NCBI GenBank assembly: GCA_032128875.1
Contig: JAVLKG010000002.1
Span: forward strand, 128,001-192,000
DNA: 64,000 nucleotides
Reading direction: 5' to 3'
DNA from: Candidatus Melainabacteria bacterium 17Bon1m
GTDB lineage: Bacteria > Cyanobacteriota > Vampirovibrionia > Obscuribacterales > Obscuribacteraceae
Notes under the pieces: model-generated
Databases searched by the model: none
Told to the model about the DNA's origin: nothing
The model's input: only the letters and a program-made list of their open reading frames with translations
Made by a program: the position numbers and the translations under genes
In this document: positions 1 through 64,000 of the stretch, one piece after another
How the letters are laid out: each line of letters begins with the position of its first letter
How positions within the stretch are numbered: the stretch's first letter is position 1

Positions 1-63
1 CCTTACGAAGAAGTGAATCTTGCTTCTTTTGGGGACGTGACGCTTTTTTGAAAGTGTATTTAA

Positions 64-1485
64 TTGGATTCTTGGAGTTCTTACGTGGCCGAACTAATTA
101 TTTGTTTTCTGATTATCGTTGTACTCGCGGTATTGCTGTTTAAGATTCAAGGACAACTGAGTGAGTACCGCGATAGGTTTTCTGGAATAATCGACGTCGA
201 AGAAGAAGCGGCAAGCGTGAGGAAACAACGCCAGGCGGAAAACGATTCACTGTTGCAAGAGATTGAGAGAACTAGAAGTTCGCTTACAAAAATTGGTAAG
301 CAATACACTGATGCCCGAGGCCTTTACGATCGACTGAAGAGAGAAGTCGATCTACTAGAGGAGAATCTAGAGAACATTTCCTTCGGTGTTTATAGACCTC
401 ACTATTCATTCGAAGATCCAGATCGTTTCAAGGCAGAACTTGAGAAGGTCTATGAGAAGCGTAAGAGGCTGATCAAAGACGAACGAGCCGTAAATTGTCC
501 GAATAATTGGACAGTTAATGGAAGTCTAAAAGAAGGCCGAAAGATGATTAAGCAGGAGAGCAAGCTCATGCTTAGAGCCTTTAATGGTGAAGTAGACGCT
601 GCTGTCGCAAAGGTCACTTGGAACAATGTAACTCGAATGGAGGAACGCATCAAAAAAGTATTTGATACTGTAAACGCACTCGGCTCTGTTTCTGGAATTA
701 GTATCACTAAGGCTTATTTAGACTTAGCTCTAAATGAACTCCATCTATCTTATGAGTACGAGCAGAAGAAGCAGGACGTTAAGGAAGAACAGCGGCGCAT
801 TCGTGAGCAGATGCGAGAGGAAGAAATTGCACAGCGAGAATTTGAACGAGCGAAGAAAGCTGCAGAGGCAGAGGAAGCTCGCTGGCAAAAGGCGTTAAGT
901 GAGGCCCAGGCTCAACTTGAAAAAGCAAAAGCGAGTGAGATGGAAGCTATTCAGTCAAAGATTGCCAACTTAGAGGACCGTTTGCATGATGCTCAGACAA
1001 AGCTTGAACGCGCTGTATCAATGGCGCAGTTGACGAAGAGTGGACACGTTTATGTGATTTCGAATATTGGATCTTTTGGAGAAGGAAGGTACAAAATTGG
1101 TTTAACTAGAAGGCTTGATCCAACGGAACGCGTGGACGAGTTAGGAAGTGCTTCTGTACCGTTCCCCTACGATATTCATGCAATGATTTTTTCGACAGAT
1201 GCTCCTGCCTTAGAGGCAGCTTTTCATCGGCAGTTCAGTGATAAGCGCATGAACAAAGTCAATCTCAGAAAGGAATTTTTTGAAGTCACCTTGGAAGAAC
1301 TAGAGGAATTCGCTAGAAAGCATGACGCAGAGATTGAGTTCACAAAATTAGCAGAAGCTCGTGAGTTTCGTCAAACACTTGCTGCAATTGCTGCAACCGC
1401 TAATTTTGTTGTCCACCAAGTATCTGCACCAGAAGATACAGACCAATCATTTCCAGACTCCATTCCAGAATATGAACCTGCTTAG
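64..1485 (+). CDS. DUF4041-domain protein with C-terminal T5orf172/MUG113 (GIY-YIG-like) domain, N-terminal TM and coiled coil
   Basis: Motifs MLRAFNGE, GHVYVISNIGSFGEGRYKIGLTRRLDP, ELGSASVPFPYDIHAMIFS, NKVNLRKEFF. Confidence 0.85.
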   Translation: MDSWSSYVAELIICFLIIVVLAVLLFKIQGQLSEYRDRFSGIIDVEEEAASVRKQRQAENDSLLQEIERTRSSLTKIGKQYTDARGLYDRLKREVDLLEENLENISFGVYRPHYSFEDPDRFKAELEKVYEKRKRLIKDERAVNCPNNWTVNGSLKEGRKMIKQESKLMLRAFNGEVDAAVAKVTWNNVTRMEERIKKVFDTVNALGSVSGISITKAYLDLALNELHLSYEYEQKKQDVKEEQRRIREQMREEEIAQREFERAKKAAEAEEARWQKALSEAQAQLEKAKASEMEAIQSKIANLEDRLHDAQTKLERAVSMAQLTKSGHVYVISNIGSFGEGRYKIGLTRRLDPTERVDELGSASVPFPYDIHAMIFSTDAPALEAAFHRQFSDKRMNKVNLRKEFFEVTLEELEEFARKHDAEIEFTKLAEAREFRQTLAAIAATANFVVHQVSAPEDTDQSFPDSIPEYEPA

Positions 1486-1498
1486 GAGAAAAGAGCCT

Positions 1499-2317
1499 TT
1501 GCGTGGCGTCCCATTAGATTCATCGGCGTATGTTGTAGTTGCTGCTTCTATTGCGGCAGTTTTTTCAAATGTATTGATTCCAGCTTATGGTGAGCAAGTT
1601 CTCCAAGGCAATCTAGAACATCGAGAAAACATTTCCCCATTACTACCGAATCAGAAACCTGGAGAGCCTTTGAATGATCCGTTTACCTTTCCGTTCAAAT
1701 CTGCGGAGTGGTTCCAAATTCCGCAATGGGCCTCGGGTGAATGGAAGCAAACTGGCTCTTTAGTGGTTGTGGAAGAACAAGGTACTTCCAGAAGTACAGT
1801 TCAGCGAAATCAGAACGATGTTCAAGTCGTATGTTTAGGTCAAATTCTCGATAAGGAAGGACATATTTGGCACTATGGGCAACGTCAGATGGAGAAAGCT
1901 TTGTCAGCGGAGAATCAGGCTGTTGAAATTACCAGCACCTACACTGCCGAAGTGGCTTCGAATAGTAATGACTCTCTGAAGCTGAAAGTGAGAACGGTAA
2001 AATACTTGGCTAACAGAGTTGAGGTGAAAGCGATCATCAATGAAGTTAAGAGAAGTGAAGCAACATACACGCTTCGACCGTTAGACGGTGTACTCGATAC
2101 TTTGGTGGCAGAAATTCAAACTAGAGACTTTGGTGACGATGGACAGCAGATTCGCTATGTTGAATCTTTGGCGTTTTGGCGCAAGTGCAGGCCTTTTCAC
2201 AGCCAGTCACGCATTGGAAAGAAGGACCTTTTGCCTCTACTGACTGAATTTCTACGAGCAACCGGTCAGCGCTCACTGGTTCCGCCGCCGCCTAAAGATG
2301 CAGGAGTACCGAATTGA
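1499..2317 (+). CDS. Hypothetical exported protein
   Basis: Long ORF (track 1361..2317); TTG at 1499 follows AGGAG; signal-like hydrophobic stretch; overlaps the next start (TTGA). Confidence 0.6.
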   Translation: MRGVPLDSSAYVVVAASIAAVFSNVLIPAYGEQVLQGNLEHRENISPLLPNQKPGEPLNDPFTFPFKSAEWFQIPQWASGEWKQTGSLVVVEEQGTSRSTVQRNQNDVQVVCLGQILDKEGHIWHYGQRQMEKALSAENQAVEITSTYTAEVASNSNDSLKLKVRTVKYLANRVEVKAIINEVKRSEATYTLRPLDGVLDTLVAEIQTRDFGDDGQQIRYVESLAFWRKCRPFHSQSRIGKKDLLPLLTEFLRATGQRSLVPPPPKDAGVPN

Positions 2318-3156
2318 TTCGCTGGCATCCAATACCTGCAATTCTTCTTTCTATTTTTTGTTCCATCGGCGTGAGAGCTAATGAAACCTTGGCTGATGCT
2401 TACTTGCGTCAAGCGAATTCAATGGTTGAGAAGGGACAGTTAGATCGTGCGGAAGAATTGCTAAATCGAGCTTTCCGTGAATCTGTTGATGTTAATGATT
2501 CTAGCCGCCTAAAGAGAGCAGCAATCTTGAACAATTTGGGAGATGTTCAGCGAAGGATTGCTGCAGTTTACGGAGAATCCTTTCGCCGCGCTGAGGAACA
2601 GTCTGATGAGAATGCCAAGGAAAGTTACGCAGCTTACCGTATCCAATTTTTAAATGCGGCTGCGCAAAATCTGGAAGGAAGTATTTCAATAAAAGAGTCA
2701 ATACTCGGACCCGATAATCTTGGCTCTTTGAGAACATTGGAAAATCTGGCTGCAACATACGAAGAGGCGAAAGATGCTACTCGAGCGGAGTCCATCTATC
2801 GCAAAGTACTTCAAATTCGAGATACTAAATTGGGAGCTGCTCATGCTGATAGTGCGAATGCCCTATTTCAGCTCGGTCAGCTATGCTCGAAAGGGGGAAA
2901 TCACGCTGAAGCAGAGCAACTATTCAAACGTGCCAGTAGTATATGGGGCAAGCAGTTTGGCGTTAGCAGCATTCCAGTTGCGAAGTGTCTTCGTGAACTC
3001 GGCGAGTGTCGATATCAGCAGAATGATCTACCAAATGCGAAAACGCTCGCATACAGAGCGAAAGCTATCTTTGTGCAGAAGGCTGGCAGTGACAATGTCG
3101 AGGTGCGAGCTTGCGATAGTTTAATCGAAAACATCAACGGGCAGCAAAGACAATGA
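2314..3156 (+). CDS. Exported TPR-repeat protein
   Basis: Signal peptide; TPR-like LNNLG, LENLAATY, LFQLGQL repeats. Confidence 0.8.
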   Translation: MIRWHPIPAILLSIFCSIGVRANETLADAYLRQANSMVEKGQLDRAEELLNRAFRESVDVNDSSRLKRAAILNNLGDVQRRIAAVYGESFRRAEEQSDENAKESYAAYRIQFLNAAAQNLEGSISIKESILGPDNLGSLRTLENLAATYEEAKDATRAESIYRKVLQIRDTKLGAAHADSANALFQLGQLCSKGGNHAEAEQLFKRASSIWGKQFGVSSIPVAKCLRELGECRYQQNDLPNAKTLAYRAKAIFVQKAGSDNVEVRACDSLIENINGQQRQ

Positions 3157-4256
3157 TATCGAAATACACGAATGCAATTCGATACAGTGCCGTTGCTATT
3201 GCACTAATAACGCTCTTCCCACCTTGGAATGCTTTCGATAGAGGACACTTGGTCGAGACCGTTGGATACTCGTTTCTCTTTACACCACCGGAGACATCTG
3301 CCGGTGTCGCGCAGATTAATATCACCACTCTGGTAGTTGAATGTTTTGTTGCTCTTGCAATTATCTGGGGGCTCGCATTAGGAACCAAGAATTCGCATGG
3401 TTCCAACAATTTACTTGCTTCCAATGGTTCCGAAGTACAAAGTCGCACAGTCGAGTCTGCAGATGTTAGTACTTCTGATATGTCCAAATCTTCTATTGCT
3501 TCAACTGCACCCAACGCTTTCGCATATTCCTATCTTGTAGAAAAGAACACCTCTCCATCGAGGACTTACCACAAAGTTTTCGAACCAAGTTTTCTTAAGC
3601 AAGTGGTTGAAGATCGTCGCTATTTTTCAATACTTGTATTAGGTCTTGTTGTAATTGCGGCTTTAATTGTTGGACGAAGAATTTTTCAACCGACTCCGGA
3701 ACTAAAGCCCGTAGCAGGCGCTCCAGTTGCAGAAGCTGTAGTTTCGGAGGTCAAGCCGCTCACGGAAAGCCCTCCAATTCAAAGGCCGCCTCAAGTCAGC
3801 CCTGAGACGCTTGATGCGACGAAAAAGAGGCTTGCCGAGATGCTTGCTAAGCATCTCAAAGAAGTTGCTCAACAGGAGCAGATTCAAAAACAAATTGAGA
3901 TTCGTCGAGCGCGACAATTTCAGCCGAAAACTTGGAGATTGTTAAAAACACCCATTTCCGGCGTAAGTGCTCATCTGCAAACGACGCTCGACGCGCACGA
4001 GGGAGTTTACTACAAATTTTGGCTTACCGGAAATCCGGAATTGATTGAAATGGCGAAAGGCTATTACTCCGGCTATTCGGTGCAACTGCTCAATCGCCAA
4101 GGCTATAAGGTTGCTGCATTCAGTGCCTATCAGTCAGATCTTACGTCTTTCCAGAAAGGAAATTCAATGAGTCTCTTAGCAAAAGGGAATATCCCTCTAC
4201 TAGAAGAAGAGTATTCAAAAATTACACAGTGGTCGATGGTTCCATTAGGACAGTGA
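3153..4256 (+). CDS. Hypothetical membrane protein
   Basis: 367-aa ORF with about three hydrophobic segments; ATGA coupling to the upstream gene. Confidence 0.65.
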   Translation: MISKYTNAIRYSAVAIALITLFPPWNAFDRGHLVETVGYSFLFTPPETSAGVAQINITTLVVECFVALAIIWGLALGTKNSHGSNNLLASNGSEVQSRTVESADVSTSDMSKSSIASTAPNAFAYSYLVEKNTSPSRTYHKVFEPSFLKQVVEDRRYFSILVLGLVVIAALIVGRRIFQPTPELKPVAGAPVAEAVVSEVKPLTESPPIQRPPQVSPETLDATKKRLAEMLAKHLKEVAQQEQIQKQIEIRRARQFQPKTWRLLKTPISGVSAHLQTTLDAHEGVYYKFWLTGNPELIEMAKGYYSGYSVQLLNRQGYKVAAFSAYQSDLTSFQKGNSMSLLAKGNIPLLEEEYSKITQWSMVPLGQ

Positions 4257-4366
4257 GTTTGATGTCTTCCGCTCAAAAAATAAACGAGAGGAGCGTGCTT
4301 TCAGTAATAGTTCCGTGCAAGATTGTTTCTGAATGCACCGAACTCATAGTGCGCAGATAGAGGAGC

Positions 4367-5041
4367 TTGAGAGAGATTTTTTACAACGAGAAAAGCCTAG
4401 ATTCATTAGATTTCGAAGCATCATTGCTAACTGCAAATTATGCGGAACGCCTAATGAGACTTATGAAAGTAGATGCAAAACTCACCAACAATTCGGCTCG
4501 AGAGTATTTGCAGCATGGAGCTATGCGCAGGCTGAAAGTTATTAACCGATGTAGTCGGCGAGTCTTTACGGTCTATCCACACCGTCGTGAGACTGCGCTT
4601 TCCGATGACGAACTTGAAGAACTCTGTATCGTATTGCATGCCTTTTATGGCAATGTGTATGGTTTGACCGATAATTTAGCGTGGGTCCTGAATTTCGAGC
4701 GCGATTTTCAGTTGGATAGAAAGCACATAGGCCTTTATTACAAGCGGTTCAAAAGCCTCTTAAATCCTGAGTTCCAAAATTATCTAGATACGCGAACAGA
4801 CTGGTTTCATGACCATCTGAAAGAGTTCAGAGATTCAATAAGTCATCGAATCCCGCTATATATACCGCCTTATGGAATAACAGAGAATAACGAGATAATT
4901 CAACCGTTTCCAGTCTATAGTGGAAGTATTATCGATGGAAAAACGATGATGCTGCATGGGCAGGTTCTGGCAGACGTTATTACCATTAATGAATTAGTGG
5001 ATAAGTTCTGTGAGTATGAATTTGACGTATTTAGCGTTTAG
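4367..5041 (+). CDS. HEPN-like protein (Rx4H motif), putative RNase
   Basis: Helical 224-aa protein with LKEFRDSISHRIP (R-x4-H); AGGAG upstream. Confidence 0.55.
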   Translation: MREIFYNEKSLDSLDFEASLLTANYAERLMRLMKVDAKLTNNSAREYLQHGAMRRLKVINRCSRRVFTVYPHRRETALSDDELEELCIVLHAFYGNVYGLTDNLAWVLNFERDFQLDRKHIGLYYKRFKSLLNPEFQNYLDTRTDWFHDHLKEFRDSISHRIPLYIPPYGITENNEIIQPFPVYSGSIIDGKTMMLHGQVLADVITINELVDKFCEYEFDVFSV

Positions 5042-5073
5042 GAGAAATCCAAGTACGCATGATTGACCTGCAC

Positions 5074-6312
5074 TGACCTGCCCCCTACAAACTGATCCAT
5101 TCTAAAATATAGAAGTTCGGCAAAACGAGACTAAACTAGAAAGGAGTTTTGCCGTGAAAAGATCGCGATTCACTAATGCCCAAATTTCGAATGCCTTGAA
5201 ACAACACGAGGTTGGAATTCCAATTGCTGAGATCTGTCGCAAGAAGGGAGTTTCCGAGGGAACGTTCTACAGCTGGAAAAAAAAAGTATGCAGGTCTCGC
5301 GCCCTCAGAGCTGCAAAAACTTAGAATCCTGGAAGAAGAAAACAAGAAACTTAAACAGCTTGTCGCAGAGCTGACTTTGGACAAATCAAAGCTCCAGGGC
5401 GTTCTGACAAAAAAGCTCTAACGCCCTCCCGCTGCCGCCAACTTGCAGGTGAACTTTCTGCCGAATACGGCGTCAGCGAGCGCAGGGCGTGTCGAGTAAT
5501 AGTATTCGCAAGAAGCACAAACAGATACAAGAGTGTAAAGGACGATCAATTAGCTTTGCGTATCAAGATCAAAGACATCGCGGCGTCGAGAATCAGATAT
5601 GGGTATCGACGTATTCACGTGCTGCTGCTGCGGGAGGGGTGGGTGATCAATCATAAGAGGCTCTTCCGCCTTTACCAGATGGAAGAGCTTTCACTACGAT
5701 TCAAGAGACCAAAGCGGCACGTAAGTGCCGCTCACAGGGAGCCTAAACAGCCCGGTTGGTAATCTTAATGAAGTCTGGGAAATGGACTTCGTTTCGCATG
5801 AACTTTTCAACTGAAGAAAAATCAGAGTTCTGCCAATAATTGATCTGCGCAGTCGTGAGTGCCTTGCTCTGACAGTTGCATTTTGACTGAGCGGCGCAGA
5901 TGTTGTGACGACGCTTGATTGAATCGTGACAGAGAGAGGAAAGCCTAAAGCGATCAGGTGCGACAACGGTCCAGAATTCATATCCAAAGCACTAGATAAA
6001 TGGGCCTACGAAAGCGGAGTAGTTGTTGACTTTTCTCGACGCGGAAAACCCACCGATAATGCGTTTGTTGAATCCTTCAACGGCAGGTTGCGTGAAGAAT
6101 GCTTGAACACACATTGGTTTGATTCAATTGAAGATGCGCGAAACAAATTGTCTGCTTGGAGAGAGGAGTATAATTGCAGAAGACCGCATTCTTCGCTGGA
6201 CTTTCAAACACCCCATGAATTCGCACATGCCATGCGGATTTCCGAAAACGAACCGAAACCCAAAATGCCGAACTCTACAGTTTAACTTGGAACACAAAAC
6301 GGGGGCGGGTCA
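5074..6312 (+). mobile_element. IS3-family (IS407-group-like) element, inactivated
   Basis: Terminal IRs TGACCTGCCCCC (5074) and GGGGGCGGGTCA (6312); orfA/orfB motifs RYGYRRI, CDNGPEF, GKPTDNAFVESFNGRLREECLN; A6G frameshift motif near 5409. Confidence 0.92.
5153..6285 (+). pseudogene. IS3 transposase orfAB pseudogene
   Basis: Extra A in the A-run near 5277-5285 breaks orfA; orfB has a frameshift and several in-frame TGA stops between about 5760 and 5925. Confidence 0.88.
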
Positions 6313-6353
6313 AACAAGCAAGATTTGTCTGCTTGACGTGGAACAACTAAATA

Positions 6354-6788
6354 GTGCAGGTCAGTCACAAGCTCGAAACCTTACGAGTCTTGGAAAGGCA
6401 AGAAGAGATACTGGCGATGATAGCGGCGAAAGCAGAATCGGAAAACTACAACTATTCTCTTATTTTTCGAGAGTTTAATGAGGCTGCATTACTTTATGCG
6501 ATGGTCGGAGAATTCGAGAAAGCTTCTGCTCTTGTTGATTTGAATTACGATCATCTTCACAAATTTGTTGAAAAAAACGTCTTTGTAAAAAGCAGATCAG
6601 ACGCAGAAGACGATGAAGCGAGAAAGTTGTACTCCGAGTTGCCTGAGGATTTAACGTTTTCGCCACAGGAAATGAAGGAGAAGATTCTCTTTTACAAAGA
6701 GAAGCATGATGAACTAGAACTTGAATGTAGTAGCTTGCTCAGCTTTACTGAGGAACCTATAAAACGATTTCTTGAGAAAAAGCACTAG
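6354..6788 (+). CDS. Hypothetical acidic helical protein (5' end possibly cut by the IS)
   Basis: 144-aa ORF directly after the IS, co-oriented with neighbours. Confidence 0.55.
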   Translation: MQVSHKLETLRVLERQEEILAMIAAKAESENYNYSLIFREFNEAALLYAMVGEFEKASALVDLNYDHLHKFVEKNVFVKSRSDAEDDEARKLYSELPEDLTFSPQEMKEKILFYKEKHDELELECSSLLSFTEEPIKRFLEKKH

Positions 6789-6797
6789 GAGATCAAA

Positions 6798-7715
6798 GTG
6801 CCGCACTATCCAGAAAAACTAGAAGATCTGGCGCTTCTCGACTTCGAAAGCAAAAAGATAGGTACGTTAGCATCAGCTACTAAGATCACTGAAATAGGTG
6901 AGTTGGCACTCTTTTTCGAAGAAAATATAGAGGCAATAGAGGATCTGATTCTCCTGCCTTTGATGATTACAGCGGCGGGACCATGGCGTTCTATGGAAAC
7001 CATGTACAGAACATTTTTTCAACTTGACGCATTGAAAAAATTAGATACGACAGGTGAACCTTCTTCTGAGGAGCAAGTTGAAGAGCAAGTTGTTCATGCT
7101 TTAAGAGATTCACTGAAAGTCGAAGAGATCAAGAAGAGGTGTACGCAACAAGCTTATGCGGATATGATTGAATATCTGAACAACAAAAACACCAACAGTG
7201 AAAAGCACGTGGTGTATAGATTATTTAGCACTGCAACTGCCAATGCGTGGACTTCTTTTGAGTGTCTTGCTACGGACCTTTGGATAACTGCTATCAATCT
7301 ACATCCCAGTAAATTTGCAACGAGGTCAGGAAGCAATATCAATATTTCTGATTTGAATAAGAACAATTTCGACGTGAAAGCATTGATGGGCTCAATTCTG
7401 GCGGATAACTTTGATTTCACTGGTGTCGTAGGAATCGACAACGCATATAGCAAAACATTCGAGCACTTCGAAAAGGATTTTCTGGTAAAAAACAAACCTC
7501 TCAAGAATTTGGAAAAGAAGAGGCATTTGATAATCCACAGGCTAGGTCGTGTTGATGAGAAATTCAATAAAGATACTGGCTTAAATTTGCCAGTTGGTTC
7601 TTTACTGCCCTGTGAGATAACGGACCTTGTTTCCGACATAAATACTGTCGTTGATTCAGGATGTAGCCTTATCAAAAAGGTTGATGCGTATATTACTGCT
7701 GCGTCGATTCAGTAG
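6798..7715 (+). CDS. HEPN-like protein (Rx4H motif)
   Basis: AWTSFE upstream of KKRHLIIHRLGRVDEKF; AGGAG RBS. Confidence 0.6.
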   Translation: MPHYPEKLEDLALLDFESKKIGTLASATKITEIGELALFFEENIEAIEDLILLPLMITAAGPWRSMETMYRTFFQLDALKKLDTTGEPSSEEQVEEQVVHALRDSLKVEEIKKRCTQQAYADMIEYLNNKNTNSEKHVVYRLFSTATANAWTSFECLATDLWITAINLHPSKFATRSGSNINISDLNKNNFDVKALMGSILADNFDFTGVVGIDNAYSKTFEHFEKDFLVKNKPLKNLEKKRHLIIHRLGRVDEKFNKDTGLNLPVGSLLPCEITDLVSDINTVVDSGCSLIKKVDAYITAASIQ

Positions 7716-7728
7716 GAGATGTTGTGAG

Positions 7729-9096
7729 ATGCCGGATTCAGACCCTGCAGCTATAAATCCAATATTTGAGACATGGGCGAGCCTAGTCGAATTGGGAAGA
7801 CATTCAAGAGGTGATGTAAAGGCGGCCGCGAAGTACTTTGAGGCTGCGTATGAAGAAAGCAGAAAGTTTCCCACTTTAGAATATCGACGCGCACTAAGTG
7901 CTTATTATCTCGCCTACGTTCGTGTACAGGAAGATCGTGAAGATAATGCCATAGAACTTTTTTGCGAAGCCTTACCTTTGATGGAGGCAAAGGGCGACGA
8001 ACAAAAAAGATGTTCCGATGTTCATTCGTTGCTCGGCAGCTTCTTTTTTCGAAAGAAAGAGTTAGAGAAAGCGAAGTCGCACATTATCAGCTCAACTGAC
8101 CTGCAAACGCGCGCAAGCACAGAGAATCTACAACTTTTATCAAGCATATTTCTAACTCAAGATCTCTATGTTGATGCCGAGCCTCTTTTATGCGAACTCA
8201 TCGAACGTTTGGAAAGTGAGAATGCTCCAGAATTAGAAATAACCTTAGAGAGTTTGCGCTGGGTCTACAACAAAACTGGCAACGCGCCTGGCGAGTTGAG
8301 AGTGAAAAAGAGGCTTTTGAAACTAAAGGAAGACGGAGAATTTGTACTTCAAAATAGGCATGTACAAGACCCTAATAGACCTCCAGGATGGGGGGCTGAC
8401 AAGATTACGCATTTCATTGAAACTGCAATTGGAAATCAGTTTGCAACTTTTCATACAGACCGGGCCGACTATCAAAAGCTTCTGGAGCTGGATGACCGTT
8501 TTTGGACCGCCAGACGAAATTTCAGAATTAGGATGGTTGATATTGTTTCCGAGAAAAACGATGTACTACCCTTTGAGGAAATTGAATTTAGCGCCGAGGA
8601 ATGGATTGAGATGTATTTTTTCCTTCGTGCACATGCATCTTTGCTGGGTGCTATCAGGCTAATCACGAGCGGTCAAATTCCTGAATCTCATATGCTTTTG
8701 CGTGGTTGTTTGGAAAATGCGTTGTATGCGCATTATGTTAAGAATGAAGATGAGCGGAAACGGACTTGGCTCAACCGAAATACATCTCCTGAAGCAGCTT
8801 TGGCTTGTAGAAAAGCTTTCATGAACGTTAAGGTCGAAAGTTGTCTGAGCGATGCCGATAGTGCGCTTGGGATAAAAGCAAAAAAGCTTTACGACGAAAC
8901 CATTGATTCTGGTGCACATCCGAATGTCCAGGTGTTTCTTAGGGATACATTTCAAAAAAACACAGACGGGCAAATTAACTTGATGGTCGCTTATTTGAAT
9001 CCCGACAGAATCTCAGAAACCATCGAATTTGCAGTTGACGTGGGTCGCTGTACATTATCAATTTTTGCTCCGATCTTTCCAGGGTTGATTGACTAG
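7729..9096 (+). CDS. TPR-like N-terminus fused to a DUF5677/HEPN-like helical C-terminal domain
   Basis: TPR-like helices in the first ~200 aa; LLRGCLENALYAHY and LYDETIDSGAHPN motifs; ATG at 7729 after AGGAG. Confidence 0.5.
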   Translation: MPDSDPAAINPIFETWASLVELGRHSRGDVKAAAKYFEAAYEESRKFPTLEYRRALSAYYLAYVRVQEDREDNAIELFCEALPLMEAKGDEQKRCSDVHSLLGSFFFRKKELEKAKSHIISSTDLQTRASTENLQLLSSIFLTQDLYVDAEPLLCELIERLESENAPELEITLESLRWVYNKTGNAPGELRVKKRLLKLKEDGEFVLQNRHVQDPNRPPGWGADKITHFIETAIGNQFATFHTDRADYQKLLELDDRFWTARRNFRIRMVDIVSEKNDVLPFEEIEFSAEEWIEMYFFLRAHASLLGAIRLITSGQIPESHMLLRGCLENALYAHYVKNEDERKRTWLNRNTSPEAALACRKAFMNVKVESCLSDADSALGIKAKKLYDETIDSGAHPNVQVFLRDTFQKNTDGQINLMVAYLNPDRISETIEFAVDVGRCTLSIFAPIFPGLID

Positions 9097-9202
9097 CACG
9101 ATTTCAATGATGGGGAACAAATCAAAGGTGCAAAACGAAGTTGTCCTCAACAGGACTTTACCTCACTGTGTTGGCTTTTGGGTTCAGGAAAGCGGCTGTG
9201 GT

Positions 9203-9394
9203 ATGGAGGCTTGCGTAATGCCCAAGCATCCAGATTTCGATAACTGGGAGATGCATCCAAGCTCTGATGTTGCTGTATATCCAACTGAACTAAATCATGT
9301 TTCCTATACTTCGCTCAGGACGAATCGCTCTCGTTACAGAAGAAAAGTTTCGTGTAAGCGTAGGATCCAGCAACGTTACGGAGAGGGGTTCTAA
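9203..9394 (+). pseudogene. Possible fragment of a trypsin-like protease
   Basis: WEMHPSSDVAV resembles the HP..DVA catalytic-Asp segment; short; lies directly upstream of an intact protease. Confidence 0.25.
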
Positions 9395-9397
9395 ACA

Positions 9398-10372
9398 ATG
9401 CCAGATTTTCATCAGCCAGCGCAGGATTTGACTTGCGCATCATTCTCCCTGGCAATAGTACACCGAGGCGAGGATGATGATTGGCAATTGGAAGGCACCG
9501 CTGCTCTAATTGGCGAAAATCTCGCAATCACGAACAATCACGTAATTAATGGAGTTAATAGTGCGCGCGAGCCCAGGTTGCGCCAGAAGTTTCAGACGCT
9601 TAAAGCATTAGGTGAAGAACCTGAAGGAATTTTTCAAACGTCTTACCATCTGCTTGCCTTGAGATTTGATGCAAAAATGAAACCAAATGGAGTTTGGCAG
9701 GCTATTCACGTAAACTCAGGGGGGGGCGCAACTGACTTTGCCCTCCTACATCTCATGCCTCTCGACGACATCGCCAAATCTGAGGCGGGTCTTTCATCTC
9801 CAACGCTAAATTTTCATTTGCCTACTGCGGGAGCAGACGTAAGCAGTTTTGGATTTCCCGCGGGTGCTGTTTTGGGGGAAACATTGGAGCCACCGTTCGA
9901 CTTATTTCTCCAAACGCCTCTATCACAAGCTAAAGGCAAAATTCAATCAGTTCGGGCGTCAAAAGAACTCAAGAACTATCCAATTTTCGAAACTGATTTG
10001 CCAACGCAGCATGGTATGAGCGGTGGACCTGTTGTGTCGCAAAATGGTGAATTGATTGGTCTCAATAGCTCAATGATGGTGGATACTCAATGGTCACTTC
10101 CATTGTGGCCCATTTTGTTTCTCCATCTACCGGAGCACTACCGGACGCCTGAAGTATTGCCAGAATATGCGCGAGAGTCTTTCGGAGATCGGCTTATTAC
10201 CAGGGCTTATGCCGGAAGAATCAAGTTTAACTCGCAAATGAACTTGGACCAAATGATGCGCTTTATGTGCTTCGAGGAATTAGCCGAAGAGATTCAGCGA
10301 TTGAAAGCAAATCCTCCTGCACCAATATCTGTAGACTTTGCTCAGAAAATTATTTCCTTTCTAACTACATAA
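9398..10372 (+). CDS. Trypsin-like serine protease (no signal peptide)
   Basis: Catalytic triad motifs ITNNHV, TDFALL, HGMSGGPV. Confidence 0.85.
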   Translation: MPDFHQPAQDLTCASFSLAIVHRGEDDDWQLEGTAALIGENLAITNNHVINGVNSAREPRLRQKFQTLKALGEEPEGIFQTSYHLLALRFDAKMKPNGVWQAIHVNSGGGATDFALLHLMPLDDIAKSEAGLSSPTLNFHLPTAGADVSSFGFPAGAVLGETLEPPFDLFLQTPLSQAKGKIQSVRASKELKNYPIFETDLPTQHGMSGGPVVSQNGELIGLNSSMMVDTQWSLPLWPILFLHLPEHYRTPEVLPEYARESFGDRLITRAYAGRIKFNSQMNLDQMMRFMCFEELAEEIQRLKANPPAPISVDFAQKIISFLTT

Positions 10373-10433
10373 CGGCTTTTGAAAACTTGAAAAATTACTG
10401 TTCAATGGCATTCTAAAACTCTCTGTGAATAAA

Positions 10434-13400
10434 ATGGCCAAACATCCACAACAAAGAAATGCTAGCTACTGGACAGAAATGCGTAAGGCAATTTTCGTGT
10501 CTTTAAGAGATAGAGGCGAGTCTCTTTCTGAATTGTACGAGTTTGCTGTGGAAACGCTTTACGCTGATGAGTATGTTCCTGGATGGTCTAGACTGGTTGC
10601 ACATTCCATCAGAGAAATTTGTAATCGACTTCCAGATGTATTTCTGCAAGAAACTATCGTTCGTCTAAAACCAGAAAAGGATCTCCCAAGGATTTTAGAT
10701 TTATGGAGAGCCTCCCATCTAGATCCTAATTCAGCACTTATTCAGGATTTCAATCACCTAGATGATCTTTCATTGAGTGATCAAACAGCGACTCTAGCAG
10801 TGCCAATTGTGACACTGGAAGAAACGCGGAGGCTCTTAATTGGTTGGAATGCCAGCTTAGAGGGTGCAAGCCGAAAAGCCAGAAAGCTCCTAATAGAACT
10901 ATCATCTGGAACCCCTCAGCATATCGGTACTGCAGAAGCGAGCATTAGAGGTTGGACTGGAATAATCAAATGGTCTGTAAGCAATGCGCACAGCATGAGG
11001 TCTGACTCAGAGTTCAGCATTGAGGTTTACAGGAAAACCTTTGAAAGCTTTGAAGGTCATTTACTATCTATTCTCAGCCGGTTCTTTGACACGTTGAAGT
11101 ATGTAGACGCCGCCTTAGAAAATCTAAGTATTGAAAATCTAGATCAAACGCTCGGTTTGCTCTTGCTCCCTCAGCATCAAAATTACTTTTTCAACAATCT
11201 GGCAAATCCAGACGTATTGGAACGCCTTGTTGAGAGAGGCTTTTTTAGAGATCCACCTTCAAGATCTTTTGAGCGAGAGTATTGCGTTTGGCCAGCTTTG
11301 TCCTATCTGGCGAAAGTTGCGTCGGTGAAGCCAGACCTAGTATCTAGCTTGTTAGAGAAACTACCAGATATAACCAATCCTTATGTATGCGACTCTATTG
11401 CAAAGGTTTGTGTGAACCTTCCTCCCTTGCAAGCCAGCAAACACGTTCATCGATACATCCGTTGGAGCAAACTTTCCTTTTATGCAGAACTGCCAGCGCT
11501 CATGCGATCCATTCTTATTTCATTGTCCACAGATCAATTCAAGCATCATGCCTTTAAGGTTTTACGCGAATGGCTGAAGCTCAAATTAAGCGACGATTTA
11601 AAACACAGGGCTTACTTGGATGAACGCAATATTGTTGCAAAAATTGGTTCATACTCATATGAAGAGCTATTGAATCACTGCATCCCCGTGCTACTCAAGC
11701 TTGAGGCACTTGAAGCGTTGCGGCAAGTAGTTGACGTCTTGCACGACGCGATTTCTACGATAGATACTGCAAACGAAATTGATGAGTATGATTGGACGAA
11801 GGCATGGTGGAGAGATATATCGAAGGACTTTCCCGAATGGAATCGAAGCACGCTGTCGTATGTAGCTGTATTTCTCAGAAATCAAATGATTGAAGCTATT
11901 ACAAGTGGCTTGTTAACGCTTCCACAGTTGCTTGACCTTCTGAAAGTCCGCGATCACAAAATCTTTCGCCGCATCGAGTTTTTCTTAATCGGAAGGTTTC
12001 CGGATTTGTGTGCCCATAGTACTCGCACTGTACTTGTCCGTACTGATTTTATGTTGGACAGTGATGTGCAGACTGAGTATAAGTATGCTTTACAGAAGGC
12101 GTTTTCTTTATTGCATTCGGATGAACAAGAAAACCTGTTAAGAGCTGTCAACAGAGGACCAGACCTAACGAGATACAGAAATTGGCAGATTCACGAAGCT
12201 TCAGGTGGCCCAACTGAAGATGAAGAAAGATGCTATATCGATGAGTGGAAGTCTCGCTGGTTAAAGGTGATGTTGAAGCAATCTACAACAGAAATTGATA
12301 ATACCGTAGATGATGAGCTGGAACTTGACGAATGGATTGATGATGATCCTGTTTTTGACTTTCGCAATAAGAACGCAGAGAAAATAATTCAAGAGATAGA
12401 GGCGCATAACAGAGTCAATATTCATCACCGTTCTGACTATGCTATTAGAGATGCTCTGTCTATCGCTACTAAAGAGAAGCCAGATGTATTCGTTCAAAGT
12501 TTGAAACTTCTTTCGAAACTCGAACCTTACTATTTAGCAGCGATTGTGGCAGAGTTCTCTCATTATATTGATTCTGCCAAGCAACAGAATGTTGAGGTAA
12601 ATTTATTGCTTATACTGCGGAACTTTTGCAGGGCAACAGGAAGAGGAGCAGAAGACCTAAAATTTGAAGTGATTCGTCTTTTAAACCATCGATTCAAGGC
12701 TAATTGCGAGAGGTTATTGATACCTAAAAATAGAAACTTGGTTTGGTCGATAATCACAAGGTGTGAAGGAAACCTTACCAGTGCTCCAAGGGTGTCAATG
12801 GGAGAAAGAGAGGACTTTGACCTTTACAATGTTTCTTTCAACGACTTTTCCAGCATGGTTATCGAATGCGTGATTGAGTTTGCGAAGTGGCAGCACCAAA
12901 CAAGCAAGCGGAGCAATAAGAGAAGTGTTCTCCCAAACCGTGTTCGAGTTTTACTCAACAAGGCTTTGAAAAGAAAGAATAAAGTCTTAAACGCAGTCGT
13001 GGCCTTCCATTACACAACCCTTTGTATCTTGGACAAACGTTGGGCAATGGCAATCATTCCAGAACTATTTGAGCCAATGAACACAACAAAGTCGCGTGGA
13101 ATGACGAGCTTCATGGTCTTTTTGAAGTGGAATTCTGCCAGGACGATTGTATATAACATTCTTCGGACAAAGTATCAGCGCTGTGCAGAAGTGCTAGGCG
13201 CGATGCGAACGGACAACGGAACATCGCTAGCGCAAGATGTTGTTAGAAGTTTTGCCGAACACTTGGTCCAACTCTATGCGAGTGGATCAGTCAAAAGCGA
13301 CGAAATGATAACACTCCTCCCCGCAACTGCCTTGGAATTGCGAAAAGTTGTGTTGGAAGTTGCCGGGGATATGTTGGAGATGGCCAGAGAGGATCTGTCG

Positions 13401-13826
13401 TCTGAAATTCAGCAGCGACTAATGAGTTTATGGGAACTACTTTTTGATCCGTCTTTGTTTAGTGGCGCGGAGATATTTTCCACCTGGTTACAGTCGAGAA
13501 AATTGCCGTTGGAATGGTCACTTTCAGTGTTTCAGGAATGTCTACAGAACATGCAAGAGTGGGATATGAGTTCTGGTAATCCAGGACGACTTGTATCCAG
13601 CCTGCGTGAGGCATTTGTTGAGTCACCGTATGTAACTTTGAAATGTTGTTTACTTGTGGCGCAAGTTGTAAAACTTTCCTGGGTCCCTGAGCAATGGACT
13701 CATGACTACAAGTATGTAATTTCCTCTGCAAAGAGTTCAGGTGACGAGGAGCAAGTCAGACTTGCTAACGATCTGTTGGATATCTTGGGCAACAAGGGCT
13801 TCCTGGATTTCAGGGATGGTGATTAA
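10434..13826 (+). CDS. Large alpha-helical protein with a possible N-terminal nuclease/HEPN-like domain
   Basis: 1,130-aa ORF; N-terminal RLVAHSIREI...NAH; rest is helical-repeat-like; no Walker A seen. Confidence 0.6.
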   Translation: MAKHPQQRNASYWTEMRKAIFVSLRDRGESLSELYEFAVETLYADEYVPGWSRLVAHSIREICNRLPDVFLQETIVRLKPEKDLPRILDLWRASHLDPNSALIQDFNHLDDLSLSDQTATLAVPIVTLEETRRLLIGWNASLEGASRKARKLLIELSSGTPQHIGTAEASIRGWTGIIKWSVSNAHSMRSDSEFSIEVYRKTFESFEGHLLSILSRFFDTLKYVDAALENLSIENLDQTLGLLLLPQHQNYFFNNLANPDVLERLVERGFFRDPPSRSFEREYCVWPALSYLAKVASVKPDLVSSLLEKLPDITNPYVCDSIAKVCVNLPPLQASKHVHRYIRWSKLSFYAELPALMRSILISLSTDQFKHHAFKVLREWLKLKLSDDLKHRAYLDERNIVAKIGSYSYEELLNHCIPVLLKLEALEALRQVVDVLHDAISTIDTANEIDEYDWTKAWWRDISKDFPEWNRSTLSYVAVFLRNQMIEAITSGLLTLPQLLDLLKVRDHKIFRRIEFFLIGRFPDLCAHSTRTVLVRTDFMLDSDVQTEYKYALQKAFSLLHSDEQENLLRAVNRGPDLTRYRNWQIHEASGGPTEDEERCYIDEWKSRWLKVMLKQSTTEIDNTVDDELELDEWIDDDPVFDFRNKNAEKIIQEIEAHNRVNIHHRSDYAIRDALSIATKEKPDVFVQSLKLLSKLEPYYLAAIVAEFSHYIDSAKQQNVEVNLLLILRNFCRATGRGAEDLKFEVIRLLNHRFKANCERLLIPKNRNLVWSIITRCEGNLTSAPRVSMGEREDFDLYNVSFNDFSSMVIECVIEFAKWQHQTSKRSNKRSVLPNRVRVLLNKALKRKNKVLNAVVAFHYTTLCILDKRWAMAIIPELFEPMNTTKSRGMTSFMVFLKWNSARTIVYNILRTKYQRCAEVLGAMRTDNGTSLAQDVVRSFAEHLVQLYASGSVKSDEMITLLPATALELRKVVLEVAGDMLEMAREDLSSEIQQRLMSLWELLFDPSLFSGAEIFSTWLQSRKLPLEWSLSVFQECLQNMQEWDMSSGNPGRLVSSLREAFVESPYVTLKCCLLVAQVVKLSWVPEQWTHDYKYVISSAKSSGDEEQVRLANDLLDILGNKGFLDFRDGD

Positions 13827-13827
13827 C

Positions 13828-13932
13828 TGTCCTAGCTAAGACTTGATCTGACACCCGGTATACTCCAACTTACGACGGTACGGAGGTGTCAACATGACTT
13901 TAGCCGAGCGCATAATCAAGCCGAAGCTAGGT
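13828..13932 (+). mobile_element. Truncated IS481-family left end
   Basis: TGT...GATCTGACA terminus (13828-13853), GGAGGT RBS, ATG 13894 giving MTLAERIIKPKLG (IS481-type IIKPKLG start), then abrupt break. Confidence 0.65.
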
Positions 13933-14074
13933 TGTCCCGCGAAATCTTAAGTCGAAAACAGAATTCTCCTTCCATAGAATCCACTCTCGCCTTCGATTGG
14001 AACGCGCAAAAGTGTAACCGTTCTCTCCGGAACGTTCTGTTACCTATGTGTTCGGGCCGAACACTCAACAAAAA

Positions 14075-14148
14075 TCGGGACGACAGGATTTGAACCTGCG
14101 ACCTACTGCTCCCAAAGCAGCCGCGCTACCAAGCTGCGCCACGTCCCG
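14075..14148 (-). tRNA. tRNA-Pro(TGG), CCA not encoded
   Basis: Minus strand CGGGACGTGGCGCAGCTTGGTAGCGCGGCTGCTTTGGGAGCAGTAGGTCGCAGGTTCAAATCCTGTCGTCCCGA folds as a cloverleaf, anticodon TGG. Confidence 0.97.
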
Positions 14149-14231
14149 GTCAGGGTTCAATATATCACGAAGAGGTCGTCAAGGCACGAACAGGGCGTTT
14201 CACCCTGTAACAGTAGCCGGCACATCCAGAC

Positions 14232-14257
14232 GTCGGCGAGCCGCCCGCGCTCCCAGG
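14232..14257. repeat. REP-like palindrome (GGGAGCGC family)
   Basis: GTCGGCGAGCCGCCCGCGCTCCCAGG, variant of the copies at 18469, 21670, 31271, 33367. Confidence 0.75.
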
Positions 14258-16399
14258 CTACGGGACGAAGTTTGTTGGTTCTTCGGCGTGGGGGGCTGTG
14301 CGAGTGCCAGAGCTGGATGCAGAGTTGGAGCTGGGTTTGTGTTCGCGGGCGGCTGCCATGCGGGCTTCGCGAGCCAAGCGGCGCTCTTCACGGCGGCGTT
14401 CGGAACGGCTGGCGCGGGAGCTTGAGCTGTAGTCGTTAGATTCGCGGCTTGAGGAGGCTTCACGGCGTGGTGGAGCGCTCTCCTGGGCTGCTGAGGCGAC
14501 TGGTTTGGAAGAGTTGACGCTGCTTTCCGGCACAAAGCCTTCGCGCCCGTTGACCCGTATTTTGTACCAGCCGTCGCGTCTGCCGATGATTTCGACCTGT
14601 TCGCCTCTCGACAAGCGGTTGACTGTTCTGTATGCGCCGCTCGGACCGCGACGAACCTGTATTACCGAATCGCCGGAATTGCTTATGAAGCCAGCTGTTA
14701 CAGGAACAGCAGGCGCATCCTTGATAGACGGGTCTCGCGAAACAGCCACTCCGCCCGATGGTTTCGGCGGTGCTTTCGGGGTTTCAGCAACTTGCTGTGT
14801 CTGCTTTTCAGCAGCCTTTTGAGTTTCGGCAGGCTTGCGAGTTTCAGCGGGTTTTGATGTTTCAATCGGTGTGCGTGACTCAACTGTTCTCGAAATACCA
14901 GAGGTTTTCGATGAGCCGGCTGTCTTTTCAATGATTTTCGCTGGTTCGTTCTTCAAGCCTTGAACATTCACTGGAATCTGTTTCTCACCACGACGCTCAA
15001 CAATCGGCGCTGGCACTTTGGTCAGATTGGATGTGTTTGAAGAATTGGTGTTGGATGCGCTGGAGTTCGAGGCGCTCGACGAATTTGACGCAGAATTAGA
15101 GGAGGTGTTGTCTGCGCCTGAAGTAGTGTTGATATTCTGGCGCACTACTGACGGTACCATTGCTGTCGGCATTGGTTTTAGCTGCCCAGGCATTTGTGCG
15201 TTTTGAATTTCTTCGCCGGCTGTTTTGGTAATTGTGTTTGCTACCCAATTGCCACCACCGCTTCTTCCGCCGGATTGGGCGAGTTCTACAATGAATGATC
15301 CACCTGGCGATACCAAACCAAATCTATTTGACGACTGCGCACGTCTTCTCTTGCTGGCTGACTTGATCTTCGACACTGTGAAAGCAGAAGGTTGCAAGCC
15401 TCTGAATTCACCAATTTGACTTTGTGCGTTTGCGGAAAGATAGGGTTTGCTCTCGGGACTCACCTCATCAAACTTCAAACTCCGTGCCACCGCATGCAGT
15501 GCCGCAAGTTGCCCTTTCCCATGCGGAATGGCACCAGTGAATTTGCCTTGATCCCAAACAAAAGTTGTCTTGAGCAACTCATCATCGGCCGTTGCTGCCA
15601 CGTGTGCGTTGTTGGCGAATGCTCCTTCGACTACACCAATTGAATAGAGTGAGACTTCAAGATTGACGTCTTTGTTGTTTTTCGCGAAAGACACATTTCC
15701 TTCTCCGCGAATCGGCGGTACGGATTTGTCTGATTGATCGCGAATTGCATCCGGCATCAAGGCGTACACTTTTACCAGTGGTTTGCGCGGACCTTGTCCC
15801 GCTGTGTGACCAATCGCGATGAGCACTGGACCTGCAGGATCGCTCACGACCTGCGCCCCGTCGCATACTTCCAATCCTGGAATGTTGACGACTTTGGTAT
15901 CAGTGTCGTTTTTAATAACCAAATAATTGCTCGCCTGAAGCATCGTGTCGATTTCGACAATCTTCAAGCCGCGCGGCAATTCAATTACATGTACTTCGAA
16001 GACCTGGATCGGTAGCGCTGTTTGCAATGCGCTTGCGACTTGGGCGCCGCTCATTGTTCCGGTTTTCTTCAAATACTCTTTGACGGCTTTGTCCAAATCA
16101 GCCTTTAGTTTTTCTGCATCAGCAAGATTTTTCGGACCAGCTCCAAATCGTTTTGCCACCGCCGCCAAATCACTTTGCGGGTCGTGCTTGACGGTTACTG
16201 CGGCTCCGATACCCATGAGCCCCGCGCCAGCGAGTCCGATGACAGCAACGGCGCCAAAGACGAACGGCATCGGCGTGCGTCTACGAGGCAGCGTCTTGCC
16301 GCACTCGACACATTTGCGAGCGGCTACTGAATTTCTGACTTCACATTCGGGACAACGCATTGGGTGACCTGACTGGACCTGGGATTCCTGACGTTGCAT
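14258..16399 (-). CDS. Zinc-ribbon, TM, low-complexity linker and C-terminal bacterial SH3 domain protein
   Basis: CPEC...CVECG; hydrophobic TM; VRRGPSGAY...GEQVEIIGRRDGWYKIRVNGREGFV. Confidence 0.8.
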   Translation of the reverse strand: MQRQESQVQSGHPMRCPECEVRNSVAARKCVECGKTLPRRRTPMPFVFGAVAVIGLAGAGLMGIGAAVTVKHDPQSDLAAVAKRFGAGPKNLADAEKLKADLDKAVKEYLKKTGTMSGAQVASALQTALPIQVFEVHVIELPRGLKIVEIDTMLQASNYLVIKNDTDTKVVNIPGLEVCDGAQVVSDPAGPVLIAIGHTAGQGPRKPLVKVYALMPDAIRDQSDKSVPPIRGEGNVSFAKNNKDVNLEVSLYSIGVVEGAFANNAHVAATADDELLKTTFVWDQGKFTGAIPHGKGQLAALHAVARSLKFDEVSPESKPYLSANAQSQIGEFRGLQPSAFTVSKIKSASKRRRAQSSNRFGLVSPGGSFIVELAQSGGRSGGGNWVANTITKTAGEEIQNAQMPGQLKPMPTAMVPSVVRQNINTTSGADNTSSNSASNSSSASNSSASNTNSSNTSNLTKVPAPIVERRGEKQIPVNVQGLKNEPAKIIEKTAGSSKTSGISRTVESRTPIETSKPAETRKPAETQKAAEKQTQQVAETPKAPPKPSGGVAVSRDPSIKDAPAVPVTAGFISNSGDSVIQVRRGPSGAYRTVNRLSRGEQVEIIGRRDGWYKIRVNGREGFVPESSVNSSKPVASAAQESAPPRREASSSRESNDYSSSSRASRSERRREERRLAREARMAAAREHKPSSNSASSSGTRTAPHAEEPTNFVP

Positions 16400-16537
16400 C
16401 GGCGCGCGAGCGCCAGCAATAAAAACGGACCAGCTATTTGACCATCTATCTAAAAGGTTGAGAAGAGTAGTCTACTAGATATAATAGCCTGCCATAAACT
16501 TTCGTTCAGATTGTTGTCAGTTAGAGGCTACATTAAA

Positions 16538-17233
16538 GTGAGTAAATCTGCCGAGGAATTGTCCGCCCGCCAGGCGCTGGTCGAGGTTTCCAGACTTTGC
16601 TATCAGCGCGGGTACATCACCGGCACTGAGGGAAATTTTAGTATTCGGCTGGGCGCCGACCGCATTTTGACCACCCCCAGAGGGGTCTGCAAGGGGCGGA
16701 TAAATGAGGGCGACCTCGTTGTGACTGATATTGAGGGGGCGCCCGTTGACCCCCATGCAGCATTGCCTTCGACCGAATTGAAGATGCATTTGTCTGCTTA
16801 TCGGTTGCGCGACGACGTTCTTGCCGTGGTGCATGCGCATCCGACTGTCGCCGTCGGTTTTACAGTAGCGGGCGTAAACCTCTCCACACCTGCCTTGCCG
16901 GAGGTGGTCTGCACGATTGGTGGCATTCCTGTGGCACCGTATGCGACACCTAGCACCGACGAAGTCGTCCAAAGCATCGAGCCTTATGTAAAAAAGTGTG
17001 ACGCGTTGATGCTCGATCATCATGGAGCGCTTTGTCTTGGAAAGGACATCTGGGACGCTTTCTACAAGCTTGAAACCCTTGAGCACCAAGCGCAAACGCT
17101 GCTTGTAGCGCATCTTTTGGGCGGTCCAAAGCCGCTTTCCAAGGCTCAAATCAATTCTTTGCTGGCGATTCGCGGTGTTTACGGACTCACCAACGAACTT
17201 GATGTAGATTATTTGACGGGCGGTACAAATTGA
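16538..17233 (+). CDS. Class II aldolase/adducin family protein
   Basis: GTEGNFS, PSTELKMH, VVHAHP, LDHHG motifs. Confidence 0.9.
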   Translation: MSKSAEELSARQALVEVSRLCYQRGYITGTEGNFSIRLGADRILTTPRGVCKGRINEGDLVVTDIEGAPVDPHAALPSTELKMHLSAYRLRDDVLAVVHAHPTVAVGFTVAGVNLSTPALPEVVCTIGGIPVAPYATPSTDEVVQSIEPYVKKCDALMLDHHGALCLGKDIWDAFYKLETLEHQAQTLLVAHLLGGPKPLSKAQINSLLAIRGVYGLTNELDVDYLTGGTN

Positions 17234-17925
17234 CCCTTCAATCATCATCGATGAACGAGCAGCCAAAGACAGTTGAGACTTCCAAGAAGGAAGTTTTGCA
17301 TCCGGAGGAGAGCATTACGACTCTTCTGCTGATTCGTCATGGGCATACTCGGATGACGGAAGAGGGAAGACTTTACAGCGACCCGGAAGCCGAGCTGACG
17401 GACGAAGGTTTGAAACAGTCGAAGGCGCTCGCAGAATGGTTGATGTCGCGGCCGCCTGATGTGGTTTTGTCCAGCACTGCAAAGCGCGTTGTTGCCACCG
17501 CCGAATCAATTTCCGGTCAAACGAATATTCCCATTCTTCGCGTCGATGATCTCAACGAATGGCATGTTGGAAATTGGGAAGGTCGCACTTATCTTGATTT
17601 GAAGAAGAATTCGCCCGACGAATACAAGGCGTGGACGGCGGATCCGATTCGCATGCGCCCACCGGGCGGCGAGTCGATCGAGGACATGTATGAGCGCACG
17701 AAGGTGCGCATCGCAGAACTTATAGAGCAGTATGATGGAAAACGCGTCGCACTCGTCACGCATGCTGGTATTGTCCGCAGTGTCATCGTGCACGCACTCG
17801 GAATGCCGCTGGATAATTTCTGGCGCATTTCAATTCCTGTAGGAACAGTCTCCAAAGTCGATTTCAGCAAGAGCTTCGCTACTGTCCACTTCATGGCAAT
17901 GCGCCCAGGCGCTGACGAAGTTTAG
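17230..17925 (+). CDS. Histidine phosphatase (PGM/CobC-like)
   Basis: LIRHG, LNEWHVGNWEG, PPGGES, VTHAG; start may be ATG 17251. Confidence 0.9.
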   Translation: MTLQSSSMNEQPKTVETSKKEVLHPEESITTLLLIRHGHTRMTEEGRLYSDPEAELTDEGLKQSKALAEWLMSRPPDVVLSSTAKRVVATAESISGQTNIPILRVDDLNEWHVGNWEGRTYLDLKKNSPDEYKAWTADPIRMRPPGGESIEDMYERTKVRIAELIEQYDGKRVALVTHAGIVRSVIVHALGMPLDNFWRISIPVGTVSKVDFSKSFATVHFMAMRPGADEV

Positions 17926-17927
17926 GC

Positions 17928-17981
17928 CGGAACGCTGCCATCCCGGCGGCTTTTAAGTGCCGGCTGGAAGCCGGCGCTCCG
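17928..17981. repeat. Inverted pair of REP-like palindromes
   Basis: CGGAACGCTGCCATCCCGGCGGC and GCCGGCTGGAAGCCGGCGCTCCG between convergent ORFs. Confidence 0.6.
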
Positions 17982-17990
17982 GCCCGGTTG

Positions 17991-18104
17991 CTATTCGTTG
18001 TAGGCGCTGATTACGTCGAAGTACTGAAGTGCAGCCATGAGAGCGCACAGGAAGAACGAGTTGAATAGAATGTGCGCGTAATCTACGCTCGCGATGAATG
18101 GCAT
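17991..18104 (-). CDS. Small hydrophobic protein, 37 aa (MPFIASVDYAHILFNSFFLCALMAALQYFDVISAYNE)
   Basis: AAGGAG RBS 7 nt upstream of ATG; single TM-like stretch; below the ORF-track cutoff. Confidence 0.55.
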   Translation of the reverse strand: MPFIASVDYAHILFNSFFLCALMAALQYFDVISAYNE

Positions 18105-18156
18105 CGTGATGCTCCTTTTTTTGAATTGGAAGGGCGTTGTGGACGTCGTGCGCGTT

Positions 18157-18330
18157 TTAGTTGTCTCTGTTGCTGTTTGACTTCGCGTAGCTGTTGAAGT
18201 AGCAGCTCCAGACCGAGGTGCTTTCTTCGAGAATCGGTTGTTCTTGTTGGATGAGGGGAAGGGGTTCGGCGAGTTGGACGGCGTTTTTGGTTTGGAGCAA
18301 TGCGGAAATGTGTTCGAGTAGCGCTTGCAT
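18157..18330 (-). CDS. Small hypothetical protein, 57 aa (MQALLEHISALLQ...)
   Basis: GAGG upstream of ATG 18330; co-oriented with the 37-aa ORF. Confidence 0.45.
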   Translation of the reverse strand: MQALLEHISALLQTKNAVQLAEPLPLIQQEQPILEESTSVWSCYFNSYAKSNSNRDN

Positions 18331-18429
18331 AGAATCTGTCCTCGGAAGGGTGGGTGGTTCGGGTGCTATCAATGTACGAAACCCGATGGACAATGATTGG
18401 ACAACCCGAAAATGGTAACTGGGTGGGGT

Positions 18430-18682
18430 CTTGCCGGGCGGAAGGCTGGCGGTCTAGACCTTTTAGAAGCCGGCGAGCCGCCGGCGCTCCCAGGCAAGGT
18501 CCGGCGCTCCGCCCATCTCGAAGCCGGCAGGATGCTGGCGGTCACCTGGACAAACGGCGGCAAGCTGCCGCCGGGCCAAAGGCGGGCGAGCCGTCGGCGC
18601 GCCCAGGACGGCTCGCGCTTCCAGGAGACTCCCACCCAGGCGCTCCCAGGAAAAACGGGCGATGCATGGCGTCGCCCCTACA
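18430..18682. repeat. Cluster of about nine intact or decayed REP-like palindromes
   Basis: Includes GCCGGCGAGCCGCCGGCGCTCCCAGG (18469), GCCGGCAGGATGCTGGCG and GGGCGATGCATGGCGTCGCCCCTAC. Confidence 0.8.
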
Positions 18683-18727
18683 GAGCGGCCCTCTGCTGCC
18701 GCTCGTTTGCTATGCTAGCGGGCTCAA

Positions 18728-20572
18728 ATGTCTGCTAAAGCAATCGATATACGCAAGCTTCTCGTGGCGACAGTACTCATGCTGCCGCTCGTTTCTTGCT
18801 TTTGGTATGTCGCGGTTTTTGGCGTCAATCTCCCGTATCAGGACGATTGGGCTTTTATGCATGAAGCTGGGCGCATGCTGCTGCATGACCCGAATGCGAC
18901 AGTGCTGCGTTTTCTGAATCATCAGCACAACGATCACAAAATGGGAGTTCCTTTTTCCATCCTTTTCTGCATTGGCGTTGCGACCGATTGGAATTGGGTG
19001 GCGATGATGTATGGCAATGTCGTGCTTCATTCGCTGGCAAACATATTATTGATGGTCTGGGCGTGGGCTCAGATGAAATTGCGTTCTCTTCCGCTTTTGA
19101 TTTTGCTGCCGATTCCGTTGGTGATGTGCAGTTTTCGCCAGTGGGAAAACATGCTGTTTGCATTTCAAACATGCATATATAGCGTTCATTTGTTTTTTCT
19201 TCTCTCTCTCATTCTGTTAGAACGTTCGAGGGGGCTCGATTGGAAGTTCTATACCGCGATGCTCGCCGCGTTTCTTGCGTGTTATTGCAATGGCAACGGA
19301 TTGCTCGCGCTCCCTTTGGGTTTGCTTGCATTGATTCTTCAGTGGACGATGACATTGCGAGCGAATGAAGACGCAACGCCTGAGACTGATCGTGATGTTA
19401 GCTTCGATGCATCTGAAGATTTCAAGGCAAGTTCTATAAAAAGATCCGAGAGCTCGGTCGCTAAATTGAAGATTTTGATCTGGACTGGAGTTAGTGCTCT
19501 GGTATCACTTCTCTATTTTTCAACCTACGAACACCAAAGTTTTTTCAAGTTCAAACTCGCATATTTGAGCGAGAACTTTCGCGGCGTCATCAAATTTTTG
19601 ATTGCACCATTTGGCACCTTGTATGCAAATGACGTACACAATGCGATTTTGTGGGGAATCTTATTTCTCCTGACCCTTTGTCTCACTCTCTTCATCTGCA
19701 TAAAGAGACGCATTCTCGATCGCTTTGTCATCACAGCGTGGATGATTATCTTGTTCTGCGTCGCTTTTGATTTGCTTGTTTTCTGGGGGCGATGCGGATT
19801 TGCACTTGACCCAGTTCTATCCGCGAAAAGTCCCGACACTTATCTCAACGCAATTTGCTCTCGCTATTCAACGACGAATGCGCTTGGTCTTGTCGGTTTG
19901 TATCTGCTGACCGTCCACACCTTTCGCCGCGGTTGGCTTTCAATCATAAGCGCAGCTTGTGTGAGTGCATTGGTTAGCTGCTGTATTTATGTCTCGATGA
20001 CTGTCGGAATCACAATGAGTGAGGTGTGGCACGATTACCGACTGACTGAAAAAACGATTGTTGAAAATCAAGAACTAGTTACCGACGATCAGTTGAAGCG
20101 AATTTTTCCCGAACCAGGTGTTATGCGCAGGTTCAAAAAAACGATTGAGCGGTTGCATCTGTTCCACTACAGTCACGAGAAGTTTCCCTCACATCTTCCT
20201 GTCACAAAAGAGCCAGTTGCTTTGGTCACCTACGTAAACGGGAAGGTAGACGCCAAAGGACAATGGCATGTTGGTACGAATTCGGACATTGTGATTAAAG
20301 GCTGGACATGGGATCGCGATGCTAAGAAACCCGCGGCTGCTGTTTGGGTATTTGTCGATGAAAAACCTCTGATACTCGCTGCCTATGGGCTGACCAGAAC
20401 AGACCTCAAAAGCTTTGGTCCTCGCATGCGGTGGGGGCGCACTGGTTTTGAGTCAGTCTTTTCTGCAAGACAAATCGGAGCCGGTCTGCACGAAGTGTCT
20501 CTTAAGGTGATTTCATCCGATGGCAAACGCTGCATGGATACTGGCACGCAAGTTCTTTTGTTGGTTGAGTAG
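18728..20572 (+). CDS. Polytopic membrane protein, GT-C glycosyltransferase-like, with a C-terminal Ig-like domain
   Basis: NLPYQDDW, QHNDH, SRY motifs; many TM helices; C-terminal IKGW...RTDL...GF. Confidence 0.65.
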   Translation: MSAKAIDIRKLLVATVLMLPLVSCFWYVAVFGVNLPYQDDWAFMHEAGRMLLHDPNATVLRFLNHQHNDHKMGVPFSILFCIGVATDWNWVAMMYGNVVLHSLANILLMVWAWAQMKLRSLPLLILLPIPLVMCSFRQWENMLFAFQTCIYSVHLFFLLSLILLERSRGLDWKFYTAMLAAFLACYCNGNGLLALPLGLLALILQWTMTLRANEDATPETDRDVSFDASEDFKASSIKRSESSVAKLKILIWTGVSALVSLLYFSTYEHQSFFKFKLAYLSENFRGVIKFLIAPFGTLYANDVHNAILWGILFLLTLCLTLFICIKRRILDRFVITAWMIILFCVAFDLLVFWGRCGFALDPVLSAKSPDTYLNAICSRYSTTNALGLVGLYLLTVHTFRRGWLSIISAACVSALVSCCIYVSMTVGITMSEVWHDYRLTEKTIVENQELVTDDQLKRIFPEPGVMRRFKKTIERLHLFHYSHEKFPSHLPVTKEPVALVTYVNGKVDAKGQWHVGTNSDIVIKGWTWDRDAKKPAAAVWVFVDEKPLILAAYGLTRTDLKSFGPRMRWGRTGFESVFSARQIGAGLHEVSLKVISSDGKRCMDTGTQVLLLVE

Positions 20573-20637
20573 ATTTACTCTTTGGATAGAGAAGAGAACA
20601 GCAGGTTATAATCCGACCTTTCCAAGTTGGAAAATCG

Positions 20638-21633
20638 ATGCCATCGTATCTAATACTGCGTGTTGTTGCTTTTTTGGTCTCCGTCATCTTGCCGGTGTTC
20701 TTTTTTGCGCGGTATGAATTGTTCGCTGCATTCGCTATTCCTCTCACTATTGCGCATTATTCGCTGGCGTTTCCGTACTCGAAAAAGTACCTCGCCAGTG
20801 TAGTCAAAACGCCACAAACTAGGCTCAACTTCGCTTTGTTGACAGCCAGCGCGTTTGCTTTGTGTACGATCAAAGTTCCGTTTTTGATGTTCGTCACGTT
20901 TGTGTTTCACCATGTCTTTAGTGAAGTCTACATAATGTATGAGAATGTGCTTCCTAAGCTTTGGTCGCAGACTAAGGCACTTCGCGTCGCCTCGATAGTC
21001 TCTAATTTGTTCGGCTATTTTGCTGCCGTTCGCCCTGCCAGAAAACTTTTCCCGTCACTGGAGTATTTCCTTTATGCGGGTTATGCAATTGCGACTGTCT
21101 TTTTTCTTTTCCAGCTTTACAAGATGCGTAAGACGTTTACGCGTGAGCAGTTGATAAACTCAACCATCTTCGAGACGCTTGTGCTGGCTTTCGTTGTGGC
21201 AGGCATGTTGCGCCCTTTGCCGCCTTCGATCTTCATTTTTTATCACGTGATTTTTTGGCTGTTCTATCCATCGTACAAAATGTTAGCTGTCAAACAATGG
21301 AAGCCTCTGTCGATTTTTCTCGGCGCCAATGCCGCAATCACGATTGTTTTCATGTTGCTTTCGCCGCTTAGCCCTCTGCCCATTAAGATGACTTCAGAAC
21401 AAATGATCGGGCTTTTTACTTACGGCGCGCTTTTCCACATCATCACGTCTATGGCTATGACCAGTGCGCAACCAGCATGGATAACACCCATCTTCCATCC
21501 CGGGTTTACGCACGAAGGCAAATTGGCGAATGCAGCGGTGACGAATGCAGCTGTGGCGAATGCAGCTGCGGCAACGGCAGATGCGGCAACTCCCGCGGCA
21601 GCTGCGGAAAAAGTATTAGCATCTGTTCGCTAG
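20638..21633 (+). CDS. Polytopic membrane protein with conserved-looking His residues and an Ala-rich tail
   Basis: About 9 TM segments; AHY, FHH..SE, FYH, FH motifs. Confidence 0.65.
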   Translation: MPSYLILRVVAFLVSVILPVFFFARYELFAAFAIPLTIAHYSLAFPYSKKYLASVVKTPQTRLNFALLTASAFALCTIKVPFLMFVTFVFHHVFSEVYIMYENVLPKLWSQTKALRVASIVSNLFGYFAAVRPARKLFPSLEYFLYAGYAIATVFFLFQLYKMRKTFTREQLINSTIFETLVLAFVVAGMLRPLPPSIFIFYHVIFWLFYPSYKMLAVKQWKPLSIFLGANAAITIVFMLLSPLSPLPIKMTSEQMIGLFTYGALFHIITSMAMTSAQPAWITPIFHPGFTHEGKLANAAVTNAAVANAAAATADAATPAAAAEKVLASVR

Positions 21634-21634
21634 T

Positions 21635-21803
21635 GTAGCGGCGACGCCATGCGTCGCCCGTTATTTGAAGCCGGCGAGCCGCCGGCGCTCCCAGCGCTTC
21701 GCTTACCACCTTGTTAGCGCATTGCTTTCTCGTGGGTTACTTCCTTCGCTGCTGTAGGGGCGGCATTCATGCCGCCCGTGAAGGCGCATGCAATGCGCCC
21801 CCA
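21635..21803. repeat. REP-like cluster of four palindromes (GTAG/GTGG and GGGAGCGC families)
   Basis: GTAGCGGCGACGCCATGCGTCGCCC, GCCGGCGAGCCGCCGGCGCTCCCA, GTAGGGGCGGCATTCATGCCGCCC, GGCGCATGCAATGCGCCCCCAC. Confidence 0.8.
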
Positions 21804-21948
21804 CGCAGATCATTAGCATTTAACACTCGCAGACGGTGAGCCTCTTTGTGCGTTTTTTACTAATAAGACCAGAGTCATGAAGTTGACAGTATGCAGATGT
21901 TAGTATCGCCATAGCATTAAACATTGCATTTGATGGAGAAGTTTTCCA

Positions 21949-23172
21949 GTGCCCGTGGAAACGGAAACCCGCATCGATAGTCCGATCACGGCGGACGCGA
22001 AAATCAATCATGGGAAAACGCGCCTCGGTGTTTTCAATGTTCGCTTACGTACAAGGGCGCTGTCTGCGCCGGATGTTTCAGCAAAAGGCGAAACTTTTAA
22101 GCGCACACTTATCGCTCTCGCTGCGGTTCTCGTCTCACTCGCATTTTGCGAAGCTCTTGCGCGCGTCGTCATTTGCATCACTAAACCTGCAATTTACGGC
22201 AATCAGGAAATGGACGCGAAGATGCGTCTTGCTATGACACCATTACCGAAAAACAAACCTTGTATCTACTTCCTCGGCACTTCGCACACCAGCCGTGGTG
22301 TCTATACAGATCTCATTGCCAGTCGCCTGAAAGACAAAGGTTATGACATTGAATGCCGTAACTTGGCTTGTGGAGGCAGTTTTCCATCAGACGAACTGTT
22401 CATCTTGCAACATGCTTTAGAAAAGTCTCCGTATCGTTTTTCGATGATCTACGAGTGTAATCAAGGCGGGTTTGCTGCGCAACCAAGCTATGCGTTTGGC
22501 GTTGGTGCCCTGGGCAAGTCGTTGTATTACAAGAACACTCAGAGCAATTGGCCGATACTGAAGAAGTTCGACCTGTGGATGAAGAAGCACCTCTATTTGG
22601 TTCGCTATAGAGCCATACTCAAACAGCGCCTGACTGCAATTCCGAAAATGATTTTCTCTCCCAACCCAATTGTTTGGGAGCGGAAGAAGGTGTATTCGGT
22701 GCAGGACGATATTTCGCCACAGGGCTGGGCGCCCGTATACCCGGTGTACGACGCGAAGCTGTTGGATAAATCAATTGCGGTGCGCAAAGTGCAGGTCGAG
22801 TATTTCAATCCTACTGCCGGTCTCAACAGCACTCGCGATCGATACTATTTGCTCGAAAAGGTCTTCGATTTTGCGAAGTATCGTCAGGTTCCGATGACGA
22901 TGCTCTGGCTGCCGTTGCATCCGAGAATGCGTGACGCGTTTACTGCAGAAATGAAAATGACTGATGAGCAACTCACCAACAAGTTTCAACGCGCTGCAGC
23001 GCTCGACAAGGTCAACCTCATCGATTTGCACATCACCGACAAGGCGCAAAACTTCGCTGACGGCGACCATCTCAATGCAATAGGTTCTGTCGATATTTCC
23101 AACAAAATTGCAGATCAACTGCTGGCAGACAGCAAGACATATCTGGACCCGCTCTTAGGTAAGAAGCAGTGA
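21949..23172 (+). CDS. SGNH-like (DUF1574/AlgX-type) partner of an MBOAT
   Basis: TM anchor, FLGTSH, NLACGG, FADGDHLN; GTGA coupling to the MBOAT gene. Confidence 0.7.
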   Translation: MPVETETRIDSPITADAKINHGKTRLGVFNVRLRTRALSAPDVSAKGETFKRTLIALAAVLVSLAFCEALARVVICITKPAIYGNQEMDAKMRLAMTPLPKNKPCIYFLGTSHTSRGVYTDLIASRLKDKGYDIECRNLACGGSFPSDELFILQHALEKSPYRFSMIYECNQGGFAAQPSYAFGVGALGKSLYYKNTQSNWPILKKFDLWMKKHLYLVRYRAILKQRLTAIPKMIFSPNPIVWERKKVYSVQDDISPQGWAPVYPVYDAKLLDKSIAVRKVQVEYFNPTAGLNSTRDRYYLLEKVFDFAKYRQVPMTMLWLPLHPRMRDAFTAEMKMTDEQLTNKFQRAAALDKVNLIDLHITDKAQNFADGDHLNAIGSVDISNKIADQLLADSKTYLDPLLGKKQ

Positions 23173-24620
23173 ATTTCATATCGACGCAATTTGTGATTTT
23201 CATGCTGGTGACCTGGGGACTCTTCCTCGTCTTGCCGCCGCGTTATCGCTGGCATATGTTGCTGGCTGCGAGCTATGTTTTTTACGCGACCTGGAGCATT
23301 CCTTTCGTCGCGGTCATTCTTTTGACCACATCTGTCGATTATCTTGCCAGCAAGATAATCTTTGCGAACGCATCGCCAAAGTTTCGCAAGATGACCTTGT
23401 GGACAGCGATTGCAGTAAATCTGCTTGTGCTCGGCTATTTCAAATATTTCAACTTCTTCCTCGATATCAACGCTTCTTTGATGAAGTATTTGGGCGTTGC
23501 CAACACAATGCCCAAGCATTTGGAAATTCTATTGCCGCTCGGGATTTCGTATTACACCTTCGAAGCAATCAGTTATCTGGTTGATGTCTATCGTGGTGCA
23601 AAACCCGCTCCAAACTGGCTTTCCTACAACTTCTATATCATGTACTTCCCGCACCTGATTTCGGGACCGATCATTCGCTTCAACGAACTTTGGCCGCAGT
23701 ATAAAGAAGGCATTCAGACTCCTGAATTCGCTCGCGTTGGAAAAGGTCTTGAACTGCTCGTCTTGGGCTACATGTTCAAACTGATCATCGCTGACAATTG
23801 TGCCGGAATTGCTGATCCTGTATTTGCAAAACCCGAGTCAGCATCAGTGCTTGCGACCTACACCGCGGTGCTCGCGTTCGCGGGGCAACTCTATTTCGAT
23901 TTCCTCGGCTATACGCATATAGCCAGAGGTGCGTCATTGATGTTCAATCTGGAATTGCCGATTAATTTCAAGCATCCTCTCAATGCGGACAACATGGCAG
24001 ACTTTTGGCAGCGTTGGCAAATTTCGCTTTCCCGCTGGCTGCACGACTACTTGTATGTACCGTTGGGTGGTTCGCGAAAGTTTCTCCCACGCACGATGCT
24101 CAATGTTTTTATTACGCTGATGGTCGCCGGCATTTGGCATGGAGCGGGTTGGATATACGTCATTCTCGGCTTGTATTTCGGACTCAATGTGGCTGGCTAT
24201 CATGCTTGGCGCCGCCTCAGAAAGAAGTTGTTCAAGTCGAAAGATAAAGTTATTACGCACCACCCACTGTACGTGAGCGTGGCGCATGTCATCACTTTCA
24301 CATTGATTGTTTTGAGTGGTGTTTTTTTCCGCTCCACAAGCGTACAAACTGAAGTTGTCATTTTCGACCACTTGATTCGATTCAAAAAATTGTTCGAACA
24401 GATCGCCGAAGCTGCTGCACGCGATAGTTTTACCGAAATTGGCATTTGCTTTTCAATGATTGTTATTCTGATTTCTGGTCCATACGTCGTCAGGCTTTAC
24501 GAGCGGCTTTACCAGCCAATGCCTTATTGGGTAAAACTGCAAACAGCCACCGCCGCACTTTTACTTTGTTGGATTTTCTGCGCGGAATATATACCGCCGT
24601 TCATCTACTTCCAGTTTTAG
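23169..24620 (+). CDS. MBOAT family O-acyltransferase (AlgI/DltB-like)
   Basis: LPLGISYYTF, FPHLISGPI, DFWQRWQISLSRWLHDYLYVPLGG, GIWHGA, FIYFQF. Confidence 0.93.
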   Translation: MNFISTQFVIFMLVTWGLFLVLPPRYRWHMLLAASYVFYATWSIPFVAVILLTTSVDYLASKIIFANASPKFRKMTLWTAIAVNLLVLGYFKYFNFFLDINASLMKYLGVANTMPKHLEILLPLGISYYTFEAISYLVDVYRGAKPAPNWLSYNFYIMYFPHLISGPIIRFNELWPQYKEGIQTPEFARVGKGLELLVLGYMFKLIIADNCAGIADPVFAKPESASVLATYTAVLAFAGQLYFDFLGYTHIARGASLMFNLELPINFKHPLNADNMADFWQRWQISLSRWLHDYLYVPLGGSRKFLPRTMLNVFITLMVAGIWHGAGWIYVILGLYFGLNVAGYHAWRRLRKKLFKSKDKVITHHPLYVSVAHVITFTLIVLSGVFFRSTSVQTEVVIFDHLIRFKKLFEQIAEAAARDSFTEIGICFSMIVILISGPYVVRLYERLYQPMPYWVKLQTATAALLLCWIFCAEYIPPFIYFQF

Positions 24621-24629
24621 GCTGGAATT

Positions 24630-24706
24630 GTGGGGGCGCATTAGTAAGGCGTGGGGTCGCATTGCATGCGACCTTAAAAAAATGGGCGCGTGCAACGCGC
24701 CCCCAC
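24630..24706. repeat. REP-like cluster between convergent genes
   Basis: GTGGGGTCGCATTGCATGCGACC and inverted GGGCGCGTGCAACGCGCCCCCAC. Confidence 0.75.
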
Positions 24707-24727
24707 ATTGCTCCGCGGCCCGCGCTA

Positions 24728-26050
24728 TTATTCGAAGCAGTGCTTTGCTTTCGCCAAATGAACCCATCGCAAGAAAAGAGAGTTGGGTTTGACCTTTGGT
24801 CCTGGTCCGTTGAAAGCGCCAAATCTAAGCTCTTTGATCTTCCCTTTCCACTTCGCGTGTTCCGTGACTGGAAAGCACATTACGTCGTAATGTTCGCCAG
24901 GATAATAGGTGAGATGTATCGCTCGCTCTTCGGACAATTCCTCATTTTCTCCACGCCAAAATAATGAGAATCTACTGCCTGCGATTCCCGCTGCACACAA
25001 CCAAACTTCGACGACTGACTCCGCATCGAATGCGTCTATCGGTAATCCGAATTGGAAGTGCTCTCCCTTGAGTTCCACAGTTACCCTGTCACCTGCGAGA
25101 ACAAGCCTTCCGTCGTCGCTTTTGAAACCGTCGTTGATGAGTCGGCGATCAAAATAGTATCTTCCGTTTTCTTCTGGCGATGCTACTTCCGGTACGTCGT
25201 CATAGCCAAAGTGATTGAAGGCTTCTTGCAAGTTCGCTTCCAAACACTTTCGAACAATCTCCGGCATACCTTCATGTTTATAGCGTTTTATCGAGGCTTC
25301 GACACTTTTCGCCGTGACATGCTCCGGACGCATGTCGGATTCGATCGACCCTTCCAGGTTTATCTCCAATGTGTCTTCGACCTTCCTGAGCGCTTCTCGG
25401 CGATTGACGATGAGGTCTTCATACTTCAAGAGAATCGTACTGCGCACATCTTTTCGCACGAGATAGTTTTCAAAATGATTGCTGATGCCACGGCACATGT
25501 TGAGCGCGTGTTGAAAATCACCAGTGTCTTCCGTTAAATTCCACGCAATCGGATTTCTATGCGCCTTTATCCATTTGGTTCGCGAAATGAAGACATCGCG
25601 CGGGTCGCGAAACAAATCAATCGCATAGTACTGCGTCACTTGCTTCAACATCGGCACGATCCAGTACGCCGCTTTCTCGACGTAATAACGAGCCCCTGGT
25701 TGTTGTGCCTCGATCGACGGCAGCATCTGATTCCAGAGCTGCATGAGCACATCTTTTTCTTTCGGAAATCCGGCAATATCCTCCGGAAAAATCCCCCGCA
25801 AACCCCACGGCGCAGCACCCAAAGTGGGCAATTTCCAGTGGTAGTAGGTGTCAACATAATCATTGCCGACTGATTCGCATCGCCGCCAAAGCGCTGCAAT
25901 CTTACAGATGTAAGTTAAATACCGAATCTCGTATGGGTCTAGTCTTGGGAAAAAACAGCTCGGATCCAAGCCAAGCAACTGCATCAGCATCGTCGAGCCG
26001 CTGCGTCCATTGGACATCACTAATATTGGGAGTATCTGCTTTTCTGGCAT
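24728..26050 (-). CDS. Sulfotransferase family protein with a C-terminal beta domain
   Basis: PAPS-binding GRSGSTML, FRDPRDVFIS, LKYEDL. Confidence 0.85.
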   Translation of the reverse strand: MPEKQILPILVMSNGRSGSTMLMQLLGLDPSCFFPRLDPYEIRYLTYICKIAALWRRCESVGNDYVDTYYHWKLPTLGAAPWGLRGIFPEDIAGFPKEKDVLMQLWNQMLPSIEAQQPGARYYVEKAAYWIVPMLKQVTQYYAIDLFRDPRDVFISRTKWIKAHRNPIAWNLTEDTGDFQHALNMCRGISNHFENYLVRKDVRSTILLKYEDLIVNRREALRKVEDTLEINLEGSIESDMRPEHVTAKSVEASIKRYKHEGMPEIVRKCLEANLQEAFNHFGYDDVPEVASPEENGRYYFDRRLINDGFKSDDGRLVLAGDRVTVELKGEHFQFGLPIDAFDAESVVEVWLCAAGIAGSRFSLFWRGENEELSEERAIHLTYYPGEHYDVMCFPVTEHAKWKGKIKELRFGAFNGPGPKVKPNSLFLRWVHLAKAKHCFE

Positions 26051-26202
26051 ATCTGGCTCGACTTCGCGGACGGCGGAAGTAAAAGCATAAAGGATGAATA
26101 ATCAAAACCGCGTGAATTGCTTTTCCAAAAGCAGCAAAAGTTATGAAGAATCGGATAGTCTAGTCAGGTCAAAGACCCTCAGCAGTAAGGCGTTTTCAGC
26201 GC

Positions 26203-26709
26203 TTGGAAACACGAGTGATTGGTAAGGTATCGTACATTTTGACCGCAGCCGTTTTGGCTGTGATGATGTTGTGCATACCCGCCCATGCAAGCCCGAAGAA
26301 GAACCCAAAGGTTTCGGCGCTGCTGAGCAAGAGTTATATCTTTTACAAAGTCAGGAATTACAACGGTGCGCTGAAGTGTCTCGACAAGGCGCTCGAACTC
26401 GAGCCTCGCGCTCCGGGTCTATTTTTCCTCCGCGCCGAAGTGCGCAAGAAAACCGGTCAATTGCAGGATGCTGTCAGCGACTATCAAACTGCCTCGATGT
26501 ATTTGAGTCTGGAAGGCAAAGAAAAGCAGGCAAAACACTGCAGAGAAAGCGCCGCGCAAATCGAATCTGCAATCTACTCCGGCAAGCCACCAGCAGCGAC
26601 TGCAATCCCGAAAGTAGTTCAAGACTTGCAGTACAAGCTTGATCATTCGAACTCCCCGAGCGTACAACCAAAAGCCGTCGCGTCAACAGATAAATCAGGT
26701 ACTAAATAG
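26203..26709 (+). CDS. Exported TPR protein
   Basis: Signal peptide; LDKALELEP...RAEVR...AVSDY. Confidence 0.75.
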   Translation: METRVIGKVSYILTAAVLAVMMLCIPAHASPKKNPKVSALLSKSYIFYKVRNYNGALKCLDKALELEPRAPGLFFLRAEVRKKTGQLQDAVSDYQTASMYLSLEGKEKQAKHCRESAAQIESAIYSGKPPAATAIPKVVQDLQYKLDHSNSPSVQPKAVASTDKSGTK

Positions 26710-26717
26710 TTAGCAAA

Positions 26718-28148
26718 ATGGAAAAGCTCATCTCAATTTGTTTGCCGGTCTTCAATGGAGAGAAGTTTCTTTCTCTGGCGATTGACAGTGTTTTGGCGCA
26801 AACATACAGCAATTTCGAATTGCTTATTTCTGATGATTGCTCCACTGATGATTCGCTGGCAATTATCAAACGCTATGCTGAGAAAGATAAGCGTATTCGC
26901 TTTTGGAAAAACGAGAAGCGGTTGGGGCTGTTTCACAATTACAATCAGTGCATATCAAACAGCCTTGGCGAGTACATAAAACCGTTCGCTCAAGATGATT
27001 TGTGGCAACCGACGATGCTCTCGGAATGCGTCAAGATTCTCTATGAGAACTCTGACGTTGCGCTAGTCAGCACCAGAAGACGCATCATTGATGGTGAAGG
27101 ACGTGAAGTTCAAGAGTCACCGCTGATGACACCAGCTGATCTATTTCCGGGACGCTTAGTAATTCCAAAAAATGAAGTGGTGGCACGCAGTCTATTTCCT
27201 TTGGAAAACTTTATTGGCGAGCCTTGTACTGTGATGTTCCGCACTGAGCATGCAAGCTATGGGTTTTCTACAGATCTTCGTCAGCTGGGCGATCTAGAAT
27301 ATTGGATTCGCGTTTTGCGTAATGGTGACTATGCTTTTATCAATGAGCCGCTCGCATCTTTCCGCAAGCACAAAGATGGTGCCTCCGCGTCAAATGGTTT
27401 GCAGCTCTGGCATGCCTCAGACATCATTCACATGTCGTATTCTGTGGAAGGCGAAATAGAAGAGACAGGCAAGACACGCTATGAGTTTGTTCAGCACAAC
27501 ATGCGTAATTTTGCCATTCACGTCGATTATCTCGTCGATTCGTTTGGTGCATCAGAGCGCGGTTTGCATGAAAAAGCGATGATGCGCAAGCAAGATTTTG
27601 AAGGTGTGAAGGAAGCCTTGTTTCATTCACTTTTGTTGAACGCGAAATTTACTCGCTATGGCGTTGGTCCTGATGGTGAATATTCGCTCGCGAAAGATCG
27701 CTTTGAAGTCTTGAAAAAGGAATTAGCGATAAAACGTTCAGAAGCTGTTTTGCAGAAGCTGTTGAGCAGCTTCTCCTGGACCTCTACGCGTGTGTTTAGG
27801 GAATTGCGCCGAGCACTGAGTTCATCACCCGAAACGACTGAACCGGTAGCGAAGGAATTCACAGGCAATCAACAGGATCAATATCTTCGTTACTTGCGGA
27901 AAATGCGCAAGGATATTGTGAAAAGTCGGTCTTGGTCAATGACGCGTCCGATGAGACGCGGGTTTAAAGGTCAGCGAAGATTCGCTGTAGGAGCAAAGCG
28001 TCAAGAGTTTGCCATGAAGCTCAGCGCTAATACAAAAGAATCTAGTGGAATCGCTTCCAGTACGTCCGATACCTCCACGATGCCCAAAACGTCCAACGCG
28101 TCCAAGGTCGGGCTCTGGTACGCCAACCTCACGTCGATGTTCTTCTAA
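26718..28148 (+). CDS. Glycosyltransferase family 2
   Basis: ISICLPVFNGE, SDDCSTD, FAQDD, IGEP; C-terminal S.SW..TR repeats. Confidence 0.92.
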   Translation: MEKLISICLPVFNGEKFLSLAIDSVLAQTYSNFELLISDDCSTDDSLAIIKRYAEKDKRIRFWKNEKRLGLFHNYNQCISNSLGEYIKPFAQDDLWQPTMLSECVKILYENSDVALVSTRRRIIDGEGREVQESPLMTPADLFPGRLVIPKNEVVARSLFPLENFIGEPCTVMFRTEHASYGFSTDLRQLGDLEYWIRVLRNGDYAFINEPLASFRKHKDGASASNGLQLWHASDIIHMSYSVEGEIEETGKTRYEFVQHNMRNFAIHVDYLVDSFGASERGLHEKAMMRKQDFEGVKEALFHSLLLNAKFTRYGVGPDGEYSLAKDRFEVLKKELAIKRSEAVLQKLLSSFSWTSTRVFRELRRALSSSPETTEPVAKEFTGNQQDQYLRYLRKMRKDIVKSRSWSMTRPMRRGFKGQRRFAVGAKRQEFAMKLSANTKESSGIASSTSDTSTMPKTSNASKVGLWYANLTSMFF

Positions 28149-28162
28149 ATGCCGTAGCTCTT

Positions 28163-28567
28163 CTAAGCTGTGTGTCGTTCTTTGAGCTTGGAGAAAATCG
28201 CTTTGCGAATTCGTTTGTCGTCTTCGCCAAGCTTGTCGGTCTCGACGTAGCCTGCGAACTCGTAGCACTTTTCTAGAGACTTCATTGTCACGCGCAAACT
28301 CTGTGCAAAAGCAGATGTCCGTGTGCGCACGAAAATAAAGGGAGCGTCTTTCTGGTTGCTCTCTTCTCTCAAATATTTCAGCAATTCTATAGCTCGTGAG
28401 TCATCGAAATGCACGCCCGCGATTATCAAATCAAATGTTTGCCGACTGAGTGCATTTTTTGCTTCGCTCAAATTTTCCGCAGCAATTACCTGGTGTCCTT
28501 CAAGTAAAGGAAACAATCTATTACTGCCTGCGGAATCATTTGCTAAGAGTATGCGCATCATGTACAT
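28163..28567 (-). CDS. Stand-alone atypical receiver-domain protein
   Basis: RILLAND...FDLIIAGVHFD; the canonical phospho-Asp position appears to be Gly. Confidence 0.65.
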   Translation of the reverse strand: MYMMRILLANDSAGSNRLFPLLEGHQVIAAENLSEAKNALSRQTFDLIIAGVHFDDSRAIELLKYLREESNQKDAPFIFVRTRTSAFAQSLRVTMKSLEKCYEFAGYVETDKLGEDDKRIRKAIFSKLKERHTA

Positions 28568-28995
28568 TTTTGGGTTACCGTGCCGATCGTCGCTTGTTTA
28601 AACTTGACGATGTTTTGTTTGAGTTTCTGCTGAATGCATTTTGAAGGATTATTGAATAGGCAGGTGATAACACAGAATTCTTGGCTTCTGTGTCTATGCA
28701 CGATCTTGCGCGCAGGTCTTTCAAGCTCGTGCTCAACACTTGCGTCAATATTCTCAATATACAATGCTTTCCCAAGAATTCTGAAGTTTCACATGATTAG
28801 AAAAGAAATTGCTCTCTATGTCGCCAACCAGTCATATAGGACTTCTCCTTCGTCGAGTTTCTTTTGTCACCTATAGGCGACAATCAAGGCAAACCTTGAG
28901 ACGCTCCTGACGATGACCTGATATCTCAAAAATAGGAACCTGGTCGCGTTCGCCAGGTCAATTCAAGCAAAGAGTGAAAGAGATAGGGGAAGTAT

Positions 28996-29175
28996 ATGAC
29001 GACAAGCAATCTTAATGAAAACAAGCATGAGCGCCTCGCTATGCCGAATTCCAACTTCGGCGTTGGACTTTTGCTACTGGTACTTTTGGTAATTGGGATC
29101 GCCATGATGTCGCCGAAAACTGGTGACAACACTGGATATCCGGATAATCAGCGGATGGTTGGAGGTGCCCAATAG
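28996..29175 (+). CDS. Small single-TM protein, 59 aa (MTTSNLNENKHERLAMPNSNFGVGLLLLVLLVIGIAMMSPK...)
   Basis: AGGGG upstream of ATG; clear TM helix; missed by the ORF track. Confidence 0.6.
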   Translation: MTTSNLNENKHERLAMPNSNFGVGLLLLVLLVIGIAMMSPKTGDNTGYPDNQRMVGGAQ

Positions 29176-29273
29176 GAGACAAGAAACTTGTGAGCAAGTC
29201 TTCACAAGGGTCAGACTAGGTTGGCGCGCAATGCATAAGTAACATGTCGGAATGTATTGTTCCGAGCTTATGG

Positions 29274-29846
29274 TTACTGAGCTGCAGCAGGAGCTTCGCC
29301 GCCGCCCTTCATCATGCCGACGAGTTTTGCTTTTTGTTCGGGTGTCAGCTGTTTGCGAATGGTGAGCAGTAGCTTAATACGGTCAGACGCCATCTCCCCG
29401 GTGACACCGTTGATTTCGTCTTGTTTCGCCAAAACAGCCTTCTCGTCCGGGTCGGTTTCAAGTGAGAGCTGATGCATCTCTTGGATCAAACCCATCATGC
29501 GTTTGGCTTTTACGCGCGCCTGATCTTCAAAGTCTTTCGCTAACTGCCGAATGCGCGTTTCCTGCTCTTGGGAGACGCCAGCCTGTCTGTAGATTGCCAT
29601 TGGATCTGTTGCAGCGCCCTGCCCTGCTTGCGCTTGAGCTAGGCGGCGTTTCTTCGTAAACTCTGCTGCCTGAGCTTCGGTGCTTGCCGCCGCCAAGTTA
29701 CGTTTGGGTTCGGCGCCGCCGACCTTCTGTGCTTCTTTGGATTGAACCGGTTGCTGATCGCCCTGGGCTTGTGCCTGCACCGAATACGATGCCAAAAGCG
29801 CCAGAGAACAAATTGCAGACACTTGCGCAAGAACTTTCAATGACAT
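29274..29846 (-). CDS. Spy/CpxP-like periplasmic protein
   Basis: Signal peptide; SQEQ and LTPEQ (LTxxQ) motifs. Confidence 0.8.
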   Translation of the reverse strand: MSLKVLAQVSAICSLALLASYSVQAQAQGDQQPVQSKEAQKVGGAEPKRNLAAASTEAQAAEFTKKRRLAQAQAGQGAATDPMAIYRQAGVSQEQETRIRQLAKDFEDQARVKAKRMMGLIQEMHQLSLETDPDEKAVLAKQDEINGVTGEMASDRIKLLLTIRKQLTPEQKAKLVGMMKGGGEAPAAAQ

Positions 29847-29991
29847 GGGTCAACTTCTCCGGTCGAGATCCAAATTACAAATTTCAAATTACAAACAAGA
29901 CCAATGATACCAATTTGGCGCAAAGTGTTCCCGCGTGATTCAAGTGGGAAGCTAACAGGCAGCGGTAGACAGATGGATGAAAACCGGGACC

Positions 29992-30065
29992 CGCCAAGCG
30001 ATGCAGGCTCATCGCCCGCCAAGCGATGCAGCTCATCGCGCGCCGAGCGATGCAAACTCATCGCC
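29992..30065. repeat. Three tandem 24-25 bp hairpin units
   Basis: CGCCAAGCGATGCAGGCTCATCGCC-like units, each with GCGATG/CATCGC. Confidence 0.8.
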
Positions 30066-30153
30066 TGCTAGCCAAATCAGCATTCTGAGTGGATTGGGTT
30101 ATGGAAGGTATATCTCGTCGGCTTCGGTTCGGATGTAGTCGAATCGTCTGGAT

Positions 30154-32892
30154 TTAGTCGATGCCCATGTGGATGAACGGCGCCCAAGCGTGTATCGGGT
30201 GCCCGTTCTCCAGCGCCTGTATTTGCGCTTGCCGAAGTGCCTCGTAGATGGATATTTTCCCGCCTTGCCACGCCGCATGGAAATCCTTCATCAAGGTGGC
30301 GGTCGAGCGGTCTGCGACTTCCCACAAGCTGAGCACTAGGTTGGGCATGCCAGCGTACATCAGCGCTCGTGCGAGACCCAGGATTTCGCCGCCGGCTGTG
30401 ACTTTATTGACGCCGGTCTGGCACGCTGAGAGCACGAGGAGTTTGCCGCATTGTGTTCTGAGTACGTTGCCCTGCAAAATCGCGGCGGCGGTAAGGATGC
30501 TGCCGTCGGCTAGAACCAAGCCGGATGCCAGTGGTTCTTCCGGATTGAAAACTGCGTGTCCGGCAAAGTGAACGACCGGATACTTGCTGAACAGCTCAGG
30601 AAGGGATTCTTGAACTTCCTGGTTTGTCAGCATTTTGGAACGCGTTGAGGTCATCTTGCCGAGATCGAAGATTGTCTGCGCTTCTTCGAGCGTGTAGCTG
30701 AGGTCGTCGAGACCGGCTGCAGAGCGCAATCGTGAGCTGAAGACGACGCCTTCTTTGCGCGTTATAGAGTAGTCGCTGATAGCGGAAACCAAATAAGGGG
30801 CGGATGCATCATCTGCGGATGCGGTTTTTGATGTGGCTGTTTGCGCCTCGGCCTGCGCCTTTGCAAGAACAGGTATCAAACTTGTGGTGGGCAAATAGCT
30901 GGTTGCAAACTTCTGGCAAACGTACCCCTTGCCGTCGTGCAATGCGCTGAATGGCAGATGGAATAAGCTTCCGTGCGGGACCAGCAGAAGGTGGTTGATG
31001 TCTTCAGGGAGTTCTCTGAGGATTGTGCCGAACAGACCATTGTAGAGTCGTTTGCACAAACTGACCGGAACTTCCCAACCTTCAGTCGCCGACATCTCCA
31101 GGAAATTTGCGAGGTCTTCTTCGAGAACCGTCAGCTTCTCCGCATCAGTGATTAGGTTAAGCGCCGGTTGTGCAGCGCCATGCCAGAGCCCTGCCGCCAA
31201 GAGATATTGATCGGTCCAGTAAAATTCGACAATTGCTGTGTTGCGGCTGAGTAAGAAGTCATTTTGCGTACCTGGGAGCGCCGGCGGCTCGCCGGCTTCT
31301 GTGGATTTCGCATCGCCAGCGGTGCGCGTTTCATTCCAAAGTTGACTGATTTCAGCGAATGTCAAAGTCGAAGCGCACACCAGACTCGCGTAGTTCGGAT
31401 GCCGCCTGCGCAGCTGGTTAACGACGTCACGCCACTCGGCATAAATGCGTTGCGAATCCTCGGCTGGTATCGCCGCACCCCGGGTTCCGCTCTCGCCGCC
31501 ACTGCTACTCGAACCTTGCCAGAACAAGCGCTCGAAATGAGCAATTTGATTTCGCAATTCTGATTCGTGGTGGATAAGTTTTTGCAGTGATTCATCGCCG
31601 CTGTCATTGAGCTGCGATACATCAATCGGCGAATTGCTCAGAAGATCAAGCAACGCCCTCGATTTTGCACGACCGACATATTCGAGCGCTTCAACGCGTT
31701 TGCCCATGGAAAGGCAAACTTTGACCATGTCGCGGTACATGTCTTGCCCGCGATTTTGGAAACTTGTTTTGAGGTCATCAGCTTTAATTGCCGAACGCTG
31801 TTCGTCGAAGAGCTCGATCGCAGAACTGAAGAAATCGAAAGCTGGCTGCAGCTGCCCCATTTGCTGATATGTTTTTCCGAGATTGGAAAGATAGATTCGC
31901 TGACCCTGACGGTCCTCAATCTCGCGACTGATGCTGAGTGCTTCTTGGTAGCGTTCTAAAGCAAGATTCAAATTGCCCTGCGCGAAATAGCAATCGCCAA
32001 GACTGTCCATGTGAGCCGCTTGCGATTGCAAGTCTTCTTGGTTTTTCGCCAGATCAACTGCACGTTGGCAATGCTCTACCGCCTTTGTGATATCGCCGCG
32101 TTTCAACCACGCGTTGCCGATGTTGCCGAGCCAGATTCCGACGCGCCGCTGGTCCTCTGCTTTCTCGGAGAGTGTGAGCGCTTCTTCATAGCACTTCGCT
32201 GCTTCCTCGTAGCGTTTTGCCTCGAACATCGCATTGCCCTGGCTTCCGCGACAGATGGCTTGCGTTCTTCTATCTTGGGTGAGACCCGCTTCGTTGAATG
32301 CTCGTGCGAAGTAATCGTTAGCGTCGTCGTACAAGCCGAGCTCGGTGTACGCCAAGCCGAGACTGCCTAGCCATGCGGCTTTGTTGGGTGTGTCGTCGCG
32401 CACCTCGATGGCGTGGCGGAACCATTCTATAGATTGCTCTGCCCAACCTTTTTCTAAGTACAAGCGACCGAGATTGCCGAATGCGATTTCCATGCCGTTG
32501 CGGTCTTCGCATGTGTAGGCGGCGTCGAGTGCGCGCAGGAAGTATGCGATGGCGTCGTCGGCATGACCGTCGTCGCGGTATTGTTCTGCCAAAAGTAGCG
32601 ACGCGTGCGCTTCGACTTTGGCGAGTCCGAATTCGCGCGCGGTCTCGATGGCTGTTTTGAAGGCGGCGACGGCTTTGTCCATCTCGCCTGTGTGAGCCAA
32701 CGAGATGCCCTGATAGCTGGAAAATACAGCAATCGCGCCGTGGTCGCTCACCTCTTTGGCGAGTGCCACAGCTTTCTCGTAAAAGCCTATTGCTGAGTTG
32801 TAGTCGCCTTTCTGAAAAGCTGCCCAGCCTTTATCGCCCTGGGCTTCCATGGCGGCTCGTTGCTTTTCCAGATTGACGGGTTCGTTTCCCAT
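30154..32892 (-). CDS. TPR-repeat plus CHAT (caspase-like) protease
   Basis: Many TPRs; RAKSRALLD; catalytic HFAGH and LSACQTG; SLWEV; WAPF. Confidence 0.93.
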   Translation of the reverse strand: MGNEPVNLEKQRAAMEAQGDKGWAAFQKGDYNSAIGFYEKAVALAKEVSDHGAIAVFSSYQGISLAHTGEMDKAVAAFKTAIETAREFGLAKVEAHASLLLAEQYRDDGHADDAIAYFLRALDAAYTCEDRNGMEIAFGNLGRLYLEKGWAEQSIEWFRHAIEVRDDTPNKAAWLGSLGLAYTELGLYDDANDYFARAFNEAGLTQDRRTQAICRGSQGNAMFEAKRYEEAAKCYEEALTLSEKAEDQRRVGIWLGNIGNAWLKRGDITKAVEHCQRAVDLAKNQEDLQSQAAHMDSLGDCYFAQGNLNLALERYQEALSISREIEDRQGQRIYLSNLGKTYQQMGQLQPAFDFFSSAIELFDEQRSAIKADDLKTSFQNRGQDMYRDMVKVCLSMGKRVEALEYVGRAKSRALLDLLSNSPIDVSQLNDSGDESLQKLIHHESELRNQIAHFERLFWQGSSSSGGESGTRGAAIPAEDSQRIYAEWRDVVNQLRRRHPNYASLVCASTLTFAEISQLWNETRTAGDAKSTEAGEPPALPGTQNDFLLSRNTAIVEFYWTDQYLLAAGLWHGAAQPALNLITDAEKLTVLEEDLANFLEMSATEGWEVPVSLCKRLYNGLFGTILRELPEDINHLLLVPHGSLFHLPFSALHDGKGYVCQKFATSYLPTTSLIPVLAKAQAEAQTATSKTASADDASAPYLVSAISDYSITRKEGVVFSSRLRSAAGLDDLSYTLEEAQTIFDLGKMTSTRSKMLTNQEVQESLPELFSKYPVVHFAGHAVFNPEEPLASGLVLADGSILTAAAILQGNVLRTQCGKLLVLSACQTGVNKVTAGGEILGLARALMYAGMPNLVLSLWEVADRSTATLMKDFHAAWQGGKISIYEALRQAQIQALENGHPIHAWAPFIHMGID
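31271..31300. repeat. REP copy inside the CHAT coding sequence
   Basis: Exact 30-nt reverse complement of intergenic 18465-18494. Confidence 0.88.
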
Positions 32893-33126
32893 CTAGGACC
32901 TCAGGAGGTACGCCTCCCCTCCATATTGAAGGATATCTACTTTTCAGCCAGGACGAAAGCTGCCATTGGGCGTTGGTTGATTGATTGGTTGGTTGTGGGC
33001 TGGTCGCTTGGTGCATGAACGGAAGTTCTGCCGGACCCTTTCATCCTTTGGTTGAACGTATCTATCCGGCAAGTGGCAAATTTGGACAGGCGAGCCGTCT
33101 ATAGGTTTCTAATGTTGGGAAACGCT

Positions 33127-33392
33127 TGGGAGCGCGGGCGGCTCGCCCGCTTTGGGGTGGGTTCTTGGCGTGGGTGGTGATTCGTGGGGGCGCCGAATGA
33201 CGTGGGGGCACCGAATGGTGTGGGGGCGCCGATGACGTGGGGTCGCCGAATGGCGTGGGGGCGCAGAATGACGTGGGGGCGCCGAATGGCGTGGGGGCGC
33301 GTTGCACGCGCCCAGAGTTGCAAGCTGAAAAGGGCGATGCATGGCATCGCCCTACAATTTTTCGATGCCGGCGAGCCGCCGGCGCTCCCAGG
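33127..33392. repeat. REP cluster including six tandem ~18-bp GTGGGGGCGCCGAATGRC units
   Basis: Units from 33184 run into GTGGGGGCGCGTTGCACGCGCCC; flanked by inverted GGGAGCGC-family copies. Confidence 0.85.
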
Positions 33393-34616
33393 TTAATAAG
33401 TCCCGTGACGGTACGTATACGAACCGTAAGTAGCCGTGGGTGGTGGCATTTTCGCCGAGATGTACGGTGCAGCGGCGCGCGGTGCACTGGCTACCTGGCG
33501 AACAGCGACGACTTTTGGTCCTTTGCTGTAGCGATTTTTCGGGCGCATTTGCACGACATTACGCGGCTTTGCAAAGCCGGCGCTGTGAATGTTCGAGGTA
33601 AAGCCGGCTTTTGCCAAATGTTGTTGACCGCCGCCGTGCCACGAACCGAAGTAAGCTTTTGGTGCTGCTGGGCGCATACTGCCGCGACCCATTCCCATGC
33701 TGCCCATTCCGGGAGCCATACCAGGGCTTGCCATTCCAGCGCCCATGCCTGCTCCCATTCCGGCGCCCATGGCTGCGTCGCCACGTCCGCCGCGGATGAA
33801 GTTTTTCAGTTGAGCTTCCGGAACCAAATTCAGCGGAAACGGCGCAGGACCTGCGGTTCCTTGCTGTTGTGGTCTGTCGAGATTGCCTATAGGTGCGTTG
33901 AGTTGGCGCTCGATGTCGGCTTCTTTGGCGGTGAAAGGCGCAAAGTTTTGCGGCATTACAGGCGCTTGAACTAGCGAAGCGCCGGCTTGCGAGATCATTT
34001 TCTCGTCGCCTTTCGGCTCGCCGAGCCAATCGTCCATTCTGTCTTGGAGAGATTGTTTCGCTGTGTGCTTCGCATTCTTGAGATTCTTGGCTGACGGTGC
34101 GGCTCCCATGTGATGTGCACCAGCAATCGCTTGACGCGCCATCGCTACTGCATTGTCGCGAAGGCTTCCGGAGCCTGCGCCCAAGCCCTTCGGAACCATG
34201 TTCGCCAAACTTTGCGGCTGGCGGTAAGCGGCTCTAGGTGCCGGATACTCGGCATATTGAGACTGCGAAATATTGCCTGCGAGCTGCGACGGGTCAAACG
34301 CCATGCGCGGCGTTTGTGCCACGAGCTGCATGTCCAGGTCGCGCTGCGAAGGCAGCTTGCTGACCTTATGCATTGGCTTCAAGCGCGCAACATACGCGTC
34401 GAAAGAGCGGTCTCCGCTGCTGATCTTCTCGGGAATCGAGACCTTCATTCTCGACGACGGCACGTCAGCCTTGCCCTTCTTTATAGAAGCGAGGTTGCTC
34501 TTGAGCCAATCGCCCGTGTCGGCGTGCCCTTCCTCGGCTGCAGGTGCCATTTGGCAGAATGCAATCGGTAAGGACGCTGCGATGTTGACGCTGAGAAGTA
34601 GTGCAGATAGTTTCAT
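33393..34616 (-). CDS. Exported low-complexity hypothetical protein (Gly/Met-rich segment)
   Basis: 407-aa ORF with signal-like N-terminus; GAGM repeats. Confidence 0.65.
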   Translation of the reverse strand: MKLSALLLSVNIAASLPIAFCQMAPAAEEGHADTGDWLKSNLASIKKGKADVPSSRMKVSIPEKISSGDRSFDAYVARLKPMHKVSKLPSQRDLDMQLVAQTPRMAFDPSQLAGNISQSQYAEYPAPRAAYRQPQSLANMVPKGLGAGSGSLRDNAVAMARQAIAGAHHMGAAPSAKNLKNAKHTAKQSLQDRMDDWLGEPKGDEKMISQAGASLVQAPVMPQNFAPFTAKEADIERQLNAPIGNLDRPQQQGTAGPAPFPLNLVPEAQLKNFIRGGRGDAAMGAGMGAGMGAGMASPGMAPGMGSMGMGRGSMRPAAPKAYFGSWHGGGQQHLAKAGFTSNIHSAGFAKPRNVVQMRPKNRYSKGPKVVAVRQVASAPRAAAPYISAKMPPPTATYGSYTYRHGTY

Positions 34617-34916
34617 CAGGATGCCGTTCCGCTTTAGCCAGAGGGTGGATGGAGAAGAAGTGCGCTATGCACACGGGGCACTCGGGGTGTGAGTGGCTCG
34701 CCGATGACATGAGTTTATAAATGGTAGGTTGCTAAGTCACTGGGAAAAGTACGCAAGCGATTGCCTGAACTAACTTTTCGAGCGATGAGGGTGGGAATAT
34801 TCCCCTCTTGGCAACGAGGCGTTTAATGTTTTGAAAGGGGTTCGACAGACTCGGATTAATCTTTGGGCGTTCCAAATTCAAGTGTCGATTGCGCTGAAAA
34901 ATCTTCCTTGCGCTGA

Positions 34917-35357
34917 CTATTTGTTTTTTTCTTTGTCCTGGAACGATTTGTATTCTTTGTATTCTTGGCTTTCTAAGATTGTTTGTCTAATCGACTCTGC
35001 AATTGAAATGGGGGGAGTTTCGCTGGCAGCCTCTTGCGTCTTTGCGCGCTCGCGCCAAAACTTGGCTTTTTCCGCGTTTTTCTCAACGTAGATGCCCTGA
35101 TCGTGCCATTCTGCGAGGCGTGCCTGTGCCTTTTCAACGCACCCCTCTGCCGCCTGTGTATATAGCTGGTGAGCCTTCTCGAGATCTTGCGGTACTAATT
35201 CGCCTTGCTCGTAATACCAACCGACCTCATAAGCCGCAATGGGAGAGCCCTTCTCAGCCTCAAGCGCGTTTTGAAAGCACTCGAACGCTTCCCGTAAATT
35301 GCCTTTCTCGCGGGCTGCATAGCCTGCGTACAGGCTTTTCATAAATGAGTTTGCCAT
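34917..35357 (-). CDS. Sel1-repeat protein
   Basis: AAYEVGWYYEQGELVPQDLEKA...AAEG; AQARLAEWHDQG. Confidence 0.85.
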   Translation of the reverse strand: MANSFMKSLYAGYAAREKGNLREAFECFQNALEAEKGSPIAAYEVGWYYEQGELVPQDLEKAHQLYTQAAEGCVEKAQARLAEWHDQGIYVEKNAEKAKFWRERAKTQEAASETPPISIAESIRQTILESQEYKEYKSFQDKEKNK

Positions 35358-35379
35358 GAAATCTCGCTGTGGGTGCGGT

Positions 35380-36063
35380 TTAGTCCCAGACTAAACGATA
35401 ACCGACTCCGCGCACAGTGAGTATATGCTTGGGCTGGCTGGGGTTTTCCTCGAGTTTTTCGCGCAGATATCTGATGTGAACATCCACCGTGCGGCTCTCT
35501 CCAAGGAAATCGGAGCCCCATACTTGAGCGAAAAGTTGGTCGCGGGTAAAGACTCGATTGGGGTGTTTCGCCATTGCAGCCAGCAATTCGAACTCTTTGA
35601 AAGTGAGATCAATCTGCTGATTGTTGACCGAAACCGTGCGGCTGTCCATGTCTATGAACAATGCACCCAGTCGTAAACCTTTGGGAGCGGGCGCTGCGCC
35701 TGGCGCTTCACGTAAATGCGCTTTGACGCGTGCGACCAATTCGCGCAGCCTGACCGGCTTGGCGATGTAATCGTTGGCGCCGAGTTCGAGTCCGACCACA
35801 GTGTCAATCTCGGAAGTCCGCGCCGTGAGCATGAGTATCGGGGTCTTGCGGTCCTGGCTGCGAACGCGTCGGCAAACCTCATAACCGTCCAGCCCCGGCA
35901 TCATCAGGTCCAGGATGATCAGGTCGGGCTTTTCCGATTCGGCAACTTGAATAGCCTTAATCCCATCGTGGGCAAGCAATGTGCCAAAGCCTTCCTGATT
36001 CAGCACGTACTGAATCGAATTGGCGATATCTACTTCATCATCGACGATAAGTATCTTTTTCAT
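35380..36063 (-). CDS. OmpR/PhoB-family response regulator
   Basis: ILIVDDE, LDLMMP, GANDYIAKP, SRTVDVHIRYLREKLE, TVRGVGY. Confidence 0.95.
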   Translation of the reverse strand: MKKILIVDDEVDIANSIQYVLNQEGFGTLLAHDGIKAIQVAESEKPDLIILDLMMPGLDGYEVCRRVRSQDRKTPILMLTARTSEIDTVVGLELGANDYIAKPVRLRELVARVKAHLREAPGAAPAPKGLRLGALFIDMDSRTVSVNNQQIDLTFKEFELLAAMAKHPNRVFTRDQLFAQVWGSDFLGESRTVDVHIRYLREKLEENPSQPKHILTVRGVGYRLVWD

Positions 36064-36299
36064 CTAACCCTTCAGACGTTTTCTCACTCAACAAGTGGTT
36101 CATAGTATCATCGACTTTGATAGCAGTACTGCTTGATTTGCTCCAATTTTCGATTGCATCGAAGAGCGGAATTCTTTAGATATCCTGGGATATCCGTGGA
36201 TATGTATAAAGTAGCCAAATTGGCGCCGCATGTAGCCAAACATGAAGCGGCTTCGGGGCGGTACTCGCTGGAATGTGATGGGGCAGGATTCTTTTAGCA

Positions 36300-37616
36300 A
36301 TGTCCGGTAAACACAAACATCGATTCGAGCGCATTTTCGCCCTTGTTTTGGCGTCGCTGGCGATATTGTGGCCGGATTCTGTGGCGCTTTCGGCGACCAA
36401 GAAGCCCGAGACTGACTCGAAACAACCAATGGTGTGGCCGACTTTTGGTCCATATCCGCCAATGGTGCACCCCGTGCGCATCGGCATCGGCACGCGTGCC
36501 TCGGTGGCACGTATTGCTGTATGGTCGCCTGGTTTTGTGTTTGTTGACAATCGCCCTTTGATGCCGCTGAAGCCTCAGGTTATTTACCAAATCACTCCCG
36601 GCAGAATTACAGAACTCGCGACCGGTCGCTCTACTGCTCTGCCACTGGATAGACGCACCCAAATTGCGGCGCGCGATATGAGTGGAACGTATGCAGTGTG
36701 GGCGAACAACCGCTGGTGGCGTGGAAGTTTGGAACTGATTTTGACGCGCGGTGTAACCACTATCAATTTGCTCGACTTGGAAGATTATTTACAAGGTGTG
36801 GTTCCGTCAGAGATGCCTGCAAGCTGGCAGCTTGAAGCATTGAAGGCGCAGGCAGTCGCCGCTCGGAGTTATGCTGTAGCCCACTTGGGTAAAGGTTCTA
36901 AGTGGCTGAACAGCGAAGGCTTTGACCTCGTTCCTGATGTGCGCGACCAAGCGTATAAAGGTTTGGCGGCTGAGGCGAACTCGACTCGTATTGCGGTTTT
37001 TCAAACGCAAGGAATTATTCTTCGCGACGCCGGACGAATCAAGCCCGGTTTTTATCGTGCCACCGTGGGCGATTACTACGAAAATTTGAACATCCGCACG
37101 AAGTCTGTGCCGAAGAGCTCTGTTGAGAAAGTCACTGGCGTTAATGGTGTTGTCGGTATCACTGTGAAACAGTGGACAATCAATGGTGATGCGCATTCGA
37201 TTCAAATTATGGGATCGAAACGATCCAGAGAAGTTGATGGAAAGTCGTTCGCAAGAATGTTGGGGTTGTCGACTCCTGGCATACTTGATGTTCGCGAGGA
37301 TGGCAGCAACTGGGTCTTCACTTGCCGCGGACCAGGCAATGGTGCTCGCGGTTTGAGCCAACATGGTGCCAACGCGCTGGCGAAACGCGGCTGGCGTTAC
37401 GAACAAATTTTGCAGCACTACTATCAGGATCCTGATGGTCAGCTGCGTCTGGAATTCATCGATCGCTCCAGCTTTGCTGCCGCTGCGGCTGCCGCTGCTG
37501 CCCGCTATCGCATGCCGTACGCGCGCCCGCCTAAAGGTGGACGTGCTGCCGCGCCTCAGCCTGAGCCGGAAGAAGAAGAATCAAGCGACGAAGAAGAAAA
37601 AGACGAGAAGAAATAA
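36300..37616 (+). CDS. SpoIID/LytB-domain lytic transglycosylase-like protein
   Basis: LEDYLQGVVPSEMPASW..EALKAQAVAARSYA; GLSQHGA; ILQHYY. Confidence 0.9.
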   Translation: MSGKHKHRFERIFALVLASLAILWPDSVALSATKKPETDSKQPMVWPTFGPYPPMVHPVRIGIGTRASVARIAVWSPGFVFVDNRPLMPLKPQVIYQITPGRITELATGRSTALPLDRRTQIAARDMSGTYAVWANNRWWRGSLELILTRGVTTINLLDLEDYLQGVVPSEMPASWQLEALKAQAVAARSYAVAHLGKGSKWLNSEGFDLVPDVRDQAYKGLAAEANSTRIAVFQTQGIILRDAGRIKPGFYRATVGDYYENLNIRTKSVPKSSVEKVTGVNGVVGITVKQWTINGDAHSIQIMGSKRSREVDGKSFARMLGLSTPGILDVREDGSNWVFTCRGPGNGARGLSQHGANALAKRGWRYEQILQHYYQDPDGQLRLEFIDRSSFAAAAAAAAARYRMPYARPPKGGRAAAPQPEPEEEESSDEEEKDEKK

Positions 37617-37754
37617 TCGTTTTGCAGAGTTTGTGGCGGCGCGTTGCACGCGCCCAAAGATTGGAAAAACATCAGAGTAAAGTGAGAGTAACCGCATTAT
37701 AAATTTGGTCCAGAGTTCAGTAATCAGTTAGAAAGGCACCCCTAAGGAGCGAAC

Positions 37755-38678
37755 ATGTCCAGCCCAAGCGACACGCGCATCAAAACTAACTTTCTTGAGA
37801 ATCAAGCCAAGGAAGTATCCGACAAGAAGATGTCCAAAGGACCGCTCATTGCTTTTGGAATCGTTTTCCTCGCTGGTATCAGTTTTGCTGGCTATAAGGT
37901 GACGGAATTCTTGATGAATTACGAAACCATCGCCATGATGAAGAACATCGAACTCATCTTGGACAGCCCAACTACAAAGAATGGACAAGCGACTGTAGAC
38001 ATCGTTGTTCGTAACAACAATCCTTTTCCAGTGCAAAACTTTGAGATCGCCTACACTATTGATGGCACCACTGGTGGTAGCGTCTCGAAAGGCGTCGCGA
38101 AGATTGAAAACCTCGTGCCAGCCGCTGACGAGCGCAAGTTTGCCGCCGTTTCACTTGGCGCCATGAACGGCGAACCAGGCAAGATGCACGTTGATTTGAC
38201 TGGTGCAAAAATTTCTGAGAAGTCCAAATTGCCCGGCGACGTTCAGCAGCGAATTACTGATGCACTGTTTCTCAAAGAGCAAGACAGCCTTGCGGCATTC
38301 CAGCAATTGGACAAAGAGCTGCCCAACAATCCTGTGATTCTCAACGGATTGGCTCTGACATATGAAGAATGCAGTCAGAAAGACAAGGCGAAAGAGACTT
38401 ATGAGAAGTCGATTTCGACCAGTCAAGCCGGTGGTGTGAAGGGCGGACCTGATGCCGCTGAAGCTGCGACTCCGACTGCTACGCCAGCTGGAGAAGCTTC
38501 TTCCGCTGAGGCTGCTAGTGGTGCCACCCACAATTCGACTTTGGAAAACGCGCACTATCACCTCGGGCTCTTGCTTTTGAACACAGACAAGAAAAAGGCT
38601 CAAGCTGAGTTTGAAGCAGCCGCGCAGCTCGATCCCAACGATCCCGCCGTCAAAGCCGAACTGGAAAAACTAAAGTAG
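37755..38678 (+). CDS. Membrane-anchored Ig-like plus TPR protein
   Basis: N-terminal TM; AHYHLGLLL, AAQLDPND; AAGGAG RBS. Confidence 0.7.
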   Translation: MSSPSDTRIKTNFLENQAKEVSDKKMSKGPLIAFGIVFLAGISFAGYKVTEFLMNYETIAMMKNIELILDSPTTKNGQATVDIVVRNNNPFPVQNFEIAYTIDGTTGGSVSKGVAKIENLVPAADERKFAAVSLGAMNGEPGKMHVDLTGAKISEKSKLPGDVQQRITDALFLKEQDSLAAFQQLDKELPNNPVILNGLALTYEECSQKDKAKETYEKSISTSQAGGVKGGPDAAEAATPTATPAGEASSAEAASGATHNSTLENAHYHLGLLLLNTDKKKAQAEFEAAAQLDPNDPAVKAELEKLK

Positions 38679-38683
38679 AAAAG

Positions 38684-38880
38684 CGTGGGGGCGTGTTGCA
38701 CACGCCCGTTGTCGTGGGGGCGCGTTGCACGCGCCCGTTGTCGTGGGGGCGTGTTGCACACGCCCGTTGTTGTGGGGGCGCGTTGCACGCGCCATTTTTT
38801 GGGCGGCATGAATGCCGCGCCCTACAGCGGAGATTGGCTTAGGTAGCGGATGCTCTGGGAGCGCCGGCATCCTGCCGGCT
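38684..38880. repeat. Four tandem GTGGGGGCG(T/C)GTTGCAC(A/G)CGCCC REP units plus two other REPs
   Basis: Units spaced about 29 bp apart from 38685; then GGGCGGCATGAATGCCGC and TGGGAGCGCCGGCATCCTGCCGGC. Confidence 0.88.
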
Positions 38881-38899
38881 CTTCTATCCAAACACTTTT

Positions 38900-39370
38900 G
38901 AAACCGTCGCGCTGCAGGTCTGTTGGTCGGCTGCACCTTTTAGACTGTATTTATGCGCCGGGGAAGCCTGGTTCTTTCAAGGAGACCGGTCCGCTCAGCG
39001 CAAGCACTAGTAAGTTAAGCACGAAGCGACGTGTGGCAGATTTAAGACTCAGGAGCGAGAGTAATTTTGCATACAGTCAACTCAATCTATCCTGTAGTAA
39101 GTTTCTTTGCTAAGCGCGGTTTATTAACCGTACCAAGAGCCACTGTTTCTGCGGTTTGGTGGAACACTGGAAGTACTGTCGCCGATCTACCAATTGGATT
39201 AAACCAGGTATCACGGGCGGTGCTTACCGTATTTTGGGTAGCGGTTTGTAGCGCAGTTCTTTTAGTAACTTACACACTCATCAGCGCCATTTGTTTCGCG
39301 GAGTTGTTGAAGAATATTTCGAGCAAGCAGGCTGGTACCTGGCGGTCTCACTAAATCCTATTGAGAGGAT
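38900..39370 (+). ncRNA. Candidate structured RNA, possibly a structured mRNA for a 44-aa TM peptide (39220-39354)
   Basis: Long-range stems GACTGTAT/ATACAGTC (38943/39071) and GTAAG..TTGCTAA / TTAGTAACTTAC (39097-39113 / 39262-39273); G-U pairs favour +. Confidence 0.35.
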
Positions 39371-39433
39371 AGTGTGGGGGCGAGATACATCTCGCCCGGC
39401 ATCTGCTAGTCGCCGACGCACCAGAAAAAGGTC

Positions 39434-39569
39434 GCATGCAATGCGACCCCACAGAAAGCTGTGAGCATGTAATGCGACCCCACAGAAAGCCGTGAGCATG
39501 CAATGCGACCCCACAGAAAGCCGCGAGCATGCAATGCGACCCCACAGAAAGCTGTGAGCATGCAATGCG
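39434..39569. repeat. Tandem array of 31-bp REP-derived units (4 plus a partial), no spacers
   Basis: GCATGCAATGCGACCCCACAGAAAGCTGTGA-like units at 39434, 39465, 39496, 39527, partial at 39558. Confidence 0.9.
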
Positions 39570-39610
39570 CCGTTACAAAAACGGGCGTGTGCAACACGCC
39601 CCCACGCTTT

Positions 39611-40624
39611 TTACCAAACGCCCATAACAGAGCTGGCTGCCGGCGCAGTCATTGCGACGAATCCGCCCTGTTGCGTGCGAGCTTTGTCCATGCGCAGCTG
39701 ATCGAGCTTGCGGTACATCAATTGCACCGTTCCCGAATTTTTGCCGTAGGCGTTTTCGTAGATGTCGATAACGCGCTGGTAGAGAGCTTCCGCTTCCAGC
39801 TTGTTGCCTGCTTCTTCGAAGATCTCTGCCATTTTTGCGATGCAGCTTGCGACGCTCAATCCTTGCGGACCGTGCACTGCTTCGAGAATGATTACTTGGC
39901 GTTTCAGTATTTCCGTCGCCTTGTCGAAATTGCGGAGAGCCTGATAAACACGGGCAAGTTCAGTCAATGTGTTGTTGGTTTCAACCGCAAAAGGACCATA
40001 CGCAGCTTCTTCCACAGCAAGCGCGCGTTCGTACAACGGCAATGCCGCCATGTAATCGCCTTGACGTGAATAGCACTCAGCGAGCCGGTTTAGCGCGAAC
40101 ACCATGGAGATATTATCAGCGCCGACGACTTCTTCCTGCAATGTAATCAGGAAACGATACAGCGCTTCTGCGGCGTTTTGTTTGCCGATCTTCTCGTATA
40201 CGTTTGCTACTTGCTCGACTGTTTTGTTGTAGAGCTCATCTACCGGTGATGTGGTCAAAGACCGCACGCGAAGTAGTGTTTCGGCGAACTCTTCAGCTAG
40301 CTGGTAGCGTCCAAAATTCGTGTAGAAAGTGCAAATATCTTCGAGGCACTTTTCTGTCTCGGGATGCTCTTCACCCAGTGTCGTCATCTTCATGTCGAGC
40401 GCGGATAGGAAGAGTCGCTCTGCATCAGCATTGCGGCCCTGCTCGAGAAAGCGCTGCGCCATCACTGCGGGATCAACGCTGATTTCGACGGTTTCTTTAC
40501 TGTAGTAATTATCGTTCTCGGTGCTCGTTATCTTCGGCTCGTGGCGTTTGTGCCGCGAATGCTGGCGAGCGGGGGCGTTTGTGAGCATCGCCTGGGGGCC
40601 TCTTATGGGGCGTGAGTATTCCAA
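39611..40624 (-). CDS. TPR protein (kinesin-light-chain-like repeats)
   Basis: LGEEHPET, ALNRLAECY, LYERALAV, HGPQ repeats. Confidence 0.85.
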   Translation of the reverse strand: MEYSRPIRGPQAMLTNAPARQHSRHKRHEPKITSTENDNYYSKETVEISVDPAVMAQRFLEQGRNADAERLFLSALDMKMTTLGEEHPETEKCLEDICTFYTNFGRYQLAEEFAETLLRVRSLTTSPVDELYNKTVEQVANVYEKIGKQNAAEALYRFLITLQEEVVGADNISMVFALNRLAECYSRQGDYMAALPLYERALAVEEAAYGPFAVETNNTLTELARVYQALRNFDKATEILKRQVIILEAVHGPQGLSVASCIAKMAEIFEEAGNKLEAEALYQRVIDIYENAYGKNSGTVQLMYRKLDQLRMDKARTQQGGFVAMTAPAASSVMGVW

Positions 40625-41296
40625 TGTTTCACCTATTTATTTGGAGAAACCCGGAACTGCGCTTGAATGGAAGTTTGAATAGCGCAGTTCAATGATATGC
40701 AGGAGTCAGCCTAATGACAAGTATGTCCAACGCGTATATCGTGGGAAAAACCGCATGAAAAGCCTGACTCCATCAGTTCTATGACAACGTAATATATGAT
40801 CATTACTTCTAGGTAATATGGGAAAAAAGAGTAGTTTTTAAGTTACTCGAGCTAACGATTACCTAGCGGGCAAATTTCACACGTTGCTGGACGACCAACC
40901 TTTCGGAAGAGCCATCAACAAAGTCATTCGCAAGATCTCAACTATATGTAGTACACGCCATACGTACAAAAGTTTTGATCGATCCAAATAAAATTGCGCG
41001 CCAATAGGGACGCTTGATGATTCCCCGAACGCGCCGCCAGAGCGCAATACCTGGTGTCGTGGGCAGCGATAGCCCTCGATCATCCCCAACGCCAGCCTTA
41101 AAAAACTGACCTTGGTGTGACGCGGTAACAGGTCAACGGTTCCCGCCGGTTTCCTAAAACTTTCACGCCCGCCTAAAGCAGTTCTAAGCAAGCGTTAAAC
41201 CAGTTATGTGGACAGCTGTCCCGCGGCAGGCATATCATTGAGGTCGCCTGTTGAAAACCAGGCGATGGCACCCATGGATTTATTCCAAAGTAAAAC

Positions 41297-42568
41297 GTGA
41301 GTACCGAAGACAAACTGGCAGCGCCAGTCCAACCAAAGAAAACCCGTTTTCCCGGCGGCCGATTCGGCTTGTCGGTGTTTGGTTTTGCGGCGGTAAACGC
41401 GGCGATAGTAGCCTCGGTCGTGGCTTCCAGCGGCACGATGCCGGGCGGGTCCATCTCTGAAGATGTGCTCTCCAACAACCTCAAGCAAAGCCCTTCGTTC
41501 GGAACCTGGAGCTGGTGGGCCGCTCACGCATATTTTGGCGAGAAGAAAGCTCCGGATGTAGTGATGATGGGCAGCTCGCTGGTTAATTCAGCCTGCTGGT
41601 CTGCCGACGCCACTACTACATACAAGGATATTGATTGCGCGCTTCACCATCGCGTCCACACGATGGAGAAATTGCTCAAAGAGCGTCTGCCCGGAGAGGA
41701 GCCGACCGTGCTCAATGTCTCGGTGCAAGGTGCAGGCGCGTGTGACTATTACATGATGACGCGCGGATTGATGGAAGGCGCGCGCAAGCCAAAAGTGCTT
41801 GTGGTCGGCATAGCGCCGCGCGATTTTATCGACAACAAGATTCATAACTTGGGTGACACCGAACCTTTCATGTTCCACCAGCGCTATGTTGAGTTCGATG
41901 AAACGGTCGCAAAGGCATATTCAGACCCGTTTGCACGCGCTATGGGCGAACTCGAATGGAAAATAGGCCGATTGCCGTTGCGTCGTCTGCATGCAGGCGT
42001 TGCAAGTTATTTCACGGACGGCACTGGTGCCGAAGGTACTCGCAGAAAAGAAGCAGGAGACGAGCTTCGTCATGCTCTTTCCGCGTCGTCGCAGAGAATT
42101 TTCCCGGGCGACCTTGTGGTGCCCAAAGTGTTGCAGGACGCATTTTTTGACAACACTGCCGAATACGCGAGCAGATATAAAAATCCGCATCCCAAGCAAT
42201 TTACGACGCAGCTCTTCTTTTTTGAGGAGATGTTGAAGCGCATGAAAGCTCAAAATATTCACGTGCTCGTTGTTGATATGCCGACATTGAAACGGAATCG
42301 CGATATGTTGCCGCCTGCGTTTTGGAGCAACTATAAGTTGCGAATCAAGGAGCTTTGCGCGCGCCAGAATGCTGACTATCTTTATCTCTCCGATAGTCCT
42401 GATTTTGTCCAACGTGACTTCGTTGATAACGTCCACGTCAGTTATCGCGGTGCCACGAAAGTACTTGAAAAGATAGCAGCCGAAATAGCCGGCAATCCTG
42501 CTCTTGCCTCTGCGATGGAAGGCAAAGAACAGATGATTAGCGCGAAAAAGTCATCGTCGATTGATTAA
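41297..42568 (+). CDS. SGNH-like (DUF1574-type) protein
   Basis: MGSSL, GIAPRDF, FVDNVHVS; paralogous to 21949..23172. Confidence 0.7.
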   Translation: MSTEDKLAAPVQPKKTRFPGGRFGLSVFGFAAVNAAIVASVVASSGTMPGGSISEDVLSNNLKQSPSFGTWSWWAAHAYFGEKKAPDVVMMGSSLVNSACWSADATTTYKDIDCALHHRVHTMEKLLKERLPGEEPTVLNVSVQGAGACDYYMMTRGLMEGARKPKVLVVGIAPRDFIDNKIHNLGDTEPFMFHQRYVEFDETVAKAYSDPFARAMGELEWKIGRLPLRRLHAGVASYFTDGTGAEGTRRKEAGDELRHALSASSQRIFPGDLVVPKVLQDAFFDNTAEYASRYKNPHPKQFTTQLFFFEEMLKRMKAQNIHVLVVDMPTLKRNRDMLPPAFWSNYKLRIKELCARQNADYLYLSDSPDFVQRDFVDNVHVSYRGATKVLEKIAAEIAGNPALASAMEGKEQMISAKKSSSID

Positions 42569-42750
42569 GTTCGGCGCAAGAATTTTGACGAAAAACTAAA
42601 TTTGTCCAGCTTCCAGGCTACGGAACTTTCGCGCATCGCGTAAGTCCTTTAGTCCACGATTGGCTACAGTCCAGGGATCAACTTAAGGCATGAAATTCGG
42701 AAATCTGAAAAACGAAAAGCTCTTCCACGACTGGGTTGCTCGAGGTTTGG

Positions 42751-43050
42751 ATGAAATTTAGACTTTTCATTTGTGGTGAAAATACATCATCAAATCTGGC
42801 GGTACAAAATGCGCGCCGGCTGATTCAAGGACTGAATGGAAACGGTCATGATCTTGAGATCATCGACGTTCTGGAAAATCCAGAAATAGCAGAAGAAGCT
42901 CGCATTCTGGCGACGCCCACTCTTTTAAAGGAAGACCCCGCACCCCTGCGAATGCTGGTTGGTGATCTTTCTGATTTGACACGGGTTCGCTCCATTCTCC
43001 AGTTGCCTGCAGAGGTCGAACACGAAAAAAATGACGGAGGTCATCAATGA
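42751..43050 (+). CDS. kaiB: KaiB-family protein
   Basis: RLFICG, LEIIDVLENPEIAEEARILATPTLLK..P.P...VGDLSD. Confidence 0.92.
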   Translation: MKFRLFICGENTSSNLAVQNARRLIQGLNGNGHDLEIIDVLENPEIAEEARILATPTLLKEDPAPLRMLVGDLSDLTRVRSILQLPAEVEHEKNDGGHQ

Positions 43051-44564
43051 CAATCGCGCTCGAAAGAATTATTACTGGCATCGAGGGGCTCGATGCAATA
43101 TTAGAGGGCGGTTTGACGCGTAACAGAGCTACTCTCGTTGCCGGCACCTCTGGAAGTGCAAAGACGGTTCTTGCTGTTCAGTTTTTGGCTGAGGGAATAA
43201 CGAAATTCGATGAGCCTGGAGTTTTCGTAACCCTTGAAGAATCTCCGGATGATCTTCGGAAAAATATGATCGGCTTTGGATGGGATATCGAGAAGTGGGA
43301 ACGTGAGGGAAAGTGGGCTTTTGTTGACGCTTCTCCGCGCGGGCGAGAGCAGCCTATCGTCGCTGGCGAATTCGACTTCGGCGCGTTGATTGCGAGAGTG
43401 AAAAACGCCGCAGGTAAAGTTAAGGCTAAAAGAGCATCTATAGATACGCTTGCCGCAGTTTTTCTAACCTACAAAGATGTCGATATCGTAAGAAGAGAAT
43501 TACTCCTTCTTACTGAAGCCCTGAAAGAATTGAAAATCACATCTTTAATTACTGTTGAGAGATTGCACGAATACGGCGAGATTAGCCGCTTTGGCGTGGA
43601 GGAGTTCGTCACGGATAACGTGATTGTGTTGAGAAATCCAATGGAACGCGAAAGAAGGCGTCGAACAATTGAAGTTCTAAAACTGCGCGGTGCCAATCAC
43701 AACAAAGGCGAATTTCCATTTTGTGTGACTACTGGTAGAGGCATTGCGGCAATCCCGCTTTCTGCCATTGAACTCAAACAGCACTCCTCAAATATTCGAG
43801 TAACTTCTGGCAATGACATTCTCGACAGAATGTGCAATGGAGGAGTGTTTAGAGACTCGGTAATTCTTGTATCCGGAGCGACGGGCACAGGAAAGACTTT
43901 GCTGTCGACGCAATTCTTGAATGGTGGCGCTGCGAAAAATGAGCGCTGCTTGCTCTTAGCATTTGAAGAAAGTCGTGAACAACTTTTCCGAAATGCGCAG
44001 GGATGGGGCGTCGACTTCGCAGGATTGGAGAAGGCTGGACTTCTAAAAGTAATTTGTATGTACCCTGAAGTTCGCGGACTTGAAGATCATTTGTTGGCAA
44101 TGCGAATGGCCATTGAAGAGTTTAAGCCTAAGAGAGTAGCCGTAGACAGCCTTTCTGCGCTGGAAAGAGCTGGGCATCCTCGTGGGTTTAGAGAACTAAT
44201 AATTGGTTTGACATCGTTTATCAAAACCAAGGAAATTACCGGCTTGTTTACTGCGACGACATCAACACTTGTTGGTGGCGCATCAATTACTGAGACACAT
44301 ATTTCGACAATCACCGACACAATCATTTTGCTTCGATATGTTGAATTATTTGGTGAAATCAAACGCGGTATCACTGTTTTGAAAATGCGTGGGTCAAAAC
44401 ACGAGAGAGAAATTCGCGAAATGCTCATCGATGAGCATGGCATGCACATTAAAGAACCGTTCAGGCGACTAGCGGGTGTTTTGAGTGGTAATCCTCAAGT
44501 ATTATCAGAACCCTTCAGCCCTGACGGAGATTCGCATGCGGAGGCATATTCAGAAGATGGATAA
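43047..44564 (+). CDS. kaiC: Double-domain KaiC ATPase/kinase
   Basis: CI GTSGSAKT, CII GATGTGKT, EES in both halves, SITETHISTITDT phosphosite motif, KMRGSKH. Confidence 0.95.
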   Translation: MTIALERIITGIEGLDAILEGGLTRNRATLVAGTSGSAKTVLAVQFLAEGITKFDEPGVFVTLEESPDDLRKNMIGFGWDIEKWEREGKWAFVDASPRGREQPIVAGEFDFGALIARVKNAAGKVKAKRASIDTLAAVFLTYKDVDIVRRELLLLTEALKELKITSLITVERLHEYGEISRFGVEEFVTDNVIVLRNPMERERRRRTIEVLKLRGANHNKGEFPFCVTTGRGIAAIPLSAIELKQHSSNIRVTSGNDILDRMCNGGVFRDSVILVSGATGTGKTLLSTQFLNGGAAKNERCLLLAFEESREQLFRNAQGWGVDFAGLEKAGLLKVICMYPEVRGLEDHLLAMRMAIEEFKPKRVAVDSLSALERAGHPRGFRELIIGLTSFIKTKEITGLFTATTSTLVGGASITETHISTITDTIILLRYVELFGEIKRGITVLKMRGSKHEREIREMLIDEHGMHIKEPFRRLAGVLSGNPQVLSEPFSPDGDSHAEAYSEDG

Positions 44565-45690
44565 GTCGCTGTCACGGTCGAATCGAAAATTGCTTTCGAC
44601 CGGGAAGAATCTTCTTCGTATTCTAAATTCCACTGCCGACGGGATCATGATCCTCGACGCTACTGGACATGTCCTTTTCGCAAACAAAGCTGCGAATGAA
44701 TTGTTTTGCAAGAGTGACGAAGATCTCACCGGCACAATGTTCGGCTCACCAATTGCAGACGGGCACAAGACTGAACTGCAATTGCTCAGCGAAAACGGTG
44801 TGCGTACAGTTGAGATGCATGTTAGTTCTTTGGAATACGAAAACGCTGCGGCGGTCGTTTGTCTGCGCGACATTACTAATCACATCGACATGCAAGAAAC
44901 TCTCAAAGAACGCAATGAAGTTTTGTCCAAACTCAATGAAGATCTTGTGAGAGCGCGAGATGAGGCATTAAAGCAAACGAAATTGAAGGGGCAATTCGTC
45001 GCCAATATCAGCCACGAAATTAGGACACCTCTTACTGGCATAGCAGGTTTAGCTGATATTTTATTGAACGATTGCGAGTTGGATGAAGAAGCGAGTGAAA
45101 ATGTGAGACTGATTCTTCAGTCATCGAATCAATTATTGTTGATAGTCAACGACATCCTCGACTTCTCCAAGTTGGAGGCTGGACACATAGCGCTCAGCGA
45201 AGGTGAATTCAGGCTTGACTGCTTACTCGACGAAGTAAAGGACGCTGTCCTGCCTGCCACGTATCAAAAAGACGTGACGGTAACAACTAAGGTTGATGGA
45301 GAACTTCCTGTAAGTGTAGTTGGAGATTGTCAAAAACTGCGCCAATCGCTCTTGAATCTCGCGCACAATGCGGTGAAGTTTACCCCCAATGGATTTGTCA
45401 AAATCGCAGCAGAACAACTGCACGCGCAAGATCATACCGTTGGTGTGAAATTCAGCGTTGAGGATTCCGGCATCGGTATTTCAAAGTCAGCGTGCGACAA
45501 AATATTCGAGCCGTTTGTTCAGGCCGACGGTTCTACCACTCGCGATTATGGTGGCACCGGATTAGGACTCTCCATCACAAAGCACTTCATTGAAATGATG
45601 AAAGGCGAATTGCGAGTTGATTCCAAACCTGGAGATGGCTCAACCTTCTGGTTCGAAATCGATCTCAAAGTCCCGCCGGACGCCGCATGA
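44557..45690 (+). CDS. PAS-domain histidine kinase without a receiver domain
   Basis: PAS (DATGHVLFANKAA), H-box SHEIRTPL, NAVKFT, DSGIG, GGTGLGL; start overlaps the kaiC stop. Confidence 0.92.
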   Translation: MDKSLSRSNRKLLSTGKNLLRILNSTADGIMILDATGHVLFANKAANELFCKSDEDLTGTMFGSPIADGHKTELQLLSENGVRTVEMHVSSLEYENAAAVVCLRDITNHIDMQETLKERNEVLSKLNEDLVRARDEALKQTKLKGQFVANISHEIRTPLTGIAGLADILLNDCELDEEASENVRLILQSSNQLLLIVNDILDFSKLEAGHIALSEGEFRLDCLLDEVKDAVLPATYQKDVTVTTKVDGELPVSVVGDCQKLRQSLLNLAHNAVKFTPNGFVKIAAEQLHAQDHTVGVKFSVEDSGIGISKSACDKIFEPFVQADGSTTRDYGGTGLGLSITKHFIEMMKGELRVDSKPGDGSTFWFEIDLKVPPDAA

Positions 45691-45691
45691 G

Positions 45692-45797
45692 CGTGGGGGC
45701 GTGTTGCACACGCCCGCTTATTTATAGGGGTGACGGAGCGTGGGGGCGTGTTGCACACGCCCGCTTTAACGACCGGAGCGCTGGCTTCCAGCCGGCT
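45692..45797. repeat. REP cluster between convergent genes
   Basis: Two GTGGGGGCGTGTTGCACACGCCC copies and CGGAGCGCTGGCTTCCAGCCGGC. Confidence 0.85.
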
Positions 45798-45808
45798 TTT
45801 GAGATTCC

Positions 45809-47713
45809 TTACCGCCTGTTGTACTTTACGGTATATCCGCGGTTGCTTCCCTGTGGCGTAACCTTGAACTCCGTTTCCGAAACTCGTTGAACTGTATAGC
45901 TATGGAACTGCGGCGCAGAACCTCTGTACATCTGAATCTGCGAAGCTAGGTTCGAACCGTCCATGTCGTGGTTGCTGAAGTAGACGGCGTCTTTTCTACC
46001 TTGTGCGTTGCGCTCAAAGTTCGCCAGTTGCGGTGGGCATTTCGGACACCACGTGGCTCCCCATGCGGCCTTTAACACCAGACCTTCATCCGCAGCTTTA
46101 GCGAGAGCATTGAACTCATCTTGAGTGGTGTTGCCGTCATGACCAGCGCGCACCAAGTTCGGAATTTCAGGATGCTTAACTTGTTCTGGCTTCGCAGGCG
46201 GTTTTACTTCCGGTTTTACCTGAGGTTTTACTTCAGGTTTAACTTGCGGTCTTACTTCTGGTTTTACTTGCGGGCTTACTTCTGGGCGCACCGGTGGCTG
46301 AACCGGCGGTTTTACCTCCGGCCTGACTTGCGGCTGTACCTGTGGTTTTACCTCAGGCTTAATCGCGGGTCTGACATCAGGTTTGATAGGCGGGCGTCCA
46401 TTATTTGGATTCTGCCGATCCGTGGCTTGGGACGGAGAAACTCTATCCGCTGGGGTTTGCTTGGGTTTACCATCCGGACCGACATCTTGTTGTTGACCAG
46501 GTCCAACTGGACCGATCTTGTTCAATTCATGTTGCGCCACTCGCTTCGCAAACGTATTCTCGGTTTGCGGCGTGTATCCTGCGTCGCGCAATCTATTGCG
46601 GAAGGCAGGGTCCATGTACATGTTTGGATTTCTATCTCCAGCGGACATCAGCCATTGTTCGCCGATATCTTTATAGTTTTGATTCCACTTCATGCACGCA
46701 AAGCCAAATTCCATGCGCGTTTTCCACGCGGCATCTTGCAGCTTCTGCATCTGGTCGATTTGCGTTTGCAGTTCTTTTATTTTGGTCTGATCGCCGGTTC
46801 CTTCAGCGACCTTCTTCGCATCTTGGACTTTGGCGATGTCGGCCTTCAGCGCATTCTGATCAACTTTGTCTGCCGCACGAATTGCTTGTATATAGGCTTT
46901 CTCGCCTTCGCGCCAGTCCTTTGCGTTTTTACCCGCCTCAAGACCACTATCAATGTCCTTGAGCAATTCTGCGTTGTTTTTCTCTGCAGGCTTTGCCTTC
47001 TCCTGCGCATCAGCTTTCGGCGCGGTGCCGTCGCCCGCATCAGAAGGTTTGACGTTGAACTGGCGCCCTTTCATTGCGTCTTGTCCATACTTCACATGCT
47101 GTGAGAGCATGCCTTGTATTTGTTCTCTTCCGCCCCAAGTTGACATCATGGCTGGCTCAGGAACAGGATTTCCAGCAGCATCAGGCTTCTGAGTAAAGAC
47201 AATTGTGTGCGCTAAATTATGCCCGCGCACGTTTGCGTCGACGAATTTCGCCAGACCCGAATTCGGATTTTGCGCAACACGGTCCATATCTATATAGACG
47301 TAAGTCGCATCGGCTGCACCATTTTTCGCTGCTGCCGCAACGGTGTTGAGCAACTTCTGCGTGTCGGGCGTATCTTTGGAGCCAAAGACTGCGACTACCG
47401 GCTGACCTTTTGCGGCGGCATCTTTCAGCGCCTGGTCGTAATTCTGATCAGTATATTTGCACGCACCCTTTACTGCGGTGTCGTACTGTTCGGGCGTGCC
47501 GAACGCATTGGCTTCCGGAATAATTACGCCAGTATCGCCACCGGCGACGTCACCACAACCACCGCGTGTACCGCGCCTGCAGGAGTTGTTGTATGCCATT
47601 TGGTCGGCATTTGACGGGTAAAAATTGCTGTTATCGCAAGTTTGACCGCCGTTGGACGGATAGCATTCTTGCGGTTGGTAAGTCTGACAAGGCGAACAAC
47701 GACCTCTGCCCAT
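45809..47713 (-). CDS. Protein with Cys-rich N-terminus, degenerate thioredoxin-like domain, PEVK/PQVK linker and C-terminal CXXC thioredoxin-like domain
   Basis: GAGG RBS before ATG 47713; DQALKDAAAKGQPVVAVFGSKDTPD; repeated (K/R)P(E/Q)V; WGATWCPKC. Confidence 0.7.
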   Translation of the reverse strand: MGRGRCSPCQTYQPQECYPSNGGQTCDNSNFYPSNADQMAYNNSCRRGTRGGCGDVAGGDTGVIIPEANAFGTPEQYDTAVKGACKYTDQNYDQALKDAAAKGQPVVAVFGSKDTPDTQKLLNTVAAAAKNGAADATYVYIDMDRVAQNPNSGLAKFVDANVRGHNLAHTIVFTQKPDAAGNPVPEPAMMSTWGGREQIQGMLSQHVKYGQDAMKGRQFNVKPSDAGDGTAPKADAQEKAKPAEKNNAELLKDIDSGLEAGKNAKDWREGEKAYIQAIRAADKVDQNALKADIAKVQDAKKVAEGTGDQTKIKELQTQIDQMQKLQDAAWKTRMEFGFACMKWNQNYKDIGEQWLMSAGDRNPNMYMDPAFRNRLRDAGYTPQTENTFAKRVAQHELNKIGPVGPGQQQDVGPDGKPKQTPADRVSPSQATDRQNPNNGRPPIKPDVRPAIKPEVKPQVQPQVRPEVKPPVQPPVRPEVSPQVKPEVRPQVKPEVKPQVKPEVKPPAKPEQVKHPEIPNLVRAGHDGNTTQDEFNALAKAADEGLVLKAAWGATWCPKCPPQLANFERNAQGRKDAVYFSNHDMDGSNLASQIQMYRGSAPQFHSYTVQRVSETEFKVTPQGSNRGYTVKYNRR

Positions 47714-47822
47714 TTTGGTGGTCCTCTTGAAGCGAGAATGGGGGTGTGAATTAACCTTAATGAAGAGAGTTTGCAATTTTGTTGCAGCGTCCGTCCGACA
47801 AGGGAAACCGGCAATAGGTAGC

Positions 47823-49187
47823 TTATCGAGGCGGGTAGAAAACGAGCCATGAGCCGACGGTGACGGCTAGGTGCAGAGCGAGCAGGCTGAGGGTCGCCCA
47901 CTTGCCGAACTTGTCACCCAGGCGGTAGAAGCCGGCAATGAGCATCGCGTCTATCGGGACAATCGACGGGAAAAGATATCGTCCGTGTGGACCCGTGACT
48001 TTGAGAAGTGTGGCGGTTATCATCGCCGCAAGATTCAAAAGGGGACAAAGAAGAAAGAGAAGCCAGATCATTTTCTCTACATCAATCTTCGATGTCTTCT
48101 TAGTTTCATCAAAACCATCCGCGTTGTCGGCTGCTGCATCTGCTGACGTTCTTGCGGCGGGAGTCGCCTTACCTTTTACGAGACCGGTCCAACCGACGAT
48201 GGCTGCGATTACATAAATCAGATAGGCAATATACGTCGGGCGGTAAATGTACCGTGTCATGTACCCAAAGAGACCGAAGAAGTCGAAAAACACATAGCGC
48301 CACCAGCCGAATTGATGCACCTCAGGCCAGGGGTGCACAATGACGCCGTTTTTTCTCGGAAGAATTTTCGACCAGCTCTCGTACATCGTGCGCGAGCCGA
48401 GAATGTCGCCTGAAAATTCGAAGTAATTGCGGACGAACCACCAGCCGCACGTGCCGGTAAAAACCGCAGCTGCCGCCGCAATTTTTTTGATTGCTGATGC
48501 CGCGGATTCGCCGCGCCCGAATGTTGCTGCTATAACTCCCAGACCGAGCGCTGGCACGATGCTGAGTCCAGTGTGTTTGGAAAGCGCCAACCATCCAAGC
48601 AGAAAGCCTAACGCAATGGAGGCTTTCATAGTCAGTCCGCGTTTGATTGCGCAAACTACTAGATAGATGGAGATGCTCGCCAAAGATACAGTGGTGGCAT
48701 CTGTGTTCGTATAACTTTGGGTGAAAACAAGCTGAGGGTGCAGCACTATAAGCAGTGGCAACGCTAAAGACCGGAGCAAGCAACCAGCAAAAATTTCTTT
48801 ACCGATGAGAAACGCGGCGATGAGCGTTGGTATCCCAGCAAGCACGCTGCCTATGCGAGAAAACGTAGGCATAGTGGTCTCGCTTGCGAAGAGCGAGCAC
48901 AGAACGTTCGGCAAATAGCCGAATTGTGGAAGCGAACCGTACTCAGCGGCACCACCAGCGGAAAAAACTTCATGAGCAGATGGTAAACGCAGATGAGTCG
49001 TCAGAAAGTGGGAAACCCAAAAATGGTTGCCTTCATCTGGTGCTTCGGAAATGGGTAGCGTAAATACCCACGGCAGCCGCAGCAACAAGTACAGCATGAT
49101 GAAAATTGCTAGCTGAACTTTCGAGTTATGCCAGAGGCTCGAAGGAGCCGCCGCATTCTCTAGGGTTTCAGCTGTTCTTTCCGTCAT
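47823..49187 (-). CDS. GT-C fold membrane glycosyltransferase-like (DUF2142/PMT-like)
   Basis: EAPDEGNH, YTNTD, LSK, GRYLFP; many TMs; paralogue at 62134. Confidence 0.75.
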   Translation of the reverse strand: MTERTAETLENAAAPSSLWHNSKVQLAIFIMLYLLLRLPWVFTLPISEAPDEGNHFWVSHFLTTHLRLPSAHEVFSAGGAAEYGSLPQFGYLPNVLCSLFASETTMPTFSRIGSVLAGIPTLIAAFLIGKEIFAGCLLRSLALPLLIVLHPQLVFTQSYTNTDATTVSLASISIYLVVCAIKRGLTMKASIALGFLLGWLALSKHTGLSIVPALGLGVIAATFGRGESAASAIKKIAAAAAVFTGTCGWWFVRNYFEFSGDILGSRTMYESWSKILPRKNGVIVHPWPEVHQFGWWRYVFFDFFGLFGYMTRYIYRPTYIAYLIYVIAAIVGWTGLVKGKATPAARTSADAAADNADGFDETKKTSKIDVEKMIWLLFLLCPLLNLAAMITATLLKVTGPHGRYLFPSIVPIDAMLIAGFYRLGDKFGKWATLSLLALHLAVTVGSWLVFYPPR

Positions 49188-49188
49188 C

Positions 49189-49938
49189 TTACTTCTTGGT
49201 CAATGCTTTCGCTGCGCGCTTCCGGCACTCTTCGATAGTGCGGGTAGAAGTGCGGATATCGTGAGCAGCCTTGCCAATTTTTTCGTTGTCGTAATTTGGT
49301 CCTTGCGCAAGCTGTTTCAGCTGATCGCTTGCAGTTTGGATCTTGCTGTTAGCTTCGGTCATCAAACTGAGTTCCACTTTAAATGAGTCTTTGGCCGAGT
49401 TGGACAGCGAAACTGGAGGACACAATGCAGATACTTCGTGCTGCAAAATACCAACAACTTGCGCAACCTGATTCACATCGAAGTCTAGCCACTTCTTGCG
49501 CGGCGGAAGTAATGGACCAGTGCGCAACGAAGCATTCAAAGCCGGGTCCCACGGGTCATATCCAAACGGGTTAACCACTTGTTCTGTCACAATGTCCTGC
49601 ATATTTATGGGAGCGGCACTGTGCCGATTTACTTCTTTTACTGTCTCAGTGGCAGCATGGTCCAATTTCTTTAGACTCTCGCCAAGGTCACGCAACATTT
49701 CCAATTCAGTACGTTCGTCTACCACCATATCCGGTGGCGTCTTGTCCACGGCAAACGGTGCTTTATCCTTCAGTGATGGATCCATCGCGGGATCGGCCGC
49801 CGCCGCGTCTGCTGAGAAAGCTGAAGGTGCAAAACCTGCAACAGTGAGCATTGTAAGCACACTAGCCGCAACGCTAAATGACCCGCGCAATCGCGCTGTT
49901 CTTTTTTCGGGCACGATGTTTTCCTTGTGAGAGTTCAT
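49189..49938 (-). CDS. Exported hypothetical helical protein
   Basis: Signal peptide; lies in an operon-like run. Confidence 0.65.
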   Translation of the reverse strand: MNSHKENIVPEKRTARLRGSFSVAASVLTMLTVAGFAPSAFSADAAAADPAMDPSLKDKAPFAVDKTPPDMVVDERTELEMLRDLGESLKKLDHAATETVKEVNRHSAAPINMQDIVTEQVVNPFGYDPWDPALNASLRTGPLLPPRKKWLDFDVNQVAQVVGILQHEVSALCPPVSLSNSAKDSFKVELSLMTEANSKIQTASDQLKQLAQGPNYDNEKIGKAAHDIRTSTRTIEECRKRAAKALTKK

Positions 49939-49952
49939 TGCGTCAGATCTCC

Positions 49953-52604
49953 TTACTGCACTTTTTTGAATAGTGGTTCTTTCCCAGTTGCTTCTTGAAT
50001 GACATCAAAGGTTCGCGCCCAAACAGGAGGACGCAAAAGGTCAAATTGCAATTTGCGCTTCAAATGTTCTGTGCGCAACGGCGTGCCGCTCACTTCGTAG
50101 AATGTGTAAACTCCACCACGCACGAGCATCGCCCCTTGTGACGTTTGGCACAGCATCAGCACCAGCCCAGGACGTCCCAACACCAGATTGGCGGATTTGA
50201 GCTGACGTTTGTAGATTGAATCCGGTTGTTTTGCCTTTGCGGATGCTCGTGCCGAATTTGCTGTCGAATTTGCTGTAGAACTTGCTGTAGAACTTGCTGT
50301 AGAACTTGCTGTAGAACTTGCTGTAGAACTTGCTGTAGAACTTGCTACACCTGCAGAACCCGTTGCGCTGCCAGAAGCTGCTCCACCTGCAGCACTGGCC
50401 GAATGTGATGCGGTCGCCGCTGCGGAGAGTATACTGCTGGCTGTTTTGCTCAATGCCGTTTTGCCGCTGTTGAGGATGCTGCTGCCGCTCGTCAGCGCTG
50501 CACCAGGTGTCATGCCCAGGGAATGCGATGGCATATTGATTGTGGGAGCCGGAGCCTCGGTTGGCGCAATAATGCTCAGAGCGCCTGGCAATGGTGACGA
50601 GACTTGATCAAGGATAAAGTCTATTCCAGCCAATAATTTGAAATCGACAGGCGAAGTCGGCTTGCCCTCAATTTCCGCGTCTGCGATTTGAGCTAAACGT
50701 TGTGCCAGACGTTTGAAGTCATTCAGTCGCTGTTCGTATTGTGCCGGGAAAAATCCAAGTGCTGTCAGTTTGTCCTGGAGAGTTCTGGCATCGGTTTCTA
50801 TGGCACGAAAAACACCAGGCACAGGCTCTAAGTAGTGGAACGATGCCGGCTTCACGACTGGTGCTCCAGCAGGAATGCTTGGTTGGGTAGTCGAAGGCTT
50901 ATTCGATGCACCTTGTGTGGTGCCCACGCCCTCCGCCGGTTTCACGCTAGCCCCGTCGGCACCAGTCGGCTTACTTACTCCGGCGCCAACCTCCGGCCTA
51001 CCTACTCCGGCGCCACCATCCGGCTTAATCTCAGCTAAAGCAATATGCGCATCGACCCACCCACTGAAGGCACTTTCGAGGTGTCTAGACATCCACAAGT
51101 CTGTCTTCAACGGACCTTGAGCTTCGGTTGGAAACTGTTTGAAATAGCCACTGAGAATATTCCAAGAACGCTCCCACGTCGCGGTCAATGGTTGCCCGGC
51201 TTTCGGTTTTGCGACCGCACGCTCCAGCTCGAGAATTGGTTTGTTCAAGTCCGGCTGTAGTACTGAAATGCCGTTGTACAAAATATTAGTGGCAGCCTGC
51301 GCTCCGCGAGCATGTAAGATGAGCAGAGAAAGAGGGCACCACACTGTTCCTCTGTCGTCGTCCGTGAAAGTGCCAGCGCGAGCGCGAAGCCAGGGAATCT
51401 CGGGATCTTCGATTAAGGGCATCAAGCGAAAAGATGCGTGCTGCGCATCGTCACCCGATGAGTCTGCTAGATCGAAAATTGAAGTGGCGCCCAGACCTAC
51501 AGGCTTTTGTTTGCGCACAGACAGCAAAAGTTTTGTTCTGAAAAATGGACTTGCCAGGTTGTTTAACGTGGTTTTCAAATCTTGAATGCCACCAGGTACA
51601 ACGGCCTTAAAGTCGGTGTATAAAAGTGTTCGTTGCCTGTTGCGTAAAGAGCTCGTAGCGAAAAGCTCCCACACCTGAACCAATCTTTGCCAGCTATCCA
51701 CTGCTGGTTTTCCATTGATGGTGGCACGGTCGAGCGCGCGATAGAGCAAGACAGATCTTCTAAATAAGTTGCCGCTGCCAGTCTCCGTATCGACAGTGAC
51801 GTCGGTCAGAGGAAAGTCCATTCTGGAAATCCATTGCGCGCAGCGATAGAAATAGGCAAGTTTTTCGCGTTTTGCAAACCAACCGAGCGGTGCGAGCGCT
51901 TCGAAGTTTTCTTCTCTGTCGAAAATCTCAGAGCGCGTTTTAAATCCGGCATCGATGTTCTTCATCTCTCGGTCGGAGAGGTCGGTGGCACCGCCCATAT
52001 CCGGGAGCTTTATCGATGGCTCGATGAGGCGAATTGCGACGATGAGAAACGCCAGGTTGCGCTGAATATCGTCCTTGATTTCAGCATCTTCCGAACGTCT
52101 GTAGTCCTCGACAGCTGCTTTGAGCATGGCATGCAAAACCTGCTTCAATTCAGGCATCACATGTTCTTCGATGACTGCTGCGATGAGTCCATTGGTCGTG
52201 GCGAAATACGGATGGACAATACTATCGAGCGTGACAAAATTTGGCTTACCCTTTAGTCTGTTGTCTCGATACAGGTCGCCCATTGTTTCGAAATTGGTGT
52301 TATTAATCACCACGAAGTGATTTTGCGCTAACAGATTTGTGGTGGCAGGTGTGACTCCAGGGATTTTGATTCCTGCAAGAGAAATCGGAGTTACCGGCGT
52401 AGTCGGCAACTCCTGTGGCTTCAAGATCGCTTCCAAACTCTGGTCTTTCTCCAAGCTAGGATGCTTGGTCATGCTCGCAGGCAACTTAATAGGATTCATT
52501 CCTGATTCCGTAAGCTGCGCTGAGGCACCCAACGGCAGAAGTCCGGTTTGGAAAATCAGAAGTGCCGAGACACTTGCAAATATTTTCTTTTTGGACTTGC
52601 CCAT
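49953..52604 (-). CDS. DUF3160-like exported protein with a Ser/Thr/Ala-rich insert
   Basis: LLAQNHFVV, PNFVTLDSIVH, YLEPVP, RGGVYTFYE motifs. Confidence 0.7.
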   Translation of the reverse strand: MGKSKKKIFASVSALLIFQTGLLPLGASAQLTESGMNPIKLPASMTKHPSLEKDQSLEAILKPQELPTTPVTPISLAGIKIPGVTPATTNLLAQNHFVVINNTNFETMGDLYRDNRLKGKPNFVTLDSIVHPYFATTNGLIAAVIEEHVMPELKQVLHAMLKAAVEDYRRSEDAEIKDDIQRNLAFLIVAIRLIEPSIKLPDMGGATDLSDREMKNIDAGFKTRSEIFDREENFEALAPLGWFAKREKLAYFYRCAQWISRMDFPLTDVTVDTETGSGNLFRRSVLLYRALDRATINGKPAVDSWQRLVQVWELFATSSLRNRQRTLLYTDFKAVVPGGIQDLKTTLNNLASPFFRTKLLLSVRKQKPVGLGATSIFDLADSSGDDAQHASFRLMPLIEDPEIPWLRARAGTFTDDDRGTVWCPLSLLILHARGAQAATNILYNGISVLQPDLNKPILELERAVAKPKAGQPLTATWERSWNILSGYFKQFPTEAQGPLKTDLWMSRHLESAFSGWVDAHIALAEIKPDGGAGVGRPEVGAGVSKPTGADGASVKPAEGVGTTQGASNKPSTTQPSIPAGAPVVKPASFHYLEPVPGVFRAIETDARTLQDKLTALGFFPAQYEQRLNDFKRLAQRLAQIADAEIEGKPTSPVDFKLLAGIDFILDQVSSPLPGALSIIAPTEAPAPTINMPSHSLGMTPGAALTSGSSILNSGKTALSKTASSILSAAATASHSASAAGGAASGSATGSAGVASSTASSTASSTASSTASSTASSTANSTANSARASAKAKQPDSIYKRQLKSANLVLGRPGLVLMLCQTSQGAMLVRGGVYTFYEVSGTPLRTEHLKRKLQFDLLRPPVWARTFDVIQEATGKEPLFKKVQ
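50254..50347. repeat. Coding 12-bp tandem repeat (STAS)n
   Basis: About 7-8 copies of GAACTTGCTGTA or close variants. Confidence 0.9.
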
Positions 52605-52657
52605 AGGTTTACCGTTGCTTGAACAGACCACTGTATTGCGGCTTGTGTGCGTCTCTC

Positions 52658-54319
52658 TTATTTGCGAGTTTGCGGAATGAGCGATACGAAGCGCGCCATG
52701 TGAATGCCGTCGACTTCGTTCAGTTCGGTGATCAACTCTTGCTGAATCGGATCATCGAGAGTCATGACCATGACGGAGTCCTCGCGAATTCCTTTTCTTG
52801 CCACGGACATGGTGCTGATGTTGATATCGTGTTTGCCGAGAATGCCCGCTACTTTCGCGACCATCCCTGGTTGATCTCGGTGCATGGTGAACAGCATGTA
52901 CCGGGCCGGTGTGAGGTTGATCGGGTAGTCATTGATGCGGGTGATGATTGGCTCGTCGTGAGTGAGGATTGTTCCTGATAAGGAAGTGATACCCGACTCG
53001 GTCGAAAGTATTATTGTGAGCTCTTCGCCAAATTGGCTGCTCTCTTCGAATTTGCTTTCGCGCACCTGGATGCCATGCTGTCTTGCGATCAATGATGCAT
53101 TGACGTAGGTCACTCCTTCCATTTTTGTGAAAAGCATGCCGCGCAGAGCTGTCACCGTCAGTGGTGACGTGTCTTTGGTCGCCAAACCGCCGTATGCCAG
53201 AGTCTCTAATTCTTTGATAGAACCATTGCTCAATTCGCCGGCGATTGCGCCCATCGCTTCGGCTAGCCAGACATATTTGCCGAGGCTCTTCAAAATTTCC
53301 GGACGCATGAAAGGCAAGTTGACAGGGCTCTTCGCAAGACCGGTAGTGAGATAGTCGCGCATCTGTTCTGCGAGATCTATCGCTACGTTGAATTGGGCTT
53401 CGACTGTCGATGCGCCCAAGTGTGGAGTCAAAACAACCTTGTCGCCCAGCGCATAAAGCGGAGAGTCTTTGGGTGGTTCTTCATCGAAAACATCGAGTGC
53501 CGCACCAGCGACGCGCCCGTCTTGAATTGCTTTCGCCAGGGCATGCTCGTCGATGATTCCACCGCGCGCTGCATTAATGATGCGAACACCGGGCTTAACG
53601 CGGGAAAGTACGGTGCCACTGATGAGATTTGTTGTTTCTCGTGTCTTCGGCGTATGAAGAGTGATGAAGTCTGCACGACGCCAGATTTCTTCAAGCGAAA
53701 CACTCTGCATATGAAGTTGTGCCGCGCGCTCAGCACTGATCAGAGGATCGTATACGATGACCTTCATCCCGAGTGCTTGCGCTGTCTGCGCAACTCTCTG
53801 CCCGACTTTGCCAAGTCCGACCACACCGAGGGTTTTGTTGAACAATTCAGTGCCGGTGAATTTGCTGCGCTCCCACTTTCCGTCTTTCATCGAGCGATCG
53901 GCGGGTGCGACGTTTCTCGCTAAAGACATCATCAAAGCTACCGTGTGCTCAGCGGCTGATGCGGTGTTCCCTTCCGGCGAATTGACCACCAAAATCCCTG
54001 CTTCCGTCGCGGCACCAATGTCTATATTGTCGACGCCTACACCAGCGCGTCCGATGACTTTCAAGTTCTTTCCGGCTTTGATAACTTCGGGCGTTACCAC
54101 CGTCCGGCTGCGCACCAACAAACCTGTATATTCGGGAATCACCTTGATCAACTCTTCTGGCGTGATCTTCGGCAGGTAATCCACCGATAGCGCCTGCGAC
54201 ATTACATCCAAGCCTTCCTGGCTGATCTCGTCCGCCACCAATATTCTGTCTGTAGTTTTTTCAGCAGTCACTGCTTTTGCATCCTTTGTCTTAGTTGCGG
54301 TTGTATCTTTGGCGGGCAC
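52658..54319 (-). CDS. serA: D-3-phosphoglycerate dehydrogenase (ASB plus ACT type)
   Basis: GRAGVGVDNID, GLGKVG, NAARGG, TPHLGAST, HRDQPG; GTG 54319 after GGAG/AAGGA. Confidence 0.95.
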   Translation of the reverse strand: MPAKDTTATKTKDAKAVTAEKTTDRILVADEISQEGLDVMSQALSVDYLPKITPEELIKVIPEYTGLLVRSRTVVTPEVIKAGKNLKVIGRAGVGVDNIDIGAATEAGILVVNSPEGNTASAAEHTVALMMSLARNVAPADRSMKDGKWERSKFTGTELFNKTLGVVGLGKVGQRVAQTAQALGMKVIVYDPLISAERAAQLHMQSVSLEEIWRRADFITLHTPKTRETTNLISGTVLSRVKPGVRIINAARGGIIDEHALAKAIQDGRVAGAALDVFDEEPPKDSPLYALGDKVVLTPHLGASTVEAQFNVAIDLAEQMRDYLTTGLAKSPVNLPFMRPEILKSLGKYVWLAEAMGAIAGELSNGSIKELETLAYGGLATKDTSPLTVTALRGMLFTKMEGVTYVNASLIARQHGIQVRESKFEESSQFGEELTIILSTESGITSLSGTILTHDEPIITRINDYPINLTPARYMLFTMHRDQPGMVAKVAGILGKHDINISTMSVARKGIREDSVMVMTLDDPIQQELITELNEVDGIHMARFVSLIPQTRK

Positions 54320-54342
54320 TATCCTTTCTCCCTGTGGCGTGA

Positions 54343-57105
54343 TTATTGATTGGTCAAAATCAATTTGTGTTTTTCTTGCCGATCTACTTGCTTGTCCGAA
54401 ACTGCCATCGCATGTGGTTCCATCTTCAACCATGCCGGAAGCTGGTCTGCGCGATAGGAAGAAATAAGCTGTCCTGATTCACCAAGTGACAGATTGGAGT
54501 AAATCTTCTCATCATCAGCCATATCGATAAGCATGCGCAACGTTGGTCCCACCGATGATAGGAAATTCCAAGCGTCTTTCGAAGGCTTTATATTGGCTGC
54601 ACTGACAGTATCTTGGTCACCGCCAACAGATGACGGACCAATGTCGAGAACGGGGGCGAAGCTCGAATTGTATTTGGCGATTGGGTGGCGGAAAGTGACT
54701 TTGTGCAATGTTCCCCACGGAACAATTTTCGCATCTTCCTTCTCCGCAGAAACCCTCACACCCTTAAGCGACATTCCAAATGTCGAGATAAGGAACGCGT
54801 CATAGCTGCGCTCGCCTGGCGGCAACCACTGATTGGGGTGCGCGCGCAGAATTCGCTCGATTAAAACAGTCGAGCGCGGCCAACGTTCCAAATACTCCGC
54901 AGTTGCATCAGCTCCCAACTTCGGCTCCAGTATTCTGTGAGCCAGAGTGTTGATGAAGCTCTCATAAATAGCGGCAGGAACACTGTCAGGTGTCAGCTGA
55001 TACTGACGCTGAGACCAATTGTTTAACTGCTCCAGCGCAGTCAATTGCGTCTTATCAATCAGCTCTGTTTTGTCCGTGGCACGTTTTAATTCAGACTTGA
55101 CCAGCTCGATGAGCGGGGCCGTTTGATCCGTTTGCAGAAGACCGAGCTCCGGAAGACCAGCGCGTTGTCCGCTGCGTTTGTACGATGACAACACCTGACG
55201 AATTCGCATCGGCGGATATGGGCTGTTGATGCTGGGATGACCAGCAATTCGCTGCTCACCGGCGATGACAAAACCTTCTTTAGCGATAAGTTCCTGAGGA
55301 AGTTCTGCGGCTTTCATAAGCGGCGGAGCTTGTCTTACCAACCAACCGGGCACCATCACACTTCCACCACCGAACTTGCGGCGGTCAGGAACTGCTCCGG
55401 CAACTTTGTAGCCCACTGATCCTTTCTTGTCCGCGAAAACAAATGTCTGTGGATTGCCTTGATAGTCGTCCAGCGCCAATGAAAATGAAACCAAGTCTTT
55501 GGCTTTGTTCATTTTCCAAAGTGCTTCGATGATTGGCTTTAGCGGTCTAGAACCAGTCCAGCTGAGTGAAACGCCAGATGTTTCACTGCGAGTCAAGATC
55601 GGTCCGTGCTTTGTGGTAAGCACCTTGTGCAGCAAGTCCTTCTTCATACGAACGGGAATTGCCACAATGTTTTCAGCGACGTTTTGCCAACCTTCAGCCG
55701 TGCGATATTTATTGGGAAACTGGCTGGAGAACTCTTCCAAGATCAAGTCTTGTGTGTCTGCTTTGAGATTGGCAGAACCGAAAGAGATGAACTGATTGCG
55801 ACCGGTGATAATTCCCGGCACACCAGGAATGGTGGCACCGACCAAATGCGTTGACGGAGACTTGAGTGAGATTTGATAAAAGCGATCAGGCACCGTATAC
55901 AGTGCGTGCTTGTCGTTGGCAAGCAGACTGCCCCGTGTGTCTGACATGGCGCCGGAAATTCCAAACGCGTTGCTGCCGATTCTAGGATCCATCGACGCGA
56001 GAAGGGCTACAGCTTTTTTGTAAGACTCCAATGATGGCGCATAACCAGTGGGTGAAGTCGGGCGAGCTGGAGTCGACGGTGCCGGTGTGATATCTGGCGC
56101 TGTCGTCGGTTCGGGTTCTGATTGTGTAGATGGAGCTGTCTCCGCGGGTGGTGTGTAGCGCAGCGTAGGTGCTGTTCGTGGTGAGGGCGAAGTACCAGGT
56201 GTACGCGGAACACGTGGAGCGGTACGAACATTCGTAGAAGATGCTCTTGTTTCGGTGCCGGCTGCCGCTTGAGCGGAAGTTTTTGAGGCTCCATTTTTTG
56301 TACCCGGTGCTCCGCCAGGTGCTGTACCAGGGGTTGATGCATCCGGCAGCGCAGCAGGCTTGGCTGCATCGCGCGCTGCACCAGGAGTTGTTGCATCAGG
56401 CAACGCAGCAGGAGTCGCAGGCACAGGCTCTTCTTTCGGTGGTGGAATAGGCGACGGTGCCTGGTTGATTACAGAACGCAGCGGTTCTTCAAAAATTTCC
56501 GAGGCTAACTTCTCGCCACCTTGCTTATCGCAAATTCTCTGACGCAAATCATCAAGGCGCCAAGATTCATCTGCCTCGAATTGCAAATATTTGAGCACGC
56601 AAAGTGTGTCCGCTGGCTTCCAGGGTTCTGGTCTATAAGCCAAAGTTGCGAATTCCAGAGGCAAGGTTTTTACGTTGCGACGAAGGTATTCATTCACGCC
56701 CATTGAATACGCATCTAGAAATGCGCGCACATCTTGCGAGAGTTTTTTCAGTTCGGCATCTGCAATTTGTGAAATGCCTACGCTTCTCATGAGCTTGTCG
56801 TCGATCAAGCATTGTTCGCCAAATACTTCCGACATCTGCCCGCGTGCTGCACGCCTGAGCATGTCCATCTGAAACATCCGGTCCGACGCATGCGCGTAGC
56901 CTTCGACCAACCACAAATCTCTGTCCGATGACGCTTCGACATATGGAATTCCACGCTCATCAAATCTGATCTGCGCACCGTGCATCAATGGCTCCAATGT
57001 CACAACGCCGTCAGTGACAGGCAACGCTCGCTGGCAAAGCCACCATCCGGTGATTGGTGTTGCAAGGATAACCAGGACAAGAACAATGATTAGGATTCTT
57101 AGCAC
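54343..57105 (-). CDS. Penicillin acylase (Ntn-hydrolase) family protein, membrane anchored
   Basis: DERGIPYV, DRMFQMDMLRR, GSNAF (beta-chain Ser), GATIPGVP, GESG. Confidence 0.9.
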   Translation of the reverse strand: MLRILIIVLVLVILATPITGWWLCQRALPVTDGVVTLEPLMHGAQIRFDERGIPYVEASSDRDLWLVEGYAHASDRMFQMDMLRRAARGQMSEVFGEQCLIDDKLMRSVGISQIADAELKKLSQDVRAFLDAYSMGVNEYLRRNVKTLPLEFATLAYRPEPWKPADTLCVLKYLQFEADESWRLDDLRQRICDKQGGEKLASEIFEEPLRSVINQAPSPIPPPKEEPVPATPAALPDATTPGAARDAAKPAALPDASTPGTAPGGAPGTKNGASKTSAQAAAGTETRASSTNVRTAPRVPRTPGTSPSPRTAPTLRYTPPAETAPSTQSEPEPTTAPDITPAPSTPARPTSPTGYAPSLESYKKAVALLASMDPRIGSNAFGISGAMSDTRGSLLANDKHALYTVPDRFYQISLKSPSTHLVGATIPGVPGIITGRNQFISFGSANLKADTQDLILEEFSSQFPNKYRTAEGWQNVAENIVAIPVRMKKDLLHKVLTTKHGPILTRSETSGVSLSWTGSRPLKPIIEALWKMNKAKDLVSFSLALDDYQGNPQTFVFADKKGSVGYKVAGAVPDRRKFGGGSVMVPGWLVRQAPPLMKAAELPQELIAKEGFVIAGEQRIAGHPSINSPYPPMRIRQVLSSYKRSGQRAGLPELGLLQTDQTAPLIELVKSELKRATDKTELIDKTQLTALEQLNNWSQRQYQLTPDSVPAAIYESFINTLAHRILEPKLGADATAEYLERWPRSTVLIERILRAHPNQWLPPGERSYDAFLISTFGMSLKGVRVSAEKEDAKIVPWGTLHKVTFRHPIAKYNSSFAPVLDIGPSSVGGDQDTVSAANIKPSKDAWNFLSSVGPTLRMLIDMADDEKIYSNLSLGESGQLISSYRADQLPAWLKMEPHAMAVSDKQVDRQEKHKLILTNQ

Positions 57106-57307
57106 TATGCCACCATATGTGGAGCCAACAACGAAAGGGAGCCTTCGCTCCTTACAAGGGCTCAGTTTTGCCCACTAGAACCGCCACAATTATATTAGAA
57201 GAGGCTTGCAGCAAGGCACTTATGAAGCTTCAAGCGCTACGCATTTTAACGACCGCTATTGATAGCAGATAGGGGTGCTTCTGGATACTGTTCTATATCC
57301 GAATGGC

Positions 57308-57378
57308 TGGAGCCGGGCTGAAACGGCCGGAGCGCCGCCTTCCAGGCGGCTTCGGGCGGCATTAATGCCGCCCCTACG
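57308..57378. repeat. REP cluster
   Basis: CGGAGCGCCGCCTTCCAGGCGGC and GGGCGGCATTAATGCCGCCCCTAC. Confidence 0.75.
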
Positions 57379-57398
57379 TTCCGCAGGACGCGTCGCCG

Positions 57399-60300
57399 CT
57401 ACGTTTTCAAAAAATCATCGACAAAGATTTTTACTTTCTTGAATTCTTCTTGCAGTAGGCCTAGAGTGGCTTCTGCTGGTTCCCAAGCAGACTTTTTGGC
57501 TGATTGTTCGATTTCGAGGCTGAGTCTGGTCAGATTGTCGGCGCAAAGCACTGCGGACAAACCCTTCAGCTGGTGCGCTGTTGCTGCCAATTCTCTGTCA
57601 GACCGAGAATCTATTTGTGTTCTGGCTGATGCCAAGAGCTCCGTCGCCTCTGAGAGGAACATCTTGAGAATGTCGTGCAGGTCATCGTCTCCATAAAGTT
57701 TTCTCAGCTCATTGAGATTAATTGGCAGGGTCGCATCACCATTGACGCTATTTTTTGCGTCTCCTTTTGAGCTCTCATCTGTTGACATTTCCGGGTGCTC
57801 CGTCGAGGGCATTGGTTCCAGTGTGCTGTTGAGCGCCAAAGGTATCCATGAGGCGATTACTCGTCTCAATTGATCGTGGCCGACCGGCTTGCTCAAATAG
57901 TCGTCCATTCCTGATCGAATACAGCGCTCTCGGTCCGACGGCATAGCACCCGCAGTCATTGCCACAATTGGCACGCGCCCACCTGCAGTTTCTTCAAGCC
58001 GCCGAATTTCCAAGGTCGCTTCATAGCCGTCCATCTCCGGCATCTGGCAGTCCATAAAAATCGCATCGAAACGAGAATTTTTGTGATCCTCTGAGTGTTT
58101 TTGATTTTGCTTTTCAAACTCAGTAACAGCTTCTTGCCCGTTGGAGACAATCACTACATCCAGCCCGAACTTGCGCAATTGCCGCTCGGCGAGCTGCTGC
58201 AAGACTGGGTTATCTTCCGCAAGTAGCACTCTAAACTTGCCGTCTTTGGTTATCGGCGTTTCTGATTGAAACGCTCCTTTATAGACAAGATCATCGAGCG
58301 CGCGGTCAAAACCTAGTTCCACTGCCTCAGGCATCGACAAAATTTCTTGCCCGCGAAATCCTGGTTTCAAAACCACTTCCAACAGGTGCGCGCGCCGCAG
58401 CGGTTTTACAAGACACGCTGCTACTCCGTCTGTGACCGCTTTCTCCATTCGTTCTTTTTCATCAAATGATGCCACCAGCACCACTCGCCCGGCTGTCTCT
58501 GAGTGTGACTCTATGATCTTCTTCGCCAGCGCAAATCCATTGAAGCTGTCCTGTGACGCATCCACGATTGTGACCGTGTAATTGACTTTGTCGCGCACTG
58601 CTTGCGCCAGCAATTCGTGCGCTTCTTCCGGACCTGCGGCTTCGGCAACTTTGATTCCGGCGCTGGATAAATAGGATGTGATGATGCTGCGTGAAGAGGG
58701 GGATGAATCGATAACAAGGACATCAAAAGGCACTACCACTTGCAATTGTTCTGCCTTCAAGTCTGGTTGTGCCGGCCATTTTTCTCGCTCTAGTGGCACA
58801 GTAAACCAGAAGGTCGAGCCTTTCTTTTCTTCGCTCGAAACCCCGATTTCACCGCCCATCATCTCCACGAGGCGTTTGCTGATTGACAGTCCCAGTCCGG
58901 TGCCGCCGTATTTGCGTGTCGTGGATCCATCCGCTTGCGCAAACGGCTGGAAGAGGCGTTTTCTTGCTGCTTCCGACAAACCTATGCCTGTGTCGGTCAC
59001 TTGAAATAGGATGACGACGCGCTCATCTGATTCTCTAAACTTCGAAGCTTTGACCAGAATTTCGCCGTTTTCAGTAAACTTAATTGCGTTGCTCGCTAGA
59101 TTGAGCAGTACTTGACGCAGACGCACCGGGTCGCCTTTGACATATTGCGGAATAGACGGATCGCAAAAAGTCATCAACGCCAGCCGCTTGCGACGCGCCG
59201 ACGATGCCAACCAGTCCGCGCACCCTTCGACAATCGAGCGGACATTCAAATCGATGACTTCCAATTCCAACCTTCCTGCTTCCATCTTCGAGAAGTCGAG
59301 AATGTCATTGATGATAGTCAAAAGTGATTGCGCAGACTCGTTGACGATTTTGACAAAACTGCTTTGCTCGCTGGAAAGCGTAGTATCCATGAGCAATTCG
59401 GTCATGCCCAGAACAGCAGAAATCGGCGTACGAACCTCGTGTGAAATGTTCGCAACGAATTCCGACTTCAATTTTGATGCTTCCAGCGCTTCGTCGTACG
59501 CGAGTTCTAGTTTGTGAGTGAGGATTTCAAGTTCTTGGTTGACGGCGGCTAGAATGCTGACACGCTGAGCAAGGTCCTCGTTGAGTTGTTTTACTTTGTC
59601 TTCCGCCGCCTTCAGGTCGGAAATATCCATCAAAAGCCCGTTCCAGAGAACATCGCCGTTTTCCAAATATTCGGGCGTGGACGTCGCGCGCACATATTTC
59701 ATTGTGCTGCCGATTAAAATACGCATCTCGAATTTGAAAACCGACATTGATGCCGCTGATTTTTCAATCGCTTCATTCAGAGGACCGCGATCGTCAGGGT
59801 GAATGTTGACGAATGCGAGATTAGAGTCGTTCTCGATTTCGTGGCGTTCAAAGCCGAACAATGCACGGCAGCTCTCGCTGATGTACGGGAAATGATAGGA
59901 GTTGTCGCTCTTTTTCTTCAGGAATTGATAAATGACGCCAGGCAAATGTCGCGCCACATTATTGATGCGCGCGCTTACGTCTTCCAGCTGCGCTTCAGTT
60001 TGGCGACGCAGTGTTATATCATGCGCGACACCGTAGATGAGATTTGTCTCTATGTTAGAAGACGCGCTCCACATCAGCCATTTGATGCTGCCGTCTTTGG
60101 CTATATAGCGGTTTTCAAAGAAGTGAATGTTCTTTCCGTTAGTGAGGAATTCGGCTTGTGCGGCAGTGGCTTCGCGATCTTCCGGGTGAATAAGTTCCAG
60201 ATAGGGGCGCGAAAGCAGCTCTTCCTGTGAGTAGCCTAATACTTTGGTCCACTCTGGATTTACCTGTTTGAAGTAGCCGTCAAATCCTGCGACGCAGAAG

Positions 60301-61127
60301 AGTTCGTTAGAAAGCGTGAAGAAGATGTTTGCTTCAGCCAGCTCGCGCGTGCGCTCTTCGACTTTTGTTTCCAGGTCGGCATGCGCCGCGAGCAAACTGT
60401 CCTCTGCTCTTTTTCTGTCTGTGATGTCTTGGCTGAAAACCATGACGCCGGTAATTTTTCCATCCTTGTCTCTGAGCGGAATTTTGTCCACTAAAAGCCA
60501 GAGAATTTCGCCGGCTGAATTCACATATCGGTCGACAATGCCGAATTTCGCTTCGCCGGAATTGATGACACTTAGGTCGTCTTTGTGATACTTTGCAGCG
60601 TCTTCAGGATAAAGGTCGTAAGTCGATTTCCCGACGATGGTTTCCGTCGTATAGCCCATCGATTCGGCAGCCGGCTTGTTGGCGCGCAAAATGATGTTGT
60701 GGGGGTCCTTGTACCACAGCAATGCAGGCACATTGTCAAAAATAATTTGCTGTTCGGCTCTCGCCGCTCTTTCTTGCTGGACGAAATCGGTCAAATCGAC
60801 CGTCATTCCAAAGAGTTTCGTTTTCCCTTCTTTGATTTGAATATTGATGAGATCTTTGAGAAAGATCGTCTCGCCAGTCGGTTTTTTCCATTCATAAACC
60901 TCGGCCGCGCCGCTCGTCGCAAACCAATTCGCGTCAATCGTCGCTCCTGAGTCCAGAGCGTTCTTGATTCCAGGGTTTATAAAAGATGTTTTCCCCTGCA
61001 AAATCTCTTCTGCGGAATATCCCAGAAGCTTTTTTGCAGGCGTGCTTACAAAGGTGAAACGAAAGGGGGCAAGCTCTGCCTCCCAGATAACGCCGTCTAG
61101 GCTCTCTAAGATTTTTTTGTCAGTCAT
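57399..61127 (-). CDS. Hybrid histidine kinase: multiple PAS, HisKA/HATPase, two receivers, Hpt
   Basis: IHPEDR/IHPDDR PAS, SHEVRTP, GGTGLGL, MDCQMP, AHQLKG. Confidence 0.95.
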   Translation of the reverse strand: MTDKKILESLDGVIWEAELAPFRFTFVSTPAKKLLGYSAEEILQGKTSFINPGIKNALDSGATIDANWFATSGAAEVYEWKKPTGETIFLKDLINIQIKEGKTKLFGMTVDLTDFVQQERAARAEQQIIFDNVPALLWYKDPHNIILRANKPAAESMGYTTETIVGKSTYDLYPEDAAKYHKDDLSVINSGEAKFGIVDRYVNSAGEILWLLVDKIPLRDKDGKITGVMVFSQDITDRKRAEDSLLAAHADLETKVEERTRELAEANIFFTLSNELFCVAGFDGYFKQVNPEWTKVLGYSQEELLSRPYLELIHPEDREATAAQAEFLTNGKNIHFFENRYIAKDGSIKWLMWSASSNIETNLIYGVAHDITLRRQTEAQLEDVSARINNVARHLPGVIYQFLKKKSDNSYHFPYISESCRALFGFERHEIENDSNLAFVNIHPDDRGPLNEAIEKSAASMSVFKFEMRILIGSTMKYVRATSTPEYLENGDVLWNGLLMDISDLKAAEDKVKQLNEDLAQRVSILAAVNQELEILTHKLELAYDEALEASKLKSEFVANISHEVRTPISAVLGMTELLMDTTLSSEQSSFVKIVNESAQSLLTIINDILDFSKMEAGRLELEVIDLNVRSIVEGCADWLASSARRKRLALMTFCDPSIPQYVKGDPVRLRQVLLNLASNAIKFTENGEILVKASKFRESDERVVILFQVTDTGIGLSEAARKRLFQPFAQADGSTTRKYGGTGLGLSISKRLVEMMGGEIGVSSEEKKGSTFWFTVPLEREKWPAQPDLKAEQLQVVVPFDVLVIDSSPSSRSIITSYLSSAGIKVAEAAGPEEAHELLAQAVRDKVNYTVTIVDASQDSFNGFALAKKIIESHSETAGRVVLVASFDEKERMEKAVTDGVAACLVKPLRRAHLLEVVLKPGFRGQEILSMPEAVELGFDRALDDLVYKGAFQSETPITKDGKFRVLLAEDNPVLQQLAERQLRKFGLDVVIVSNGQEAVTEFEKQNQKHSEDHKNSRFDAIFMDCQMPEMDGYEATLEIRRLEETAGGRVPIVAMTAGAMPSDRERCIRSGMDDYLSKPVGHDQLRRVIASWIPLALNSTLEPMPSTEHPEMSTDESSKGDAKNSVNGDATLPINLNELRKLYGDDDLHDILKMFLSEATELLASARTQIDSRSDRELAATAHQLKGLSAVLCADNLTRLSLEIEQSAKKSAWEPAEATLGLLQEEFKKVKIFVDDFLKT

Positions 61128-61163
61128 TTAATGGTCGGAGCCATATGCCGGAAAGAAACCAAT

Positions 61164-61218
61164 AAATCCATTCAAACCCGTCTAGAGCTAATCAGACCTA
61201 TCCAAATCCATTCAAACC
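61164..61218. promoter_or_regulatory. Perfect 15-bp direct repeat upstream of the hybrid kinase, possible operator
   Basis: AAATCCATTCAAACC at 61164 and 61204. Confidence 0.35.
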
Positions 61219-61437
61219 AAGTTCTATCCAGGTTGAAGTGTAAAATTCAAGTTTCTCCGCAATATCCAGCATAGCTCACCCGACAGGAAGGCGGATCTAT
61301 TAATGAACTTGCCGGGCAAGATCGCTACATTTCTATGTAGGTCTCCGGGTAATAGCGCATCTACTTGTTAACTGGTTGTCGGGTAGCTGCGCCGAATTCC
61401 TTGACCTATCACTGCAACTTACTGGAAACTCTGAAAT

Positions 61438-62004
61438 ATGCGACGCCGTCCCCCTCAAATCATTGCCATCTGCGGTGGCTCCGGCTCCGGCAAATCCACC
61501 CTGGCGCGCAAGTTCGTCGGCGCGGCTGTGCTGGCAACCGACAGCTTCTATAAGGATATTGACGATTTAAAGCCCCGAGAGGACGGTACTTTCGATTTCG
61601 ACCACCCAGACGCTGTAGATTTGGACGAGTGCGCCGACGCGTGCATTAAACTTGCCGATGGCGAGGACATTATGATTCCGGTGTACGAGATGCGCAGCGC
61701 TAAGCGAGTTGGTCAGCAGATGGTGCCGGCTCCAACGAATTCTATTGTTGTGATTGAAGGCATTTACGCTTTCCACAATCCGCTGCACGAAATCGCGACG
61801 CTTCGTATCTTTATAGATACTCCAATCGATCAGCGCATGGCTCGCAGACTGCGTCGGGACGTAGAACGCGGGCGATCGACTCTAGAGTCGATTCAGTATA
61901 GTCTGCACGTTGAGGAAGCTTATTCGCGTTACGTTGAGCCAATGAGACATCTTGCCGACCTTATTTTGATGGGTGAAGAGATGCGAGGCAGTTTTTCGCT
62001 GTAG
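61438..62004 (+). CDS. udk: Uridine kinase family protein
   Basis: GGSGSGKST, DSFYKD, FDHPDAVD, IEGI, RRLRRDVERGR. Confidence 0.8.
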   Translation: MRRRPPQIIAICGGSGSGKSTLARKFVGAAVLATDSFYKDIDDLKPREDGTFDFDHPDAVDLDECADACIKLADGEDIMIPVYEMRSAKRVGQQMVPAPTNSIVVIEGIYAFHNPLHEIATLRIFIDTPIDQRMARRLRRDVERGRSTLESIQYSLHVEEAYSRYVEPMRHLADLILMGEEMRGSFSL

Positions 62005-62133
62005 CTCACCGCAATTCGCTGCAATACGCTGCAAGTCAGTGAAATCCGCGAGCAGTCCACTTAAATCTGCTGCAGTAATTAGTTAAGGACACTGGTGTCG
62101 TCGCCATTTTGAGGGGAAACAGAGGCTTTTATC

Positions 62134-63450
62134 GTGCAACTGAAGAAGCTTGATAATGCTCTGATTCTGATCTTCATTCTAGCCGCGCTTCTAGTGAGAG
62201 TGCCCTTTCTCTTCATCGTGCCCATGGTTGAGGCGCCCGATGAATATGCTCACTTCTGGGTTACAAAATTTTTGAGTGAAAACTTCACCGCGCCGGACGC
62301 CGCGCAGGTTGCGGCGGGCGGTCCATCTGCCGTTTATGGCTCACTGCCGCCTTTTGCTTACCTTCCACATGTGCTCTTTTCGCACTTAATTCCGGGTGTC
62401 GATATCTCCTTTTCCGAACGCATCGGTAGCATCCTTGGTGGACTCGTTACAGTCTTTGCTGCGTGTCGCATAAGCGCATTGCTGTTTGCCTCTAATCGTG
62501 CTCTTCGTCTTGCGCTTCCTCTGTGCGTTGTCCTGCATCCTCAATTTGGCTTCGTCAATGCATATTGCAATAGTGACTCTACCGCGTGTGCTTTTGCTTC
62601 GCTTTTGATTTGGACGAGCCTCGTGGTGATCTTTCGTGGACCTGAATTGCGATACGCCGCATTTGCCGGAATCTTGTGCGCTTTTATCGCTTTGAGCAAG
62701 TTTTCGGCATTGGCGATTGTGCCAGTCATTTTCTTTGCAATAATCGCATCGTGTTGGATCTATAAAAAGAACGCCGTGCAGACGGTCGCTTCTTTGGGTT
62801 TGACAGCCCTCACTGCGGCACTCATTTGTGTGCCCTGGTTTGCCCGCAATGCTGCCGTCTTTCATGGTGACTGGTTGGGCACCATCACCATGCGCGACAC
62901 CTGGGCCAAAACGTTTAATCGCTCGATTGAGCCTGTTAGTTTATCGTCGGTACTAAAACAAAAGGTATGGTGGCAACAATTATTTTGCAGCTTTTGGGCT
63001 GTCTTTGGATATCAAAAACACTATCTGCCAGCCGGTTTTTACCTCGCCTACCTTTCTATGATTCTCATTTCTAGCGCCGGCACTTTCACACAAATTTCAC
63101 AAGCAGTTCGCGCGAGATCAATTTCCTTTGATTTCCTGAGACGCCTTAGAGAAGGTGATGATGTGAGGTTGAAACATCAAGCGGCCTGGCTCAGCTTGTG
63201 GGTTTGCGTCGCATTTAGTTGTGCAGGACTTCTCTATGCTGCAGTGCAAAATCTAGGTGGTCCGCAAGGTCGATATCTGTTTCCCAGCGAAATTGCATTC
63301 ATGGCAATTATCCTTTCTGGACTTTATGAAGTTAATCAGAAGTGGGGCACACGGCTGGTCTTTGCTTTCATCGGTCTTAATGGAGTGACACTCATTTATT
63401 CTATGATTTTGCTTTACTCTATGTTCGGCGTGCGCATAAAGCCCTATTGA
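62134..63450 (+). CDS. GT-C fold membrane glycosyltransferase-like (DUF2142/PMT-like)
   Basis: EAPDEYAH, YCNSD, LSK, QGRYLFP; paralogue of 47823. Confidence 0.75.
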   Translation: MQLKKLDNALILIFILAALLVRVPFLFIVPMVEAPDEYAHFWVTKFLSENFTAPDAAQVAAGGPSAVYGSLPPFAYLPHVLFSHLIPGVDISFSERIGSILGGLVTVFAACRISALLFASNRALRLALPLCVVLHPQFGFVNAYCNSDSTACAFASLLIWTSLVVIFRGPELRYAAFAGILCAFIALSKFSALAIVPVIFFAIIASCWIYKKNAVQTVASLGLTALTAALICVPWFARNAAVFHGDWLGTITMRDTWAKTFNRSIEPVSLSSVLKQKVWWQQLFCSFWAVFGYQKHYLPAGFYLAYLSMILISSAGTFTQISQAVRARSISFDFLRRLREGDDVRLKHQAAWLSLWVCVAFSCAGLLYAAVQNLGGPQGRYLFPSEIAFMAIILSGLYEVNQKWGTRLVFAFIGLNGVTLIYSMILLYSMFGVRIKPY

Positions 63451-63487
63451 ACTTCACCTTGATTACACGAAAAACACACAATTTTGT

Positions 63488-63861
63488 CACGCAAATCTAA
63501 GGTACCGGCCGCATTTGCGTGGGAATGCTTCTGATAGAAGAAAAAAATCGATAGTGGAGGAACGTGTGATTCCTAAGGCTAGAACCTCTGGAAGGTTTGC
63601 CACCTTGAGTGCGGTCGCCTGCCGCTGGCAAGGAACCGCTAAGTAATCGGTTGGTTTGCGGCAGTACTCTGCCATCATCCACGGTGAGTGCGAGGCTCAT
63701 TTAGGATTGGATAAGGTCAAAGCAGATCAGACTAGACCTTAGCAGACCAACCGATCAATTTTCAGAAAAGAAACTCTACTGAAGCTGTGGGCAAGTGCCG
63801 AGTGTCGGGTTTCCCCCGAACGAACGCCGAGGAGCCGTACGCGGCTCTTCGGTGCCTTTTT
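63488..63861 (+). ncRNA. Candidate ~370-nt structured RNA of unknown family
   Basis: Successive hairpins, a 14-bp stem (63646-63659 / 63742-63755) closing a multi-way junction, and a terminal terminator-like hairpin. Confidence 0.5.
63825..63861 (+). terminator. Intrinsic terminator-like hairpin
   Basis: CGCCGAGGAGCCG-TACG-CGGCTCTTCGGTG then CCTTTTT; G-U pairs favour +. Confidence 0.7.
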
Positions 63862-63864
63862 ACC

Positions 63865-63977
63865 TGCTGGCGTTGGGGCCTGCTGGCGTGGGGGCTTGCT
63901 GGCGTGGGGGCTTGCTGGCGTGGGGGCGCGTTGCACGCGCCCGATTTTTTTATGGTCGCGTGCAACGCGACCCCACG
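63865..63977. repeat. Tandem 16-bp REP-head units followed by an inverted REP pair
   Basis: TGCTGGCGTGGGGGCT-like x3-4, GTGGGGGCGCGTTGCACGCGCCC, GGTCGCGTGCAACGCGACCCCAC. Confidence 0.85.
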
Positions 63978-64000
63978 ATATTATTTAGGTCGCATGAATG

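Follow-up and report, generated by a model that had tools for sequence, protein, structure and literature searches.

A candidate structured RNA on the relic of a Tad-like gene cluster in a genus of Candidatus Obscuribacterales

Close to the right-hand end of the window (the whole stretch of DNA that was analysed, 64,000 nucleotides from Candidatus Melainabacteria bacterium 17Bon1m), two convergent genes are separated by a spacer of about 630 nt, the first two thirds of which are occupied by an element with several predicted hairpins. The initial annotation of this element proposed an undescribed RNA with a multi-way junction and its own terminator. The question raised by the locus is whether such an element functions as an independent RNA, serves the mRNA of a neighbouring gene, or is what remains of something else.

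Elements of the stretch and their folding

The spacer is bounded on the left by the gene of a 438-aa membrane protein (62134-63450, plus strand) and on the right by the minus-strand gene of a 495-aa proline-rich protein, which ends just beyond the window; neither protein has a Pfam match. When sequence and coordinates were checked, every hairpin of the initial annotation, as well as its closing stem, junction and terminator, was located where it had been claimed, within 63488-63861 of the plus strand, and the stretch is single-copy in its own 7.55-Mb genome. All features described below are on the plus strand unless stated otherwise.

Directly after the stop codon of the membrane-protein gene comes a conserved 5' block (63451-63529), the start of the leader of an ancestral gene cluster discussed below, which contains the near-invariant CTAAGGTACCGG (63497-63508) and GGGAATGCT (63521-63529). 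By eye, a CACG-type direct repeat occurs three times in this block, at intervals of about 11 nt, and these copies are possible regulator sites. The first hairpin, CACGCAAAT/ATTTGCGTG (63488-63496/63513-63521), is followed by AGGAA/TTCCT (63558-63562/63570-63574), AACCT/AGGTT (63583-63587/63593-63597) and GCGGT..TGCC/GGCA..ACCGC (63611-63623/63627-63639), the last of which is made of an outer helix GCGG/CCGC and an inner helix (C)TGCC/GGCA(A). A GGAGG (63556-63560) in front of a GTG (63564/63566) is partly paired in the AGGAA/TTCCT hairpin, and a reading frame of 26 codons starting with GTG extends over 63566-63646, with its TAA stop at 63644-63646. The junction domain (63646-63755) is closed by a stem of 14 bp with one G-U pair, ATCGGTTGGTTTGC/GCAGACCAACCGAT (63646-63659/63742-63755), and encloses the helix GGCAG/CTGCC (63660-63673), a second hairpin ATCC-TGAG/CTCA-GGAT (63677-63707) and a lineage-specific third, AAGGTC/GACCTT (63713-63740), situated inside an insertion (63709-63741). 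Further downstream, a small hairpin UCGGG-UUUCC-CCCGA followed by ACGAACG (63805-63826) contains the invariant CCCCCGAACGAAC, and an intrinsic terminator (63825-63861) closes the element with a 13-bp stem (63825-63854), a TACG loop and CCTTTTT, of which TTTTT occupies 63857-63861.

Folding of a 420-nt stretch on the plus strand gives -149.2 kcal/mol, compared with -126.1 +/- 6.0 kcal/mol for shuffled sequences (z -3.84; none of 100 shuffles as good), and for the core of 150 nt the z-score is -5.89, with none of 200 shuffles as good. Because the minus strand of the 420-nt stretch folds almost equally well (z -3.53; 0 of 100 shuffles as good), the strand is not given by thermodynamics alone. Such near-equal folding would also be expected of an element acting at the level of DNA, whose inverted repeat and conserved motifs are bound or recombined by a protein as double-stranded or hairpin DNA, and where template switching at quasi-palindromes keeps the arms complementary. 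The CACG-type repeats of the 5' block, as judged by eye, would suit a DNA-binding regulator, and template switching can mimic compensatory change. However, the non-Watson-Crick cells of the helix alignment described below are mostly G-U when read on the plus strand (25, versus 7 A-C), and the G-U pairs of the terminator are valid on the plus strand only; both observations favour the plus strand, in agreement with what the initial annotation had concluded from G-U pairs. The arms, moreover, are 57-82 nt apart with structured inserts between them, and there is a single copy per genome. We regard an element acting as DNA as improbable.

No known RNA family accounts for the element. The initial annotation saw no hallmark of RNase P, tmRNA, SRP or T-box RNAs, and our search of window positions 60000-64000 against Rfam 15 returned five matches at E <= 10, none of them near its gathering score; the sole match inside the element was osmY, with 15.3 bits where 46.9 are required. 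The same search of six related loci (20,233 bases) gave one match at E <= 1, located outside the element. Ribozymes, tRNA-like and other known RNAs were screened by these Rfam scans only. Like HEARO, OLE, GOLLD, ROOL, raiA, RNase P, tmRNA, SRP and T-box RNAs, the element combines a multi-helix junction with strongly conserved unpaired nucleotides, but unlike the large or ornate and the housekeeping RNAs of Rfam it matches no model, has a core of only about 120 nt and belongs to one genus.

Descent from a Tad-like gene cluster and its decay in the genus

Comparison of the flanks and the spacer with eight loci by blastn reveals the same two flanking genes and kept synteny. We denote the genome carrying the window as G000 and its sister as G011. 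In two sister species, G005 and G010, three intact genes are present between the same flanks, coding for proteins of 195 aa, 607-627 aa and 173-194 aa. The first of these proteins is small and TadE-like, the second is TadG-like and has Tad and vWA domains, and the third is again small. The 607-627-aa ORF matches the Pfam families Tad (PF13400, E 1.6e-5) and VWA (PF00092, E 2.9e-10) and is thus assigned as a TadG-like pseudopilin. The junction segment of the window matches within the 3' part of this ORF in both species, and blastn and tblastn place a relic of its codons ~490-550 at 63589-63693 of the window. With the intact vWA protein as query against seven spacers, tblastn gave E-values of 9e-9 for G007, 6e-7 for G011, 2e-6 for G003 and 3e-6 for G000, followed by 5e-4 for G008 and 0.15 for G006.

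These alignments identify 63451-63861 as a mosaic relic of the three-gene Tad-like cluster, which was lost through internal deletions. The 5' block aligns to leader nt 1-92 of the intact loci with 82-83% identity. Counted from the stop codon of the membrane-protein gene, nt 139-243 of G000 align to nt 2364-2469 of the intact locus of G010 (blastn, 70%, E 6e-11) and nt 161-243 to nt 2412-2494 of G005 (blastn, 75%, E 1e-12). In the intact locus the first gene begins at nt 142; in G007, nt 2-176 after the stop correspond to the leader and ~10 initial codons of that gene (intact nt 2-172) and nt 198-377 to vWA codons ~490-550, the ~2.2 kb between the two pieces being gone. The relic of G000 is shorter than that of G007, with nt 1-93, 139-243 and 292-310 mapping on the intact locus. 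About 60 of the ~607 vWA codons are left, and their frame is broken. Descent of the C-rich 3' block from the ..SDFRKRY.. codons of the last gene was not found by BLAST (E <= 0.05) or tblastn. By eye, in comparison with G005 and G002, such a descent looks plausible.

The mapping also bears on the GGAGG and the 26-codon GTG frame. The motif TGGAGGA..GTG is present as well in G007, G008 and the metagenome variant L087, where it precedes ~10 codons from the start of the first gene. Since the relic maps onto the leader and the start of the first gene, GGAGG and GTG are a fossil ribosome site, and the 26-codon frame, by the same alignments, is the old vWA frame running into a shared stop codon. This stop replaces the Tyr codon of ..AIYSVGL.., as TAA in G000 and G011 and as TAG in G007, G003 and L087; it is found at the same codon in five of the seven relic species, with frameshifts besides. 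Both features of the initial annotation exist, GGAGG being partly paired in a hairpin, but they are fossils and not a conserved small gene.

A small protein could nevertheless be sought in the 26-codon frame, in a 37-codon ORF of G007 and L087, or in a 63-codon ORF on the minus strand (63487-63678). The GGAGG in front of GTG, the ORFs ending at the shared stop in G000, G011, G003 and L087, the 37-aa frame that G007 and L087 have in common (by eye) and a minus-strand frame beginning MMAE.., open in several species, would all fit such a product. However, G008 is frameshifted, G003 stops early and the first ORF of G007 stops after 20 codons. Counted by codon phase, changes number 15/18/16 in six relic rows, as against 7/0/0 in four intact rows, where all seven changes fall at third codon positions; the even phases of the relics exclude coding constraint on either strand. 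No reading frame on either strand is open in all species. The broken frames and even phase counts lead us to reject small proteins on both strands, to which we assign hardly any probability, and the even phases together with the lack of a common open frame indicate that the constraint is at the level of nucleotides and non-coding.

The distribution of the element is narrow. When 61 genomes were searched at the DNA level, seven of the genus's 12 other members matched at E <= 1e-9 and G009 matched weakly, in the 5' block alone (E 0.002), while nothing better than E 0.02 appeared in the 48 genomes outside the genus. A covariance model of the element (see below) finds one copy per genome in eight of 13 genomes of the genus and no copy in 91 genomes of 36 other genera elsewhere in the family. 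On our reading of these searches, the candidate RNA domain is confined to one genus of Candidatus Obscuribacterales MAGs.

Inside the genus, the 5' block is found, partly decayed, in all 12 genomes aligned. G002 carries another relic without the junction, in which a portion of the leader and, frameshifted, ~45 codons from the end of the third gene remain, and in G009 and G004 everything is lost except part of the 5' block. G001 and G012 were left unjudged because their incomplete assemblies hold no close orthologue of the flanking gene. The cluster thus decays by different routes in different lineages of the genus. In a tree of the neighbouring membrane protein, built from 14 rows of which three are outgroups, only the groups (G000,G011), (G003,G008) and (G010,(G009,G004)) were resolved.

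The insertion at 63709-63741 is a further lineage difference. It measures 33-43 nt and is confined to G000 and G011; G007, G008, G003, G006, L087 and the intact genes lack it, and conservation is 0.00 over 63711-63740. Today's 3' arm owes its inner half to this insertion, and the stem survived the event. All three inner helices of the initial annotation are present in the window, but AAGGTC/GACCTT is specific to the lineage of G000 and G011.

Conservation and pairing in relics and living genes

A neutral yardstick is provided by the adjacent membrane-protein gene, whose four-fold sites have an identity of 0.31-0.50 between species (0.75 for G000-G011) and are near saturation. Across five species (G000, G011, G007, G003 and G008), 20 of 137 of these four-fold sites (15%) are invariant, as are 57% of all codon sites of the gene. 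The corresponding figures for the element are 54 of 88 positions (61%) in the junction block, 39 of 50 (78%) in the 3' block and 33 of 50 (66%) in the 5' block, so that the relic blocks are invariant 4-5 times more often than the four-fold sites of the adjacent gene. The conservation profile has three peaks, at 63486-63535, at 63611-63700 together with 63741-63760, and at 63801-63860. In the 5' block conservation reaches 0.85-0.95 over 63486-63530; by eye, the hairpin 63488-63496/63513-63521 itself is only loosely kept. The spacers between the peaks (63531-63560 and 63761-63800) have neutral-like values of 0.28-0.47, and their divergence to the neutral level argues against a recent transfer of the whole region.

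In the 3' block, the CCCCCGAACGAAC motif comprises 13 consecutive invariant columns in all eight relic rows, conservation is 0.95-1.00 over 63806-63825, and the motif has one syntenic copy per genome, the remaining matches being chance occurrences within genes. The terminator proposed by the initial annotation, a 13-bp stem with a U tract, was also found by a terminator scan, which classed it as intrinsic on 13 pairs (9 G-C), a loop of 4 and CCTTTTT. All eight sequences fold a hairpin of 11-13 bp here, with -18.9 to -31.1 kcal/mol and differing, covarying stem sequences; between G007 and G000, for example, both partners have changed in three pairs. G007 and L087 have only a weak U tract. Terminators were compared by single folds, MAFFT having put G007 and G006 out of register.

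For the part upstream of the terminator, nine sequences were aligned with MAFFT and six helices were placed on the alignment manually. Five of the sequences are relics and four are intact genes, among them three new variants from a metagenome scan (27 loci returned, five relevant). In these nine rows 91.5% of 305 cells are paired, versus 22-49% when the 3' partners are slid, and double-sided changes occur at four pairs, a number reached by one of 500 shuffles (1.1 +/- 0.8). The covariance model built from the trimmed nine-row alignment draws in G000 and G011; in the resulting eleven rows 91.6% of cells are paired and six pairs change on both sides, which is reached by five of 500 shuffles. In this eleven-row alignment (A5), fitted to the model, the row of G011 is mis-registered, with a wrong 3' arm; when the distal arm of G011 is taken by hand instead, all 13 of its positions are paired.

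The closing stem is the stem of minimum free energy in all eight species folded, where the same architecture is found throughout (z -2.4 to -5.9). It has double-sided changes at two pairs in nine sequences and at four in eleven, a C-G to U-A change being contributed by G000 and G011, and six of its pairs vary only to G-U. Every relative has the closing stem, GGCAG/CTGCC and the upstream GCGG/CCGC hairpin. The upstream hairpin (63611-63639) is predicted separately in eight of eight folded species and also by RNAalifold, with 97% of the cells paired in its helix 1 and 86-87% in helix 2, and pairs better in relics than in intact genes. RNAalifold recovers this hairpin together with helix 4 and a closing stem of 12 bp; in place of ATCC-TGAG/CTCA-GGAT it offers an invariant CAUCA/UGGUG hairpin, and the inner helices are ambiguous for this reason. 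Covariation contributes little to the RNAalifold energy (-0.77 of -38.6 kcal/mol). Among the 9-11 related sequences most pairs are invariant or change on one side only. Overall, there is moderate support from these alignments for helices kept by compensatory change beyond the controls: covariation among homologues, whose absence, together with that of a transcript, the initial annotation had named as an argument against its proposal, is found in the 9-11 sequences in the form of compensatory and G-U changes.

Pairing also differs between dead and living copies. In the relics G007 and G008 all 34 positions are paired, versus 30-32 of 34 in the intact genes; pairing therefore improved once coding constraint was lifted. 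G005 and G010 have a perfect inverted repeat of 12 bp, TCGGTTGGCCTG/CAGGCCAACCGA, in the codons of SVGL and AGQPI; orthologues in other genera (~50% identity) are without the inverted repeat and fold weakly. The nucleotide identity between G005 and G010 is 0.93-0.95 over L032 4583-4702, compared with 0.62-0.88 in the other windows of the gene, and along the intact locus only the leader is comparable to the junction region (identity up to 0.97). Among conserved residues, the fraction encoded by identical codons is 0.85-0.92 at 511-550 and mostly 0.3-0.6 elsewhere. The same 40 codons are under strong synonymous constraint in the intact genes, the strongest there, and the pieces that survive in the relics are those which already experienced extra constraint in the living cluster. 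The junction domain is homologous to the C-terminal part of a TadG-like vWA gene, but unlike that gene the remnant is under nucleotide-level and not protein-level constraint.

It might still be argued that the stretch is a neutral pseudogene remnant, whose hairpins are accidents of coding sequence without time to decay. It is certainly a gene relic, as its shared stop codon and frameshifts attest; the cluster decays in other ways in other lineages of the genus, and the 12-bp repeat could be a chance product of coding sequence. Against this stand the invariance of the blocks (61-78%, versus 15% of the four-fold sites in the same five species), the divergence of spacers in the same region to the neutral level, the improvement of pairing after the frame was lost, and compensatory changes which arose within the relic lineages. 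We consider a neutral remnant very improbable; the relic is not decaying neutrally. That a folded non-coding stretch has stayed almost unchanged in several relatives indicates that it probably has a function of its own as RNA.

Transcription, origin and meaning of the candidate RNA

Sequencing runs from one sample, three labelled as RNA and one as DNA, all yielded long contigs of even depth that break at identical positions; the RNA-labelled runs are genome-like and matched the DNA run, and their contigs cannot show transcript ends or strand. A consensus scan of the plus strand over 63300-64000 found no sigma-70-like promoter, and a terminator scan found none between the stop at 63450 and 63825. 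TAAGGT (63498-63503) caught our eye as a conceivable -10 element.

The two scans would fit a purely cis-acting role, in which the element is a long structured 3' UTR of the membrane-protein gene (62134-63450) with its terminator and is not active as a separate RNA. Such a UTR would halt transcription ahead of the convergent gene and protect the 3' end of the mRNA. The 5' block follows directly after the stop codon and is kept even in G009 and G004, and the terminator is located between convergent genes, in G003 only ~30 nt from the stop of the other gene. However, a stabilising hairpin needs pairing and not sequence, yet 13 columns of an unpaired stretch are invariant in eight of eight rows, and CTGCCAT and TGGTGAGT are invariant in nine of nine. 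Furthermore, the junction was already synonymously constrained in the intact cluster, where it is ~2.4 kb downstream of the stop of the membrane-protein gene, and three species do without the junction. A role confined to cis is thus a serious but rather unlikely explanation.

UhpU is reportedly an sRNA from the 3' end of an mRNA. Like the sRNAs of this type, the element is structured, is situated at the end of a transcription unit, shares its intrinsic terminator and carries a conserved unpaired motif just upstream of it; unlike them, it is not found downstream of a living gene's stop as part of that gene's mRNA but consists of former coding sequence of vanished genes.

An undescribed structured RNA of the plus strand is the best reading of the lack of an Rfam match taken together with conservation, kept pairing and a covarying terminator. 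We hold it somewhat probable that the stretch is a structured non-coding RNA which arose in the mRNA of the TadG-like gene, was kept by selection after deletion of the cluster and ends at the terminator. The proposal of an undescribed non-coding RNA by the initial annotation accordingly holds in that the element matches no known family, is conserved and paired, and has a terminator, but it was not born freely from non-coding DNA; it is a gene relic. The structured domain would have originated within the vWA mRNA when the ancestor of the genus lived, with a role of its own, and owing to that role would have been retained, with improved pairing, when the genes died. Transcription today may start from the ancestral leader region or result from read-through from the membrane-protein gene, and the transcript would end at the terminator (63825-63861). 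The product would most likely act as a regulatory or scaffold RNA, with the invariant unpaired CUGCCAUCAUCC, GGUGAGUGCGAGG and UUUCCCCCGAACGAACG as possible contact surfaces for a protein or another RNA. The element is dispensable, as G009, G004 and G002 are without the junction.

When reverse complements of five conserved motifs were searched for in the whole genome (k=10-12), sites occurred near the chance number and no partner emerged; a seed of k=11 gave 21 matches, eight of them the locus itself, where ~29 are expected. An excess of complementary sites for GATGATGGCAG may reflect words which are frequent in frame in genes. As regards a possible sponge for a CsrA-type protein, the eight GGA triplets counted by eye in ~410 nt are about the chance number. 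A literature search found no paper on sRNAs in Obscuribacterales.

A precedent for the origin proposed here is available in enterobacteria. According to Krieger et al. (2022, PMC8825220), the sRNA OxyS evolved from a fragment of a peroxidase mRNA, and the same paper gives protein-coding genes as one proposed source of new bacterial non-coding RNAs. As in the case of OxyS as that paper presents it, the candidate is an RNA from a piece of a replaced coding gene, at the same locus and beside the ancestral upstream region, and relatives still have the parental gene. The hallmark of an OxyS-type origin, homology with part of a gene that relatives keep intact at the same locus, is found here. Unlike OxyS, however, the retained piece is a large junction domain which was already synonymously constrained in the living gene, several pieces of a three-gene cluster make up the whole as a mosaic, and the lineage is an uncultured genus of Obscuribacterales.

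Tentatively, and with less confidence than we have in the candidate RNA as such, the junction domain may be viewed as a dual-use module, which was a regulatory or scaffold RNA structure first in TadG-like coding sequence and then, once the whole cluster around it was deleted, a free-standing non-coding RNA. If this is true, the genus keeps the state before the transition (G005 and G010), the state after it (G000 and six others), another relic (G002) and the state in which all is gone (G009 and G004). The locus would then give a clear comparative series for the birth of an RNA from a protein-coding gene, in which the order of events can be tested: constrained in the living gene, better paired as a frame-less relic after the death of the gene, and missing in other species. 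A practical lesson is that intergenic 'novel RNAs' can be gene relics and that gene relics can stay functional. For the Obscuribacterales, which are non-photosynthetic and form a sister lineage of cyanobacteria, the element would also be a first candidate for a regulatory RNA.

A separate relic in G002 and sequence features within the relics

A separate relic of the same Tad-like cluster is present in the species G002, at positions ~340–760 of locus L102. Here, a portion of the leader (the stretch upstream of the first gene of the cluster) runs into the final ~45 codons of gene three, with a frameshift. After this fused segment, a hairpin unit of ~50 nt, which begins with GGCGAACGCGATAGCGTTCGCTGTCGC, occurs three times in tandem.

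Inspection by eye reveals three direct repeats of the CACG(A/C/T)AA type with a spacing of ~11 nt, both in window 63451–63497 and in the leaders of L032 (the locus of the sister species G005, where the cluster is intact) and L033. The repeats are located, also by eye, immediately upstream of the invariant CTAAGGTACCGG. They could form a regulator binding array at the ancestral promoter.

A 37-codon plus-strand ORF of ~110 nt is common to two relic-type loci, L034 of G007 and L087, a variant from a metagenome; it lies in the vWA relic, shifted relative to the original reading frame, and closes at the TGA within GGTGAGTG. Start and stop positions are identical in the two loci and the peptides begin with MARPEWEV and MDRPKWEV. 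Because this frame is closed in the source genome (G000) and in G003 and G008, the ORF has probably arisen as a side effect of conservation at the nucleotide level.

Repeats beyond the terminator and read depth

Beyond the terminator, the remainder of the spacer between the membrane-protein gene and the convergent proline-rich-protein gene consists of two tandem arrays. The first contains 4.1 copies of the 16-nt unit CCTGCTGGCGTGGGGG and spans window 63863–63927 (1864–1928 in L002, the source-contig locus), while the second contains 3.9 copies of a 33-nt unit found at no other location in the genome and extends from window 63942 to past the window end (L002 1943–2073). A long hairpin is formed on the near-palindrome GCGTTGCACGCG at window 63919–63978, a region where contig depth is ~6 times the flanking depth. 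This 12-mer, present in 112 copies versus ~1 expected in the 7.55-Mb genome, appears to represent a family of REP-like repeats dispersed across it.

Three runs from a plankton sample filed as RNA-Seq (X2–X4) were mapped on L002 1–4500. As regards the source organism they behave like genomic DNA; their contigs reach 137 kb in length, are uniformly deep across genes and spacers, and agree with the DNA run from the same sample.

Surroundings of the intact cluster and the TadG-like family

On the 3′ side of its intact cluster (L032 5417–7001), G005 lacks the convergent proline-rich gene of the other species; in its place are an ORF of 153 aa and a GTPase-like gene on the minus strand, so the locus has undergone a local rearrangement.

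TadG-like proteins of ~600 aa, combining Tad and vWA regions, are multi-copy across the family, with matches in 60 of the 61 genomes and up to 13 matches per genome; the source genome itself retains four more distant matches at other sites.
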